A stretch of 64,000 bases of DNA, taken from Gemmatimonadota bacterium. GTDB lineage: Bacteria; Gemmatimonadota; Gemmatimonadetes; Gemmatimonadales; GWC2-71-9. Below the pieces are notes generated by a model that did no database searches, was not told the DNA's origin, and worked only from the letters and a program-made list of their open reading frames with translations. Position 1 is the first letter of the stretch, and each line of letters begins with the position of its first letter. Positions 1 through 64,000 of the stretch are shown here, in pieces. Made by a program: the position numbers and the translations under genes. The stretch spans positions 32,001 through 96,000 of the forward strand of contig JBDHAB010000006.1 of the NCBI GenBank assembly GCA_039588295.1. The letters are read 5' to 3'.

Positions 1-2872
1 GTCGTTCACCGACTTCGTCGCGGCCGCCGCCGTGTCGACGGTGAGCGGCACGTTCTGTCCGGCCGGCGGCAGGTGGGGCGACCTCGATGCAGACGGATTC
101 GCCAATAGCCGAGACGCGCTGGCGATTCTCACGAGCGTGGTCCAACTCCCCGTGAGCCCGGCATTCGACCTTGCGCTCGGAGACGTGGATGGCGACGGGA
201 AGGTCGACACGCGCGACGCGCTCATTCTGTTGTCCTACGCGGTGGGAATTGATATCGCCGGACAGCGGGTACTGCTCGTGGTGCCTGGTGCATGCGGCAC
301 CGGTAACACACCGTTGATCGTGATTGTCCCGGACACCGCCGACCTCGTCGGGGGCCAGTCCGTGCGCCTGCACGCCTTGATTAGTGACTCTTCGGGTAAC
401 TCGACGCTCGCCGCAGGCGTGAACTGGCAGGTCGCGGATCCCAGCGTGGCCACGGTCGATACTGCCGGTCTGCTCACCGTCCGCGACAGCGGGACGACCA
501 CAGTCACCGCCGCCTTGGGACCGGGCATTCGGGCCACGGCGACCGTGATCGGCCGGCTTCGTCGGCCCGTGTGGTATGTGGATGCCACGACCGCGACGCG
601 GCAGACCGTTCAGATGGGCACGCAACAGTGGCCCTTCTCCACGCCGGAGCTGGTCTTCCCGCACCTGAGCGAGGGCGACACCGTCATGATCGCCCCGGGT
701 GTCCACGACTACGCTGATACGACGTTCAATTGGATCGACGTTGGCGCCGTGTTCATCGGCGATACCAGCGGCGGGGTCGCGCGGCCCGTCCTTCGGGCTC
801 GAGAGGCAGACTTCGTGGACGCGTTCCCATGGTCGGGTGGCGTGCGCGGGGAGTTGCGGAATCTCGTGCTCAAGGGCTTCTACTACGGCGTGGACATGAG
901 CGGGCTCAAGTCCCTGGTGATGGACAACGTCAGGATCGAGGCGCCGCGCACGGGCTGGGGCTACGGACTCTTGGTCGACCAACCCGCCGATACGATCACG
1001 GTCATGCGAAGCGAGCTGGTGGGTGACTCGGCGTTTGGCGGGATCGGCATCTACGTGAGCCAAGGTGCCGAACTCTTCAACCTGCATGACTCACGGGTCA
1101 TCCAGTGGGGTGGTGAGGGACTCTGGGGGTATGACGTGGATTCCCTCGATGTGCTACGGAGCGAGATAAGCCACAACTCCAGTGAGGGCATTTTCCTGTT
1201 GACATCGAGCAGTCCCAGCGTGAGCGCTCGAATCTCGCAGAGTCGCTTCGAGAGCAATTACTCGGAGACGATCTACATCGGTGGCGCGCGCACGGTGGCG
1301 CTGGACCACAACTATCTCTTCGTCGATGACGGTGACGCCATCGACGTCTTTGGCCCCAGCGATCCGCTCGGAAGGGCAGCCGGGGTCAAGTTCTCCTCGC
1401 TCGGTGACTCGCTCGAGTTCCGTGCCGACGACTACGATTGGCTCGATGTGTCCGACATGGATAGCGTGATCATCGATTCCCTGTGGTTCGAGAACCCTGC
1501 GGACACGGCGATCTATCAGTACGGCTGGATCCGGGCCAACTCCGCGGTGATCACGAACTCCGAGCTACTCAATCTGTGGCAAGAAGGAATCGACTTCAAC
1601 GGCCGGTCGTTGGCAGTGGACAATACAACCTTCACGGGGTGTCAGAATCCCACAGATTGCGATTGGCTCGACGTCACCGCGATCGACGCCTGGTCCGGCA
1701 CCGACTCCGGACCGGCTGTCACCATCGCCAACTCGTCGTTTTGGAACGTCTGGTACGCGCTGAGGACAACTTCCTCGAACGACAGCGCGGGGCCCACCAT
1801 CCTTCAGAACAACATGGTCGATAGTGCGTCGTACGCGTTCCAGGTCAACGGCGACAGCGTCGTGATCACAGACAACGATCTGAGTCGGATTCAGTACTAC
1901 GGTGTTTGGGACGACCGGTCTGGTGCTAACAAGCCACCCGAGTTCGCCACAATCGCGCGGAACCGAATCACCTGCGCCATCACGGCGGCGGCCTCGTATG
2001 GAATCGTTCATGCCAACGCGCCAGCGCGGATCGAAGCCAACACGGTCAACGACTGTGATTACGGAATCTGGGTGGACAACTCGACCGTGTATCCGCTCCA
2101 GACGATCGAGATCGTCCAAGACACGATCAACATGGACGTGGGGGGCACAGGCATCTATGGCATCTACCTCACGAATCGGTGGCTTGCGACCGTGTCGCAC
2201 AATCGGATCCGTAACGCCGGCATCTACGGGGTGTACTTGACGCCGAATATTCTCGTTGGTGACGCTGCCGCGATGACTGTGGACAGCAATGCGGTGTCGG
2301 GCTCCGGCTCCATCGGGATCTATCTCACGCCGTCTGATTCGATGGATGTCGTCGGTCGGTGGAACAACATCGCGAACAATGCGGTCGACGGCGTCCAGTC
2401 GGCTGGCACGGGAGTCCGCAGCTTCACACTGGGTCGTTTCGTGGGGAATGGCCGGTACGGGGTGTACAATCTTGGCTTGCAGACCTTCGATGCGACACAG
2501 AACTGGTGGGGGGATCCGGCCGGCGTCGGCGGTCCGGGAGCGGACACCGTGTTTGGAGCGGTCGATCCCAGCAACCCGCTGGCGTCCGATCCGACTGGGA
2601 CGGTGCCACCGTTGGTGCCCCCTGCAAGCGGACTCGTGGCGAACATCCCGCAAGCGACTGATGCTCTGCGCCCTGCACCGCAGGTAACCCGTGCCGCTCA
2701 CGATGAAGCTGCAGTACGGAAGGCGCAACGCATCGAGCGAATGAAACTGCGTGACGCGCAACGGGCTGCAAAGGAAGCGGAGAAACTCCGCCGACAACAG
2801 GAGCTCGGGCGCGAGAGGCAGGCGATCTCGCAGCGGCGCGTCGTCAAGTCCGGGGAGTCGCCCATGCAGTAA
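1..2872 (+). CDS. 5'-partial large extracellular protein: dockerin-like domain, Ig-like (Big_2) domain and right-handed parallel beta-helix repeats
   Basis: Frame is open from base 2. Duplicated Ca-binding dockerin motifs GDLDADGFANSRDAL and GDVDGDGKVDTRDAL. WQVADPSVATVDTAGLLTVRDSGTTTVTA is Big_2-like. Many N/G-rich PbH1-like repeats, a late DATQNWWG motif and a charged C-terminal tail. Confidence 0.75.
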   Translation, partial: SFTDFVAAAAVSTVSGTFCPAGGRWGDLDADGFANSRDALAILTSVVQLPVSPAFDLALGDVDGDGKVDTRDALILLSYAVGIDIAGQRVLLVVPGACGTGNTPLIVIVPDTADLVGGQSVRLHALISDSSGNSTLAAGVNWQVADPSVATVDTAGLLTVRDSGTTTVTAALGPGIRATATVIGRLRRPVWYVDATTATRQTVQMGTQQWPFSTPELVFPHLSEGDTVMIAPGVHDYADTTFNWIDVGAVFIGDTSGGVARPVLRAREADFVDAFPWSGGVRGELRNLVLKGFYYGVDMSGLKSLVMDNVRIEAPRTGWGYGLLVDQPADTITVMRSELVGDSAFGGIGIYVSQGAELFNLHDSRVIQWGGEGLWGYDVDSLDVLRSEISHNSSEGIFLLTSSSPSVSARISQSRFESNYSETIYIGGARTVALDHNYLFVDDGDAIDVFGPSDPLGRAAGVKFSSLGDSLEFRADDYDWLDVSDMDSVIIDSLWFENPADTAIYQYGWIRANSAVITNSELLNLWQEGIDFNGRSLAVDNTTFTGCQNPTDCDWLDVTAIDAWSGTDSGPAVTIANSSFWNVWYALRTTSSNDSAGPTILQNNMVDSASYAFQVNGDSVVITDNDLSRIQYYGVWDDRSGANKPPEFATIARNRITCAITAAASYGIVHANAPARIEANTVNDCDYGIWVDNSTVYPLQTIEIVQDTINMDVGGTGIYGIYLTNRWLATVSHNRIRNAGIYGVYLTPNILVGDAAAMTVDSNAVSGSGSIGIYLTPSDSMDVVGRWNNIANNAVDGVQSAGTGVRSFTLGRFVGNGRYGVYNLGLQTFDATQNWWGDPAGVGGPGADTVFGAVDPSNPLASDPTGTVPPLVPPASGLVANIPQATDALRPAPQVTRAAHDEAAVRKAQRIERMKLRDAQRAAKEAEKLRRQQELGRERQAISQRRVVKSGESPMQ

Positions 2873-2965
2873 GTGGAGTCATGGGCCAAGAGTACGAACG
2901 GTAGCGCCCGGCGGATTCAGCGTCCGCCGGGCGCCTGCCGTTACAACCGGTTCAGCTTGGGCCGG

Positions 2966-4102
2966 TCAGGCCATTGGAGCCGTCGCTCTCCTCGGGCACG
3001 GCGGCAACGCTGCCTCGGCGGCGACAAAGTCGCTCGGCATGCTCTCCAGACACTCCAGGGGGTCGCAACAGGTGTGACACACCCGCTTGAACCCGCGGAA
3101 ACCCAGAAGCTGCACTTGTGGTGCGAGGAACGCTGGCTTGGCGGGCTCCTGGGCAAGCAGGTCGGTGCTCAAGTACTTCTTGTTGTCATCGCAGAACACG
3201 GTGACGACCACGGCCTCCGATCCCATTTCGTTCTGGACACGGAGGGCGCCGAGAAAGTTCGCCCCGGAGGAAATCCCCACGCCGAGCCCCAGCTCGGTCG
3301 CGAGCTTCTGCGCCATCAGAATCGCGTCGCCATCATCCACGTCGACGACAGCATCGAGGAAATCCAGATCCACAATGGGCGGAATGAACTCATCGGAGAT
3401 CCCCTGGATTCGGTGTCTACCCACGCGGTGGCCTGTTGAAAGCGTCGGGGAGCTGGCGGGTTCCAACGGGTGCAGTTTCACATCGGGGTGGCGAGCGCGG
3501 AGGAACTGACCGACACCCATGATCGTGCCACCCGTACCGACACCCGCGACGAAGGCATCCGGAAACGCGTCGCGAAACCTGAGTTGCCACCAGATTTCCG
3601 GCCCCGTCGCCTGGGCGTGTGCCTCGATGTTGTCACGGTTTGAGAACTGCCGTGGCAGGAACGCGTGGTCCGACTGGGCCGCCAGCTGCTCGGCCCGCTC
3701 GATGCTGCCGAGGAAGCCACCTTCCTCCTTACTCACCAGCTGAATGTCAGCCCCCAGGCTCCGGATCAGATTGATACGTTCGGCGCTCATCCAATCCGGC
3801 ATGAAGATGGTAACCGGGTGGCCCATGGCCCGCCCGATTGCCGCAATGGAAATCCCGGTGTTGCCGCTGGTCGCCTCCACGAGACGATCGCCTGGCTGAA
3901 GCGCACCCGTGGAATAGCCCTGTTGCAGAATGAACAGCGCCATGCGGTCCTTGATGCTCCCGGTCATGTTGATGTGCTCGGCCTTGGCATAGATCACGCG
4001 CGGCTTGCCACGAACGGTGAAGTCAACGGCGAGCAGCGGTGTATTGCCCACCAGACACTTCAATCCACGGATGCGGCGTTCGAGATCCCGACTGGCCTCC
4101 AT
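2966..4102 (-). CDS. PLP-dependent cysteine synthase family protein with a Cys-rich C-terminal extension
   Basis: [16 protein letters not shown] (PLP Lys), [31 protein letters not shown] at 4102 has a GAGGGG RBS. Confidence 0.88.
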
Positions 4103-4265
4103 GGTCCCCTCACACGACGGATCGAATGGTATCCTCCCAAAGCACCCGCGAGTACCGAAGTGGAGTTTACGGGTCCAGGCTGCAGTCGGCAATCGGACCC
4201 GACGGGAGCCGGTTGTCGACCCCCGCAAGCCGGTTAGCTTCGGGTGTGTGGTAAGAGGATTGCGC

Positions 4266-5552
4266 ATGGAGTTCGTCAGCACAGCCGGGGAGTCAACGCC
4301 AACCGATCTGCGATCGGCACTGATTCGCGGACTGGCGCCGGACGGCGGTCTCTACCTACCCGCTGCGCTCGAGCCCCTTTCCGCCCACAGCGTTGCCGAT
4401 CTGCGGGGGTGTTCGCTGCAAGAAGCCGCGGTCGGGCTGGCGCCCCGGCTCTTCGGAACCGCTGACCCGGCGACACGGCTCGGCCAGAACCTCAGAGACG
4501 CGCTGAGCTTCCCGATTCCTCTGGTACCGTTAGAGGAGCGGATCTTCGTCCTCGAGGTGTTTCATGGCCCGACGCTCGCATTCAAGGACGTCGGTGCGCG
4601 GTGCATGGCGAGGCTCATGGCGACGCTGCACGACCAGACGGAGCCTCTCACGGTTCTCACCGCCACGTCGGGTGACACCGGCGGAGCCGTTGCGCATGCG
4701 TTTCACGGGCTTCCAAACACGCGCGTCGTTGTGCTGTATCCGGAAGGTCGGGTCAGTGCGTTCCAGGAGCGCCAGTTCACGACACTGGGTGGCAACGTCC
4801 GTCCAGTGGCCGTGTCAGGAACGTTCGACGATTGCCAACGGCTCGTGAAGCGCGCGCTCGAGCATGAGCGGTCGCGAGCCGGGCGTCTCCTGACCTCCGC
4901 GAACTCCGTCAACATCGGTCGCCTCCTGCCGCAAGTCTTCTACTACGCCTACGCGTGGGCGCAGCTGCCTGCGTCACACGCGCCGCTCCTGGTGTCCGTG
5001 CCATCCGGCAATTTCGGGAACCTCACGGCCGGACTGATCGCCAAGCGGTTGGGAATTCCGATTGATGTCTTTGTGGCCGCCACGAATGCAAACGATGTTG
5101 TGCCCCAATTCCTGCGCACGGGCGACTTCAACCCGCGGCCGTCGATGCGCACGATCTCCAGTGCCATGGATGTGGGGAACCCTAGCAACGTCGACCGCAT
5201 GTTGGCTTTGTACGAGCATGATCTAACCGCACTGCGCCGCGACGTGGTGGGCCGGTCCTCCAGTGACGCGGAGACCCGCGATTGCATCGCCGAGGTCTTC
5301 GGGCGCACCGGCTACGTACTCGATCCTCACTCGGCAGTGGGCTATCTCGGGCTCGAAGCGGAACTGGCGAGTCGTCGGGATGCCGTGGGGCTCCTGCTCG
5401 CGACGGCGCATCCTTCCAAGTTCGCCGATATCGTGGAGCCATTGATCGAACATCACGTTCCACCGCCGCCGTGGTACACGGTGCCCGCCCGCCCGTCTGG
5501 CGACGTGATCCGCATCGGTCCGTCATTGGAGGCCCTGATCCCACTGCTCTAG
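4266..5552 (+). CDS. thrC: threonine synthase
   Basis: [62 protein letters not shown]. Confidence 0.93.
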
Positions 5553-5687
5553 GGCCAGCTCGCATACCCGAAACAGACGCTCCCGAACGCGAGAAGACTT
5601 TCAGTTTGACGCTCGTCGTTACTCCCGGAGGGGTTCGGCCGTCTCTCTGTTGAAGCGAACGAGACGGAAACCACGGGAGGGGACATA

Positions 5688-6107
5688 ATGAGGAAGCACA
5701 CCTTGACCCTGGCTGCGCTGGCGCTCGCGTTGCCGGCGCCGATCGCGGCGCAGCAGCAGCAGCAGCAACTTCGCCAACAGCAGGAACAGCAGCTTCAGCA
5801 GCAGGAGCAGCTCCACCGGATGCAGCAGCAGATGGAACGGGTCATGAGCCAAGTGCGGCAGCTCAATCAGCAGATGGTTCAACAGCGGGTGCGCCAGGAG
5901 TTTCGACAGATGGGGCAGCAGATGGAACAGGCGGGCGCCCGTCTCCGCGAGATGGTGCGAAATATCGAACAGCTTCGGCAAGATCCGGCATTTGCCCAAG
6001 TCCAGAATCGCGGCGCGGACTTCGAGCAGCTACGGATCCGGATCCGCAACATGGTACGTGAGATGGATCAGGCACAGCAGGCGTTGAGGAAGCTCGTTGG
6101 TCAATAA
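5688..6107 (+). CDS. secreted Gln-rich coiled-coil protein of unknown function
   Basis: GGGAGG RBS, Sec signal peptide (MRKHTLTLAALALALPAPIAA), polyQ/heptad body. Its stop overlaps the next start (TAATG). Confidence 0.7.
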   Translation: MRKHTLTLAALALALPAPIAAQQQQQQLRQQQEQQLQQQEQLHRMQQQMERVMSQVRQLNQQMVQQRVRQEFRQMGQQMEQAGARLREMVRNIEQLRQDPAFAQVQNRGADFEQLRIRIRNMVREMDQAQQALRKLVGQ

Positions 6108-7015
6108 TGCGCCTGAAGTTGGTGGTCCCGCTCGCCGGCGGGCTGGTCGGAAGTCCGCTCGCCGCCCAGTCCCTGACCTACGAGGGAGGACTCTCTCTGG
6201 CGAGCGGGACCTACATCTTCACCGAACGCACCAACAGCGTGGCCCTGTCCTCGGGAATCGCGGTGCGGTTTGGCCCTGTGGCTCTGAGGGCAGCGCTGCC
6301 GCTCTACCTCCAGAACACCACGCTTGTCACTGGCTCCGGCACTGGGCTAGTCCCGACGGGGGGATCGGCGAGCGAAGCGGTTGCGGACTCGTCGGCGGCC
6401 AGACGCGGCCGCACACGAGGATCGCTCGCAGAGGCCAACCCAGTCCCCGCGGTGACGATGTCGCCCACCGGAGCACTTGAGAGATCCGAGGATCTGGTGG
6501 AGGTGCCCTCGTCGTCGGTGACCGGTTATGAGATGGCGATCGGCGATCCTACGATCGGCGTGAATATCCTGTTCGCCACCGGCAACAGAATCAACGCCTC
6601 CGCTGGAGCGGCCGCGAAGATTCCGGTGACTGATACGACGAGTGTCGGTACCGGCGAGTGGGATGTGGGGGCACTGGCCTCGCTCTCGTACCGGGTTGGC
6701 GTGACGACGTTCTTCGCGGCCAACGTTGCCTACTGGCACTACGGAGATCTCCCGACCCTGGAGCTGCGGAGTTCGGTTCTGGGGACACTTGGTGTGTCAT
6801 ATCTGAACCTCAACGGTTGGGGGTTTTCAGCGTCCGTTTATGGTGCTGCCTCGGCAATCGAAGGATTTCGGGACACCTATGCAATTGGGCTCGGCGGCAC
6901 ACGAATCAGCCGACGGGGCAGTATCGGTGTCATCGCCTCTCTCGGTCTGTCGGAAACCGCGCCCGACTTCTCTTTTGGTGTCACCTGGCGTCTCACCCTG
7001 CTCCCGGTCTACTAG
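6107..7015 (+). CDS. probable outer-membrane beta-barrel protein
   Basis: Signal peptide, alternating hydrophobic beta-strands, GDP..G and GTGEWDVG segments, aromatic C-terminal strand (FSFGVTWRL). Confidence 0.6.
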   Translation: MRLKLVVPLAGGLVGSPLAAQSLTYEGGLSLASGTYIFTERTNSVALSSGIAVRFGPVALRAALPLYLQNTTLVTGSGTGLVPTGGSASEAVADSSAARRGRTRGSLAEANPVPAVTMSPTGALERSEDLVEVPSSSVTGYEMAIGDPTIGVNILFATGNRINASAGAAAKIPVTDTTSVGTGEWDVGALASLSYRVGVTTFFAANVAYWHYGDLPTLELRSSVLGTLGVSYLNLNGWGFSASVYGAASAIEGFRDTYAIGLGGTRISRRGSIGVIASLGLSETAPDFSFGVTWRLTLLPVY

Positions 7016-7098
7016 GCCCGCGATCGCGTCCCGGCTTGCCACGCCGGAATTCTCCAGAGAGTATTGAAGGCAAACGAACCGGATGTCGGGGTGCGCTC

Positions 7099-8076
7099 AT
7101 GGCGATCCGAAGGATTGGGGTACTCACCAGTGGGGGCGACGCCCCCGGCATGAACGCCGCCGTACGCGCGGTGGTGCGTACCGGGGTCGCACGAGGTTGG
7201 GAGGTGTACGGCATCCGCCAGGGATTCGCCGGACTCATCACTGGTAAGGTGGGGCAGTTGGGTCCTCGGGATGTCAGTGGCATCATCCAGCTCGGCGGCA
7301 CCATGTTGGGCAGCGCTCGATCGGCCGAGTTCGAGACCGACGTGGGTCGCAGCCATGCAATCCGGGTGCTCCGCCAACATGAGATCGATGCGCTGGTGGT
7401 CATCGGAGGCAATGGGTCACAGCAAGGGTCGAACGCGCTCCGTGAATCCGGATTCCCTGTGGTCGGCATTGCCTCCACGATCGACAACGACTTATACGGC
7501 TCAGAGATCACGATCGGTGTCGACACAGCGCTCAACATTGCCATCGAGGCGATCGATCGACTCAAGACGACCGCTTCATCGCATCAACGAGCCTTCCTCG
7601 TGGAGGTGATGGGTCGCGATAGTGGGTACCTCGCGCTGATGGCGGGGATCGCCGGTGGTGCCGAAGCCGTCGTGATTCCCGAGGTGGAGACGGATCCCGA
7701 CGCGGTCGCGACCGAGCTGCGAGAGGCGTACGAGAGGGGAAAGTCCCATGCCATTGTAGTCGTGGCCGAGGGCGACGAGTACAACGCGGAATCACTGGCC
7801 CGACATTTTGCGGAGCACCGAGATCGCCTCGGCTTTGAGTTTCGCGTCACCACGCTGGGCCATGTCCAACGAGGTGGCACGCCGGGTGCGTTCGACCGGT
7901 TGCTGGCCACGCGGATGGGATCGGCCGCGACGGACTGCATTGGACGGGGTGAGGTCGGTGTCCTCGTAGGCCTCAAGAAGGGCGATCTGGTCAGCACGCC
8001 GCTGTCCCGAGTGGTTGCAAACACGAAGGAGCTCGACCCGGAGCTGTTGGAGCTGGCGCGCCTCCTGGCACGCTGA
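7099..8076 (+). CDS. pfkA: 6-phosphofructokinase
   Basis: IGVLTSGGDAPGMNAAVRAVV, GGTMLGSAR, TIDND, VEVMGR, LGHVQRGG. Confidence 0.95.
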   Translation: MAIRRIGVLTSGGDAPGMNAAVRAVVRTGVARGWEVYGIRQGFAGLITGKVGQLGPRDVSGIIQLGGTMLGSARSAEFETDVGRSHAIRVLRQHEIDALVVIGGNGSQQGSNALRESGFPVVGIASTIDNDLYGSEITIGVDTALNIAIEAIDRLKTTASSHQRAFLVEVMGRDSGYLALMAGIAGGAEAVVIPEVETDPDAVATELREAYERGKSHAIVVVAEGDEYNAESLARHFAEHRDRLGFEFRVTTLGHVQRGGTPGAFDRLLATRMGSAATDCIGRGEVGVLVGLKKGDLVSTPLSRVVANTKELDPELLELARLLAR

Positions 8077-8122
8077 ACACGCCCCTCTCGATCGACCTGC
8101 AACGGAATTCGGAGGTTGAAGC

Positions 8123-9460
8123 ATGTCGGCACTCGAACGACGGGACTTCATCAAAGGCGCGGCCGGCGTCGCGGCAGGCTTGGCGGGGATGCCACCCCTG
8201 TTGCTCCGGCGACGGGACGATCGCACGGTGCGACTGGGTATCATTGGAACCGGAGGTCGCGGGCGGAGCCTGCTTGGTCTCGCACTTCGGCGAGGCGACA
8301 CCGAGGTCAACGCGTTGTGTGACATCGACCCCGAGGCGCTCCGCATGGCCCAGGATATGGTGCGCGAGGCCCGAGGGCAGGACGTGGAGGGCTACGGAAA
8401 CGGAGACGAGGACTTCCGCAACCTCGTGTTGCGAGACGATCTCGACGCCGTCATCGTCGCGACACCTTGGCTCTGGCACACGCCCATGGCAGTGGCTGCG
8501 ATGCGAGCCGGGAAGGCTGTAGGGGTTGAAGTACCGGCCGCCGTCACAGCGGAGGAATGCTGGGATCTCGTTGACACGTCGGAGGAGACGCGCATGCCCT
8601 GCATGATTCTGGAGAATGTGTGTTACCGCCGCGACGTGATGACGGTGCTGAACATGGTGCGCCAAGGACTCTTCGGGGAGGTGCTTCACTGCCATTGCGG
8701 CTATCAGCACGACCTCCGGGACATCAAATTCCAACCAGGTGTGCAGTTTGGACCTGGGTCCAAGGGCGAGGCGCGCTGGCGCACGCAACACTCAATCCAC
8801 CGTAACGGCGACATCTACCCGACCCACGGCATCGGCCCAGTCTCGAATTTCCTCAAGATCAACTATGGGAATCGATTTGCGACGCTCACGTCGACCGCAA
8901 CCCGGTCGCGTGGCTTGCATGACTACATCGTCGAGCATGGAGGTGAGGATCATCCCAATGCGAAGATCCGGTTCGCGCTCGGCGACATCGTGACCACCGT
9001 CATTCGGACAGCGAATGGGGAGAGCATCGTCGTCATTCACGACACCAATTTGCCGCGGCCGTACTCGCTCAATTTCCGGGTCCAAGGTGCGAAGGGAATC
9101 TGGATGAGCGACAATCGATCGATCTACCTCGAAGATATGAGTCCCGAACCGCATCGGTGGGAGCCGTTCGAGAGCTATCGAGAGCGCTACGATCACCCGC
9201 TCTGGAAGCGCCACGAAGAGGAAGCCACCGGGGCGGGCCATGGCGGGATGGACTTCTTCGTGGTCCACGCGTTCATCGAGTCCGTCAAGCGGCGTGTGCC
9301 GCCACCACTCGATGTCTACGCCGCGGCGTCCTTCAGTGTTATCAGCGCTCTCTCCGAACAGTCGATCCTTAAGGGTGGCGAGCCGATGGAGTTTCCCGAT
9401 TTCACACGAGGGCGCTGGGTCAGGCGTGAGTTCTCCTTTGGGATGAGTGAGGAGTTCTGA
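8123..9460 (+). CDS. Tat-exported Gfo/Idh/MocA family enzyme, GH109 alpha-N-acetylgalactosaminidase-like
   Basis: RRDFIK twin-arginine signal, Rossmann GIIGTGGRG, ATPWLWH, ENVCY, YPTHGIGP, GHGGMD. Confidence 0.85.
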   Translation: MSALERRDFIKGAAGVAAGLAGMPPLLLRRRDDRTVRLGIIGTGGRGRSLLGLALRRGDTEVNALCDIDPEALRMAQDMVREARGQDVEGYGNGDEDFRNLVLRDDLDAVIVATPWLWHTPMAVAAMRAGKAVGVEVPAAVTAEECWDLVDTSEETRMPCMILENVCYRRDVMTVLNMVRQGLFGEVLHCHCGYQHDLRDIKFQPGVQFGPGSKGEARWRTQHSIHRNGDIYPTHGIGPVSNFLKINYGNRFATLTSTATRSRGLHDYIVEHGGEDHPNAKIRFALGDIVTTVIRTANGESIVVIHDTNLPRPYSLNFRVQGAKGIWMSDNRSIYLEDMSPEPHRWEPFESYRERYDHPLWKRHEEEATGAGHGGMDFFVVHAFIESVKRRVPPPLDVYAAASFSVISALSEQSILKGGEPMEFPDFTRGRWVRREFSFGMSEEF

Positions 9461-9494
9461 TCGACGCGACAGGACCTGTCGAAGGGAGGCCGTG

Positions 9495-10418
9495 ATGAAA
9501 GAGTGGCGTGGAGGCATCTCGCTGCGGCTCGTGCTCATCGCCGCAACCGGCGCCTCGCTGGGTTCGTGTGGTCAGAGCAGAATCGAGAACAAGGTGCTGG
9601 TGATCGGTTTGGATGGGGTGCGGGTCGACGTTCTCGCGGAGGCACAAACGCCGTCGCTCGACTCACTCATCGCCGAGGGGACATTCAGCGCCGCGGCGCT
9701 CACGGGAGAGCCGACGGTCAGCGGCCCGGGATGGTCCAGCATGCTGACCGGTGTGTGGCCGGCGAAGCATGGCGTCCACGGTAACAACTTCACGGGCAAC
9801 GCGTACGATGCCTATCCCGACTTCTTGACCCGCCTGGAGCGCATGGACTCCAGCTACTCCACATTCGCTGTTGTCGACTGGCCGCCGCTTGGCTCCACCG
9901 AATCCGGGGGTCCGCTTCTCAGCCATGCTATCGACACGAAGCACACCTTCAACGGTGACGAGCTAGGGTATGATGTCACGGACTCGCTGTCGGCTGTCGT
10001 TGCGACTCAGTTTCTCGAAAATGAGGCAGTGGACGCAGCGTTCGTGTACTTCGGGGACATTGACGTGGTGGGCCACGAGACCGGATCACTCTCAGATGAG
10101 TACCGCGCGGCGATTGAGGCTGCTGACCGGCAGGTGGGGGCGCTGCTCGAGGCCGTTCGCCGTCGCCCGACCTACGATCGAGAGAACTGGCTGATTCTGG
10201 TGAGCACTGACCACGGTCGCCGCGACGACGGCGGACACGGGGGGCTTTCCGACAAGGAGCGGACCATCTTCTACCTTGCAGCCGGACCCTCGGCGATCAA
10301 GGCGCAGGTGCTGACACCCCCGAGAATCGTTGACGTGGCAACGACGGCGCTGGCACACCTCGGCGTCCGGGTCCAACCCTCGTGGGGGCTCGACGGGCGC
10401 ATCGTCGGATTGCAGTAG
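9495..10418 (+). CDS. alkaline phosphatase superfamily (nucleotide pyrophosphatase/phosphodiesterase) lipoprotein
   Basis: LGSC lipobox, IGLDGVR, TVSGPGWSSMLTG, DVVGH, STDHG. Confidence 0.82.
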   Translation: MKEWRGGISLRLVLIAATGASLGSCGQSRIENKVLVIGLDGVRVDVLAEAQTPSLDSLIAEGTFSAAALTGEPTVSGPGWSSMLTGVWPAKHGVHGNNFTGNAYDAYPDFLTRLERMDSSYSTFAVVDWPPLGSTESGGPLLSHAIDTKHTFNGDELGYDVTDSLSAVVATQFLENEAVDAAFVYFGDIDVVGHETGSLSDEYRAAIEAADRQVGALLEAVRRRPTYDRENWLILVSTDHGRRDDGGHGGLSDKERTIFYLAAGPSAIKAQVLTPPRIVDVATTALAHLGVRVQPSWGLDGRIVGLQ

Positions 10419-10423
10419 CAGGC

Positions 10424-11620
10424 GTGTCCGACCCCCACGACATCTTCCTTGCGGAGTTCGGTCCGCCTGGCCCGACGCATCGGGTGCGGGTGCCCGGCCG
10501 GGTGAACCTGATCGGTGACCATATCGACTACGCGGGTCTCGCGGTCCTGCCGATCGCCCTGCAGCGGACCATCGTCGCGTATGTGCGGGCGCGGACCGAC
10601 AGGTCAGTGCGGGCAGTCAATGCCGACCGAGGCTTTCTCGACCGCCGGTTCGACGTGCACTCCACAATCCAGCCGTTTGCGGCCGGCGATTGGGGCAACT
10701 ACCTCAAGGCGGCGGTGCAAGGGCTCGAGCGTCGCTACGGCCCCCTGCGCGGTTTCGATGCAGCTCTTGGATCGACCATCCCGGTTGCGTCGGGGCTCAG
10801 CTCTTCGTCGGCGCTGGTCGTGACCACGGGCCTCTGTCTCGCAGCGGTGAGTGGACTGGACGTGGCGCCGGAGCAGTTCGCCGAGGATCTCGCCGACGCA
10901 GAGCGCTACGTCGGAACGCGAGGTGGCGGGATGGACCAGGCCATCTGTCTGAGTGCGGTCGACGGTGCGGCGTCGCGGGTGGAATTCGATCCGCTCCGGC
11001 TGACGTCAATCTCGGTACCTGGCAATTGGCGGTTTGTGGTCTCGTCGAGTCTGGTTCCCGCCCCGAAGTCGGGGGCAGCGCGAGACACCTACAATAGCAG
11101 ACGTCAGGATAGCGAAACGGCACTGCGCACGCTCTCCGCGCATCTTGGCGGTGTCGACGTTCGCTCCTACCGAGAGTTGGTGGGCAGTCGGCCGCTGGCA
11201 GATCTGTTGGGAACGGCCGAAGGCTACCTCGATCGAGTCTTGCTGCAGCGCTTTCGACACGTCGTCACTGAAAGCGATCGCGTTCATCGCGCCGAACAGG
11301 CGATGCGAGGTGCCGACGCCGAAACCTTCGGCCGGCTCATGTCGGAGTCGCACTGCAGCTTGCGAGATGACTACGCGGTCAGCTGTTTGGAGTTGGACGA
11401 GCTTGTCGAGCTCGCCATGTCGGCCGGTGCGTTGGGTGCGCGCCTGACCGGTGCTGGATTTGGAGGCTGCAGCGTCGCGCTTTGCCTTCGAGAAGAGGTC
11501 GACGCCGTTATGGCCGCGCTACGGGATGGTTTCTACGGGCCGCGGGGTGTTCGAGCGGCTACTGAGGAACATCTCTTTGTCGCAACCCCGTCGGCAGGTG
11601 CCGGCGTCGCCCTCCTGTAG
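10424..11620 (+). CDS. galK: galactokinase family (GHMP) sugar-1-kinase, possibly a GalNAc kinase
   Basis: PGRVNLIGDHIDY, PVASGLSSSSA, GGGMDQ, GARLTGAGFGGC. GTG start inferred. Confidence 0.85.
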   Translation: MSDPHDIFLAEFGPPGPTHRVRVPGRVNLIGDHIDYAGLAVLPIALQRTIVAYVRARTDRSVRAVNADRGFLDRRFDVHSTIQPFAAGDWGNYLKAAVQGLERRYGPLRGFDAALGSTIPVASGLSSSSALVVTTGLCLAAVSGLDVAPEQFAEDLADAERYVGTRGGGMDQAICLSAVDGAASRVEFDPLRLTSISVPGNWRFVVSSSLVPAPKSGAARDTYNSRRQDSETALRTLSAHLGGVDVRSYRELVGSRPLADLLGTAEGYLDRVLLQRFRHVVTESDRVHRAEQAMRGADAETFGRLMSESHCSLRDDYAVSCLELDELVELAMSAGALGARLTGAGFGGCSVALCLREEVDAVMAALRDGFYGPRGVRAATEEHLFVATPSAGAGVALL

Positions 11621-11644
11621 GCACGGCACGCAGGTCAGTGGTTT

Positions 11645-13411
11645 CTAGCCAAAGCCAACGCGCGGCAACGCCTTGAACAGCCCCGCTGCAGCGACTGCAA
11701 CAATCACGGCGCACGCGATCCCCGGACCGACACTCCCGTACACGATGAATCCGGTTCCGAAGAGCGCCGCGTACACCACCACACACCCAAGGAACCAGCA
11801 GAGGAACGCGGCTGGTAGGCTTTCACCGCCGTCGGTCGGCTCGACGCGTACAACGGCACGCCATCCACGACCGAACGGACGGATACGGTCATAAAACGAT
11901 TGAAGCGTCGTGGCGGCCGCCGCCGGCGTGACGAGGGTAACGGCAATCCAGCCCACCGTCGTGATGGCAACTCCGATGACGAGCTCGACCGAGGCGTGGA
12001 GGGCCGGCCGACCCAACGCTTCGTGTACGAACTGGAAGTACACGGCCACGAGGAACGACAGGATCATGGCGGCGATCTCGCTCCACGCGTTGATCCGCCA
12101 CCAAAACCACCGCAAGAGGAAGATGAGTCCGGTGCCGGCTCCGATCTGCAACAGGATCTGGAACGCTTGCAGCGCGTTCTCCAGCCAAAGAGAAAGCATG
12201 GACGCCAGCATAACCAACACGATGGTTGCGACGCGTCCGACCGCAACGTAATGCCGCTCGGCTCGGTCTCTACTGACAAAACGCCGGTAGACGTCATCGA
12301 CGATGTAGGACGCACCCCAGTTGAGGTGGGTGCTGATGGTCGACATGTACGCCGCGGCGAGTGATGCCACAACCAGACCGAGGAGTCCATGCGGAACGAA
12401 GACGAGCATAGCCGGATAGGCCAAGTCATGCCGCACGATCGACGGGTCGAGGTTGGGGAATCTCGCCGTGATGGATTCGAGGCTCGGGTAGACGAGCAGG
12501 GAGGCCAGAGCAACGATGATCCACGGCCATGGGCGCAGAGCATAGTGGGCGACGTTGAACCACAACGTCGCGAGCATCGACTCTCGTTCGTTCCGTGCCG
12601 CCAGCATGCGCTGCGCGACGTAGCCACCGCCGCCCGGTTCCGCCCCGGGGTACCAGGTGCTCCACCATTGGATGGCGATTGGCACGATCAGCACGATGGC
12701 TACGGTTCGCCAATCGGCGAAGTCCGGTAAGAGCGAGAGCTTGCCGGCGAGATCCGGGCTGGCGACGAGACCCGCGAGGCCTCCCACTTCGGGCTGCTGG
12801 AGCGCGAAATAGGCGGCAGCGATCGAGCCGATCATTGAAATCACGAACAGCAGGAGGTCGGTCACGACCACGCCCCACAGCCCCGAAGTCGCGGAGTACA
12901 GTGCGGTTGCCGAGCCGGCGATGAGGACCGTCGAGTACTTGTCCAGGCCGAGGAGGACGCCGGAGATCTTGATCGCGGCGAGCGTGACACTCGCCATGAT
13001 GACGACGTTGAAGAATACTCCCAGATAGAGGGCCCTGAATCCGCGCAAGAACGCCGCCGGCCGGCCCGAGTAGCGCAGCTCGTAGAAACCGATGTCGGTG
13101 AGTGCGCTGGAACGGCGCCAGAGCTTGGCGTAGAAGAACACCGTGCACATCCCGGTGATCAGGAACGCCCACCACATCCAGTTCTGGCTCACCCCGCCGG
13201 TTCGCACGAGGTCCGTGACGAGGTTGGGGGTATCGGTGGAAAACGTGGTTGCCACCATGGAGGTCCCGAGCAGCCACCATGGGAGCTTGCGACCGGAGAG
13301 AAAGAACTCCTGCGTGCCCTTGCCGGCTCGTCGCGCGAAGAAGAGCCCCACCGCCACCACGACCATTCCGTAGAGGGCGATCACGCTCCAGTCGACGCCA
13401 ATCAGTTGCAT
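11645..13411 (-). CDS. sodium:solute symporter (SSS family)
   Basis: EFFLSGRKLPWWLLGTSMVATTFS, YVAQRMLAA, AAYMST; multiple TM helices. Confidence 0.9.
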   Translation of the reverse strand: MQLIGVDWSVIALYGMVVVAVGLFFARRAGKGTQEFFLSGRKLPWWLLGTSMVATTFSTDTPNLVTDLVRTGGVSQNWMWWAFLITGMCTVFFYAKLWRRSSALTDIGFYELRYSGRPAAFLRGFRALYLGVFFNVVIMASVTLAAIKISGVLLGLDKYSTVLIAGSATALYSATSGLWGVVVTDLLLFVISMIGSIAAAYFALQQPEVGGLAGLVASPDLAGKLSLLPDFADWRTVAIVLIVPIAIQWWSTWYPGAEPGGGGYVAQRMLAARNERESMLATLWFNVAHYALRPWPWIIVALASLLVYPSLESITARFPNLDPSIVRHDLAYPAMLVFVPHGLLGLVVASLAAAYMSTISTHLNWGASYIVDDVYRRFVSRDRAERHYVAVGRVATIVLVMLASMLSLWLENALQAFQILLQIGAGTGLIFLLRWFWWRINAWSEIAAMILSFLVAVYFQFVHEALGRPALHASVELVIGVAITTVGWIAVTLVTPAAAATTLQSFYDRIRPFGRGWRAVVRVEPTDGGESLPAAFLCWFLGCVVVYAALFGTGFIVYGSVGPGIACAVIVAVAAAGLFKALPRVGFG

Positions 13412-13414
13412 GTG

Positions 13415-14323
13415 CTACGACAGCCCCTGCCAGAGGAGCTTGGGATAGTGGCCGGTTGCGGTCAGTTGCACAATCCTATGCGCCACCGCTGGGGTATCCT
13501 GGGCGTAGGTGATGCCGAGCCATTCCTCATGTGTCGTCAAGATTCGGACTTGGAGTCCTTGCCGAAGGACCTCCGCACGGAGGGCATGACTCAACAGGAA
13601 TTCCGCGGTCTGATCGTGTGTCTGTTCATCGAGGAATGCATCGAACTGTCGCTTCAGCATGGCTAAGGCGCGATGTGGCAGACCCCAGAGGTTCATGGAC
13701 GTGATCTCGTCGCCGGTGAGCGTAATTGCCTTGTGGTCTTCGATCACTCCGCGGATCACATCCCCGCTCTTCATCACACCGAGAACCTCGACCAGATCGG
13801 CCAAATGGCCCTCGGTGGTTGGCCGGCAGATGGCTCGAGACACGCCGCCGAACTGGGATAGCGTGGTCCTCAGCGGATAGCCGACGAGTGCGGCCACGTC
13901 GGGCTGATCGCACAGATGCGTGTGTAGCATGGCGTACGCGTCGGGCCCGTAGTAGTCGTCCGCGTTGCAGACCGCGAAGGGTCCATGCAGTAGTGCTCCG
14001 GCCGCCAACAACGCGTGTCCCGTCCCCCATGGTTTTCGTCGACGCTGGTGTGCGGAGGACGGTAGTGAAGCCCCGTCCAGTGTCTGAGTTGCAAACGTGA
14101 CCGGGAGCGTCTCGCGAAACTGCTTGACCACGTGTGTCTTGAACCGTTCTTCCATTCCTGACGGCACTACGAGCACAAAGCGCCCGAACCCGGCTTGCTT
14201 GGCGTCGTAGATCCCGTAATCCATGAGAGCGGCGCCGTGAGGTCCGATGGGCTCGAGCTGCTTGAGGCGTCCAAAGCGACTGGCGGCTCCGGCTGCGAGC
14301 ACGACCAGCGTCAGTTGAGTCAC
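13415..14323 (-). CDS. sugar-phosphate nucleotidyltransferase (NTP_transferase family)
   Basis: LVVLAAGAASRFGRLKQ, KPWGTGHA, NADDYYG. GTG at 14323 has a GGGAGGA RBS. Confidence 0.85.
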   Translation of the reverse strand: MTQLTLVVLAAGAASRFGRLKQLEPIGPHGAALMDYGIYDAKQAGFGRFVLVVPSGMEERFKTHVVKQFRETLPVTFATQTLDGASLPSSAHQRRRKPWGTGHALLAAGALLHGPFAVCNADDYYGPDAYAMLHTHLCDQPDVAALVGYPLRTTLSQFGGVSRAICRPTTEGHLADLVEVLGVMKSGDVIRGVIEDHKAITLTGDEITSMNLWGLPHRALAMLKRQFDAFLDEQTHDQTAEFLLSHALRAEVLRQGLQVRILTTHEEWLGITYAQDTPAVAHRIVQLTATGHYPKLLWQGLS

Positions 14324-14460
14324 GGGCGGCTCCTCCCAGGCTCTTGCTTGTCCCTCAGCTTCCCGATATGCTAGCGAGCGAAGAGGAGATACCTCTCTCT
14401 CTCGACCCCCGCAAGGTGTAGGGGTCGCCGCGGCTTCCACGCGCACGCCGGACTCACCGC

Positions 14461-14931
14461 ATGAACGCTGATCCCGACGGCGTGAAGCGACTGGTCTCGG
14501 CGCGGCAGGCGGTCACGCTGATGGCGAGCAGTAGCCAGCGCGTACACACAGCTTCCCTCGCAGAGATTCTGGCGGGGTCCGATTGCTCAACGGTGGTGTT
14601 GGAGGCACGGCTTTCGAACGGTGACGAATTGATGGCGCACATCTTGATGGACTTCGTGCAGCCTGCGGAGCTGGAGCTAGCCGTCCCACGTGTCGAGGGC
14701 GAGGTTGAGCGAGTTCCACGTGGATACCGATTGACGTTGACGTCGAACTCGCTGGTGAGGAACGTGGAGCCTTCCCCGGACGTGGCTGCGGCCCAGTTCT
14801 CTGACAATTTCTTCGACTTGCTGCCCCGCGGGCACAAGACCGTGCAGCTCGCGACGACTGAGCGATTGAACGTCACGGAGGTGTTGGAAATCAGAACGAT
14901 GGTAGATTCCTGCAGAGCGCTGCATGCATAA
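14461..14931 (+). pseudogene. remnant of the C-terminal Ig-like domains of a GH2 beta-mannosidase
   Basis: FSDNFFDLLP and the preceding beta-strand pattern match beta-mannosidase C-termini. No catalytic domain or signal peptide; in-frame TAG upstream at 14419-14421. Confidence 0.6.
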
Positions 14932-16156
14932 CGTCGCTTCGACAGATCAGATACGCGCATACTTCCCGGCGCTGCAACGTAGAGAAGCCGGCTACCCCGT
15001 TGCCTATTTCGACGGTCCAGGTGGGACGCAGGTTCCACATCCCGTTGTCGACGCGGCGACAGACTACCTCTATCATCACAACGCCAACACGCATTGGAAC
15101 TACCCGACTTCCAGTGAGACCGATGCATCGCTCGAGCACGCGCGCCGCGTGTTTGCCGGGTTCTTGCATTCGGCTCCAGAGGAAATCGTGTTCGGTGCTA
15201 ACATGACGACCCTCACGTTCCATCTCGCGAGGGCGCTCGGGAGAAGGCTCTCCGCCGGGGACGAGATCATCGTGACGGAGCTGGACCATCACGCCAACAT
15301 CGCCCCCTGGCAGGCGCTCGAGGCGGAACGGGGTGTGCGGGTCCGTTGGGCCCGCATGATTCCTGAGACCGGGCAGCTCGACCGGGAACATCTCGAAGGC
15401 CTTGTCAATGCGCGTACGAAGGTCGTGGCAGTCGGAGCAGCGGCGAACGCGCTGGGAACCGTCAACGATGTTCGCGCGGTTGCGGATTGGGCACACGCGG
15501 TAGGGGCCCTCGTGTTTGTGGACGGCGTCCACTACGCACCACACGCACTGCCAGACATGCAAGCCTTCGATTGCGATTTTTTCGCCTGCTCGCCGTACAA
15601 GTTCTATGGCCCGCATCTCGGAGTGCTGTTTGGACGGCGCGAGCTGCTCGACTCGCTGGAGTTCGCAGAACTCGAGCCGGCGTCCCATGTGGCACCCGAA
15701 CGGGCGGAGACCGGGACCCTGAATCATGAGGGTATCGTCGGTGCCGCCGCGGGTGTCGAATGGCTGGGATCCCTCGCTGAAGGCAGCGCGCTCCGCACGC
15801 GCCTTGCGACCACATACCGAGTGCTCGAGCAGCGCGGCGGCGAGCTCTTCGCCGCGATGTGGGAGGGACTGACCGCAGTGCCTGGCGTTCGGCTGTACGG
15901 CCCGCCACCCAATGCGCCGCGGACGCCGACCCTGGCGCTCACCGTTGACGGCACGCCATCCTCACGCGTGACACGGCAGTTGGCCGAACGGGGTGTCTTC
16001 ACGTCGCACGGGGATTTCTATGCGCTGACCGTGGTCGAACGCCTCGGGCTGCTTCCCGAGGGACTCGTTCGCGCGGGCTGCGCCTGCTACACCACCGCGG
16101 AGGAAGTCGACCGTCTCATAGGGGGGATACGCGCGTTGGCCGACGGTGGCGCGTAG
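14924..16156 (+). CDS. cysteine desulfurase-like class V aminotransferase
   Basis: YFDGPGGTQVP, ELDHHANIAPW, DGVHYAPH, CSPYKFYGPH (PLP Lys), ETGT. Confidence 0.88.
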   Translation: MHNVASTDQIRAYFPALQRREAGYPVAYFDGPGGTQVPHPVVDAATDYLYHHNANTHWNYPTSSETDASLEHARRVFAGFLHSAPEEIVFGANMTTLTFHLARALGRRLSAGDEIIVTELDHHANIAPWQALEAERGVRVRWARMIPETGQLDREHLEGLVNARTKVVAVGAAANALGTVNDVRAVADWAHAVGALVFVDGVHYAPHALPDMQAFDCDFFACSPYKFYGPHLGVLFGRRELLDSLEFAELEPASHVAPERAETGTLNHEGIVGAAAGVEWLGSLAEGSALRTRLATTYRVLEQRGGELFAAMWEGLTAVPGVRLYGPPPNAPRTPTLALTVDGTPSSRVTRQLAERGVFTSHGDFYALTVVERLGLLPEGLVRAGCACYTTAEEVDRLIGGIRALADGGA

Positions 16157-16210
16157 AGTCGATGTGCGACGGTGACGCCAGTCGCCGAAACCGTGCCCGC
16201 TGTTCCTTCT

Positions 16211-16858
16211 CTAGAATCCGAACGACACGCCGATTGACACGACCGGGTAAAACCGCACCCAGTTGATGTCGTCTTCGAACGCCACTTCCTCCCGCTGCAG
16301 CTCCGTTTGAAACGTCGGATCCGTCGAGATCGGGCCGCTTGCCGCGAGCTGAGCCTCGGGCTTCCCGTGAAACGCTAGCCCAAAGTCGAGAATGAACCCG
16401 AGTCCTCGCTTGGCGATGTTGCCAAATCCGATGCCGAGGTACGGAGCCAGCTCGTTCGTTGCAACCACCGCACTCAGGGTGCCGACGTCCGCCGCTGTGT
16501 AGGTGACGTTCCCGATGTCGACGGAACTGAGAAGCGTTCCTGTTGCCCCGGGGTCTTCCGTGGACAAACGGGCGCCGCCGCTCAGCCGCAGCCCACCCAC
16601 GAGGAAGAGATCCACCATTGCGGTGAGCTGGGGTGAAGGAATGTCAAACTCGTACTTGATATCAGCGAGCGTAATGCTCGGAGTTATGGGGAAAAGGTTC
16701 GCTCCGACCCGCACTCCCACGCGATCGTTGACTGAGATGCCGACATCGGCCCCCAGTCCCATCGTCCCCACGTGAGGGGCGACGCCAATGCTCTGTGCGG
16801 TCACCACCGATGTCCCAACCACGGCCACGACGCTGAGAAGAGAGAGGACGCGCGTCAT
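16211..16858 (-). CDS. probable outer-membrane beta-barrel protein
   Basis: Signal peptide MTRVLSLL..., GTMGLG, APYLGIGFG, C-terminal YPVVSIGVSFGF ending in Phe. Confidence 0.7.
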   Translation of the reverse strand: MTRVLSLLSVVAVVGTSVVTAQSIGVAPHVGTMGLGADVGISVNDRVGVRVGANLFPITPSITLADIKYEFDIPSPQLTAMVDLFLVGGLRLSGGARLSTEDPGATGTLLSSVDIGNVTYTAADVGTLSAVVATNELAPYLGIGFGNIAKRGLGFILDFGLAFHGKPEAQLAASGPISTDPTFQTELQREEVAFEDDINWVRFYPVVSIGVSFGF

Positions 16859-17056
16859 AGAGAACCCCGAGTGTGAGTCCCGAATACTTTCAGGTCTGTC
16901 GTGTATACCATAAGAGAACGTCTGTGGCACACGGTGGCAACGATGTGAGCAGTGGAGTGGTTGACGTGCGTGGAGCGTTCGTTCGGTCACGCGTGCTTGC
17001 GGAGGCCGTCGGGGCGGAACAGATTCCGACGACTGGAGAGGGATGGATCGGACGTT

Positions 17057-17716
17057 ATGCTGGGCATCTACATTTTCGCCGCGATTGTTGGCGGAGGGCT
17101 ACTCCTTCTCTCCGTGCTGGGCGGTGGGGAACACGACGCCCATGCGGATGCCTCGGGATTCGATGCGGACCACGACATCGGCCACGACCTGGGGCACGAC
17201 ATCAGCCACGACGTGGGACACGACGTCGGGCATGACGCCGATGCGGTTCACCATGTTCATGGTGGTGCCGGTGAAATCGTCCTCGGCCTGTTTCGGCCGC
17301 GCAACGTGACTTTCTTCCTCGCAGGATTCGGGCTGACCGGGACGCTGCTCACGCTTCTCAGCCCGTCGAGCGCCGGAGCCAGCCTGATTCCCTCGGTGGT
17401 CATGGGGTTCGGCGCCATGGTCGTGACGCACGGTGTGTTCACGTGGCTGCGGCGCAGCGAGAGTGCGGTCGATCTCGTGAGCGATGCTGACATGGAGGGG
17501 TGTCTCGGGCGCGTCGTGTTGCCGCTGGCTCCGGGAGAGCGCGGACGCATCGCGTGCAAGGTGGGCGGCCGCGAGGTTTACCTCGTCGCGATACTCGCCG
17601 AGGGGTATGTGGAGGCACTTCCACCGGGACGTGAAGTCGTGGTGCTGCGCGTATCGGAAACCGTTGCGCACGTCATGCCGTTCGAGTCACGCGAGCTTCC
17701 ACCTTCAACTAGCTGA
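17057..17716 (+). CDS. NfeD-like membrane protein with a His/Asp-rich linker
   Basis: N-terminal TM, HDxG repeats, two TM helices, C-terminal OB-fold (GRVVLPL..G.RGRI). Lies directly upstream of a flotillin gene. Confidence 0.75.
   Translation: MLGIYIFAAIVGGGLLLLSVLGGGEHDAHADASGFDADHDIGHDLGHDISHDVGHDVGHDADAVHHVHGGAGEIVLGLFRPRNVTFFLAGFGLTGTLLTLLSPSSAGASLIPSVVMGFGAMVVTHGVFTWLRRSESAVDLVSDADMEGCLGRVVLPLAPGERGRIACKVGGREVYLVAILAEGYVEALPPGREVVVLRVSETVAHVMPFESRELPPSTS
17171..17236 (+). repeat. 12-bp in-frame tandem repeat (CACGACnnnnnn x5.5) encoding HDIG-HDLG-HDIS-HDVG-HDVG-HD
   Basis: Read directly from the sequence. Confidence 0.85.
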
Positions 17717-17723
17717 GGGACGT

Positions 17724-18992
17724 ATGGACCCAACTGCCGGAGTGATCCTTGGAGGGATAGCTCTCGGACTCGTCGGAGCGCTGATCTACGCCGTGCGTTC
17801 CTTGATCGTGATCTGTCTACCCAACGAGATGGTGGTCGTCACTGGCCGGAGTCGTGTCGCGGCGGACGGTCGTCGGATCGGCTACCGCGTTCTCCACGGT
17901 GGGCGCACCTTGCGCATTCCCATCGTGGAGCGGGTTTCGCGCATCGATCTGACCACGATCCCGCTCGATGTGACCGTGCGCAATGCGTACTCCAAGGGTG
18001 GAATTCCGTTGATCGTTCAGGGCATCGCAAACGTGAAGGTCAGTGCCCGCGATCCCACCTCTCACAACGCGGTCGAGCGACTGCTGGACAAGCCGTTCGA
18101 GGAGTTGATGCATATCGCGAAGGACACCTTGGAGGGCAATCTCAGAGGCGTGCTGGCTACACTCACGCCGGAAGAGGCCAACGAGGACCGACTGAAGTTC
18201 GCGCATCGGCTCATCGAGGAGGCGGACGAAGATCTCAAGAAGCTTGGCTTGGAACTCGACACGCTGAAGATCCAAAGTCTCACCGATGAGGTGAACTATC
18301 TGGACTCGATTGGGCGGCAGCAGACGGCGGAGATCCTCAAGAAGGCCCGTGTGGCCGAGGCGCAGCGCGCATCCGAGGCGGAGCAAACGGAAGCGGGTGC
18401 GCGCCAAGCCGCGCAGGTCGCGGCGATCCAAGCCGATCTCGCCATTACCGAAGAAAACAACCGGCTCCGGGTACGTCGGGCCGAACTCGAAGCGGAAGCC
18501 CTTGCCCGCGAGGCCGAGGCAAAGGTCTCCGGCGAGAAGGCCCGCGTCGTGGCGGAGCAGGTTCTCCAGCACGAGCGCATCGCGCTGGAGCAGCGTCGTC
18601 TCGAAGCCGACGTGCTGCTCCCGGCACAGGCCGACCGAGAGGCGGCGGAGCAACGCGCCAAGGGGTCGGCAGCCACGATTGCCGAAGACGGCAAAGCACG
18701 GCTCTTCGTACTGGGGGAGACGATCAAGCTCTATGAATCTGCCGGCAGCGAAGCTGAACGCATCTTCATCTTGAATATGCTGCCGGACATCATCCACGAG
18801 ATTGCACACTCGGTCGAGGGCGTTGATATCGACAAGGTCACGGTGATCGACTCCGGAGGCCGCAGCACCGGCGTTGCCTCGGCTACGGGACAACTCCCCG
18901 AGGCGATCATCAAGCTGACGGAGCAGATCGAGACGGCCACAGGCGTGAATATCCTGAGTCGTCTGGGAGAGAAGTCGGCGAAGAAGTCGTAA
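17724..18992 (+). CDS. flotillin/SPFH domain protein
   Basis: N-terminal TM, PNEMVVVTG, LEGNLRGVLATLTPEE, EA-rich coiled coil. GAGGGA RBS. Confidence 0.9.
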   Translation: MDPTAGVILGGIALGLVGALIYAVRSLIVICLPNEMVVVTGRSRVAADGRRIGYRVLHGGRTLRIPIVERVSRIDLTTIPLDVTVRNAYSKGGIPLIVQGIANVKVSARDPTSHNAVERLLDKPFEELMHIAKDTLEGNLRGVLATLTPEEANEDRLKFAHRLIEEADEDLKKLGLELDTLKIQSLTDEVNYLDSIGRQQTAEILKKARVAEAQRASEAEQTEAGARQAAQVAAIQADLAITEENNRLRVRRAELEAEALAREAEAKVSGEKARVVAEQVLQHERIALEQRRLEADVLLPAQADREAAEQRAKGSAATIAEDGKARLFVLGETIKLYESAGSEAERIFILNMLPDIIHEIAHSVEGVDIDKVTVIDSGGRSTGVASATGQLPEAIIKLTEQIETATGVNILSRLGEKSAKKS

Positions 18993-19023
18993 CCGCGGTT
19001 CCACCGTCCCGCACCGCTGCGAC

Positions 19024-19061
19024 CCACGGCCACCTGCTCGAGTTCGGGATGGTGGCCGTGG
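19024..19061 (+). terminator. GC-rich hairpin after the flotillin gene, putative terminator
   Basis: CCACGGCCACC / GGTGGCCGTGG perfect 11-bp stem, weak U tract. Confidence 0.45.
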
Positions 19062-19145
19062 CTTCACGAAGGCTTCACGGTCCATTCAATCTGCGCCGGA
19101 TAGGCTCCATGCCTCCCGTGCGCCGACCACCTACAACGAGACGAG

Positions 19146-20192
19146 ATGTACACCACTTGCATCTACTGTAAGCGTCCGCTCGGAGCCAACGAGGTGATCG
19201 AGTGCTTCCCCGTTGGGCGTCGGTTGGCGTTCGACGTGGAGAAGGGGCGGCTGTGGGTGGTGTGCCGACGATGCGAGCGCTGGAACCTGTCACCACTCGA
19301 AGAACGCTGGGAGGCGTTTGAGGAGTGTGAGCGGCTGTTTCGCTCGACTCGTCTTCGGATGTCCACCGATGAGGTAGGACTGGCGAAGGTCAAGGAAGGG
19401 CTCGAGCTCGTGCGGATTGGGAAGCCGCTCCGACCCGAGTTTGCCGCATGGCGGTACGGTGATCAGTTTGGACGGCGTCGGAGGCGGGCGATGATCTGGA
19501 CCGGGGCGGGTATCGTGGCCGTGGGAGCGGTCACCGCAGGCGGCATCGCTCTTGGAATCGGTGCTGGCTTCGCACCGCAGATTCCCAATCTCATCATGAA
19601 TGTCCCGGTCCGAGCGCGCGTGCGCGCCCCTGACGGTCGGGTTCTCAAATTCCGCAACGCGGACATGCATAAGGCTCGGTTCCTGATGGAGCCGGGGTCG
19701 GACGACTGGGTGATCTCGGTCAAGCACAGCAAGGGGAAGGAGACCTTCATGGGCCCCACCGCCATGCATATCGCGAGTCACCTGCTCCCCGCGTTGAACC
19801 GCATGGCTGGTTCGCGACAAGCCGTTCGCACGGCGGTCGACCGTATCGAAGCCGCGGGCGATCCGGAGCGGTACCTCGAGGGCCTCTCGCACGAGATCGA
19901 CCCAAACAAGCCCGAGCCCGGGTATGGTCGCCCCCTGTTCCCCGGTAAGCCCGGCGTCATCCACAAACTTCCGACACCGACCCGGCTCGCGCTCGAGATG
20001 GCGCTTCATGAGGAACAGGAGCGTCGCGCGTTGGCGGGCGAGCTGATCGAACTCGAGCTGGCGTGGAGAGAAGCGGAGGAGATCGCAGGCATTGCGGATG
20101 ACATGTTCGTTCCCAAGGAGTTCGAGGAGTTCGCTGAGCGGCACCGAGTCACGGCTTGCGACGAAGCACCTGATGATGATGATCGAGGCTGA
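19146..20192 (+). CDS. hypothetical membrane protein with an N-terminal Zn-ribbon
   Basis: CIYC...CRRC pair, one TM helix after RRRRR, helical C-terminus LALEMALHEEQERRAL. Confidence 0.7.
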   Translation: MYTTCIYCKRPLGANEVIECFPVGRRLAFDVEKGRLWVVCRRCERWNLSPLEERWEAFEECERLFRSTRLRMSTDEVGLAKVKEGLELVRIGKPLRPEFAAWRYGDQFGRRRRRAMIWTGAGIVAVGAVTAGGIALGIGAGFAPQIPNLIMNVPVRARVRAPDGRVLKFRNADMHKARFLMEPGSDDWVISVKHSKGKETFMGPTAMHIASHLLPALNRMAGSRQAVRTAVDRIEAAGDPERYLEGLSHEIDPNKPEPGYGRPLFPGKPGVIHKLPTPTRLALEMALHEEQERRALAGELIELELAWREAEEIAGIADDMFVPKEFEEFAERHRVTACDEAPDDDDRG

Positions 20193-20323
20193 CCCACGCG
20201 TCGCGACGGCGGACGGGCTGGCGCGCCCAGGACACTCGAGGATCTTCGCGGGCATCCGGGGTAAGAAACGGACAAGGCGCTGCGTCCGTAGTGCATGTAC
20301 GGATCCTACAAGTGGAGTTTTGG

Positions 20324-22495
20324 GTGGTCGTCAGTCTTCGTAACCGAGTTGGACAGGCTCTGTCGAGCCATTACGACCTCGAGCGCGAGCTCGGTCGCGG
20401 AGGAGCGGCCGTCGTTTACCTGGCACACGACCGCAAGCATCGGCGAGACGTGGCGATCAAGGTCATGCACCCCGAACTCGGAGCGTCCATCGGCGCAGAG
20501 CGCTTCTTGCGCGAGATCGAAATCGCCGCCCAGCTCAGCCACCCCCACATTCTGCCGCTCTACGACTCCGGGGAGCTCAACGGATTCCTGTACTACGTCA
20601 TGCCGTACGTCGCCGGTGAGTCCCTGCGCCAGCGGCTCCACCGGGAGGGAAGGGTCTCGCTCGACGAATCGCTCCGTATCGCCCTGGATGTCGCGGATGC
20701 GCTGACGTACGCGCACGGACGGGGCGTCGTGCACCGGGACATCAAGCCGGAGAACATCCTGCTGGAATCGGGCCATGCCTTGGTGACCGACTTCGGGGTC
20801 GCGCGAGCGATCTCTGCAGCCGGCAAAGACCGAGTAACGCTGCCGGGGATGGCCGTCGGCACCCCAACCTACATGAGCCCTGAGCAAGCCGGCGGTGATG
20901 AGCCCGTGGATGAGCGGGCAGACATCTATGCGCTCGGATGCGTGCTGTTCGAGATGTTGGCCGGCGAGCCGCCCCACTCGGGACCGAACCCACAGGTCAT
21001 TCTCGCTCGGAAGGCCGCCCATCCCGTCCCCAACTTCGGCCATATTCGAGACGCAATCACGGTCTCGCTGGAGCGCGTGCTCCGCAGAGCGCTTGCCTGG
21101 GAGCCGCGGGACCGATTCTCCACGTCGGCTGAGTTTGCCGAGGCCCTCTCCGCTCACGCGGCGAACTCTCCGCCAAATGGGCACGTGGCCGTGGCAACGG
21201 CCACGTCGGTAGCCCGCTCGATCGCCGTGCTGCCGTTTGCGAACATGAGCCCCGATCCGGAAAACGAGTACTTCAGCGACGGCATTGCCGAGGAGATCAC
21301 CAATGCCTTGGCCAAGATTCAGTCGCTGCACGTGGTGTCGCGGACCTCGGCGTTTGCGTACAAGGGGAAGGACCAAGACGTGCGGAGGATTGGTGACGCG
21401 CTCGGCGTGGGAACGGTGCTCGAGGGGAGCGTGCGGAGGGCGGGTCGGCGGCTCCGGATCACCGCCCAGTTGGTGAGCGTCACCGACGGTTATCACCTGT
21501 GGTCCGAACGGTATGACCGGGAAGCGGAGGATGTGTTTGCGATTCAAGATGAAATCGCCCGGAGCATTGCTGATGTGCTCGAACTCATGCTGACCGATGA
21601 GGAGAAGCGTGCTCTCGAGAAGCCTCCGACCGTGAACGTGGAAGCGTACGAGTGCTACCTTCGCGGTCGGTACTTTCTGCATCTGTTTCAGAAAAACACG
21701 GTTCGGCATGGCAGGGATATGTTTGCGCGAGCGATCGAGATCGATCCCAACTATGCCTTGGCGTTCGCCGGATTGGCCGACTGTTGCTCGTTTCTCTACA
21801 TGTACTTCGACGGCAGCGCGCCCATTCTCGAAGAGGCGGATGCCGCGAGCCGTCGGGCACTCGACCTGGACCCCGGCCTCGCCGAAGCCCACGCGGCTCG
21901 GGGCCTGGCCGTGGCACTGCGCCAGCGCTATGCGGAAGCGGAAGCCGAGTTCGAAGAGGCAATCCGCCTCAACTCGGCGTTGTTCGAAGCCTTCTACTTC
22001 TATGCGCGGACCTGCTTTCAGCAGGGGAAGCTCGAGTCCGCCGTCGAGTTGTTCGAGAAGGCCTGTGAAGTCCATGACGACTATCAGGCCCGACTGCTCG
22101 CCGCCCTGAGCTACGCCGGTCTCGGGCGGGCCGACGATGCGCGAGCAGCCTACCAGCGGGCGCTCCGCGCCACCGAACGACATCTCGAGCTCTCACCCGG
22201 TGACTGCCGTGCGCTGACACTCGGGGCGGGGTGCCTGGCTCGACTTGGCCGTGAGCGCGAAGCGATCGAGTGGTGTGATCGCGCGCTCGGCATCGATCCG
22301 GATGACCCCGTGGTGGTCTACGCGGTTGCATGTGTAGACGCCGTGCTCGGACGGACCGACGTGGCGCTCGACCGACTGGAGCAGGCCATCCACGGTGGAT
22401 TCGGGAACAAGAAGTGGATCCAGAACGACCCGGATTTTGCCACCGTCCGCGAGCACCCCCGCTTCCAGGAACTCGTGGCCGTAAGCCCGGACTAG
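20324..22495 (+). CDS. Ser/Thr protein kinase with TolB_N-like and TPR domains
   Basis: GRGG, VAIK, HRDIKPEN, DFG, GTPTYMSPE, then SIAVLPFANMS..NEYFSDG and TPR repeats. GTG 20324 has a GGAG RBS. Confidence 0.9.
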   Translation: MVVSLRNRVGQALSSHYDLERELGRGGAAVVYLAHDRKHRRDVAIKVMHPELGASIGAERFLREIEIAAQLSHPHILPLYDSGELNGFLYYVMPYVAGESLRQRLHREGRVSLDESLRIALDVADALTYAHGRGVVHRDIKPENILLESGHALVTDFGVARAISAAGKDRVTLPGMAVGTPTYMSPEQAGGDEPVDERADIYALGCVLFEMLAGEPPHSGPNPQVILARKAAHPVPNFGHIRDAITVSLERVLRRALAWEPRDRFSTSAEFAEALSAHAANSPPNGHVAVATATSVARSIAVLPFANMSPDPENEYFSDGIAEEITNALAKIQSLHVVSRTSAFAYKGKDQDVRRIGDALGVGTVLEGSVRRAGRRLRITAQLVSVTDGYHLWSERYDREAEDVFAIQDEIARSIADVLELMLTDEEKRALEKPPTVNVEAYECYLRGRYFLHLFQKNTVRHGRDMFARAIEIDPNYALAFAGLADCCSFLYMYFDGSAPILEEADAASRRALDLDPGLAEAHAARGLAVALRQRYAEAEAEFEEAIRLNSALFEAFYFYARTCFQQGKLESAVELFEKACEVHDDYQARLLAALSYAGLGRADDARAAYQRALRATERHLELSPGDCRALTLGAGCLARLGREREAIEWCDRALGIDPDDPVVVYAVACVDAVLGRTDVALDRLEQAIHGGFGNKKWIQNDPDFATVREHPRFQELVAVSPD

Positions 22496-22587
22496 CCGCC
22501 GAGCCGCGCACCCCCTATCCTACATATCAGACAGTTCTCGTCACTTTTCCCTGTCCGTTCAGGACCCTTATCGTCGGGAGACAATCG

Positions 22588-23061
22588 ATGACACCACATC
22601 GGTGGAAGATGCTCCTCGGAGGGGCGGCTGTCGTAGCCGTCACCTCGGTCGGGTTGGCGGCGACCCAGTCGTCCCAAGCGAGGGCGGAAGCGACGGTCAC
22701 CGTCTACAAGACTCCCACTTGAGGGTGCTGCAACCAGTGGGTCGTGCACCTGCAAGAGAATGGGTTCGACGTGGAGACCGTGGAAGTGGATGGCCTGGCC
22801 CAGGTCAAGGCCGAACACGGCGTGCCACAGGCGCTGGAGGGATGTCACACTGCCGTGGCCGATGGATACGTGATCGAGGGTCATGTGCCGGCCGACGTGG
22901 TTCGGAAGTTGCTCAAGGAGCGACCCGAAATCGCGGGCGTGGCGGTACCGGGCATGCCGATTGGCTCTCCGGGCATGGAGGTGCCGGGCAGGACGCCTGA
23001 GCGGTACGACGTGGTGGCCTTCGCCAAGGATGGCAAGACAACGGTCTACGCACGCCGATAG
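22588..23061 (+). CDS. exported CopG/DUF411-family metal-binding protein with an in-frame TGA at codon 45 (probable selenocysteine)
   Basis: GGGAG RBS, signal peptide, VYKTPT-TGA-GCCNQW, then GCHTA, YVIEGHVPA, VPGMPIGSPGME, all in one frame. The ORF track splits it into 22330..22722 and 22744..23061. Confidence 0.85.
22724..22750 (+). promoter_or_regulatory. candidate SECIS-like hairpin immediately 3' of the in-frame TGA
   Basis: GGTGC (22724-28) pairs with GCACC (22746-50); inner GC.ACC / GGT.GT stem closes an AGTG loop. Confidence 0.5.
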
Positions 23062-23091
23062 ACGTACGGACAATCAAAGGTGGAGGACAAG

Positions 23092-23125
23092 CGGAGCCCC
23101 AACCCGGACCAGCGGGGGGGCTCCG
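23092..23125 (+). terminator. strong hairpin after the DUF411 gene
   Basis: CGGAGCCCC-AA-CCCG / CGGG-GGGGCTCCG, 13 bp paired; no clear U tract. Confidence 0.45.
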
Positions 23126-23143
23126 AAGGTTCATGGGCGGGCG

Positions 23144-23947
23144 TTGAAAGTCGCAGACCCTGTGGTGACGGCGGGTCCGCACCGGTGGCTGTTGCCACGC
23201 GAGCACGGCGCGTATGCGGAACTGTTGTTCCCCGTGGTGACGGGCTGGGCGAGTCGTTCACCCGACGTGGCAACCGTGCTCTTCACGGTGGCTGTGGTTG
23301 CGGGCTTCCTTTCCTATGAGCCGCTGATGGTTCTACGAGGAGTCCGGGGACGCCGGCTGCAGGACGCACTCGGTGAGACGGCCCACACGCAGTTGCTCCT
23401 GTTCCTCTCCGTCGGCACGGTGACCGGCGTGCTGGCAGTTGCCCTGACCGGGACCGCCACCCAAGTGGCAGCGCTCGTTCCGGCGGCCTGTGCGGTTGCC
23501 CTGCTTCCGTGGCTGTACCGCCACCGACTGAAGACCCTGGCGGCGGAGATCCTCGTGGTAGCGGCGTTCTCGGCGACGGTCTTGCCGCTGGCGGTCAGGG
23601 AGGCCGCCGATTGGCGGTTCGCCTGGACGGCCGCTGCCGTGTGGTGCGGCAGCTTCACTCTGGGCACGCTGGCGGTCCATGCGATCAAAGTGCGCCACAA
23701 GCAGACGGTAGGCGTGCGATGGTCGCGCCCGGCGGCACCCGCGCTCGCCCTTGTTGCGGTCGGGATCGGAGTCGTGGGACCCGTGCTGGGAGCGATTCCT
23801 GTGACTACGGGCGTGGCGCTGGTCGTGCCGGCCGTACTCGCGGGCCTGTTCAGCGTCCTGCCTGTACATCCACGGCGCTTAAAGAGAGTGGGGTGGTCGT
23901 TGGTTGTGGCGAACGTCATCACGCTGGTACTGCTGCTCCTCAGGTAG
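23144..23947 (+). CDS. YwiC-like membrane protein (start uncertain)
   Basis: LLPREHGAY N-terminal motif, about 8 hydrophobic helices, C-terminal LKRVGW. Confidence 0.75.
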   Translation: MKVADPVVTAGPHRWLLPREHGAYAELLFPVVTGWASRSPDVATVLFTVAVVAGFLSYEPLMVLRGVRGRRLQDALGETAHTQLLLFLSVGTVTGVLAVALTGTATQVAALVPAACAVALLPWLYRHRLKTLAAEILVVAAFSATVLPLAVREAADWRFAWTAAAVWCGSFTLGTLAVHAIKVRHKQTVGVRWSRPAAPALALVAVGIGVVGPVLGAIPVTTGVALVVPAVLAGLFSVLPVHPRRLKRVGWSLVVANVITLVLLLLR

Positions 23948-24250
23948 GCCGAGTGCGCCGACTGGGGCTTTCCGTATGGCCGAGATCGTACGCCGATGGA
24001 TCTGACCATTCCCGATGCCGCGCTGTCGGAGTTGGCGGCAGCGTTCTTTCAAGCGACGATCACGCTCGGGTTGGTGCTCCTGTGCGCGTGGGCCGTAGCG
24101 ACGCGTGCGTTACGGATGAATCGCGGTTCGGCTGGGGGGGATCGTGGTATCCCGGTCTGCCATTGCGGGACGGGTGCCCATGACCCACCTTTCGCGGTCG
24201 CGGCGCCCGTGTGGGCGCCGACGCAGCGACTGTATTATGGGAGGATGCTC

Positions 24251-24787
24251 ATGCGGTACCTGTTGACTCTCGCGCTCCTGACCGTGCCCGCGGGTCTCGT
24301 GGCCCAAGAGGCTGGTAAACCGATGCCGCCGCACTATCGCGAAGTGCAGGTGCGGATGCTCGAGCTCCAACGGGACATGCTGTTGGCGATGGCGGACTCG
24401 ATGCCGGAGTCCTTGTATCGCGAAGCCGCAACGCCGGCCCAACGAGACTTTGCCCAGCAGCTCCATCACGCCGCATCGACGATCGTGTTCATCGGCGCGC
24501 GGTTCGCAGGTGCCACGCCGCCGGCCCTGCCGGACACGGCGACCGTGCTCAACGGTCGCGAAGGTATGCGCGGGTATATCAACGCCGTCTATGATTTCGG
24601 CGTCCAGGCGCTCAAGGATCAGTCGGATGAGGCTCGCGCGACCGTTGTGTCGTTCTTTGGGGGTCAGCAAATTCCCAACTGGCAGGTCTGGGATGAGATC
24701 CACCAGCACACGATTTGGACGGCCGGGCAGTGCGTCGCCAACTTCCGCAAGCACGGCATGGCACCGCCAGGATTCGGGTTCTTCTAG
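24251..24787 (+). CDS. secreted DinB-family protein
   Basis: GGGAGG RBS before ATG 24251, signal peptide, ADSMPE..Y..TP.QRDFAQQLHH, late HxxW in place of the usual HxxH. Confidence 0.7.
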   Translation: MRYLLTLALLTVPAGLVAQEAGKPMPPHYREVQVRMLELQRDMLLAMADSMPESLYREAATPAQRDFAQQLHHAASTIVFIGARFAGATPPALPDTATVLNGREGMRGYINAVYDFGVQALKDQSDEARATVVSFFGGQQIPNWQVWDEIHQHTIWTAGQCVANFRKHGMAPPGFGFF

Positions 24788-24853
24788 CGCCCGAAGAGCG
24801 CTTCTCGGTTGTTGGAGGGTCGGAACCGACTGTAACGATTTGGAGGGAGTACG

Positions 24854-25102
24854 ATGGGTGATCCTATCTCACTCGATCACTTTGTGACCAAGATGGAAGG
24901 GCTCAACGATGAGATGCGGGGCGGCCAACTCAAGCACGGGGAGTACGACCAACGCTTGGCGCGCATCATCGGTGAGCTGCGGGACCGGAAGATTGATGCA
25001 GACCGATCGGACATCAACACGGCGATCGACGGCCTTCTGGGCCGCGGTGTGATCACGCCGGCTGTGAAGGAACACCTCCTCAGCCGCCTCGGTCTCGAAT
25101 GA
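24854..25102 (+). CDS. small hypothetical protein
   Basis: GGAGGGAG RBS; 82 aa helical protein filling the intergenic gap. Confidence 0.65.
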   Translation: MGDPISLDHFVTKMEGLNDEMRGGQLKHGEYDQRLARIIGELRDRKIDADRSDINTAIDGLLGRGVITPAVKEHLLSRLGLE

Positions 25103-25159
25103 TCCAATGGGCGCCCGGCCGCTTCGGCCGGGTGCCCGTTACCCGCGCTGGTCGACCGC

Positions 25160-25975
25160 CTATCGCACCGTGCGAAACCAGGCCCAACCGGCGAGACCGG
25201 GCCCCAAGATCCAGAATCCCAGAGAGAGCATCGCGACGGCAACCGTCCCGATGATCCCGATTCGCTGTACAATACCGGCGCCGATGGGCCCGAGCAGGCT
25301 AAGGTCCGTGTCGAGCGTCGCAATGACACCCACGCGAAATGCTTCCACCGGATTCACGAAGGTCCATGCCACCAGGGAGGCCTCCGGCAAACCCAGGCGA
25401 ATGAATGCCGTGATGATCCCGAGGGAACCGAACGCCACCAGTACGAGCCACAAGACGATGCCCACGGTCGTTGCACGAGCCCGCGTTCGGGCAATCGTGG
25501 AGAGACACATGCCGACTGCGACGAATGCGAGGGCGAGAAGGGCGACAAAGACGAAGAGGGCCATCACCCAATGGGGAGGGACACCGCGCAGCACCGCTAC
25601 CCCACCGGCGGTACCGAAGCCGATCGTGAGCGACAGAAGCACGGCCACGCTCATGCCGGCCCACTTGCCCGCGTAGATCTCGCCAAAGGTCACCGGCTGA
25701 GCGAGGAAGTACTCGAGGGCTCCGGACTCGCGATCCTCGGTGATGGCGGCGGCGGCTGGAAACAAGGCCATGAGCGGTACGAACAGCAGGGCGATGTGGA
25801 TCATTCCCGCGAAGGCTTTGGCGAAGCTGCGGTAGCCGACGATCGCAGTTGTCCCGGCTCCCAGCGTCACCAGCAGCAGTCCGCCGATGAAGAAGATCAC
25901 GGAGTAAGCAAGGAACCAGCGGGCACGGAGTGACCCCGTGAGTTCCCGCCGCACCCAGAGCAAGAGGCGTGGCAT
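25160..25975 (-). CDS. nosY: ABC transporter permease for Cu-S centre maturation
   Basis: EDRESGALEYFLAQPV, NPVEAFR, about 6 TM helices; last gene of the nos operon. Confidence 0.88.
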   Translation of the reverse strand: MPRLLLWVRRELTGSLRARWFLAYSVIFFIGGLLLVTLGAGTTAIVGYRSFAKAFAGMIHIALLFVPLMALFPAAAAITEDRESGALEYFLAQPVTFGEIYAGKWAGMSVAVLLSLTIGFGTAGGVAVLRGVPPHWVMALFVFVALLALAFVAVGMCLSTIARTRARATTVGIVLWLVLVAFGSLGIITAFIRLGLPEASLVAWTFVNPVEAFRVGVIATLDTDLSLLGPIGAGIVQRIGIIGTVAVAMLSLGFWILGPGLAGWAWFRTVR

Positions 25976-26922
25976 CACGGTTCCGTCAGCCCGTTGGTCA
26001 CCGCGGTACCGTGTGTGCTGCTGTCCTCCCCGAGCACGTGCTCCAGGATCTCGTGCAGGGAAGGGCTGTCTACCCAGAAGTCTTCCACTGGAATCCCAGC
26101 CTCACGGAGCCCCACGAGGATACCTATTCGAGCCGTCTGATCGACTCTGACACCCACGGCCGTTCCGTTTGCGAGGACTGGCGGCAACTGGCGTCGCGAG
26201 TGTAACCACGCCTCGGCGTGTGAACGACGATCCGCCGGCACCTTGATCCAGAGAACCGAAAGAGCGCCTAAGCGTTCGCGCAGGTCGGTCCGATCACCGT
26301 CGAACACGATGCGTCCTTGATGCAGCACCAGCAGGCGATCGGTGACCGCCTCCACGTCTGCCAGACGGTGCGACGCGAGCATGATCGTGGTTTGCGGGTC
26401 GGCGTTCGCGACAACTCGGAGGAACTCGCGCCGGGCTCGTGGGTCGAGGTTCGCCGTCGGCTCGTCCAGGAGTAGCAGCGGGTTTCGCTCTCCAAGCGCG
26501 AGTGCCAGGAGCACCTTCTGGAGCATACCACCCGAGATCGTGTGCAACGCTTTGTGTCCGTGATCGTCCATGGAGAGTCCCAGCGCCGCGAGCTTCTCGT
26601 GCACCATCGCGCTGTCAGCCTGTCGGAGGCGCGTGAGAAACTCGACCACCTCCCCGAGCGTACCGCTGAAGTGGGGTGCTCGTTGGGGCACGTACCCGAT
26701 GAGCGCACGGGCGTCTCGACTGGCGGATCGCACGTTTCGGTCACCAACCCACAACTCGCCGCGGAATGGGACGAGGCCAAGCAGGCAGCGCAGGAGCGTC
26801 GTCTTGCCGGCGCCATTGAGGCCAAGGAGCGCGATCCGCTCGCCCGGTTGCACGGTGAAGTCGAGGTCCTGGAGTACCCAGTGACGGCCGAGCTGCGTCG
26901 CGAGCCCCGTCGCCCGTATCAT
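25975..26922 (-). CDS. nosF: ABC transporter ATPase
   Basis: GLNGAGKTT, ISGGMLQK, LLLDEPT; lies between nosD and nosY. Confidence 0.88.
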   Translation of the reverse strand: MIRATGLATQLGRHWVLQDLDFTVQPGERIALLGLNGAGKTTLLRCLLGLVPFRGELWVGDRNVRSASRDARALIGYVPQRAPHFSGTLGEVVEFLTRLRQADSAMVHEKLAALGLSMDDHGHKALHTISGGMLQKVLLALALGERNPLLLLDEPTANLDPRARREFLRVVANADPQTTIMLASHRLADVEAVTDRLLVLHQGRIVFDGDRTDLRERLGALSVLWIKVPADRRSHAEAWLHSRRQLPPVLANGTAVGVRVDQTARIGILVGLREAGIPVEDFWVDSPSLHEILEHVLGEDSSTHGTAVTNGLTEP

Positions 26923-28262
26923 CGATGACCCGCCGCGGATCGTTTGAGGTACGGGACGATCGCGCTGGCAATCACGGCGGCGGCAAAGAAGCCGGCCGCG
27001 GCGGGCAGCGACGACTTCTGCTCGCTGGGGCCGCCCGACCGGGTCGTGGCCACGAGTCTTGGCAGGGAGTCGACGACCACAGGCTCGGGTGCAAGTAGGG
27101 GAAACACGCGCCCCAGGAGATTAAGGGCGGTGGTGGCTAGAGACAGGTTGTAGAGTCGCAGACCCTGGTGTTTCGCAAACAGGTCGTCGGAGAGCCGCTC
27201 ATACACGAACGGCATGTCGCCATGCCCGTCTCCGTCGGCATCGAACCCCACGTAGTCGCTCCAGTAGTTCTCAAGCCAACGATTGCGGAGTGCGGTGCCG
27301 CCACCTGCCACGGCCACGGGTTGCACGTTGTCAATGAACTGGTTTGCGCGGAAGACGTTTCCGTGCACCGAAGGAAGCATTGCCACCGCGACATCGTTGT
27401 ACGCCACGACGTTGTCTTCGAACTGGTTGCTGGCCCGCTCGGACGACGGGGAGTTGTCCAGCGAGATCCCCACGGCGTTCTTGATCATGAAGTTCCCAAC
27501 CGCTCGGATATCATCGGAGTCCTTGAAGCCGATGCCGCGTCCAGTCGTGCCTTTCGCATGGGCGAACACATTCCCCCGGAAGGTGATGCCCCGCGAGTAC
27601 ATGATGAACGCGCCGACGCGATTGCCGTGAAACGCGTTGTCTTCAAACACATTGTGATCGCTGTACATGTAGTGCAGACCGTAGCGACTGTCCTGCACCT
27701 GGTTGCCCCGGATCAGCGTACTATCCGAAAACCAGATCACCAGGTCGCGGACGCGGTCCAAGCGATTGTCAGTGACCGTGCCGTTGTGGCTGTACCAGAA
27801 GTGGATCCCGTCACCGCGCAGCGGGAGCGCCAGGTTCTTTCCCTCGATGCTGTTTCGGCGGACGATCGCATTGTGGCACTGCTTGAGATAGATCCCGAAC
27901 AGCACATCCTCGAATTGGTTGTCCTCGATGCGCACGGCATCGGCCCCGTCCGCGATGATTCCGGAATCTTCCCGAGATTGATCGCTACCTGACCCACGAA
28001 TCACGAACCCACGGACCGTCGCCGATGCGCGGATCACGATGACGCTGCCTCGCCCATCTCCTTCGATCACGGTCCCGGGCTCGCCCACGAGCACCACGGG
28101 GCGGTCCAGCAGGAGGTGTTCGTGATACGTGCCGGCTGTGACGACGATGGTGTCGCCCGGCGCCGCTGCTTGCAGTGCATCCCGAATGGTGGCGTGGTCG
28201 CCCTGCGGGCCAACCGTGAGTTGTGAGGCCTGAAGTGCCAGGAGAGCAGCGTAGACGATCAC
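26919..28262 (-). CDS. nosD: periplasmic beta-helix Cu-S maturation protein
   Basis: RGDGIHFWYS, SRYGLHYMYS, NYWSDYVGFDADGDGHGD. GTG start at 28262 inferred. Confidence 0.92.
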   Translation of the reverse strand: MIVYAALLALQASQLTVGPQGDHATIRDALQAAAPGDTIVVTAGTYHEHLLLDRPVVLVGEPGTVIEGDGRGSVIVIRASATVRGFVIRGSGSDQSREDSGIIADGADAVRIEDNQFEDVLFGIYLKQCHNAIVRRNSIEGKNLALPLRGDGIHFWYSHNGTVTDNRLDRVRDLVIWFSDSTLIRGNQVQDSRYGLHYMYSDHNVFEDNAFHGNRVGAFIMYSRGITFRGNVFAHAKGTTGRGIGFKDSDDIRAVGNFMIKNAVGISLDNSPSSERASNQFEDNVVAYNDVAVAMLPSVHGNVFRANQFIDNVQPVAVAGGGTALRNRWLENYWSDYVGFDADGDGHGDMPFVYERLSDDLFAKHQGLRLYNLSLATTALNLLGRVFPLLAPEPVVVDSLPRLVATTRSGGPSEQKSSLPAAAGFFAAAVIASAIVPYLKRSAAGHR

Positions 28263-28263
28263 G

Positions 28264-28875
28264 TTACGCCGTCTTCTTGAACCGCCGCCACTCAAGGAAC
28301 ACGACCACCGGGCCGATCAGTCCGGCGATGCCCATGAGGATCGCTCCCAACGCAGGCCAGCTCGAGACGGAGAACTGCCCGACGGCGGTCGGTCCGATGA
28401 AGTGCGGGGTGAACGGGTCGATCTTGAGCGGGGCCGTGGGAGAGAGGTCGTGGCCGTACTCGTACAGCCAGTGTTGCAGAGTGTACAGCATGACCGCACC
28501 GAACAGGACGAAGTCCATCCAGCCGAGTGCGGCGATCGGCATCCGGCCGATCAGCGCCGTGAGGAGCGCGAACGCGAAGAACCGCAGAATGAAGAATGGG
28601 ATGAAGCGAAACTCCGGAAACTCGTCGGCATCGATCTCCTTCATCCCGATGTAGTGATTGAGCAAGTTCACTTCGGAGACATCGCCCTCGACGGTAGTCG
28701 GGTGAATCATGACCGCGAGCCCATCCGGGTACTGCGGGGCGCGCAACGTGATCCGCCATGTCGGGAGGAATGCAGCGGGGAGAATCGCGAGCGTTGCCGC
28801 GACGATCAACACACGGCTCGTATATGACAGTTGAGTTTGAAAGAACGTCGTGATCTTGTCCATGGATTCCATCAT
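28264..28875 (-). CDS. nosB: clade II nos membrane protein
   Basis: WRITLRAPQYPDGL, NLLNHYIGM, YEYGHDL; 4 TM helices; directly after nosZ. GAGGAG RBS before ATG 28875. Confidence 0.8.
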   Translation of the reverse strand: MMESMDKITTFFQTQLSYTSRVLIVAATLAILPAAFLPTWRITLRAPQYPDGLAVMIHPTTVEGDVSEVNLLNHYIGMKEIDADEFPEFRFIPFFILRFFAFALLTALIGRMPIAALGWMDFVLFGAVMLYTLQHWLYEYGHDLSPTAPLKIDPFTPHFIGPTAVGQFSVSSWPALGAILMGIAGLIGPVVVFLEWRRFKKTA

Positions 28876-28911
28876 CGAGATTCTCCTCATTGGAGCGGCG
28901 GGGCCCCAGTG

Positions 28912-28955
28912 CCCCTCCACCCACCGTGCGGGAGGGCGGATCGTGGGTGGAGGGG
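28912..28955 (-). terminator. 13-bp stem-loop between nosZ and nosB (partial terminator or mRNA stabiliser)
   Basis: CCCCTCCACCCAC / GTGGGTGGAGGGG perfect inverted repeat. Confidence 0.55.
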
Positions 28956-28977
28956 TGTGTGTCGAGCTACGAGGTCG

Positions 28978-30936
28978 TTATCGTGGCTCGACCAAGAGAT
29001 AGCCCGCCATCTCGAGATGGAGCGCGGAGCAGAACTCCGTGCAGTAATACGGGTAGACGCCCGGCGCGTCGGCAACGAACGCCACCGTCTCCGATTCGCC
29101 CGGTTCCAGGCTCAGGTTGATGTTGTATTTTGCGATTCCAAATCCATGGGTGGCGTCGTGTGCCGTCTCGACACTGGTGATGTGAACGATGACACTGTCG
29201 CCCTCACGCACGCGTACCCGCTCGGGATTGAAGTGCGAGCGTATCGCGGTCATGTAGACGTGTACGGTGTTGCCTCGACGTTGGATTCGCTCTTGTCCAA
29301 GCTGCACCGCGTTGGCGGACGGCCCCATGGTTCCCGGGCTGTATCCGACCTGCGGGTACACCCGAAACGGCTGCAGTTTGTCGGTCTTGATCATCTGCGC
29401 GTAGTGCGGCTCCCCGATGCCGATGGGCATGTCGTAGAGCAGCTGCATCTTGTCGCCCGAGATGTCGATGAGCTGGAAGTTCTGCGGCAGGAGCGGCCCC
29501 ACATCGTTGAAGCGGTCGAGCGACCACTTATCCATCGCGATGAGGTACTTGCCGTCAGGCGACTTGGTGTCGCCCTCCGCCGTGGCAAGGTGGCCGACGT
29601 TGTAGTGCACGCCGATCGTGTCCAGCCACTGGAGCGGATTGAGGCTCCACTTCGTGACTTTGGTGTCGAGGAAGATGGACGTGTAGGCGTTCCCCTTGTC
29701 GTCGAACTGGGTGTGTAACGGTCCCAGGCCTACCTCGAGCTGACCGTCGAGCACCGAGGCGAAGTCGAGGATCGGCACACCGTACGCGTCGTTGCCGCTG
29801 AAGACCTGATTCTCGATTGCCTGCTGGATCTTCTCCCACGAGTAGACGGTGACGTGGGGATCGAGCTTCCCGGATACGACGATGAAGCGGCCGTCTGGCG
29901 TCACGTCGGCACCGTGTGGGCTCTTGGGTTCCGGAATGAAGAAGAGAATCCCCTCGTCGATCGCCGTCTGGAGCGGAATCACCCGCTGGCCGCGTGCCAT
30001 CCGAGTGTTGCCGGCGGTGGCCGCAATCTCTGCCGCCTTCTGCCAGTTGATGACGTGCATGTAGTCCATGTCATTGGCGGACGCACCGGCCTCGAACGCG
30101 GGGTTCCCGCTCTCGATGCCCCCGGTGGCCATTTCGGTATTGAACGAATTGAGGAACGCCCATCCGAAGGACGGTCCCTTGCCGGCATCGGAGAGATCGT
30201 GCCAGTACGGGGGAAGCTCGATCGAGAACGACGCGGCCTCGTCGATTCGCCCGCGGTCGCGGTCGAACTTCCACATCGTGATCAGCCCTCGATAGTCCTG
30301 CTCGTACCGATCGAGTTCGGCATAGTCGACCCACAGCGGCACCGAGTACTGCGCGCCCTCGATCACGTACTCGGTGTTGGGTGTGACGAAGGCTCCACCG
30401 TGGTTGGTGCCCATGTTCGGATTGGTCACGATCTGCTTGGTCTCGAAGTCCCGCAGATCGATGACCGCGATGCGCGGATTGGCCTTGTCGTTGATGAACA
30501 GGAACTGACCGTCGTAGTCCGCGTCGGTCTCGGACAGGGCAGGATGGTGCGTATCACCCCAGGTGATCTCATGGCCAGCCATGCGTCCGCTCGCCATGAG
30601 CTCCTTGTGCTCCTCGGCGCCGTACCCGTATCCCTGCCAAGGCTCCGGTGTGAACGCCGCGATCACCTTGAGCAGGCGCATGGAGGGAACCCCGATGACC
30701 AGGACTTGGCCCGAGTGTCCGCCAGACGAGAACAACATGTACTCGTCCATCTGGCCTGTCGGCTGATAGGTTTTGAGTGCGGCCACCATGTCCGCGTCGG
30801 TCAGGCCTCGATTCCGGGCGATGGAGCCGAGATCGGCGCTGCCTCCCGGCGTGGCGCAGGATCCCATCCCGGCAACGATGACCACAGTGATGGCTACGGT
30901 GAGGGCGAGTCCCCACCCCAATCTCTTGGATTGCAT
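28978..30936 (-). CDS. nosZ: clade II (Sec-exported) nitrous oxide reductase
   Basis: FSSGGHSGQ; CuZ His motifs GDTHHP, NHGG, SPHG, GPLHT, VGH, EPH; CuA motif YCTEFCSALHLEM. No twin-Arg signal; MGSC lipobox-like signal. Confidence 0.97.
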   Translation of the reverse strand: MQSKRLGWGLALTVAITVVIVAGMGSCATPGGSADLGSIARNRGLTDADMVAALKTYQPTGQMDEYMLFSSGGHSGQVLVIGVPSMRLLKVIAAFTPEPWQGYGYGAEEHKELMASGRMAGHEITWGDTHHPALSETDADYDGQFLFINDKANPRIAVIDLRDFETKQIVTNPNMGTNHGGAFVTPNTEYVIEGAQYSVPLWVDYAELDRYEQDYRGLITMWKFDRDRGRIDEAASFSIELPPYWHDLSDAGKGPSFGWAFLNSFNTEMATGGIESGNPAFEAGASANDMDYMHVINWQKAAEIAATAGNTRMARGQRVIPLQTAIDEGILFFIPEPKSPHGADVTPDGRFIVVSGKLDPHVTVYSWEKIQQAIENQVFSGNDAYGVPILDFASVLDGQLEVGLGPLHTQFDDKGNAYTSIFLDTKVTKWSLNPLQWLDTIGVHYNVGHLATAEGDTKSPDGKYLIAMDKWSLDRFNDVGPLLPQNFQLIDISGDKMQLLYDMPIGIGEPHYAQMIKTDKLQPFRVYPQVGYSPGTMGPSANAVQLGQERIQRRGNTVHVYMTAIRSHFNPERVRVREGDSVIVHITSVETAHDATHGFGIAKYNINLSLEPGESETVAFVADAPGVYPYYCTEFCSALHLEMAGYLLVEPR

Positions 30937-30970
30937 GCTAAGGAACTCCTGAGTTGGTGACAGCTGAGAC

Positions 30971-31011
30971 TTGCACGGGATGATAATACGATATTATCAT
31001 GTGTATGTCAG
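30971..31011. promoter_or_regulatory. divergent nosZ/rrf2 promoters overlapped by a perfect 9-3-9 palindrome (30980-31000)
   Basis: ATGATAATA-CGA-TATTATCAT. Minus strand CTGACA-17-TATTAT (31011-31006, 30988-30983). Plus strand TTGCAC-18-TATCAT (30971-76, 30995-31000). Confidence 0.75.
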
Positions 31012-31063
31012 AATATAGCGGTGGTCGCTCCGCCTGCAACCCCTAAGTCGAGGCATCACACGG

Positions 31064-31492
31064 ATGCTGTCCGGTACCGCCCAATACGCCCTTCGAGCGG
31101 TAGTCTGCCTGGCCCGGCAGCCTCGGGAGAGTACGGTAACCGCGACAGATCTGGCCAACGCAGTGGATGTTCCCAGGAATTACCTGGGGAAGATCCTGCA
31201 CGAGCTGGTTCGAGCAGGCATCCTCATGTCGTTGCGAGGCAAGCACGGTGGGTTCCAGCTCGCGATGGGGTCGGAGGACCTCCCACTCATCCGCATCGTG
31301 TCGCTGTTCGACGAGATCGGTGAGCAGCGTACGTGCCTCCTCGGGCGGGCAGAGTGCTCCGACCGTGACCCATGTCCCATGCACGGCCGGTGGAAGGCGA
31401 CGGCGGAGGAGATCACCAACTTCTTCGGCCACACCACGATTGCGGATGTGCTTGGCCAACCCGACCCGAGCGGACGCCGGAGTGGCGTATGA
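31064..31492 (+). CDS. Rrf2-family transcriptional regulator with Fe-S ligands
   Basis: YALRA, YLGKIL, S.RGKHGGFQL, CLLGRAECSDRDPCPMH (3 Cys + His). Confidence 0.92.
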   Translation: MLSGTAQYALRAVVCLARQPRESTVTATDLANAVDVPRNYLGKILHELVRAGILMSLRGKHGGFQLAMGSEDLPLIRIVSLFDEIGEQRTCLLGRAECSDRDPCPMHGRWKATAEEITNFFGHTTIADVLGQPDPSGRRSGV

Positions 31493-31818
31493 AGAGCAGG
31501 GACGGCAGCGCCGGCAGCGTCGTGCGACTCGGCGAGCTCGTTGACTACCAAGCTGGGGCCATCGTCAGCAAGATCCTTCTCAAGACTGCCGCGGGTTCGG
31601 TCACGTGCTTCGCCTTCGACCAGGATCAGGGTCTCAGCGAACACACGGTTCCGCATGACGCGTTGGTCTACATGCTGGACGGAGAGGCAGATGTCACCGT
31701 CTCCGGTGTGGTCCATCATCTCGTGGAGGGCGATGGACTCGTCATGCCGGCCAACCAACCGCACGCCCTGCATGCCGACACACGCTTCAAAATGGTGCTG
31801 ACCATCTTGCACGCTTGA
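31489..31818 (+). CDS. cupin domain protein
   Basis: GAIVSK, FAFDQDQGLSEHT, MPANQPHAL; ATGA overlap with rrf2. Confidence 0.85.
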   Translation: MKSRDGSAGSVVRLGELVDYQAGAIVSKILLKTAAGSVTCFAFDQDQGLSEHTVPHDALVYMLDGEADVTVSGVVHHLVEGDGLVMPANQPHALHADTRFKMVLTILHA

Positions 31819-31878
31819 TCGCGGGCCGCGGGAACTCCACCCGTGGCTCGGCGGTTCACTGGCGGGAAAGAAGGTCAC

Positions 31879-32283
31879 ATGGTCCGTGGGCAGATCCAGT
31901 TCACCGAGGGGCTGCTGCGGCTGCCCATTCGGATTCAACTCTGGCTGCTGCTCCTCGGCGGCATCAATCTCGTCGTGCCGCTCTTCTTTCTCGATCGCCT
32001 GGAAGCCAGGCTCACGCTCGGCGCGTTTCTGGTGGCCATGACGCTGATGGCCCTCCTCACGCAGCGCTGGGGCTTCACCCGCATCCTGGGACTGGGCCAC
32101 GTCGTGTGGTTCGCGCTGCTCCCCTTCCTGTGGACCCGGCTCGATACCGACTTACCCAACGACCTCTTCGGAATCTGGATCCGGGCCGTGCTCATCCTGA
32201 ACGCCATCTCACTGGCGTTCGATGTGGCCGACGTCGTCCGCTACGCTCGCGGCGATCGAGCGAAGCTGGTAGCCGGGCTCTAG
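31879..32283 (+). CDS. small 4-TM membrane protein
   Basis: Four hydrophobic segments, GFTRILGLGH motif. Confidence 0.65.
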   Translation: MVRGQIQFTEGLLRLPIRIQLWLLLLGGINLVVPLFFLDRLEARLTLGAFLVAMTLMALLTQRWGFTRILGLGHVVWFALLPFLWTRLDTDLPNDLFGIWIRAVLILNAISLAFDVADVVRYARGDRAKLVAGL

Positions 32284-32311
32284 CCTCCCAGTCCTCTCCT
32301 CCCGTATCCTC

Positions 32312-34693
32312 TCACGGCAGGTGGAACAACCGAGCGACCACCCCGGCCCCCGTTGCACCCGCGTGCGCGAACCCAAGATGCAGTGACTGCCCGCCGCCGG
32401 TCTGAAAGAACTGCACCGTGATCGGGTGGTACCCGGCGGCAAGCCCGATCATCCCCGACTTTTCGCTGGTCCCATGCAACCCGTCGTGGTCGACAACCAT
32501 CTCATCGCCGATGAGCAGTCTGCTCCCGTCGTCGGACGACAGGAAGAACGTGTAGATCCCGTCAACGGGTACGAAGACGTACCCGTTGAAGACCAGGCCG
32601 AAGTTCTCCTCCCGAGCGAAGCCTTGGATCTCAACGTCCGCGGCGACTCCCTCACTGACTGGACGCATGTCTGCCAGCTGTTCGACTGACCTCACCCGGC
32701 CGTCGTACTCGTAGTAGGCATACCGCAAGCCTGTCTCGACGGGTTCGTCCAGCGTGGTGGCCGCACGAAGCGTGGTCTTTCTGAAGGTGGCGCTCCTGGG
32801 AGCACCGGCTCGTCCGTTGGGGAGGAACAGACGCGCGGTGACCGTTACGCCCGTTTCGTTCACCGGGAGTCGGATCGACCCCGTGTATCGCGGCGCCGTC
32901 GGGTTCGGGTCCGTCCCATCGGTGGTGTAATGAATGCGCCCGTCGCTCATGAGGGACTTGAGCGTCACCGTGATTTCATCGTCGAGCGTGAGTGCGTCCT
33001 CCTCCAGCCCGGCGACGTTGGGAATGCGGTAGCGCACGCCGAGGCCGTCGAGTCTCTGGAAGTGGGCCGGGAGGCGATTGGTGAAATGCTCCCAATCGCG
33101 GTGCCCTTTGGCGGACCACACGACCTCCGACAGCGCGAGGAGTCGCGGCGCGACCATGTACTCGACGTAGTCGGTTGTGGTCATGTACTCGGTCCAGACG
33201 TTGCCCTGCGCACCGAGCACGTGAACGGCCTCGTCCTCGGTGAGCGCCTCCGGGACGGGCTCGAAGGCGTACACATGCTCGAGCGGACTGTAGCCCCCGA
33301 TGGCGAGGGGCTCGAACTCGGGATCGCCCTGATAGTAGTCAAAGTACACGTGACTCGTTGGAGTCATGATGACATCGTGGCCCTGTCTCGCGGCATCGAT
33401 GCCGCCTTCCATGCCCCGCCACGACATCACGGTCGCCTCGGGCGCGAGCCCACCCTCGAGGATCTCGTCCCAGCCAATCAGCCGCCGCCCGTTCGACAAT
33501 AAGAACCGCTCGATTCGTCCAATGAAGTAGCTCTGGAGCTCGTGTTCGTCGGCGAGCCCCTCACGCCTGATCAGCTCCTGTGCAACCTCGCTTGCTTCCC
33601 AGCGGCTCTTCGGTGCCTCGTCGCCACCGATATGGACGTACGTACCCGGGAACAGCTCGATGACCTCCGTGAGGACATCCTCGAGGAACGCGAACGTCTC
33701 TTCTTTGGGGCAGTAGATGTCTTGGGTCACGCCCCACCTGGTGGAAACTTCGAAGGGGCCCTCGGTGCAGGCCAATTCCGGGTACGCTGCCAGCGCGGCA
33801 ACGGAGTGTCCGGGCATCTCGATCTCGGGGATCACCGTGACGTAGCGTCGCAGTGCGTGGTCCACGACTTCCCGGATTTCCTCCTGCGTGTAGAACCCGC
33901 AGTAGGGTATTCCATCGCCGACGAACGGATCGAAGTTCTTCTCGACGATCGTCTCCTTGCGGCAGGAGCCGATCTCAGTGAGCCGGGGGTACTTCTCGAT
34001 CTCGATCCGCCATCCCTGGTCTTCGGTGAGATGCCAGTGGAAGGTGTTCATCTTGTACATGGCAAGCAGGTCGATGTACTTCTTGACGAATTCGACGGGG
34101 AAGAAGTGGCGGCCGACGTCGAGGTGCATGCCGCGGTAGCTGAAGCGAGGGATGTCCAGAATCTCGACTGCCGGGATGCCGCGCGCCGCAGCGGCGGCGC
34201 CGACCTCCGGTGGCAGCAGTTGACGCAGCGTTTGTAACCCGTAGAAGAGCCCGGCCCCGGTGGGTGCGGAGACCATGATGGACTGTGGCGTCACCTCCAA
34301 CACGTACTGCTCGGGGTGGGCCCGGGTCTCGCCTTTCCAGAGGAGGAGCGCCACGCTGCCAGGTATGGGCTGCGTGACCGGGTCGGATGCGACATCCAGA
34401 CGGACGTCCCATTCGTCAGCGAGCAGCGTGGCGGTGTAGGCAGCGAGTTCGCGGAGTCCCGGGTCCTCCGGGTCAGACAGGACGATGCTCGAGAGCGTGG
34501 CGAGCGGTAGTGTGCCCCGGGCCGGCGCGACCTCGGCGGGCCATGGAACAAGGTGCAAATCCTCGATGCTGGTCATGGCTCCGGTCGCTTCCGGTGTGGG
34601 CGGTGGCGCCGGGTCCACGTCGGTGGTTCGAGCGCTGCACGCAGTGATCAGGGCGAGCAACGTCGCGCCGGCCAGATGGTCCATTCCACGCAT
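32312..34693 (-). CDS. GH20 beta-N-acetylhexosaminidase lipoprotein with Fn3-like and PA14 domains
   Basis: LITAC lipobox, YRGMHLDVGRHF, HWHLTEDQGWR, HIGGDEA, YTTDGTDP, SDDGSRL. Confidence 0.93.
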   Translation of the reverse strand: MRGMDHLAGATLLALITACSARTTDVDPAPPPTPEATGAMTSIEDLHLVPWPAEVAPARGTLPLATLSSIVLSDPEDPGLRELAAYTATLLADEWDVRLDVASDPVTQPIPGSVALLLWKGETRAHPEQYVLEVTPQSIMVSAPTGAGLFYGLQTLRQLLPPEVGAAAAARGIPAVEILDIPRFSYRGMHLDVGRHFFPVEFVKKYIDLLAMYKMNTFHWHLTEDQGWRIEIEKYPRLTEIGSCRKETIVEKNFDPFVGDGIPYCGFYTQEEIREVVDHALRRYVTVIPEIEMPGHSVAALAAYPELACTEGPFEVSTRWGVTQDIYCPKEETFAFLEDVLTEVIELFPGTYVHIGGDEAPKSRWEASEVAQELIRREGLADEHELQSYFIGRIERFLLSNGRRLIGWDEILEGGLAPEATVMSWRGMEGGIDAARQGHDVIMTPTSHVYFDYYQGDPEFEPLAIGGYSPLEHVYAFEPVPEALTEDEAVHVLGAQGNVWTEYMTTTDYVEYMVAPRLLALSEVVWSAKGHRDWEHFTNRLPAHFQRLDGLGVRYRIPNVAGLEEDALTLDDEITVTLKSLMSDGRIHYTTDGTDPNPTAPRYTGSIRLPVNETGVTVTARLFLPNGRAGAPRSATFRKTTLRAATTLDEPVETGLRYAYYEYDGRVRSVEQLADMRPVSEGVAADVEIQGFAREENFGLVFNGYVFVPVDGIYTFFLSSDDGSRLLIGDEMVVDHDGLHGTSEKSGMIGLAAGYHPITVQFFQTGGGQSLHLGFAHAGATGAGVVARLFHLP

Positions 34694-34893
34694 CGTCTCT
34701 TCTCCTCAGAGGGTCAGGGCGGCTCGGGGAATTCTACTGCCTTGCCGGCGTCTGCACAGGGTCGGCGCTGAGGGGCGGCGCTGCCTGCGGCAGCCGTGGG
34801 GCCGCCCTCGAGTGCCGAACGCGCTATCTTCCATCCTCGTCCGAGGCCGGTCGTCGACCGCGCCCCCGACCGGTGACCCTCGAGCTCCAACGC

Positions 34894-37800
34894 ATGAGCC
34901 TACTGCACCGCTACCGCCACCCAGGACTCACCGACACCAAGAAGGATGCCCTGCTGCAGACCGCTCGACAGCGGGTGAGCCGAAGCATCCGTGATCTCGA
35001 CACCGAGGTGTGCTTCAACCTCGACGTGACGGGCGCACTCTCGGTGGAGGAGGAGCGGGCCCTCACGTGGCTGCTGGCGGAAACGTTCGAGCCAGACGGG
35101 TTCGGTGAGCAGTCATTCCTGCGAGGGGACGGTGTGGTGGTCGAGGTAGGTCCACGGATGAACTTCACCACGGCGTGGTCCACGAACGCCGTCGCCATCT
35201 GCCATGCCTGCGGGCTCACAGCGATCCGGCGGATCGAGCGGTCGCGCCGGTTCTTGATTCTCGCTGGCGACGACCTCGACGAAGAGAAGGTCCGGGCATT
35301 GCTGGCGCTGGTGCACGACCGGATGACCGAGTGCCGGTATCCCGAGCCGCTCGCGACGTTCGCGACCGGTGTTGAACCGGAGCCTGTGTTTGCGGTACCG
35401 GTGTTGGAGCAGGGAAGGGGTGCGCTGGAGCGAATCAACCACGAGCTGGGGCTTGCGTTCGACGAGTGGGACCTCGATTACTACACCGATCTGTTTGCAA
35501 ATCGGATTGGCCGCAATCCGACCAATGTCGAGTGCTTCGACGTGGCGCAGTCCAACAGTGAGCACTCGAGGCATTGGTTCTTCAAGGGGCGGTTGGTCAT
35601 CGATGGAGCGGCGATTCCGCACCACCTGATCGCCCTCATCAAGGGCACGTTGGACGCGAATCCCAACAACAGCATCATCGCGTTCCGAGACAACTCGAGC
35701 GCCATCCGGGGTTACTCGATCTCCACGATCGTCCCTGCGGTGACGGGTCGGCCATCTCCGTTCGTCGCAACGGAGGCGCTGTATCACGCCATCTTCACGG
35801 CCGAGACCCACAACTTCCCGTCGGGGGTGGCGCCGTTCCCCGGCGCTGAGACGGGGACGGGCGGACGCATTCGGGATGTACACGCCACCGGACGCGGCTC
35901 GTTGGTGGTGGCGGGTACCGCGGCATACTGTGTTGGCAATCTCCGCATTCCCGGCTACGAGCTGCCGTGGGAACGCAAGGACTTCGAGTACCCCGGCAAC
36001 CTCGCCTCTCCGCTCGAGATCGAAATCCAGGCGTCGAACGGCGCGTCGGACTACGGGAACAAGTTCGGCGAGCCCGTCCTCCAGGGATACACCCGTGCGT
36101 TCGGGTTACGCTTGCCCAACGGTGAGCGCCGCGAGTGGATCAAGCCGATCATGTTCAGTGGCGGTATCGGTCAGATCGATGCACGCCATGTGGAGAAGGG
36201 TGCACCCGCGCGCGGCATGCTTGTCGTCAAGCTGGGTGGTCCGGCCTATCGGATTGGCATGGGGGGTGGGGCGGCGTCGAGCATGGTCCAGGGAGAGAAC
36301 GTCGCCGAGCTCGATTTCAACGCCGTGCAACGGGGTGACGCGGAGATGGAGCAGAAGGTGAACCGCGTGATTCGGGCGTGCGTCGAACTCGGAGACGATA
36401 ATCCGGTCGTCAGCATTCACGACCAAGGCGCAGGTGGGAACTGTAACGTCCTCAAAGAGATCGTGAGCCCGGCCGGGGCCACGATCGAGGTGCGTGCAAT
36501 CCCGCTGGGCGACGATTCCCTCTCCGTACTCGAGATCTGGGGCGCCGAGTATCAGGAGAACGACGCGCTACTCATTCATGAGGATCGAGCGACGGCATTC
36601 GGTGCCCTGTGCGAGCGGGAGAACGTACCGTTCGCCGTCGTCGGGCGGGTGACGGGTGACGGCAAGATCGTCTTGCGGGATGCAACGGATGGCTCAACTC
36701 CGGTCAACTTCGAGTTAGAGGCCGTGCTCGGCGACATGCCGCAGAAGACGTTCGTGCTCGAGCGACTGCCCGTGCGACTCGCACCCTTACGGCTCCCCAC
36801 GGCGCTCACAGTGGCCGACGCCCTCGATCGTGTGCTACGGCTGCTCACGGTGGGGTCCAAGCGGTTTCTCACGACAAAGGTCGATCGGTGCGTCACCGGG
36901 CTCCAGGCCCGGCAGCAGTGCTGTGGTCCCCTTCAGCTCACCGTGGCGGACGTTGCCGTGATCGCGCAGAGCCACTTCGGAGTCACGGGTGCCGCAACGG
37001 CGATCGGGGAACAGCCGATCAAGGGACTCATCAACCCCGCGGCCATGGCACGGATGTCGGTAGGTGAAACGCTCACGAACCTCGTGTGGGCGAACGTCAG
37101 TGCGCTCGAGGATGTGAAGTGTTCGGCCAACTGGATGTGGGCAGCGAAGCTCCCCGGTGAGGGTGCCGCGCTCTACGACGCCGCTCAGTCGCTCCACGAC
37201 ATGCTGATTCACCTCGGCATCGCGATCGACGGAGGCAAGGACAGCCTCTCGATGGCGGCGCTCGCACCGGACGGACACGGTGGGAGTGAAACGGTCAAGG
37301 CCCCTGGGAGTCTCGTGATATCGGCGTACGCCACATGTCCCGACGTCACCAAGACGGTGACTCCGGATCTCAAGCGGCCGGACAGCGGGCGCCTCCTCTA
37401 TGTGGACTTGGGCGGCGGGCACTATCGCCTCGGCGGTTCCGCGTTGGCGCAGGTCTATGAGCAGGTAGGTGACAGGTCGCCGGACGTCGACAATCCCGCA
37501 CTGCTGGAGCGAGCGTTCAATGTTGTGCAGACACTGATCGAGGATGGCGTGATTGTGGCCGGCCATGACCGGAGCGACGGTGGGCTCGTCACGACCCTAC
37601 TCGAGATGGCGTTTGCCGGTGATTGCGGGATCGAGGTGGACCTCCCGGCCTCCGGGGCCACCCCCATCGGAACCATGTTTGCGGAGGAGCTGGGACTGGT
37701 GATGGAGGTGGATTCCGCCGACGAGCGGCCCGTGCTCGAGGCGTTTGATCGGGCCGACGTCCCGTGCGTCTCCGTGGGATCCGTCGTTCGCGACAAGCAC

Positions 37801-38817
37801 ATCCGTATTCGCATCGGCCCCGAGATCGTCGTCGACGCGGATATGCGCGACCTGCGCGACCTCTGGGAGGCTACCAGCTTCGAGCTGGACGCGTTGCAGG
37901 CCAGTCCCAAATGCGTCGCGCAGGAGCGTGCGGGGCTGCGCGAACGCCAGGCTCCTCCGTATTCGATTCCGTTCGTGCCCACACCCACGGCACCTGCGAT
38001 CATCGAGTCATCGACTAAAACCAAGGTCGCGATTATCCGCGAAGAGGGCTCGAACGGTGACCGTGAGATGGCGTCTGCGTTCTCTGCGGCCGGCCTCGAG
38101 CCATGGGACGTGATGATGTCCGACTTGCTGCGGGGACGGATCGACCTCGAACGGTTCCGCGGTGCGGTGTTCGTCGGTGGGTTCAGTTTCGCAGATGTCA
38201 TGGACTCGGCGAAGGGGTGGGCGGGCGTCATTCGCTTCAATCGGGTTCTCTGGCACCAGTTCCAGGACTTCTACCAGCGGCCCGATACGTTCAGTCTCGG
38301 CGTGTGCAACGGCTGCCAGCTCATGGCACTCCTTGGCTGGGTACCGTGGCAGGGGCTCGATGACGCGCGCCAGCCACGATTCATTCAGAACGCTTCAGGT
38401 CGCTTCGAGTCACGGTTTGCGACCGTTGCCATTCAGGAGAGTCCTGCCGTCATGCTCAAGGGGATGGCGGGTGCCACCCTCGGTGTCTGGGTGGCCCACG
38501 GCGAAGGTCGTGCCTATTTCCCGGACACCGAAATTCTCCGCCGCATCGATGTAGAGCGTCTCGCCCCCGTGCGCTTCGTCGACGACGCCGGACAGGTCAC
38601 CGAGGCCTATCCCTTCAATCCGAACGGCTCTCCGCTGGGCATCACTGGCCTCTGTTCACCGGACGGCCGCCACCTCGTCATGATGCCCCATCCGGAGCGG
38701 ACATTCCTCAAGTGGCAGTGGGGTTGGATGCCCGAGGCGTGGAAGCGCGATCTCGAGGCCGCCCCGTGGCTTCAGATGTTCCAGAATGCCCGGGAGTGGT
38801 GCGAGGGACGTCAGTAG
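34894..38817 (+). CDS. purL: phosphoribosylformylglycinamidine synthase, large single-chain type
   Basis: NSEHSRH, AETHNFP, GAETGTGGRIRD, HDQGAGG, DGGKDSLSM; fused glutaminase domain GVCNGCQ and MMPHPER. Confidence 0.96.
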   Translation: MSLLHRYRHPGLTDTKKDALLQTARQRVSRSIRDLDTEVCFNLDVTGALSVEEERALTWLLAETFEPDGFGEQSFLRGDGVVVEVGPRMNFTTAWSTNAVAICHACGLTAIRRIERSRRFLILAGDDLDEEKVRALLALVHDRMTECRYPEPLATFATGVEPEPVFAVPVLEQGRGALERINHELGLAFDEWDLDYYTDLFANRIGRNPTNVECFDVAQSNSEHSRHWFFKGRLVIDGAAIPHHLIALIKGTLDANPNNSIIAFRDNSSAIRGYSISTIVPAVTGRPSPFVATEALYHAIFTAETHNFPSGVAPFPGAETGTGGRIRDVHATGRGSLVVAGTAAYCVGNLRIPGYELPWERKDFEYPGNLASPLEIEIQASNGASDYGNKFGEPVLQGYTRAFGLRLPNGERREWIKPIMFSGGIGQIDARHVEKGAPARGMLVVKLGGPAYRIGMGGGAASSMVQGENVAELDFNAVQRGDAEMEQKVNRVIRACVELGDDNPVVSIHDQGAGGNCNVLKEIVSPAGATIEVRAIPLGDDSLSVLEIWGAEYQENDALLIHEDRATAFGALCERENVPFAVVGRVTGDGKIVLRDATDGSTPVNFELEAVLGDMPQKTFVLERLPVRLAPLRLPTALTVADALDRVLRLLTVGSKRFLTTKVDRCVTGLQARQQCCGPLQLTVADVAVIAQSHFGVTGAATAIGEQPIKGLINPAAMARMSVGETLTNLVWANVSALEDVKCSANWMWAAKLPGEGAALYDAAQSLHDMLIHLGIAIDGGKDSLSMAALAPDGHGGSETVKAPGSLVISAYATCPDVTKTVTPDLKRPDSGRLLYVDLGGGHYRLGGSALAQVYEQVGDRSPDVDNPALLERAFNVVQTLIEDGVIVAGHDRSDGGLVTTLLEMAFAGDCGIEVDLPASGATPIGTMFAEELGLVMEVDSADERPVLEAFDRADVPCVSVGSVVRDKHIRIRIGPEIVVDADMRDLRDLWEATSFELDALQASPKCVAQERAGLRERQAPPYSIPFVPTPTAPAIIESSTKTKVAIIREEGSNGDREMASAFSAAGLEPWDVMMSDLLRGRIDLERFRGAVFVGGFSFADVMDSAKGWAGVIRFNRVLWHQFQDFYQRPDTFSLGVCNGCQLMALLGWVPWQGLDDARQPRFIQNASGRFESRFATVAIQESPAVMLKGMAGATLGVWVAHGEGRAYFPDTEILRRIDVERLAPVRFVDDAGQVTEAYPFNPNGSPLGITGLCSPDGRHLVMMPHPERTFLKWQWGWMPEAWKRDLEAAPWLQMFQNAREWCEGRQ

Positions 38818-38957
38818 TCGACCGGCCACGCACAAACGCTTGCCCTGGTTACAGATCCATCCAACGGAACGGCCGTTGCGGCGAGCGGGATTCCGATCCA
38901 ATTTATCGTACTTCCCGCGAGCGGATTGGAGCGGGTCACTCATTCTCCGGCAGGCCT

Positions 38958-39158
38958 ATGGACGAGCCAACCCCCTTGATGGGCAGGGTGGTAGGGGGTG
39001 AGCGTGTCGCCCGGTGCCAGGCGGCCCTGTTGCGCCTGAGCACCGCGATCGCGGCAGCGCCACACGAAGACATCTGTCACAGCCAGTCTCCGGCGGATCT
39101 GGTCGAAGAAATCCGCGGTCTCGTTGCCGCCGCGACTGCGCGGGAGTCCGCGTCGTGA
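38958..39158 (+). pseudogene. internally deleted remnant of a paralogous GAF sensor kinase
   Basis: [14 protein letters not shown] nearly duplicates the N-terminus of the next gene ([14 protein letters not shown]). Its stop overlaps that gene's GTG (GTGA). Confidence 0.6.
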
Positions 39159-41806
39159 CCGGGAATCGCTCCGGGGCTCCCGTGAACGGCGACGTGGAGC
39201 GCCGTGCGCTTCAGCGACGGCAAGCGGCGCTGCTGCGTCTCTCGACGGCCATCGTCGCGGCGCATGACGAGGCGGAAGTGTATCGCTCGATGGTCCAGGG
39301 CCTCCAGGATGAAGCGCTGGGATACAACTTCCTTGGCGTCTTCATCATCGAACCCGCCACGGGCGACCGGCTGCTCCAAGCCAGTGTCGGCTGGCCGGAC
39401 GGTCCGCACCATATGCGCGTGCGGCATGGCGAGGGACTCAGTCAACGCGCCATCGACGACGGGCAGGTGCACTACACGCCAGACGTGACGCGAGAGGCCG
39501 GGTACCTTCCCAGCCTCGCCAGCGGCTCCGAGGTCGACGTCCCGTTGCGGGTCGATGGGCAAACTATCGGGGTCCTGGTGGTCGAGAGCAACGAGCCCAA
39601 CGCGTTTGGCGAGGAAGACTTCGAGATCCTGACGGCCGCGGCAAACCAGGCGAGCATCGCGATCGGCCGGGCTCGGCTCCTCAGCGCCGAACGGCGGAGG
39701 GCTGACGAGCACGAGGCGCTGCTGGATACCATGCGGGACCTCGCCGGGGAGCTCGAGCTTCCGAAGGTCCTCCAGGCCGTGCTGGAGCGCGCGGTGACGC
39801 TGCTCGGCGTGACGGGAGGTGAGGTGGCGATCTACGACGACGACCGAAAAGAACTCGTTGTCGTGGCGAGCGAACACATCGGCAAGGACTCGACCGGAAC
39901 GCGATTGGCGCTAGGAGAGGGCGCCATGGGGGCCGTGGCTGAGTCCTTGGAGCCGCTCATCATTCCGTCGTATCACGAGTGGATGGGTCAGTCGGTGCAG
40001 TACGCCGACGTTATGGTGCACTCGGTGATGGCCGCACCACTCCTCATCGGACGGCGGCTTGTAGGAGCGATTGCCACGGTCCATTCCGATCCAGATCGGG
40101 TGTTTGGAGCCGAGGACCTGCGGCTGCTCAATCAGTTCGCGCCCCAGGCCGCGATTGCCATCGAAAACGCTCGGCTGTTTGCGGCCGAGCGCAAGCGGGC
40201 CGAAGAGCAGAAAGCACTGCTGGACACCATGCAGGATCTCGCGGGGGAACTCGAGCTCTCCAAGGTCTTGCAGGCGGTGCTGGCGCGCGCCGTCACACTG
40301 CTCGGCGTGACCGGCGGTGAGGTTGCCATCTACGACGAGGCCACCCAACAGCTGGAGGTCGTCGCGAGCGAGCAGATCGGTAAGGATTCAACGGGGACCC
40401 GGCTCAGGCTGGGTGAGGGAGCCATGGGGGCGGTAGCCGAATCGCTGGAGCCCCTGATCATCCCGTCGTATCACGAGTGGTTGGGGCAATCGGCGCAATA
40501 CGCCGACGTCACGGTCCATTCGGTGATGGCGGCGCCGCTCCTCATTGGGCGTCGCCTGGTTGGGGCGATCGCGACGGTCCATTCCGATCCCACACGGGTG
40601 TTTGGGCCGGAAGACCTGCGATTGTTGCACGTGTTTGCGCCCCAGGCCGGCATCGCGATTGAAAACGCGCGATTATACATGGCGGCGCAGCAGCAGAAGC
40701 AGTACTTCGAAACGCTGGTGTCGAACAGCCCGGTGGCAATCGTCACGCTGGACCGCGACCACAATATCGTGTCCTGCAATCCGGCGTTCGAGACGCTGTT
40801 CGGCTACCTGAAGTCCGAGGCGGTTGGCCGCAAACTCGATGAGCTCATCACGACGGAGTCAACGAAGTCTGAAGCCGTGGCATACACGCGTGAAGCACTC
40901 GACCACGCCGTGCATGGCATTGGACGGAGGCGACGTAAGGATCGTTCGCTGGTGGATGTGGAGGTCTTGGGTGTTCCGGTGATCGTCGACGGCAAGCGTG
41001 TCGGGCTCATGGGGCTCTACCACGACATCAGCGAACTGTCACGTGCCCGTCGCGATGCAGAAGCGGCGAGTCACGCCAAGAGCCAGTTTCTCGCGAGCAT
41101 GAGCCACGAGCTCCGCACACCGCTCAACGCGATTATCGGGTATTCCGAGATGCTGCAGGAAGAGGTCGAGGAAATGGGCCACAAGGAGCTTGGATTCGAC
41201 CTGCAGAAGATCCACACGGCCGGAAGACATCTCCTTTCCCTCATCAACAATGTGCTCGACCTCTCGAAGATCGAGGCGGGTAAGATGGATCTCTTCTTGG
41301 AAACCTTCGACATCGGCGACATGCTGAACGATGTCGTGACGACGGTCCGGCCGCTGGTGGACAAGAACCGGAATGAGCTCACGGTTCGCGGCGGGGACGA
41401 TCTGGGAAGCATGCATGCCGATCTCACAAAGGTCCGTCAGATGCTCCTCAACTTGTTGTCCAACGCCTGCAAGTTCACCGAAGAGGGAACGATCTTACTG
41501 GCGGTCGAGCGAGAACGATCGGCAACCGCCGACGAAGGCATGATGCTCTTCGAGGTGGCCGATGACGGAATTGGCATGACGCCAGCGCAGATGGACAAGC
41601 TCTTCGAGGCGTTTTCTCAGGCTGAGGCGTCCACGACGAGCAAGTACGGCGGCTCGGGTCTTGGACTGGCGATCACCAGGCGGTTCTGTCACATGATGGG
41701 TGGCGATGTCCAGGTGGCGAGCACTCCCGGGCGAGGATCGACGTTCTCCATCAGGTTGCCGGTGCGGGTCGATGTGTCCGCGGCGGCAGCGGCATTACCG
41801 GAGTAA
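39155..41806 (+). CDS. cytoplasmic sensor histidine kinase GAF-GAF-GAF-PAS-HisKA-HATPase
   Basis: Three GAF domains, PAS ([11 protein letters not shown]), H-box [41 protein letters not shown]. Confidence 0.93.
39716..40675 (+). repeat. intragenic tandem duplication of a GAF module (period 498 bp)
   Basis: Copies start at 39716 and 40214. Hand count gives 19 differences in 154 aligned residues. Confidence 0.9.
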
Positions 41807-41823
41807 CCACGGAGGCCGGATCG

Positions 41824-42195
41824 ATGGCGCGCATCCTGTTGGTCGAGGACAACGAGATGAACCGCGACATGCTGTCGCGGCGGCTCACCCGCAGAGGCTA
41901 TGATGTCACCATGGCCGTTGATGGACGTCAGGGCGTTGAGATGGCGCGAAGTGGGGCGTATGACCTGATTCTCATGGACATGAGCCTTCCGGAGATCGAC
42001 GGTTGGGAGGCGACACGACGGCTCAGAGCAGCACCCGAGACACAGACTGTTCCCATCATCGCTCTGACCGCGCACGCCATGGCCGGCGATCGTGAGAAGG
42101 CCATTGAGGCGGGCTGTGACGATTACGATACCAAGCCCATTGAGCTCAAACGGCTGCTCTTGAAAATCGAGGCCCTGCTCCCGAGAGACGCGTGA
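41824..42195 (+). CDS. single-domain response regulator (DivK/CheY-like)
   Basis: LLVEDN, LILMDMSLPEIDG, ALTAHAM, TKP. Confidence 0.93.
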   Translation: MARILLVEDNEMNRDMLSRRLTRRGYDVTMAVDGRQGVEMARSGAYDLILMDMSLPEIDGWEATRRLRAAPETQTVPIIALTAHAMAGDREKAIEAGCDDYDTKPIELKRLLLKIEALLPRDA

Positions 42196-44123
42196 CCGAT
42201 TTGCGACCGCAGACGATCTCGGATCTCCGGCACGATCTCCGGACGCCCGTGAATCACATCGTGGGCTATGCCGAGATGCTCCTTGAAGATGCCGTCGAGG
42301 CGAAGCAGGTGGAACGCCGCCAGGCGCTCGAAGTGGCAATTGGTGCGGCACAGGACGTGCTGAGCCTCATCAACACGGCGCTTCCGCCATCGCGTGACGA
42401 GATTCCGCCGCAGGACATCGTCGGCCTGTACGACTCCCTCCGCGAGCCGCAGGGCCGTATCCTCGCGTCGATGCAGCATCTTCTCGCGCAAGTGGGGACC
42501 GCGGACGACGGTCTTCGCAAGGACATCGCACGGATCATTGCTGCCGCCGAACGCATGGTCGAGCGCGGCGCGCCCGGTTCGGCAGTGTCCGAGACCGCGC
42601 AACCGCACGCGACCCAACCCCAGGAGCCGCCTCCACGGGTTGAGGCGGCAGATTCCACGAGCAGTGCGCGTGTGCTCGTTGTAGACGATGTCGACGACAA
42701 CCGCGAGGTGCTGCGCCGTCGCCTCGAGCGTCAGGGCTACGGAGTCGATTCGGCTGCGAATGGACGCGAAGCACTCGAGATGGTGGCGGCAGGTGACTAT
42801 GATCTGATCCTCCTCGACGTACTCATGCCCGAGATCGATGGCTATGGAGTTCTCGGATCCCTCAAGGACACTCCAGGAACGCGTGACATACCGGTCATCA
42901 TGATCTCCGCGCTCGACGATGTGGCGAGTGTCGTGCGGTGTATCGAGCGGGGCGCCGAGGACTATCTGCCGAAACCGTTCGATCCCGTGTTGCTCCGAGC
43001 GCGCATCAGTGCCTGCCTCGAGAAGAAGCGGCTGCGTGATCAGGAGGTGGAATACCTAGAGCGCGTCCAGCAGGTGATCGAAGCCGCCTCCGCGGTGGAG
43101 GCCGGGGAGTATCAGCTCGGCACCTTGGGTGACCTCGCCAACCGTGCGGATGCGTTGGGGAGGCTCGCGCGCGTGTTCGACGGCATGGCCGTGGAGGTCC
43201 GTGCTCGCGAGGAACGGCTCCAAGAGCGTGTGCACGACCTGCGCAGGGAAATCGAGGCGGCGCGAGTGACGGCCCCCAACGGCCATTCCGTCGATGGGGG
43301 GAATCTCAAGACCGGACAGCAGTTCGCTGGAAGGTATGAGATCCTTGCGGTACTGGGGTCTGGTGGGATGGGGTCCGTCTACCATGCACGCGATGTGGAA
43401 CTCGGGGACGAGGTCGCTGTCAAGACGCTCCGGCCGGAACTGGTCACCGATGAAACCCTGATCGAGCGCTTCAAGCTGGAAATCAGGCTCGCCCGCAAGC
43501 TGTCGCACCGCAACGTCGTGCGGACGCACGACCTCGGCCAGTGGGCGGGCGTGTACTACCTGACGATGGAGCTCGTCGAGGGCATTACCGTCCGGCATCT
43601 CATTGACACGCGGGGGCAGCTGGGGGTCTCCGCCTCTCTCGCGATCGGGGCTCAACTCGCTGAGGCGCTCCAGGTCGCCCACGAGCAAGGTGTGATCCAC
43701 CGCGACATCAAGCCGCAGAACCTCCTGCTGGACGCCGACGCGGTGCTCAAGGTGATGGACTTTGGCATCGCGCAGCTGGCCGAACGTACGAGCTCGATTA
43801 CGGAAACCGGACTCACGGTGGGGACACCGGCGTACATGCCGCCGGAACAGCTGCTTGCCGAAGGAGTGGACGGGCGGAGCGACCTCTATGCTGCCGGGGT
43901 CGTGCTGTACGAATGTCTGACCGGGACGATTCCGTTCGAAGCACCATCGCCGATCGCACTCATCGCAAAGGTCTTGAACCAGGAACCCGCGCCACCGGCC
44001 GCGCGCAACCCGGATGTGCCGCCGGCGCTCTCGGCTCTCGTGCAGCAGCTTCTCGCAAAGAAGCCGCAGGACCGGATCCAGTCGGCCGCCGAGCTCGCCT
44101 CGCGACTACACGAACTGCACTAG
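42192..44123 (+). CDS. HisKA-REC-(HAMP-like)-Ser/Thr kinase fusion protein
   Basis: HDLRTPVNHIVGYAEML; VLVVDD..LLDVLMP..KP; LGSGGMG, VAVK, HRDIKPQN, DFG, GTPAYMPPE. Confidence 0.88.
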   Translation: MTDLRPQTISDLRHDLRTPVNHIVGYAEMLLEDAVEAKQVERRQALEVAIGAAQDVLSLINTALPPSRDEIPPQDIVGLYDSLREPQGRILASMQHLLAQVGTADDGLRKDIARIIAAAERMVERGAPGSAVSETAQPHATQPQEPPPRVEAADSTSSARVLVVDDVDDNREVLRRRLERQGYGVDSAANGREALEMVAAGDYDLILLDVLMPEIDGYGVLGSLKDTPGTRDIPVIMISALDDVASVVRCIERGAEDYLPKPFDPVLLRARISACLEKKRLRDQEVEYLERVQQVIEAASAVEAGEYQLGTLGDLANRADALGRLARVFDGMAVEVRAREERLQERVHDLRREIEAARVTAPNGHSVDGGNLKTGQQFAGRYEILAVLGSGGMGSVYHARDVELGDEVAVKTLRPELVTDETLIERFKLEIRLARKLSHRNVVRTHDLGQWAGVYYLTMELVEGITVRHLIDTRGQLGVSASLAIGAQLAEALQVAHEQGVIHRDIKPQNLLLDADAVLKVMDFGIAQLAERTSSITETGLTVGTPAYMPPEQLLAEGVDGRSDLYAAGVVLYECLTGTIPFEAPSPIALIAKVLNQEPAPPAARNPDVPPALSALVQQLLAKKPQDRIQSAAELASRLHELH

Positions 44124-44153
44124 GCTGCGTCCGAACTCGGAGTTCGCCGGCGG

Positions 44154-46472
44154 CTAGGACCGCGCGATCGGGGCGCCGAGGCAGGTATTGGGAATGCCGA
44201 ATGCGTCCACCAAGGCCACCGCGTCGGTGCGAACTTCACCGCAGAGCTGGTTCACGAGCCCCCGGATCGCCTTCGCCTTGTTCGATGCGAGGTACCCGCT
44301 CTCCAGAAACCACCCACGGTCGTGTTCGATACGCCAGAGGGCGTAGAGATCGGCCAGGGATTTGAGTATGGGGCCGAACGATTTGTCCTGGTTTGCCGCG
44401 GACGCGATCAGGAACTGCTCGACGATCACTCGTTCGGCGTGGGCGCGCGCCAGGGCGACAAGGTGATCCTGGCAGCTGTTGAACGCCGACAGCGAGTCGT
44501 GTCCGTCGTCGAACAGGCGCTTGAGTCGTTGCGCCGCCGATGCCAGGAGGCGCTGTTCACGGTACGTGAATGCGCCGAGTTGGAAGTCCGGGCCGCGCAG
44601 GTGGTCCTCGTCGGTCAGCCGGGTAATGATCGGGTTCAACTCCGTAACCGTCGTCGCGGTTCGCCGCGCCAGGAACTTGAGGACGCCGAAGAACTTGAGC
44701 TCGCCGAATTGGTGCCGATATTCGGTGAGCAGGCCCTTCGCAACGAGCTGGAGTAGGACGGTGTTGTCGCCCTCGAACGTGGTGAACACATCGGTATCGG
44801 CCTTGAGGTGCGCGAAGCGATTGACCGTGAGGTACCCCTGGCCCCCGCATGCCTCGCGGCACGTCTGAAGGGTATCGATCGTCTGCCAGGTGCTGATCGC
44901 CTTGATCCCGGCCGCCAGCGCTTCCACCTCCCGCGCGTCTTCGTCTGTCCGATCGAGGAACCGCCGCACCAGGTACTTGACGGCGAAGTCGAGCGCATAG
45001 GCGGCTGCGAGGCGTGGCATGAGCCGACGCTGGTGGGTCAGGTAGTCGAGGATTACCTGTTCCGGTTCGCCGGCACGGCCGAATTGCCGACGCTCCGCGC
45101 CGTAGCGGATCGCGATCGCGAGCCCCGATTTGGCAGCGCTCAGCGCCGCCGCTGCGACGCTGATCCGCCCACCGACGAGGGATCCGAGCATGGTGAAGAA
45201 CCTTCGAGAGGGGTCGGCGATCGGGCTGTGGTATTCGCCGCCTGGGCTCACGTCCGCGAAGCGATTCAGCAGGTTCTCGCGCGGGATGCGCACGTGGTCG
45301 AACCAGATCCGCCCATTGTCGACGCCGTTGAGTCCGAGCTTTTCCCCGCAGTCCTCGATTCGCACTCCCGGCAGTTGGTCGCCGTCTTCCGAGCGGATGG
45401 GCACGACGAACGCGTGTACCCCGTGGTGCTCCTCGTCTATTTCGAGTTGGGCGAACACCGTGGCGAGACGACCATGGAGCGCTGCATTCCCAATGTAGTC
45501 CTTCCGCGCCTCGTCGGTCGGTGTGTGGATCACGAACTCGTCGCTGCCGATGTCGAACCGCGCGACGGTTTCGACATCGCGCACGTTGGAGCCGTGACCC
45601 GTCTCAGTCATGGCGAAACAGCCTGGCAGGTCGAGGGTTCCGGCGGCGTGGAGGTAGCGATCGTGGTGGTCACGCGTGCCCAGCTGGTGGATACTGCCGC
45701 CGAACAACCCGAACTGGACGCCGAACTTGACGACGAGGCTGAGGTCAAAGAAGGCGAGTTGCTCGAACGTGGCGATGAACGACCCGAGGTCGTCTCTCCC
45801 GCCGTACGCCGCTGGGTAAGCGGTGGCGCCGAGGCTGTGGCCGGCAAGTGTGCGGCACCACTCCAGGACGCGCTCGCGGTAGGTTGCCTTGTCGAGTCCG
45901 TACGCATAGCGAAAGGAAGCCTTCCCTAGCAGAGAACGGACCGCCTGCCGCGCCTCTCCATATTCCCCATCCAATACTCCCGTCAAGCCTGCCACATCGA
46001 ATCGGCGGGGCTCCTCCGGGGGCACGACGCGCTCCGGCGCCGCGGCAACCAGCTCCTGTGAGGCCTCGGTCCCGATCACGCCCATGGCACGCTCAATCTC
46101 GGCGAGGGCGTGTTGCGCCTCCTCCGTCTCCCAATCGCCAAGATCTTCTGCGCCCTGGCGTGCCAGCTCGATCCCCAACTCTGCCAGCGATCGCCGCCGC
46201 GCACTTGGCAGGCGTCGGGCGAGTCGTCGAATCGTCCCTAAGAGGTGCTGGAGCTCTCGCGCCGTCGGCGGCGACTGAGGGTCCAGCCAGGCACGGATGA
46301 CGCGTTGCACATCGGCGCCGAGCCAGCCCTGTTTGGCCACGATCTCCGAGATCACCTGCATCTCGCTCATGGTGAGCGTGCAGTCCGCCCATGCCACGTA
46401 GATCAGGGGAAGCAGGGGGAGGAGAGCGGGGTCAATCCGATCCGGCATGCGTGGTGGGTGTTCCTGCGCCAT
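44154..46472 (-). CDS. acyl-CoA oxidase/dehydrogenase family protein with an N-terminal TerB-like domain
   Basis: GCFAMTETGHGSNV, GLNGVDNG, CREACGGQGY, TFEGDNTVL; N-terminal YVAWAD. ATG 46472 has a GGAG RBS. Confidence 0.88.
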   Translation of the reverse strand: MAQEHPPRMPDRIDPALLPLLPLIYVAWADCTLTMSEMQVISEIVAKQGWLGADVQRVIRAWLDPQSPPTARELQHLLGTIRRLARRLPSARRRSLAELGIELARQGAEDLGDWETEEAQHALAEIERAMGVIGTEASQELVAAAPERVVPPEEPRRFDVAGLTGVLDGEYGEARQAVRSLLGKASFRYAYGLDKATYRERVLEWCRTLAGHSLGATAYPAAYGGRDDLGSFIATFEQLAFFDLSLVVKFGVQFGLFGGSIHQLGTRDHHDRYLHAAGTLDLPGCFAMTETGHGSNVRDVETVARFDIGSDEFVIHTPTDEARKDYIGNAALHGRLATVFAQLEIDEEHHGVHAFVVPIRSEDGDQLPGVRIEDCGEKLGLNGVDNGRIWFDHVRIPRENLLNRFADVSPGGEYHSPIADPSRRFFTMLGSLVGGRISVAAAALSAAKSGLAIAIRYGAERRQFGRAGEPEQVILDYLTHQRRLMPRLAAAYALDFAVKYLVRRFLDRTDEDAREVEALAAGIKAISTWQTIDTLQTCREACGGQGYLTVNRFAHLKADTDVFTTFEGDNTVLLQLVAKGLLTEYRHQFGELKFFGVLKFLARRTATTVTELNPIITRLTDEDHLRGPDFQLGAFTYREQRLLASAAQRLKRLFDDGHDSLSAFNSCQDHLVALARAHAERVIVEQFLIASAANQDKSFGPILKSLADLYALWRIEHDRGWFLESGYLASNKAKAIRGLVNQLCGEVRTDAVALVDAFGIPNTCLGAPIARS

Positions 46473-46577
46473 GTGCGTGCTCCGTTCCGTCATCGCCGTG
46501 GAGATAGCCCGGTCACCTGGCCTACGATACGCGTGGACCGTATTGTACACCGTCGATCGATTCGGAGACTATGGCAC

Positions 46578-48815
46578 GTGCCCGAGTTGTTGCAACAGGT
46601 CAAGCTTGCCCTCGCCAGCCGTTATGCTGTTGAGCGGGCCCTCGGCCAGGGGGGGATGGCGAGCGTGTTTCTCGCCGAAGACTTGAAGCACGGGCGGCAG
46701 GTGGCCGTCAAGGTCATCCGACCGGAACTCACGCTGACCATCGGGATGGACCGGTTTCTACGGGAGATCGGCATCGCCTCGCGTCTCAGCCACCCGCACA
46801 TCCTTCCCGTGTACGATTCCGGTGAGGCGTCCCGGCTCATGTATTACGTGATGCCCTACGTTGCCGGCGAGTCCCTCCGCATGCTGCTGGACCGGGTTAC
46901 GCGGCTGGAGGTGGATGAGGCGGTACAGATCGCGTCGGAGGTGGCTGGGGCGTTGGCCCACGCGCATGCGCACCACGTGATTCATCGCGACATCAAACCG
47001 GCGAACATTCTTCTCTCAGACGGGCATGCGGTCGTCGTGGATTTCGGCGTTGCACGGGCGATCGGCGATGTGGGGAGAGAGTCGATTACGGCACCGGGCA
47101 TCGCCGTGGGTACGCCGTCGTACATGAGTCCCGAGCAGGCGAGTGGTGAGCGGCAGCTCGACGGTCGCAGTGACATCTACTCGCTTGGCTGTGTGCTCTT
47201 TGAGATGCTGGTCGGCGAGCCACCGTATACGGGCCCCAGCACTCACGCGGTGATTGCGAAGTGCTTCTCGCAGCCGACGCCGTCCGCCCGTGCGGAGCGC
47301 CGCAAAGTACCGATCCACGTCGACCGCGCGATTGCCCGAGCGCTCGCGAAGGTTCCGGCCGAGCGCTTCTCGACCGCGACCGAGTTCGCCGACGCACTGT
47401 CCGATCCGGGTGCCCTGCCGCCACCGCCGGCTCCGACGTCCATCGCGGTCCTGCCGTTCGTCAACCTACAGGGCGATCAGGAAGACGACTACCTGAGCGA
47501 CGGCATCACTGAAGAGATCATCAGCGCTCTGAGCAAGCTGCAAGGCCTGCGGGTAGCAGCCCGGACCTCCTCGTTCGCCTATAAGGGCACGTCTGAGAGC
47601 ATACCCCGCATCGGCACCGAGCTCGGGGTTGCTGCGGTGCTGGACGGCACCGTTCGCCGTTCGGGTGACCGTCTGCGCGTGTCCGCGCAGCTCACGAACG
47701 TGAGCGAAGGATATCCGCTCTGGGCCGAGCAGTTTGATCGGGAGATGGAGGATGTATTTGCGATCCAGGACGAGATCGCCGGGGCGATTGTCGCGACCCT
47801 GAAGGGGCGCCTGGCGGCCGAGCGGCGCGAGCGCATCGTGAAACGCTACACGGAGAATGTCGAGGCGTACGAGCTGTACCTCAAGGGGCGTTATGTCGAG
47901 AAGACTCGGCGGCCGGCGGGGTTTGCCAAGGGAATCGAGTACTTCGAGCAAGCGATCGCCAAGGACCCCCATTACGCCCTCGCGCATGCAGGACTGGCCG
48001 ACTCGCACACCCTGCTTGCGTGGTACCGGTTCCTCGCTCCCCACGAGGCGTTTCCCAAAGCGAACATCGCTGCGATGCGTGCGCTCGATATCGACGAGCT
48101 TCTACCCGAGGCGCATACGGCGCAGGCTCAGGTCAGATTCTACTACGAGTGGGATTGGAATGGTGCGGAGCGGGCATTCTCCCGCGCCCTGGAGCTGAAC
48201 CCGAACGACGCGACGGCCCTCCACCTGTATGCGGAGTACCTCGCGTCCCAGCGCCGCCTGAACGAGGCATTGGCCCACGTGCAGCGCGGTCACATGCTGG
48301 AGCCACTGTCGCCGACGATCAACGCCGGCCTGGGGTGGATGCACTACTTCTGTCGGGATTATGGACAGGCGATTGAGCACTTTCGCAGCACGCTGGAGCT
48401 GGATCCCGAGTACGTCTTTCTGCACTGGTTTCTCGGCCAATGCTACCTGTTGAGCGGGGAGTATGATACGGCCGTCGACACGCTGCGCCGTGGGCTGGAG
48501 GTGAGCGACGGCCATCCCGGCATGGCGGCGTATCTGTCGTACGCCTGCGGTCGGGCCGGCGACCGCGCGGAGGCCTCAGTGTTGCTGGATTCCCTCGTGC
48601 AGCAGGCCGTCGAGCACTATGTCCCGAGTGATTACCTCGCCGTTGCGCATGTGGGTCTCGGACAACTGGACGACGCGATTCGCTGGCTGGAGCGCGCATG
48701 CCGGGAGCGCGCACTGCATCTCGTGTTTCTCGATGTCGACCCGCTGTTCGACGAGCTCCGAGCGGACGAGCGCTTCACCCGAATCCTGCAGAACCTTGGA
48801 CTGAAGCGAGGCTAG
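46578..48815 (+). CDS. Ser/Thr protein kinase with TolB_N-like and TPR domains
   Basis: GQGGMA, VAVK, HRDIKPAN, DFG, GTPSYMSPE, SIAVLPFVN, TPR repeats. Paralogue of 20324..22495. Confidence 0.9.
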   Translation: MPELLQQVKLALASRYAVERALGQGGMASVFLAEDLKHGRQVAVKVIRPELTLTIGMDRFLREIGIASRLSHPHILPVYDSGEASRLMYYVMPYVAGESLRMLLDRVTRLEVDEAVQIASEVAGALAHAHAHHVIHRDIKPANILLSDGHAVVVDFGVARAIGDVGRESITAPGIAVGTPSYMSPEQASGERQLDGRSDIYSLGCVLFEMLVGEPPYTGPSTHAVIAKCFSQPTPSARAERRKVPIHVDRAIARALAKVPAERFSTATEFADALSDPGALPPPPAPTSIAVLPFVNLQGDQEDDYLSDGITEEIISALSKLQGLRVAARTSSFAYKGTSESIPRIGTELGVAAVLDGTVRRSGDRLRVSAQLTNVSEGYPLWAEQFDREMEDVFAIQDEIAGAIVATLKGRLAAERRERIVKRYTENVEAYELYLKGRYVEKTRRPAGFAKGIEYFEQAIAKDPHYALAHAGLADSHTLLAWYRFLAPHEAFPKANIAAMRALDIDELLPEAHTAQAQVRFYYEWDWNGAERAFSRALELNPNDATALHLYAEYLASQRRLNEALAHVQRGHMLEPLSPTINAGLGWMHYFCRDYGQAIEHFRSTLELDPEYVFLHWFLGQCYLLSGEYDTAVDTLRRGLEVSDGHPGMAAYLSYACGRAGDRAEASVLLDSLVQQAVEHYVPSDYLAVAHVGLGQLDDAIRWLERACRERALHLVFLDVDPLFDELRADERFTRILQNLGLKRG

Positions 48816-48817
48816 GG

Positions 48818-49918
48818 ATGCCGATACGCGCGGTGGTCATGACGCGACCCGAAACGCCATTGGAGCAATGGGATCTCGACGATCCGCTGCTGGAGGATGG
48901 AAGCATGCTTCTCGAGACGGTCGCGAGCGAGGTGTGCGGGACGGACGTGCACCTGTACCACGGTCGTCTCGAAGGGGTGCCGTACCCGATCGTACCGGGC
49001 CACGTGAGTGTCGGGCGCATTCTCGAGTTGCAGGGTGTCGACCACGACGCCATGGGGCAGCCACTGCGTGTCGGAGACGAGGTCACGTTCTACGACGTCC
49101 ACGAGGTGTGTAACGCCTGCTACCATTGCACCGTGGTGCAGCAGCCGAACCGGTGTCCCAGTCGCCGAGTTTACGGGATCACGTACTCCGCGACCGAGGG
49201 TCCGTTGGGTGGTTGGGCCGAGCGGATCTATCTCAAGCCGGGTGTGCGGGCGCTCAGGCTACCCGAGGGGCTCACGTCGGACGACGTCATCGGCGGTGGG
49301 TGCGGGCTCTTTACGGGGTTTGCGGCGGTGGAGCGAAGCGATCTCGCGATGGGCGACTTCGTCGTGGTACAGGGTGCCGGTCCCGTCGGGCTGGGCGCGG
49401 CGGCGTTTGCAGCGCTCAGGGGCGCGCATACGGTTGCCCTGATCGGTGCGCCACAGGCGCGACTCGACCTGGCGAAAAAGTTGGGTGCGGACGTGGTCCT
49501 TTCGTTGGACCGGCCCATGGAAGAGCGTGCCGCCGTGGTGCGGTCCCTCACGTCGGGCCGCGGGGCAGACGTGATCATCGAGGCAAGCGGGAACCCACTG
49601 GCCATCACCGAGGCACTCGAGCTCTTGCGCGACGGCGGAACCTACGTCGTCGGCGGGCACTACACCGATACCGGGACGGTCGCGATCAACCCGCATACCC
49701 ACATCAATCGGCGCCACGCGAACATCCTCGGCCAGTGGGGCACGGATTTTCGGCACATCGTCCGAGCGCTGCGCCTCCTGGCCAAGCACCGGGACCGCCT
49801 GCGGTTCAGTCAGATCATCGGTGCACGATATGGGTTGGCGCAGGCGGAGAATGCTCTGCAGGATGTCGCGGCGCTACGCGTGACCAAGGCGATCATCGAC
49901 CCCTCGCTCGGGCGGTGA
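48818..49918 (+). CDS. Zn-binding medium-chain dehydrogenase
   Basis: CGTDVH, GHVSVG, CNACYHC..C, QGAGPVG. Confidence 0.88.
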   Translation: MPIRAVVMTRPETPLEQWDLDDPLLEDGSMLLETVASEVCGTDVHLYHGRLEGVPYPIVPGHVSVGRILELQGVDHDAMGQPLRVGDEVTFYDVHEVCNACYHCTVVQQPNRCPSRRVYGITYSATEGPLGGWAERIYLKPGVRALRLPEGLTSDDVIGGGCGLFTGFAAVERSDLAMGDFVVVQGAGPVGLGAAAFAALRGAHTVALIGAPQARLDLAKKLGADVVLSLDRPMEERAAVVRSLTSGRGADVIIEASGNPLAITEALELLRDGGTYVVGGHYTDTGTVAINPHTHINRRHANILGQWGTDFRHIVRALRLLAKHRDRLRFSQIIGARYGLAQAENALQDVAALRVTKAIIDPSLGR

Positions 49919-49935
49919 GTCTCCAGTTCGCGACG

Positions 49936-50589
49936 CTACGGATAGAGGCGTTCCAAGGCCCAGCCTGACTCTGTCCTCGTGTACCGCAGCCGGTCGTGCA
50001 GTCGATTGAGGCGGCCCTGCCAGAACTCGATCCGGTCGGGACGCAAGCGAAACCCGCCCCAGAAGGGGGGCAAGGGAACGTTCTCCCCCTTGAACTTGTC
50101 CTCGTACTTGCGAAACTGGTCGTCGAGCACGGTACGGCTTTCGAGCGGGCGACTTTGTTGGGAGGCCCAGGCTCCGATGCGGCTTCCGCGCGCCCGGCTC
50201 CGAAAATAGGTCTCGGACTCCTCCGGCGTGATTCGCTCGACCAGGCCCTCCGCGCGCACCTGACGTTCGAGGACCGACCAGTAGAAGATCAACGCCGCCC
50301 GGGGGTTGGCGAGCAGCTCGTCGCTCTTCCGGCTCTCGTAGTTGGTGTAGAATACGAACCCCCGCTGATCGATACCCTTGAGGAGCATCATGCGCGCGGA
50401 GGGTACGCCGTCCGTAGTAGCAGTGGCAAGAGCCACGCTCTCGGGGAGGAAGATGCCGGCCCGCTTCGCGTCCTCGAACCATTCCGTGAACATCACAATC
50501 GGATCCTCCGCCGCGGTCAGCTCGGAGATCCCCTTGACGACTCCTCGTCCGAGGGTGAACAGCGCGCGGATATTCGATCGTAGCGACAT
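49936..50589 (-). CDS. pdxH: pyridoxamine 5'-phosphate oxidase
   Basis: PSARMMLLK, FYTNYESRK, WASQQS, IEFWQGRLNRLHDR. Confidence 0.95.
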   Translation of the reverse strand: MSLRSNIRALFTLGRGVVKGISELTAAEDPIVMFTEWFEDAKRAGIFLPESVALATATTDGVPSARMMLLKGIDQRGFVFYTNYESRKSDELLANPRAALIFYWSVLERQVRAEGLVERITPEESETYFRSRARGSRIGAWASQQSRPLESRTVLDDQFRKYEDKFKGENVPLPPFWGGFRLRPDRIEFWQGRLNRLHDRLRYTRTESGWALERLYP

Positions 50590-50798
50590 GGATCGGTACT
50601 CGTGTTAGGCTCTGGGTTCGGGCAGCCGAAAGGAACTCGATGCCACGCTATGCGGCAAGGTGTCGAGTGATCGCTTTCCGAGTGGCGGCGTCTCGTCCGC
50701 GTGCTATCGTTATCGAGTAGCTCCTCGCAAGTCTGGCGAATCGGGGGACAATGGTCCCTTGAAGATTCCGTGAAGTCGTGCTCACAGGAGGTTCTGCA

Positions 50799-53700
50799 AT
50801 GCGAACGCTTGGTCTGGTGGTTGGATGCTGGCTGACACTGAGCTTGACCGCCCACGATCTCATTGGGCAAGCAGGAGCACGGTTGCTGCGGCAGCCCACG
50901 GTCAGCGAGACGTCCATTGCTTTTGCGTATGCCAACGATCTCTGGGTCGTCCCGCGGACGGGGGGTGCGGCTCGCCGCCTCACGACGTTCCCGGGGTCGG
51001 AGACCGATCCCCACTTCTCGCCTGATGGCAGCCTGATCGCGTTCAGTGCCCAGTACGATGGCAACCCCGATGTGTTTGTCGTTTCCACGAGCGGCGGTGC
51101 CCCGACCCGGCTCACGTGGCATCCCGGCGGCGATGTCGTGCGGGGATGGGCTCCAGATGGCTCGCGCGTTGTCTTTGCATCAGGACGGACCACTGCCCCC
51201 GTGCCGTACTCCATGCTGTGGACCGTGTCCGTCAATGGCGGTATGGCGGACCCCATGCTGCTGCCGAGGGCGTATGCGGGTGAGCACTCCCCAGATGGCA
51301 GCCGGTTTGCGTATCAGGAGCTATCGCGGCCGAACACGCAGTGGCGCAACTACCGGGGTGGTCAGACACAACCGATTCGAGTGATCGAGTTGGACGACGC
51401 TGAGGTCGAGAAACTGCCGTGGGACAACTCCAACGACAGCGATCCCGTCTGGATCGGCAACACCGTCTACTTCTTGTCGGACCGCGACTGGGCGATCAAC
51501 CTGTACGCCTATGATATGGAGTCGCGTTCGCTTGAGCAGCTCACGCGGTTCGTCGACTATGACGTGAAGAACTTGGATGCCGGTGGAGGTGTGCTGGTGT
51601 TCGAGCAGGCCGGCCAGATCCACCTCTACGATCCGGCGACACGCACATCCAGCGCTGTCGACATTCGGGTGCATGGCGACTTCCCCTGGCTGCGGCCCCA
51701 CTGGGAGAGTGTCGGCCGTGCGCTGCGCAACCCGGAGCTCTCACCCTCGGGCGCGCGCGCCGTGTTCGAGGCGCGGGGCGAGATCGTCACGGTTCCCGCT
51801 GAGAAAGGCGATTACCGAAATCTCACGAACACGCCGGGCACGGCGGACCGGACCCCGTCTTGGTCGGCCGATGGCGAGCACATCGCGTGGTTCTCGGATG
51901 CAAGTGGTGAATACCGCCTGATGATCGGTGATCAGAAAGGACTGGAAACACCCCGCGAGATCGAACTCCCGAACCCGACCTTCTACTACACGCCATCGTG
52001 GTCTCCGGACTCGAAGTACATCACCTTTACCGACGCGGACCTCAACCTGTGGTACGCGATTGTCGAGAGCGGGAATGTGACGCGTATCGACACGGATCAG
52101 TTTGCGCACCCACAGCGCACCATGGATCCGGTGTGGTCACCAGACTCGAAGTGGATCGCGTACGCCAAGCGGCTGGACAGCCAATTCCATGCGGTGTTCG
52201 CGTATTCGCTGGATCAAGGGGAGTCGCATCAGCTCACAGACGGCCTGTCGGATGCGCTGAGTCCAGCGTGGGACAAGAGCGGGAAGTACCTGTACTTCAT
52301 GGCGAGCACCGACTTCGGTCTGAACGTCGGGTGGCTCGATATGACTTCCTACGAGCGGCCAGTCGAGCGTGGCATCTACCTGGCGGTGCTTCGTGCCGAC
52401 GAACCTTCGCCGTTACTGCCCGAGAGCGACGAGGAAGAGCCCAAAGAAGAGGAGGGGGAGGGAGAGGAGCAAGCAGACGATGAAGACCAGCAGGATGACG
52501 CGACGGTCCGAATCGATCTTGCGGGCTTTGACCAGCGAATCCTCGCAATCGACGTGCCGGAGCGCAACTACGTGGGGATCATCGCGGGCCCGGAAGGCGT
52601 CATTTTCTACGCAGAGCCGCGCCAGAACGAACAAGGGTTTGTGCTCCATCGGTACGATCTCGAGGAGCGCGAGGCGGAGCCCTTCCTGGAAGGAATTCAG
52701 GCCGCCACGATCTCTGCGGACGGCAAGAAGCTGTTGTACAGCGCGAACGGCCAGTGGGGAATCGTGGCGACAGATGCCGGCAAGAAGAACGTCGGTGACG
52801 GGAAGATCGACACTGGTGTTCGCATGAAGGTCGACCCGCGGGCCGAGTGGCAACAGATGTTCCGCGAGGCCTGGCGGTTTCAGCGAGACTACCTCTACGT
52901 AGAGAACACGCACGGGGCCGATTGGGAGGCTGTCTGGGAACGCTACCACCCGTGGCTCGAGCACGTGGCGCATCGATCGGACTTCACGTACCTGCTCCGG
53001 AACTTGGCAGGGGAACTCTCCATCGGACACTCGTATGCGTTCGGGGGTGATTTCCCCGATGTCGAGACGGTCCCGATTGGTCTCCTCGGAGCGGACGTGG
53101 AGATCGATCAAGGGCGGTATCGCCTCACGCGGATCTATACGGGTGAGAACTGGAATCCCGACCTGCGGGCGCCTCTCAGCGCACCGGGCATCGACGTCTC
53201 CGTCGGTGACTACGTCATGGCTGTGAACGGTGCGGACGTGGTGGGGCCCGTCAACTTCTACAGCTACTTCGAAGGGACCGCGGACCGGCAAACCGTCCTC
53301 GCGGTGAACGATCGCCCATCGATGGATGGCGCTCGGACGGTGACCGTCGTGCCGGTGCCCAACGAGGTACAACTGCGTCGCCGTGCCTGGGTCGAAGGCA
53401 ATCGCCGTAGAGTGGACGAGCTCTCGGGTGGCCGACTCGCGTACGTTTGGCTCCCCAATACAGCGACCGCCGGCTACGACTACTTCAACCGTTATTACTT
53501 CGCCCAGCAGCACAAGCAGGGAGCGGTCATCGACGAGCGCTTCAACGGTGGCGGCTCGGCCGCGGACTACATGGTTGAGCTGATGGGCCGAAGACTGACG
53601 GGGTTCTTCAACAATCCCATCGGTGATCGCAAGCCGTGGAGAAATCCAAACGCCGGCATCTTCGGACCGAAGGTGATGATCATCAACGAATCGGCTGGAT

Positions 53701-54056
53701 CGGGTGGTGACCTCCTGCCCTACATGTTCCGCGAACTCGGGATCGGGCCGCTCGTCGGCACGAGGACGTGGGGGGGGCTCGTCGGGATATGGGATGTGCC
53801 GCCGCTCGTTGACGGTGGGCTCATCACCGCTCCGCGGGGTGGCTTCTACAACCTCGCCGGGGAGTGGGACGTTGAAAACGAGGGTGTGGCACCGGATATC
53901 GAGGTCGAGCAGACACCTGCCATAGTGAATGACGGGCACGATCCGCAACTCGAGCGGGCGGTGGAGGAGGCCCTGAGGCTGCTGCCCATGCAACAGGTCC
54001 CGATCCTGCCGGAACCTCCGGCGCCCGTGCGGGCGAGACGGCCTGAGCGACGATAG
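50799..54056 (+). CDS. tricorn-like S41 protease
   Basis: AGGAGG RBS, signal peptide, WD40-like PD40 repeats, WRNYRGG, PDZ region, DERFNGGG, AGSGGD, GTRTWGG, DPQLE. Confidence 0.93.
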   Translation: MRTLGLVVGCWLTLSLTAHDLIGQAGARLLRQPTVSETSIAFAYANDLWVVPRTGGAARRLTTFPGSETDPHFSPDGSLIAFSAQYDGNPDVFVVSTSGGAPTRLTWHPGGDVVRGWAPDGSRVVFASGRTTAPVPYSMLWTVSVNGGMADPMLLPRAYAGEHSPDGSRFAYQELSRPNTQWRNYRGGQTQPIRVIELDDAEVEKLPWDNSNDSDPVWIGNTVYFLSDRDWAINLYAYDMESRSLEQLTRFVDYDVKNLDAGGGVLVFEQAGQIHLYDPATRTSSAVDIRVHGDFPWLRPHWESVGRALRNPELSPSGARAVFEARGEIVTVPAEKGDYRNLTNTPGTADRTPSWSADGEHIAWFSDASGEYRLMIGDQKGLETPREIELPNPTFYYTPSWSPDSKYITFTDADLNLWYAIVESGNVTRIDTDQFAHPQRTMDPVWSPDSKWIAYAKRLDSQFHAVFAYSLDQGESHQLTDGLSDALSPAWDKSGKYLYFMASTDFGLNVGWLDMTSYERPVERGIYLAVLRADEPSPLLPESDEEEPKEEEGEGEEQADDEDQQDDATVRIDLAGFDQRILAIDVPERNYVGIIAGPEGVIFYAEPRQNEQGFVLHRYDLEEREAEPFLEGIQAATISADGKKLLYSANGQWGIVATDAGKKNVGDGKIDTGVRMKVDPRAEWQQMFREAWRFQRDYLYVENTHGADWEAVWERYHPWLEHVAHRSDFTYLLRNLAGELSIGHSYAFGGDFPDVETVPIGLLGADVEIDQGRYRLTRIYTGENWNPDLRAPLSAPGIDVSVGDYVMAVNGADVVGPVNFYSYFEGTADRQTVLAVNDRPSMDGARTVTVVPVPNEVQLRRRAWVEGNRRRVDELSGGRLAYVWLPNTATAGYDYFNRYYFAQQHKQGAVIDERFNGGGSAADYMVELMGRRLTGFFNNPIGDRKPWRNPNAGIFGPKVMIINESAGSGGDLLPYMFRELGIGPLVGTRTWGGLVGIWDVPPLVDGGLITAPRGGFYNLAGEWDVENEGVAPDIEVEQTPAIVNDGHDPQLERAVEEALRLLPMQQVPILPEPPAPVRARRPERR

Positions 54057-54247
54057 GCACCCACGCGTGACCAGCCCGTTCCCGGCTCGTACCCTGGCGA
54101 GCCGTGGTCGGAGGCGAACGCACGCCGGTGGTGGGAACGGCCTGCGACGGAGGTCGGAACTGAGCGAGACCTAGAGCGCACGGCGGTGCAGCAGTGAGCG
54201 CAAGCATCTCGCCCGCGGGGTCGTACTGTGCTTGTTGTGCCGAGCGG

Positions 54248-54526
54248 CTAAAAGAGCTTCGCCGCCAGCGACGGCTCCTTGTCCGTGCGGGTGCCGATCT
54301 TGATGTTGGTCGCGAGCCGCACCGTGCCCTCGGCGTGCAGCGTCTCGTGAATGTGGATCACCGCATCGAGAATGTCCCGCAGCTCACCCTCGACATTCGA
54401 TCCCATCGAGTGTAGCTGCACCTCGAGCGGAGCCTCGCCGAGGAGCCGGTGTGCCCGTTTGACCTCCTGGCGGACCGTCACGCCCGCGCCGATGGGAATG
54501 ACCTGGATCTCTGCGGTTGCCCTCAT
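54248..54526 (-). CDS. MTH1187/thiamine-binding (DUF77) family protein
   Basis: VIPIG, LHSMGSNVEGE, IHETLH, IKIGTRTDK. Confidence 0.8.
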   Translation of the reverse strand: MRATAEIQVIPIGAGVTVRQEVKRAHRLLGEAPLEVQLHSMGSNVEGELRDILDAVIHIHETLHAEGTVRLATNIKIGTRTDKEPSLAAKLF

Positions 54527-54638
54527 GACGAATCAACCCCCCCTGATATGAGGCCTATGTGCCGAGTAGGGTCCTAGCGTCGTGTTGAAGGTTAGCCCCG
54601 CCTCAACACCCGTCCCAGGCCGGGAAGTCAATCCAGCC

Positions 54639-54698
54639 GATGCTTAACGGACAATTTAGGTCTTTTTTGATGCTTAATGGACAGTTTAGGTCTTCTTT
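54639..54698. repeat. AT-rich 30-bp tandem direct repeat x2 in the divergent promoter region
   Basis: GATGCTTAACGGACAATTTAGGTCTTTTTT and GATGCTTAATGGACAGTTTAGGTCTTCTTT, 3 mismatches. Confidence 0.9.
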
Positions 54699-54867
54699 AA
54701 AGATCAGGTACGATCTTCATATCCAGATTCCACGGACGCACCCCGTAGATTCCCCCGGTGACTGGTCTCTTGGCGCGGGTCAGTATCGGCAACGGGGTAC
54801 TCCTTAGTCCGGAGCCGGCCGCTGGCAGTCTGGCCGAGGCCGACGAGGCGCAGAGCGGAGGTCCTCA

Positions 54868-56364
54868 ATGACACGAACGAGTTGGACTCGATGGTTCGGG
54901 GGCGTGTTGGCTGTCGTGGTCGCGGCGGCCGCCTGTACCGATGACGAGACGCCGCCGGTTGAGCCGACCGACAATCCGCCCATGATCGAGCTCACGGCCC
55001 CGAACGGCGGGGGGCTCGTAGCTCCGGGGGCGGATGTGGAGATCACGTGGACCGCCTCGGACGACAATGGCGTCGTCGGTGTGGATCTGAGCTACACGTC
55101 GGGCGGAGGTGGTGAGACCATCGCCGAAGACCTGACCGGCTCCAGCTACACCTGGACGGTGCCCGGCAACAACCTGTACGCGGTCAAGGTCAGGGCAGTG
55201 GCCCGCGATGCGGCAGATCAGGAAGCGTCGGACGAGAGCGATGAGATCTTCGGCGTGATCGCGACGTCGGCCCGCGGCTACGTCGCGAGCGACCAGTGCA
55301 AGCAGTGCCACATCAACTACTACAACGACTTGTTCAACATGTCGGGTCACCCCTACAAGCTGAACAAGGTCACGGGGAATACGGCGCCGGAGTATCCCAA
55401 CAGCACGGTGCCGGGTCCGCCTCCGGGAGCGTCGCGGGCCGCGTGGAGTGATATCGCGTATGTGATCGGGGGGTACGGTTGGAAGGCACGGTTCATCACG
55501 AAGGATTCCGGTTGGGTGATGACCGATGCGATGGATGGTGTGAACGTCCAATACAACCTGCCGCGGCCCGATCTCGGTGCGGCAGTGGGTGACAATTGGT
55601 CGGACTACCATGCGACGGATACCGAGCGGAAGCCCTACGACTGCGGCCCTTGTCATATGACCGGGTGGCAGACCTTCGCGGACAACGGCGGTGTCAACCA
55701 GGACGGCCTCCCCGGTATCGCGGGAACCTGGGAGGAACCCGGCATCAAGTGCGAGCAATGCCACGGCGCCGGCGGACAACACGTCGCGAGTCAGAAGGCG
55801 TCGGACATCACGGTGGATGGGAGCTCAGCCCTCTGTGGTGTGTGTCACCGCCGCGGTACCGACGACAACTTCATCGAGGCCAGTGGAGGGTTCATTCGAC
55901 ACCACGAGCAATTCCACGAGTGGTTGGCGAGCCCCCACGGCGGCGCCATGATCGGTTGCAACGACTGCCACGATCCGCACAAGGGCGTACTCTACGGGAA
56001 CGACTTGGCCGGTGGGATTGTCGCCACCTGTGAGGACTGCCATACGGGCGTCACGGTCACCGGGCACTTACCGGTCGACTGTGAGAATTGCCACATGGCG
56101 CGTGCCACCAAGTCGGCAGTGAAGGTGCACGATTTCGAGGGCGATGTTCGCACGCACCTGTTCGCGATCAACACCGATGGCACGAAGACGAAGGCCGATA
56201 TGTTCTTCGTGCCGGCGGGCGGCACCAAGCAGACCACGAACCCGTGGGTGACGCTCGACTTTGCCTGCTACTCCTGCCACACAGATCCGATTACGCAACA
56301 GGGTGGTGGTGGCAGTGAGCAGTCGATGGCCGAGCTCGCAGCGAGGGCGGTGCAGATTCACTAG
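54868..56364 (+). CDS. octaheme c-type cytochrome lipoprotein with an N-terminal Ig-like domain
   Basis: AAAC lipobox; APNGG..ITWTASDD Ig-like domain; eight CXXCH motifs (CKQCH, CGPCH, CEQCH, CGVCH, CNDCH, CEDCH, CENCH, CYSCH). Confidence 0.9.
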   Translation: MTRTSWTRWFGGVLAVVVAAAACTDDETPPVEPTDNPPMIELTAPNGGGLVAPGADVEITWTASDDNGVVGVDLSYTSGGGGETIAEDLTGSSYTWTVPGNNLYAVKVRAVARDAADQEASDESDEIFGVIATSARGYVASDQCKQCHINYYNDLFNMSGHPYKLNKVTGNTAPEYPNSTVPGPPPGASRAAWSDIAYVIGGYGWKARFITKDSGWVMTDAMDGVNVQYNLPRPDLGAAVGDNWSDYHATDTERKPYDCGPCHMTGWQTFADNGGVNQDGLPGIAGTWEEPGIKCEQCHGAGGQHVASQKASDITVDGSSALCGVCHRRGTDDNFIEASGGFIRHHEQFHEWLASPHGGAMIGCNDCHDPHKGVLYGNDLAGGIVATCEDCHTGVTVTGHLPVDCENCHMARATKSAVKVHDFEGDVRTHLFAINTDGTKTKADMFFVPAGGTKQTTNPWVTLDFACYSCHTDPITQQGGGGSEQSMAELAARAVQIH

Positions 56365-56411
56365 GTTTGGTGGTCCGCGCGCTGCGGATTGAACAGCTCA
56401 GTGTAGGAACG

Positions 56412-56443
56412 CGGGCCGGCCCGCACGATGCAGGGCCGGCCCG
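56412..56443 (+). terminator. GC-rich hairpin after the octaheme gene
   Basis: CGGGCCGGCCC / GGGCCGGCCCG 11-bp stem. Confidence 0.45.
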
Positions 56444-56470
56444 AGGCTTGTGGGCTATGGTGAGGTGCAC

Positions 56471-57223
56471 ATGAACCATCGGGGTGTTCGGGGTGCGCGC
56501 TCCGTGACCAGCAGTCTCCTGGTGATGCTCGCGGTGCTGTCGTGTTCCGTGGAGCGTGCGGACCAGGCCGCGACCGAAGAGCGGAACGGAGTGCGATACC
56601 TCGTCGGGGCAGTCGAACCGTTTTCCGGGATCGTGTTCACCATACACGGGGGGTCGGACCAGGTGGCGACCGAGGTGCGGTTCAAGAGGGGCCTCCGACA
56701 TGGTCCATCGGCGGAATACTATCCGGACGGGCAGCGCAAACGAGAAGGGGAGTACCGCGACGGACGCAGTGAGGGGACCCTGCGAGAGTGGAGCGAGACG
56801 GGCCAACTGGTGCTCGAGCGAGTGATGAGTGGCGGCAAACCGCACGGCTCCAGCACAACGTGGTATCCCAACGGCCAGATCGAGAGTGAATCCACGTACC
56901 GCAACGGCTCGTTAGAAGGATCTCAGACCCTCTGGTACGAAGACGGGGCGCAGCGGGCAGCGCGGGCCTTTCGGGATGGCAGCCAACACGGTCCTGGGAC
57001 CGAATGGTATGCGAGCGGCGCCCTTCGGAGCGAGGTGAACTGGAAGGACGGCAAGCCCGACGGTCCCTTCGCCCGGTGGTACGAACATGGGCAGAAGCGT
57101 GCGGAGGGCCGCTACCGGGACGGTGACCTGGTCGAGCTGCGACAATGGGATGAGCAGGGCAACGAGTTGCCACCGGCCCCACTTCCCACGATTCGAGCAA
57201 AGCCAGAACGCCCCCCAACGTAA
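56471..57223 (+). CDS. MORN-variant repeat (YwqK-like) lipoprotein
   Basis: VLSC lipobox; repeated WYxxGxxxxExxYxxGxxxG-type units. Confidence 0.8.
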   Translation: MNHRGVRGARSVTSSLLVMLAVLSCSVERADQAATEERNGVRYLVGAVEPFSGIVFTIHGGSDQVATEVRFKRGLRHGPSAEYYPDGQRKREGEYRDGRSEGTLREWSETGQLVLERVMSGGKPHGSSTTWYPNGQIESESTYRNGSLEGSQTLWYEDGAQRAARAFRDGSQHGPGTEWYASGALRSEVNWKDGKPDGPFARWYEHGQKRAEGRYRDGDLVELRQWDEQGNELPPAPLPTIRAKPERPPT

Positions 57224-57226
57224 CGG

Positions 57227-58228
57227 TCACCGTCGACCGAGCTCCTTCAGCTTCTCCACCGCGTTGGTGTTTTGCGGGTTGAGCTCGAGTGATTTCTCGT
57301 AGTTTTGGATTGCCAACCCGCGCTCCCCCGCGATCATGTAAGCCTCCCCAAGGCTATCGTACGTATTGAACGCGTCGGGGAACTGCTCCACATTCAGCTT
57401 GAACGCCTCGATCGCTTCGGGAATCCGCTGCTGACCCAATAGGCGGTAGCCAACCTGGTTCAGCATGTTCTCTCGGAACGCCTGGGGCGGGCTGGTCCCC
57501 TTCAATTCCGCATGGCGGGCGCGCATCATCTCGCCCCCACCCTCAATCGCCGCCAGCTCAAGTGCTGCGGGCACGTAGTTGAACTTCGTGAGACGTGAGT
57601 TGGGGAATTGCTTGAGGTTGAGTTCGAAGAGTTCGACTGCGTCGCCAATCTGGTTTCGCTGCGCCACCCGCTGGGCAACGCCAATCAGCATCTGCTCGCT
57701 GAAGTCGTAGGAGTAGCCGCCATAGTAGCGTTCGCGAAGCTCGTCGTACTTGGCGCGGAGAGCGGTCGACCCGCCCTCATCGTAGGCCTCCAGGAGCACG
57801 TCCTCGATCATTCGGGGCCGGGCTAGGCCTCGGTGGCACGTAGCGCAGGCCACTTCGACGTTCGGCTCCGAACGCTCGGGCAGGCTCGGCAGAATCCGCT
57901 GGTTGATGTCTTGCACCATGCGCAACATCTCGCGGGCCTTCAGCTTCGTGGGCTTCTCGTCCGAGGCGAAGTCGAACGTTGCTAACGGTTGCCCGGGTTG
58001 CCCCATGTGGCAGTGCTCGCAGCGGACGCCCAGCCCGATCGCGAAGTTGCGCATCGTGCCCACGAGAGCATTGGTCGCGATATCCTGCGGCAAGACCTTG
58101 AGGTTGGTGAAGGAATCCGGCGGGAACCCCTGCGCGTCGGCCGGAGCCGGGAATGTAGCGAGTGCCAGGATCACGAGACCGAAGGCCGTCATCCTCTTGG
58201 AGACGGCGTCGTGCGAGCGTGCGGTCAT
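57227..58228 (-). CDS. exported diheme cytochrome c (CytoC_RC-like) with TPR repeats
   Basis: NLKVLP, M...LGVRCEHCH, AREML.M, CATCHRG; TPR segment NTYDSLGEAY..NYEKSLELNP. GAGGAG RBS. Confidence 0.82.
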   Translation of the reverse strand: MTARSHDAVSKRMTAFGLVILALATFPAPADAQGFPPDSFTNLKVLPQDIATNALVGTMRNFAIGLGVRCEHCHMGQPGQPLATFDFASDEKPTKLKAREMLRMVQDINQRILPSLPERSEPNVEVACATCHRGLARPRMIEDVLLEAYDEGGSTALRAKYDELRERYYGGYSYDFSEQMLIGVAQRVAQRNQIGDAVELFELNLKQFPNSRLTKFNYVPAALELAAIEGGGEMMRARHAELKGTSPPQAFRENMLNQVGYRLLGQQRIPEAIEAFKLNVEQFPDAFNTYDSLGEAYMIAGERGLAIQNYEKSLELNPQNTNAVEKLKELGRR

Positions 58229-58354
58229 GCGGGATGCCTCCTCAGGTGGGTCACTGAGCTTGGGGATTGCGGAATGTTCCTGTAACACCAGCCGCGCTCG
58301 ATTTGTGCCCCGATCGACGGATGTCGCGTGATCCGTCCCGGCGGGCCGGGGCGC

Positions 58355-59155
58355 CTACTTGAGGATGAGTTCGACGAGGACGGGTCGGTGGTCGGATGCG
58401 AGTGGCTCGTCAACCACCAAGGATCGAGCGACCGAGAACTGTGCTGCCGGTCGATACATGATGAAATCGATTTCCCGATCCGGGGTGTCTGCGGGGAAGG
58501 TCAGCCGCTCGAGTCCTTTGCCGGCAACCGCCCACGACTGTTGCAGGAGGCGGAGCACATGCGAGTCAGGAGCGGAGTTGAAGTCGCCGGACAGAATGAC
58601 TGGCCGGTGTTCCTCCTGGAAGATCTCAACAACCCGTCTCGCCTGGGCGAGCCGTTCCTCGGCCGTACGATAGAAGTGAATTCCTACAATGACGAACTCG
58701 AGATTGGCATCACGCAGCTGCACGACGGCTGCGAGCGCGGTGCGGGGCTCCTCGCCGTCCGGCAGTCGGTGATTCGTGAACTCGACGATGGGGTGCCGCG
58801 AGAGGATGGCCATGCCGTACTGTCCGCCCTGGTACCCCATGAAGCTGCCGAATACTGCCTGCATGCCGGTGAGCTCGGCCAATCGCCGCGCCTGGTCGAC
58901 GCCGGCGGTCCGCTGGACGGCCGAGTCGACCTCCTGCAGCGTGACGACGTCAGGCCGGATGCGATTGATCACCCGTGCCACGCGCTCCAAATCGACCCGG
59001 CGGTCGATCCCCTCACCGTGTCGGATGTTATACGCCAGCACGCGGAGTGTTGGAGCGGGCTGGATCGTTTCCGGGGGGCGCGGACCAGGCGCACACGTGG
59101 CCAGGGCCATCGCGCTGCACAGGGTCGCAAACGCTCGCAGCAATCGAGATGTCAT
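58355..59155 (-). CDS. endonuclease/exonuclease/phosphatase family lipoprotein
   Basis: YNIRHG, LQEVD, GDFN, IDFI, SDHRP. Confidence 0.88.
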   Translation of the reverse strand: MTSRLLRAFATLCSAMALATCAPGPRPPETIQPAPTLRVLAYNIRHGEGIDRRVDLERVARVINRIRPDVVTLQEVDSAVQRTAGVDQARRLAELTGMQAVFGSFMGYQGGQYGMAILSRHPIVEFTNHRLPDGEEPRTALAAVVQLRDANLEFVIVGIHFYRTAEERLAQARRVVEIFQEEHRPVILSGDFNSAPDSHVLRLLQQSWAVAGKGLERLTFPADTPDREIDFIMYRPAAQFSVARSLVVDEPLASDHRPVLVELILK

Positions 59156-59221
59156 TGCGTGAGTGGTGCCGGCGAGCCGCGATGCGCAGCGACTCGCCCT
59201 CCGCTGAGGCGGCGGCTTCGG

Positions 59222-59575
59222 TCAGCCGCCGCCGTGATCCTTTGTGAGCTTCTGGGCCTGCTCCACACCGTGTTCGAGCTTCCGCTCGAACTGCGCGAGC
59301 GGCCCGGTGGCGGATTCGAGCAACTTCGCGAGCCGCGAGGAGAGCTCTGTCGGCGCCAGCGGAGGCTGAGTCGCCATCGAATCGCGCCACAGCAGCTCCG
59401 CCTCATCGTGGAACGTGATCACGGCATCCATCTCGCCTTCATGGAATCGCTTGTGCAATACCTGGTCGCGGATGTCGTTGATGATGTTGGCGAGCATCAC
59501 CTGGACGGACTCGCGGGTGCCAAACCCTACGGTCGAGAGCCGTTTGAGGAATTTCTCCCGGCGATCAGCAGGCAT
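59222..59575 (-). CDS. hypothetical helical protein
   Basis: GGAGG RBS before ATG 59575 (MPADRREKF); fills the gap downstream of pckA. Confidence 0.55.
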   Translation of the reverse strand: MPADRREKFLKRLSTVGFGTRESVQVMLANIINDIRDQVLHKRFHEGEMDAVITFHDEAELLWRDSMATQPPLAPTELSSRLAKLLESATGPLAQFERKLEHGVEQAQKLTKDHGGG

Positions 59576-59684
59576 TCGGTCCTCCGCCTGTGTGACCGTG
59601 AATCTCCAAACATATCCTGTTGGCGGCATCCGGTCACGGCGAACCAGTGGCCTCCGTGTCCCCGTTTCCAGGTCTGCTCGCCAG

Positions 59685-61343
59685 CTACTTGGCGTGCGCG
59701 AGCCGCGTAGGCCCTGCAGCCACCACCTCGGCTGGGCACCCGTCGGCGAAGAGCTTGAAGTTCTCGATGTAGCGCGCAGCGAGCGCGTCGTACTTCTTCC
59801 AGTACTCTTCTTTGTTACCCCATGACTCTGCGGGATCGAGGACGTCGGCCGGAACGTCAGGGCATTCACCAGGCACGTCGAAACCAAACAGCTTGTCCTT
59901 GCGGTACTGCACGTTGGCAAGCTTCCCGTCCAGAGCAGCGTTCAATAGCGCGCGGGTGTGGCGGATGCTGATCCGCTTGCCCACCCCGAATCGCCCGCCG
60001 GTCCAGCCCGTGTTGACCAGCCAGCACGTGGCGCCGTGCTTGGCCATCTTCTGGCTCAACAGCCGGGCGTAGGTGAACGGATGATGCACCATGAACGGGG
60101 CGCCGAAGCAGGCGCTGAACGTGATCTGCGGCTCGATGCCGAGACCGATTTCCGTACCGGCGATCTTCGACGTGTACCCGCTGATGAAGTGGTACTGCGC
60201 CTGCTCCGAGTCGAGCCGCGCAATCGGCGGCAGCACCCCCGAGGCGTCGCAGGTCAGAAAGATCACATTCTTCGGGTGCGACCGCGCCATGCGCTCGGGC
60301 ACGGTGTTGGGGATGGACTCGAGCGGGTACGAGGCCCGCGTATTCTCGGTGATGGCGTCGTCGTCGAGATCAACACGGCGGGTAGTCGGGTCGTAGATGA
60401 CGTTCTCCAGGATCGTGCCGAACCGACGCGTGGCCGAGTAAATCTCGGGCTCGTTCTCTGGAGAGAGTCGAATGACCTTTGCGTAGCACCCGCCCTCGAA
60501 GTTGAACACCCCGTCGTCGCTCCACCCATGCTCGTCATCCCCGATGAGACGACGCGCGGGATCGGCCGACAGCGTGGTCTTCCCGGTTCCACTCAAGCCG
60601 AAGAACAGGGCAACGTCTCCACCCTTGCCCACGTTGGCGGAGCAGTGCATGGCCAGCACGCCCTCGAGCGGAAGAAGGAAGTTGAGCACTGTGAAGATGG
60701 TCTTCTTGATCTCTCCGCCGTATGCCGAGTTGCAGATGACGGCAGTACGTTGCGCGAAGTTCAGTACGATCGCGGTCCCGGTTCGTGTGCCGTCCACGCG
60801 TGGATCGGCCTGAAACGACGGTGCGGCCATCACCGTGAACTCAGGAACGTGCTTCTTGAAATCGTCCTGTCTCTCGATACCGATGAACATGTTCTTTGCG
60901 AAGAGGCTGTGCCACGCCTTCTCCGTCACGATCCGGACAGGCATCTGGTAGTCTGGGTCGGCTCCCGCCCAGCAGTCCTGGACGAATAGCTCCTCTCCCT
61001 GCCAGAACGCCTGAAGCCGGGCGAGCAGCGCGTTGAACTTCTCGGGCGCGAACGGTCGGTTGTACTCACCCCACCAGACGTGTTCCAGCGTCGACGGTTC
61101 GCGGACGACGAACTTGTCAGCGGCAGCGCGGGCCGTGTGCTTCCCCGTGTTGACGAGAAACGGCCCCCCGTCGGCGACGCGGCCCTCGCCGCGGAATACG
61201 GCTTCCTCGTAGAGAGCCGGTGTAGGGAGGTTCCAGAACACGCGATCCAGGTGAAGCAAGCCATGGTTCTTGAGGCCGTAGTCGCTCTTCAAGTCCGTTG
61301 CCTGTTTGACGGCCGGTGTATCAAACTTGAGGTACTTCGCCAT
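59685..61343 (-). CDS. pckA: phosphoenolpyruvate carboxykinase (ATP)
   Basis: YGGEIKK, MHCSAN, GLSGTGKTTLS, IGDDEHGW, NFEGGCYAK, LVNTGWTGG. Confidence 0.96.
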   Translation of the reverse strand: MAKYLKFDTPAVKQATDLKSDYGLKNHGLLHLDRVFWNLPTPALYEEAVFRGEGRVADGGPFLVNTGKHTARAAADKFVVREPSTLEHVWWGEYNRPFAPEKFNALLARLQAFWQGEELFVQDCWAGADPDYQMPVRIVTEKAWHSLFAKNMFIGIERQDDFKKHVPEFTVMAAPSFQADPRVDGTRTGTAIVLNFAQRTAVICNSAYGGEIKKTIFTVLNFLLPLEGVLAMHCSANVGKGGDVALFFGLSGTGKTTLSADPARRLIGDDEHGWSDDGVFNFEGGCYAKVIRLSPENEPEIYSATRRFGTILENVIYDPTTRRVDLDDDAITENTRASYPLESIPNTVPERMARSHPKNVIFLTCDASGVLPPIARLDSEQAQYHFISGYTSKIAGTEIGLGIEPQITFSACFGAPFMVHHPFTYARLLSQKMAKHGATCWLVNTGWTGGRFGVGKRISIRHTRALLNAALDGKLANVQYRKDKLFGFDVPGECPDVPADVLDPAESWGNKEEYWKKYDALAARYIENFKLFADGCPAEVVAAGPTRLAHAK

Positions 61344-61418
61344 AGTGTCTTCCTCGTGTGCAGAGTGCGGGGAGGCGCGTTCGGCGCTCGACCGCCGGTT
61401 CTCGACCCGCTTAGCGTG

Positions 61419-62636
61419 CTACATCCAGTCGCGAACGAGCTTACGGTCACCAATGTACAACTCGTTGGGCGCGTTCGGATCGAGCGCCCACTTCATGCGC
61501 TCGACACCTTCCGTGATGTCCTTGACAGCGCCGCAGGTGGAGAGACGCAGATAGCCTTCCATCCCGAACTCGACGCCAGGAACTGTCACCACGCGGACTC
61601 GCTCCAGCAAGAATTGTGAGAGTTTCGTGGAGTCTTTCTCGTAGTAGCTGAAATCGGCGAAGCAATAGAACGTACCGTCGGGCTTCGTGACCTTGACTCC
61701 ATCGAACGCGTCCAACCGTGCCATCATGACGTTGCGGTTGTTCTCGAGCGTGAGCCGTAAGCTCTCCACGCTGGATTGCACTCCGTTGATGGCAGCGACG
61801 GCGGCGTGTTGGCACAGCGCCGGAGGGCCCGACGTCTCGTGACCTTGGATGTTGGTCATCACCTGGATGAGCTTCTTGTTTGCGACGGCCCACCCGATTC
61901 GGAACCCGGTCATCGCGTATTGCTTGGATACGCCGTTGATCACTACGAGCTTCGAGTTCTCGGACAGGTCTCTTGCGTAGTCGTAGCAGTTGATGGGCTT
62001 GCGACCATCGAAGATCAGGCGATGATAGATATCATCCATGATCAAGTAGATGCCGCGCTTCTCGCAGAACTCTACGATCTCGGTGATGAACTGCTCGGTG
62101 TACATGGCGCCCGAGGGATTGTTCGGGCTGTTGATGATCACGGCTTTCGTGTACGAGGTGACGTTCCGCTCGATATCCTGGAGCCGTGGGTGGAAGGAAC
62201 CGTCGTCGGCCGTGACCGGGACCGGAACGGCTCCGCACAGTTTCACCATTTCGGGATAGCTCACCCAGTACGGCACGGGGAAGATGACTTCATCCTGAGG
62301 ATTCAGAATCGCGTGGAGGCAGACCATGATGGACTGCTTCGCTCCTCCGGAGGCGATGATGTGCTCGGGCTCGACCCTCCGGTGGTAAAAGTCCTCCGTA
62401 TACCGGATGATGGCCTGCTTGAGCGCCGGAATGCCGTCGGCGGGCGTGTAGCGGACCTCGCCGGAACTCAGCAAAGCCGCAGCCGCGACCAGCGCGTCGA
62501 TGGGAGGTTTGCTCTTCGGTTCTCCACCGCCCAGGTGGATGACGGGCTCGCCTTTCGCCCGCAATATGGCGGCCGTCTCATTCAGCTTCAGGGTTGCCGA
62601 TTCGCCAATCGACTTCCCAATCAGACTGATGCTCAT
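61419..62636 (-). CDS. aspC: class I PLP aminotransferase (aspartate aminotransferase-like)
   Basis: GGAKQ, PYWVSY, NSPNNPSG, DDIY, SKQYAMTGFRIG. Confidence 0.85.
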   Translation of the reverse strand: MSISLIGKSIGESATLKLNETAAILRAKGEPVIHLGGGEPKSKPPIDALVAAAALLSSGEVRYTPADGIPALKQAIIRYTEDFYHRRVEPEHIIASGGAKQSIMVCLHAILNPQDEVIFPVPYWVSYPEMVKLCGAVPVPVTADDGSFHPRLQDIERNVTSYTKAVIINSPNNPSGAMYTEQFITEIVEFCEKRGIYLIMDDIYHRLIFDGRKPINCYDYARDLSENSKLVVINGVSKQYAMTGFRIGWAVANKKLIQVMTNIQGHETSGPPALCQHAAVAAINGVQSSVESLRLTLENNRNVMMARLDAFDGVKVTKPDGTFYCFADFSYYEKDSTKLSQFLLERVRVVTVPGVEFGMEGYLRLSTCGAVKDITEGVERMKWALDPNAPNELYIGDRKLVRDWM

Positions 62637-62932
62637 TGCTGTTCCTTTGACTAGTGGTCGGGTCGGGTTCAGCGCGCCGGATCCGACGTCAGATCAGCCC
62701 CTCCCAACCGCGTTCCCTGCAAGAAGGTAGGACTCAGGACGCCCGTGAGAACCTTCAATCTACCGCCTTGGCGCAGTCCCCCTCAAGCGGTACGGGCCCG
62801 TCTCGGCGGGCTCGGCACACGCCGGTCCCCGGGGGCCCTTGGCCCCCCATTGAGTCGATTTCCCGCCCGGCGGTTGACCTTGGGGCGACGGATCGCCAAG
62901 CTAGCTGTGTCCCTACGCCGCTGAGACACCCA

Positions 62933-63673
62933 ATGTCGATGGCCGATGCCCTTCGGGATGTGACGTTGTTCTCGCAGCTCCGTGACGACGATCTCGCACG
63001 GATCGGCGAGGCCGCGCGGCGTCGCACCTACTCCAAGAACAGCATCATCCTGCTCCAGCACAATCCGGTGGACGGGCTCTATCTGGTGGTGCAGGGGCGG
63101 GTGAAACTGGTGCAAACGGCCGAAGATGGGCGAGAGGTGATCCTCTCCACTCGCAGCGTCGGCGATTTCTTCGGCGAAATGTCGCTCGTCGACAACGAGC
63201 CAAGTGCTACAACGGTCATAGCGATGGACGATTCCGAGATCCTCGTGCTCCGACGCGAGGACTTCCAGCGGTGCCTCGAAGCCATGCCGCAGATCTCGTT
63301 CGGGCTCATGCGTTCGCTCTGCAGTCGACTCCGGCAGGCGGACCGGCGGATCAGCAGTCTCACGCTGCTCGATGTGCCGCAGCGCGTGGCCCATCTGCTG
63401 CTCGAGCTGGCCGATGAGAATGACGGCGTCCACGTGCTGCAGCCGCTCACGCACCAGGTGATCGCTCAGATTGTGGGTTCCAGCCGTGAAACGGTCACGC
63501 GGACGATGCGCCAGCTTGTAACCGACGGCTTGATCAGCGTGTCGCGGAAGTCGGTGGCCATGCCCAATCGTCGGCGCGGAGAAGCGCCCGGTGGGACCAC
63601 CATCCAGGTCCAGCGACGGGTGATCACCGTCCTGGATCGGGCACGAATGGAGGAAGCCGCCGCCCGAACGTAG
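62933..63673 (+). CDS. Crp/Fnr family transcriptional regulator
   Basis: cNMP-binding fold (GDFFGEMSL); HTH LTHQVIAQIVGSSRETVTR. Confidence 0.9.
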   Translation: MSMADALRDVTLFSQLRDDDLARIGEAARRRTYSKNSIILLQHNPVDGLYLVVQGRVKLVQTAEDGREVILSTRSVGDFFGEMSLVDNEPSATTVIAMDDSEILVLRREDFQRCLEAMPQISFGLMRSLCSRLRQADRRISSLTLLDVPQRVAHLLLELADENDGVHVLQPLTHQVIAQIVGSSRETVTRTMRQLVTDGLISVSRKSVAMPNRRRGEAPGGTTIQVQRRVITVLDRARMEEAAART

Positions 63674-63713
63674 CCCGGCAGCGGCGGTGGAATCTCCAGA
63701 TTCCGCGGCTTGC

Positions 63714-64000
63714 CTAGCCGGCGGCGATCCTCAGCAGCTCCTCCTCGATCACACCGCGGAATAGCGCCACCTTGTAACCGTTGCGCTGGAGTGGAACGGC
63801 GTCCCGCATCGCCGCCGCCGCCGCCTCCGACGCCAACGCTGACGACAGGCTCTTCCCGACAATCACCGATTCCACCTCCCGAGAGCGCCACGGGACGGGT
63901 GCCGCCCCGCTCAGGACGACGCGCGCGTCGCTGACCCGGGTGCCGCTGAACCGAAGCGCGAGTGCCACGCCGGCGAGTGCAAAGTCCCATGCGCCACGAG
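63714..64000 (-). CDS. C-terminus of a xanthine dehydrogenase family FAD-binding subunit (5'-partial)
   Basis: RGAWDFALAGVA, ARVVLSGAAPVPWR, PLQRNGYKV; frame runs off the window end. Confidence 0.85.
   Translation of the reverse strand, partial: RGAWDFALAGVALALRFSGTRVSDARVVLSGAAPVPWRSREVESVIVGKSLSSALASEAAAAAMRDAVPLQRNGYKVALFRGVIEEELLRIAAG

Follow-up and report, generated by a model that had tools for sequence, protein, structure and literature searches.

The window analysed here, a stretch of 64,000 nucleotides from a Gemmatimonadota genome, contains a reading frame with an in-frame TGA, and the question it raises is whether this codon ends a gene or is translated. We consider it very likely that the frame is an intact CopG/DUF411 gene, here called copG(UGA), in which UGA is recoded as selenocysteine (Sec) and whose product would be an exported CopG-like copper protein. 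The gene is a single frame of 157 codons on the forward strand, from an ATG at 22588 to a TAG at 23059–23061 (Table 1). Its sole in-frame stop is the TGA at codon 45, in the residue context V-Y-K-T-P-T-[TGA]-G-C-C-N-Q-W, and there is no frameshift. The first-pass annotation had joined two ORF fragments into one frame with a ribosome-binding site, this ATG and a TGA as codon 45, had seen no other lesion and had expected standard annotation to split the gene. All of its coordinates hold, the frame has no further stop, and the public calls are of 44 and 105 residues, which are also the only pieces in which the product is present in the public protein collection. U was absent from all 119 other homologues listed in that collection. 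The probable export signal, recognized by eye, includes basic HRWK, a hydrophobic stretch, and A-R-A at residues 31–33, with no twin arginine; translation could also begin at M8, as one public gene call has it. A sigma-70-like promoter was looked for and none was found.

Table 1. Features of the copG(UGA) locus, in positions of the 64,000-nt window.
Feature	Position	Strand	Basis or remark
Ser/Thr kinase with TPR repeats, upstream neighbour	20291..22495	+	Pfam; order kept in 4/4 genus relatives
RBS-like GGGAGA	22576..22581	+	6 nt before ATG; read directly from sequence
copG/DUF411 gene, UGA read through at codon 45	22588..23061	+	Sequence, PF04214, CopG match, fold model
Probable Sec-pathway signal peptide, residues 1–33, cleavage after A-R-A, start M1 or M8	22588..22686	+	By eye
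TGA codon 45, inferred Sec (U45), aligned with first Cys of CxCC to give U-G-C-C	22720..22722	+	Homologue alignment, model
Candidate bacterial SECIS: 6-bp stem, 5-nt loop CGUGC, beginning 20 nt past UGA	22737..22753	+	Hairpin scans
Motifs C86-H87-T88, E-G-H99-V-P, P-G-M124-P, S-P-G-M131 (MX6M pair)	22843..22980	+	Invariant in homologue alignment
YwiC-like membrane protein, downstream neighbour, start approximate	23144..23947	+	Pfam; order kept in 4/4 genus relatives

The read-through product matched the Pfam family DUF411 (PF04214) with an E-value of 5.8e-26 and 90.4 bits against a cut-off of 27. It also matched CopG of Pseudomonas aeruginosa (6wis) with an E-value of 1.2e-31, the TGA aligning with the first Cys of CGCC. 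A second, weak Pfam match was to Glutaredoxin (residues 37–76, E 2.2e-5), and NCBIfam 20.0 assigned no family to the protein. The 124 residues of the mature protein were modelled with AlphaFold from a 62-row alignment with C standing in for U (pLDDT 94.9), and the model fitted P. aeruginosa CopG 6wje with a TM-score of 0.93, an rmsd of 1.3 Å and 43% identity, followed by Mrx1, NrdH and glutaredoxins with E-values of ~0.01–0.05. The assignment to CopG/DUF411, made earlier in the first-pass annotation, agrees with both the Pfam score and the fold. In the model, the codon-45 residue lies just before helix 1, which is the nucleophile position of thioredoxin-like folds (UxxC). The copper-ligand motifs of CopG are represented in the product by U45-G-C47-C48, where the first Cys is U, and by M124 and M131, while the remaining family motifs are retained in 113–117 of the 117 TGA forms. 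The protein resembles P. aeruginosa CopG (6WIS/6WJE) and R. capsulatus CutG in fold, CxCC position, CHT, EGHVP and MX6M, as well as in an N-terminal signal-like peptide. Unlike in these proteins, its first Cys is encoded by UGA and a hairpin lies downstream. The UxxC thioredoxin-fold selenoproteins (Grx, Trx, DsbA/DsbG-like, Prx-like; PMC13188914, Table 1) likewise begin helix 1 with UxxC and are recoded by the bacterial selABCD system, whereas copG(UGA) has an additional Cys inside the motif (U-G-C-C) and the metal-binding extension of CopG.

In the host family, 114 of 151 genomes contained a CopG/DUF411 match. One TGA was present in 26 of the 125 matches in total (25 genomes), in all 26 at codon 45, and TAA or TAG in none of the 125. 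The four other sampled genomes of the host genus all had the TGA, its codon position being confirmed for three. Overall, the TGA occurs at codon 45 in 122 distinct sequences from ~11 phyla, and TGY is found in other homologues. When the TGA of the search pattern was moved to the third Cys, none of the 117 matches listed from a metagenome collection, a different one from that of the GTDB scan described below, was a DUF411 gene. Furthermore, positions 22677–22848, including the TGA, are matched with 0 differences by a contig of 172 nt from a public run of marine sediment, although it possibly comes from the source sample and is weak evidence alone. Marine-sediment metagenomes are also the read sets in which the sequence is best represented, and no RNA set is among those listed. 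Purifying selection acts on the segment that follows the TGA: against eight TGA orthologues, pN/pS was 0.27–0.32, with pS near saturation, so that the relaxed selection which the first-pass annotation named as a sign of simple nonsense mutation was not seen. Upstream of the UGA, homologues show a signal-like region and YKxPT. The codon-45 TGA is thus neither chance nor an assembly error. That it is a nonsense mutation or sequence error in a pseudogene or in two separate fragments, as the split public calls and an intact Cys paralogue in the same genome, with which loss of copG(UGA) would be tolerated, might suggest, is refuted by the recurrence of TGA at one codon across phyla, the lack of TAA and TAG in the family sample, the selection downstream and the identical separate contig.

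The TGA form extends far beyond the host family. A pattern scan of GTDB gave at least 119 matches, of which at least 98 were true DUF411 genes by BLAST and 21 were chance matches. According to record titles, the phyla are Gemmatimonadota, Acidobacteriota, Chloroflexota, Binatota, Myxococcota, Methylomirabilota/Rokuibacteriota, Actinomycetota, Pseudomonadota, Tectimicrobiota, Thermodesulfobacteriota and Campylobacterota. When sampling was widened to the whole phylum, a match was obtained in 235 of 301 genomes, and the matches listed include at least three TGA-containing rows outside the host family. The TGA form is also carried by a cultured isolate, Helicobacter brantae (L141), in which selA and selB are adjacent and a tRNA-Sec-like match just below the cut-off adjoins these two genes. 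Among 81 genomes of Helicobacteraceae, the TGA was present in 6 of 28 matches, at the same codon in the five inspected (L141, L298, L303, L307, L308); one further CopG/DUF411 match in this family carries TAG. CopG is almost certainly a widely distributed selenoprotein family, the genes of which are cut into two pieces by gene callers.

A tree was built with FastTree from 117 TGA rows and 62 Cys rows, 7 others that were short or duplicated being omitted, and 14 changes between TGA and Cys were counted on it as compared with 51.5 in shuffles. The labelled neighbours of copG(UGA) in this tree point to a Gemmatimonadota bacterium as the probable source. Only three of these changes are forced by strong branches, 66 of the 176 forks are open, and the Cys rows are biased to near matches. 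Two same-genus sister pairs were noted, L037 (G107) with TGA versus L057 (G041) with Cys, and L043 (G117) with TGA versus L032 (G053) with Cys. In L057 the stem is kept but the G-G/U loop is gone, suggestive of a reversion to Cys; L043 stands among Cys rows in the tree with a hairpin of its own, which looks like a fresh gain of Sec. Because of these two pairs, repeated gain and loss of Sec in CopG is likely, the number of events being soft.

The source genome contains the complete selenium machinery whose presence had been proposed as a check: selA (E 6e-127), selB above the cut-off, a tRNA-Sec with a UCA anticodon (RF01852, 75.3 bits), and selD with its own in-frame TGA. As selA was found in 133 of 151 host-family genomes, co-occurrence within this family says little. 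For the 25 host-family TGA genomes, selA was present in 24, and the exception (G030, in 550 contigs) has selB. Moreover, the four good-quality genomes of the family without selA, selB and tRNA-Sec contain Cys copies only. The comparison has more power outside the family. Of 50 distant genomes, taken from the 98 with true TGA matches, 42 have selB and six of the remaining eight have selA, giving 48 with either gene. In the control, bacterial genomes with chance pattern matches, selB was above the cut-off in 6 of 19 (19 of the 21 chance matches were tested; in both sets, related genomes are not independent). Two other candidate selenoproteins were noticed in the source genome, W-U-P-Y-C at G000:C9:14776 (-), which we take to be a Prx-like UxxC protein, and C-R-Y-U at G000:C5:74897 (-), presumably an AhpD-like CxxU protein. 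Both have hairpins at +20, the same offset as in copG(UGA). The genome-wide scan for other recoded genes was crude, missing copG(UGA) and selD, and is not an inventory. As a separate observation on the tRNA genes of this genome, 19 of them, many redundant, lie within ~16 kb at G000:C14:47647-63751, a tRNA array of possibly phage or island origin.

The consensus for the bacterial SECIS element comprises a loop of 3–9 nt with G in the first two loop positions followed by G/U, a stem of 4–16 bp, a spacing of 16–37 nt, and an energy limit of -7.5 kcal/mol for which the span is unspecified (PMC13188914). The copG(UGA) hairpin falls within this geometry (loop CGUGC, 6 bp, 20 nt). Its 6-bp core has an energy of -5.7 kcal/mol versus the limit of -7.5, whose span is unspecified, and several orthologues reach -7.5 to -8.9. 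It is no better than shuffles (z -0.89), the surrounding 60-nt region prefers another fold, folding of the whole region gave no signal (z -0.10 and 0.55), and two-sided covariation in this register was absent from 17 sequences. In the generic geometry scan of the host-family sample, a hairpin was found in 24 of the 26 TGA copies and in one of the 23 Cys copies, and 66 of the 98 distant TGA copies listed passed the same scan, the 32 that failed including many from Chloroflexota. The exact register with a G-G/U loop was present in 59 of 122 distinct TGA copies versus 0 of 32 Cys copies. Other registers are used by smaller TGA sets, and 52 of the 122 sequences fit none of four fixed registers. 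Compensatory changes were seen in four sequences of one hairpin type and in five Helicobacteraceae sequences, the hairpin of which differs from that of copG(UGA) and shows two compensatory pair types including a U-A to C-G change; both sets were picked by structure, and the counts are biased accordingly. The candidate hairpin also marks the protein sequence, as judged from the aligned copies. Gly/Val two residues past the conserved Trp occurs in 42 of the 98 listed TGA copies and in a single one of 119 Cys proteins. The stem is closed by the rare Leu codon CTA (2.2% of the genome's Leu codons) in half of the TGA copies (13 of 26) and in none of the 23 Cys copies. For comparison, the hairpin of selD in the source genome has a stem of 8 bp, and its loop is GUC. 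A clade of 22 rows, all TGA and mostly Chloroflexota (loci including L060, L072, L073, L078, L097, L105, L120-L122, L136), is largely without the canonical hairpin in our scans, and selB or selA is present where tested; this clade may use a lineage-specific SECIS.

Decoding of UGA as Cys or Trp is known from other bacteria, and the codon could in principle be read in this way, by genome-wide reassignment or a suppressor tRNA and with no selenium involved. This is very improbable here. TGA terminates 678 of 1369 long coding-like ORFs in the source genome and is their commonest stop, so UGA has not been reassigned; the tRNA-Sec is the sole tRNA with a UCA anticodon among those detected by ARAGORN; and the hairpin and its loop bases change together with the TGA. 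The codon-45 UGA is, as far as can be judged from genomic data, almost certainly read as selenocysteine. The original proposal that a UGA at a conserved redox Cys denotes Sec thus gains support from the recurrence of the codon, the presence of selABCD, the separate contig and the purifying selection. In the mechanism that we propose, SelB would bind the short hairpin 20 nt downstream and deliver Sec-tRNA(UCA), and the 157-residue precursor would then be exported by means of its signal peptide.

The next question is what the Sec-containing protein does. According to reviews, CopG is a thioredoxin-like protein of the periplasm in which four coppers form a Cys-bridged cluster, held by CxCC and two Met residues, and it interconverts Cu(I) and Cu(II) under anaerobic conditions (PMC7558416, PMC8872213, PMC8456105). 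PMC8456105 describes the MX6M pair as copper ligands, and the Cys homologue CutG of R. capsulatus as largely dispensable for copper tolerance. The persistence of the family motifs in TGA forms speaks for an intact metal site that includes one selenolate. We hypothesize that the mature domain folds as CopG, as in the model, where U45 caps the helix as the N-terminal residue of a thioredoxin-like UxxC, and that, by homology with CopG, it binds copper through the predicted ligands U45, C47 and C48 and the two conserved Met, a selenolate replacing one thiolate. The mature protein would interconvert or buffer Cu(I)/Cu(II) in the periplasm, as described for CopG, and selenium, going by its general chemistry, would keep the ligand ionised, soft and easily re-reduced.

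The genomic neighbourhood bears on this role. A heavy-metal ATPase was found neither in the 64-kb window nor in the 19-kb regions of eight relatives and, unlike CopG, copG(UGA) is not adjacent to copA, cus or cueO. This linkage, typical of CopG, is seen at the Cys-only paralogue (G000:C7:11397-11840; L047:4922-5444), which is 53% identical to the copG(UGA) product. The paralogue directly follows a P1B-type ATPase of the YHS/HMBD type; genes for a cupredoxin, a cytochrome c and a PCYCGC protein lie on the opposite strand. In the three sampled genomes from which both copies were fetched (G000, G140, G042), the Cys copy adjoins a P1B-type ATPase in each. The missing linkage lowers the claim of copper resistance and not that of family membership, since it is a frequent association and no strict definition. 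Sixty-four TGA loci were selected for diversity and inspected with 1.5–3 kb flanks and heuristic gene picking; ~7 of them had a neighbour of copper type, as did 4 of 23 Cys loci. The first-pass annotation had proposed a secreted, Sec-containing protein that handles copper; the Sec part of this is well supported, while copper handling comes from homology and no copper-efflux neighbourhood lies at copG(UGA).

Given recoding, the protein could instead be a periplasmic selenol/thiol-disulfide oxidoreductase of the glutaredoxin-like UxxC type, or a general redox protein, with the Cys paralogue doing the copper job. The replacement in the CxxC is confined to its N-terminal position, which is of the nucleophile type, Glutaredoxin is the second Pfam match, and Mrx1, NrdH and Grx are the next fold matches. 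In addition, the neighbours of TGA loci are mixed, and the P1B-type ATPase stands beside the Cys copy and not near copG(UGA). On the other hand, the CopG motifs including the MX6M pair are retained in nearly all TGA forms, at some TGA loci (L099, L122, L072, L083, L110, L127) the neighbour is a P1B ATPase, an RND pump or a multicopper oxidase, and ATPase linkage is found in merely 4 of 23 Cys loci too. We therefore regard the oxidoreductase role as unlikely, though worth considering, and a CopG-like role in copper redox or buffering as the probable one.

With regard to novelty, we regard copG(UGA) as genuinely recoded; the protein family and the mechanism are both known, and the Sec variant is new. 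DUF411, PF04214 and CopG are absent from the 119 selenoprotein families in Table 1 of the 2026 catalogue, in which the families of Haft and Tolstoy (2025) are cited (PMC13188914). A full-text search of openly accessible papers found nothing for DUF411 with selenocysteine, and the matches inspected for CopG with selenoprotein were unrelated by title. Neither DUF411 nor CopG is mentioned in the deep-Sep text and its four supplements or in the BSepDB main text. The metal-related selenoproteins catalogued, i.e., the SO_0444 Cu/Zn efflux transporter, a cation-transporting ATPase (UxxC), a CopZ-like (2Fe-2S) protein and DUF1573 (UGC), likewise have Sec at a predicted metal ligand, but they are different families, and according to the same Table 1 none is homologous to a solved multi-copper-cluster protein (PMC13188914). 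Exported bacterial selenoproteins are already known from MccSep (PMC13510729), and the periplasmic MccSep/ExtKL belong to families different from CopG.

The bacterial selenoproteome thus gains a widespread family with at least 98 GTDB loci. With selenium at a predicted ligand position of a four-copper cluster whose structure is solved, Cu-Se and Cu-S chemistry can be compared in a protein of 124 residues. Natural Cys twins are available in the same genus and in the same genome, and the close Sec/Cys pairs show a candidate SECIS written into, or erased from, coding sequence. We see even chances for a more far-reaching proposal, namely that CopG would be the first family with a genetically encoded selenolate ligating a multinuclear copper cluster (a natural Cu-Se site), that Sec was gained and lost repeatedly at that ligand across ~11 phyla with a different hairpin in the coding sequence each time, and that Sec and Cys copies paired in one genome divide the periplasmic copper redox work. 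Since cultured Helicobacter species have the UGA form, the claim of a Sec-containing CopG is directly testable.

A nitrous-oxide reductase cluster 2.1 kb downstream of copG(UGA) was considered as a conserved partner and rejected, because nos genes were present in none of the 19-kb regions of eight relatives. The cluster itself (25160–30936, reverse strand) contains nosZ, a gene for a 218-aa membrane protein without a Pfam match, and nosD/F/Y-like genes, and a divergent Rrf2 regulator is located beside it at 31064–31492 on the forward strand.
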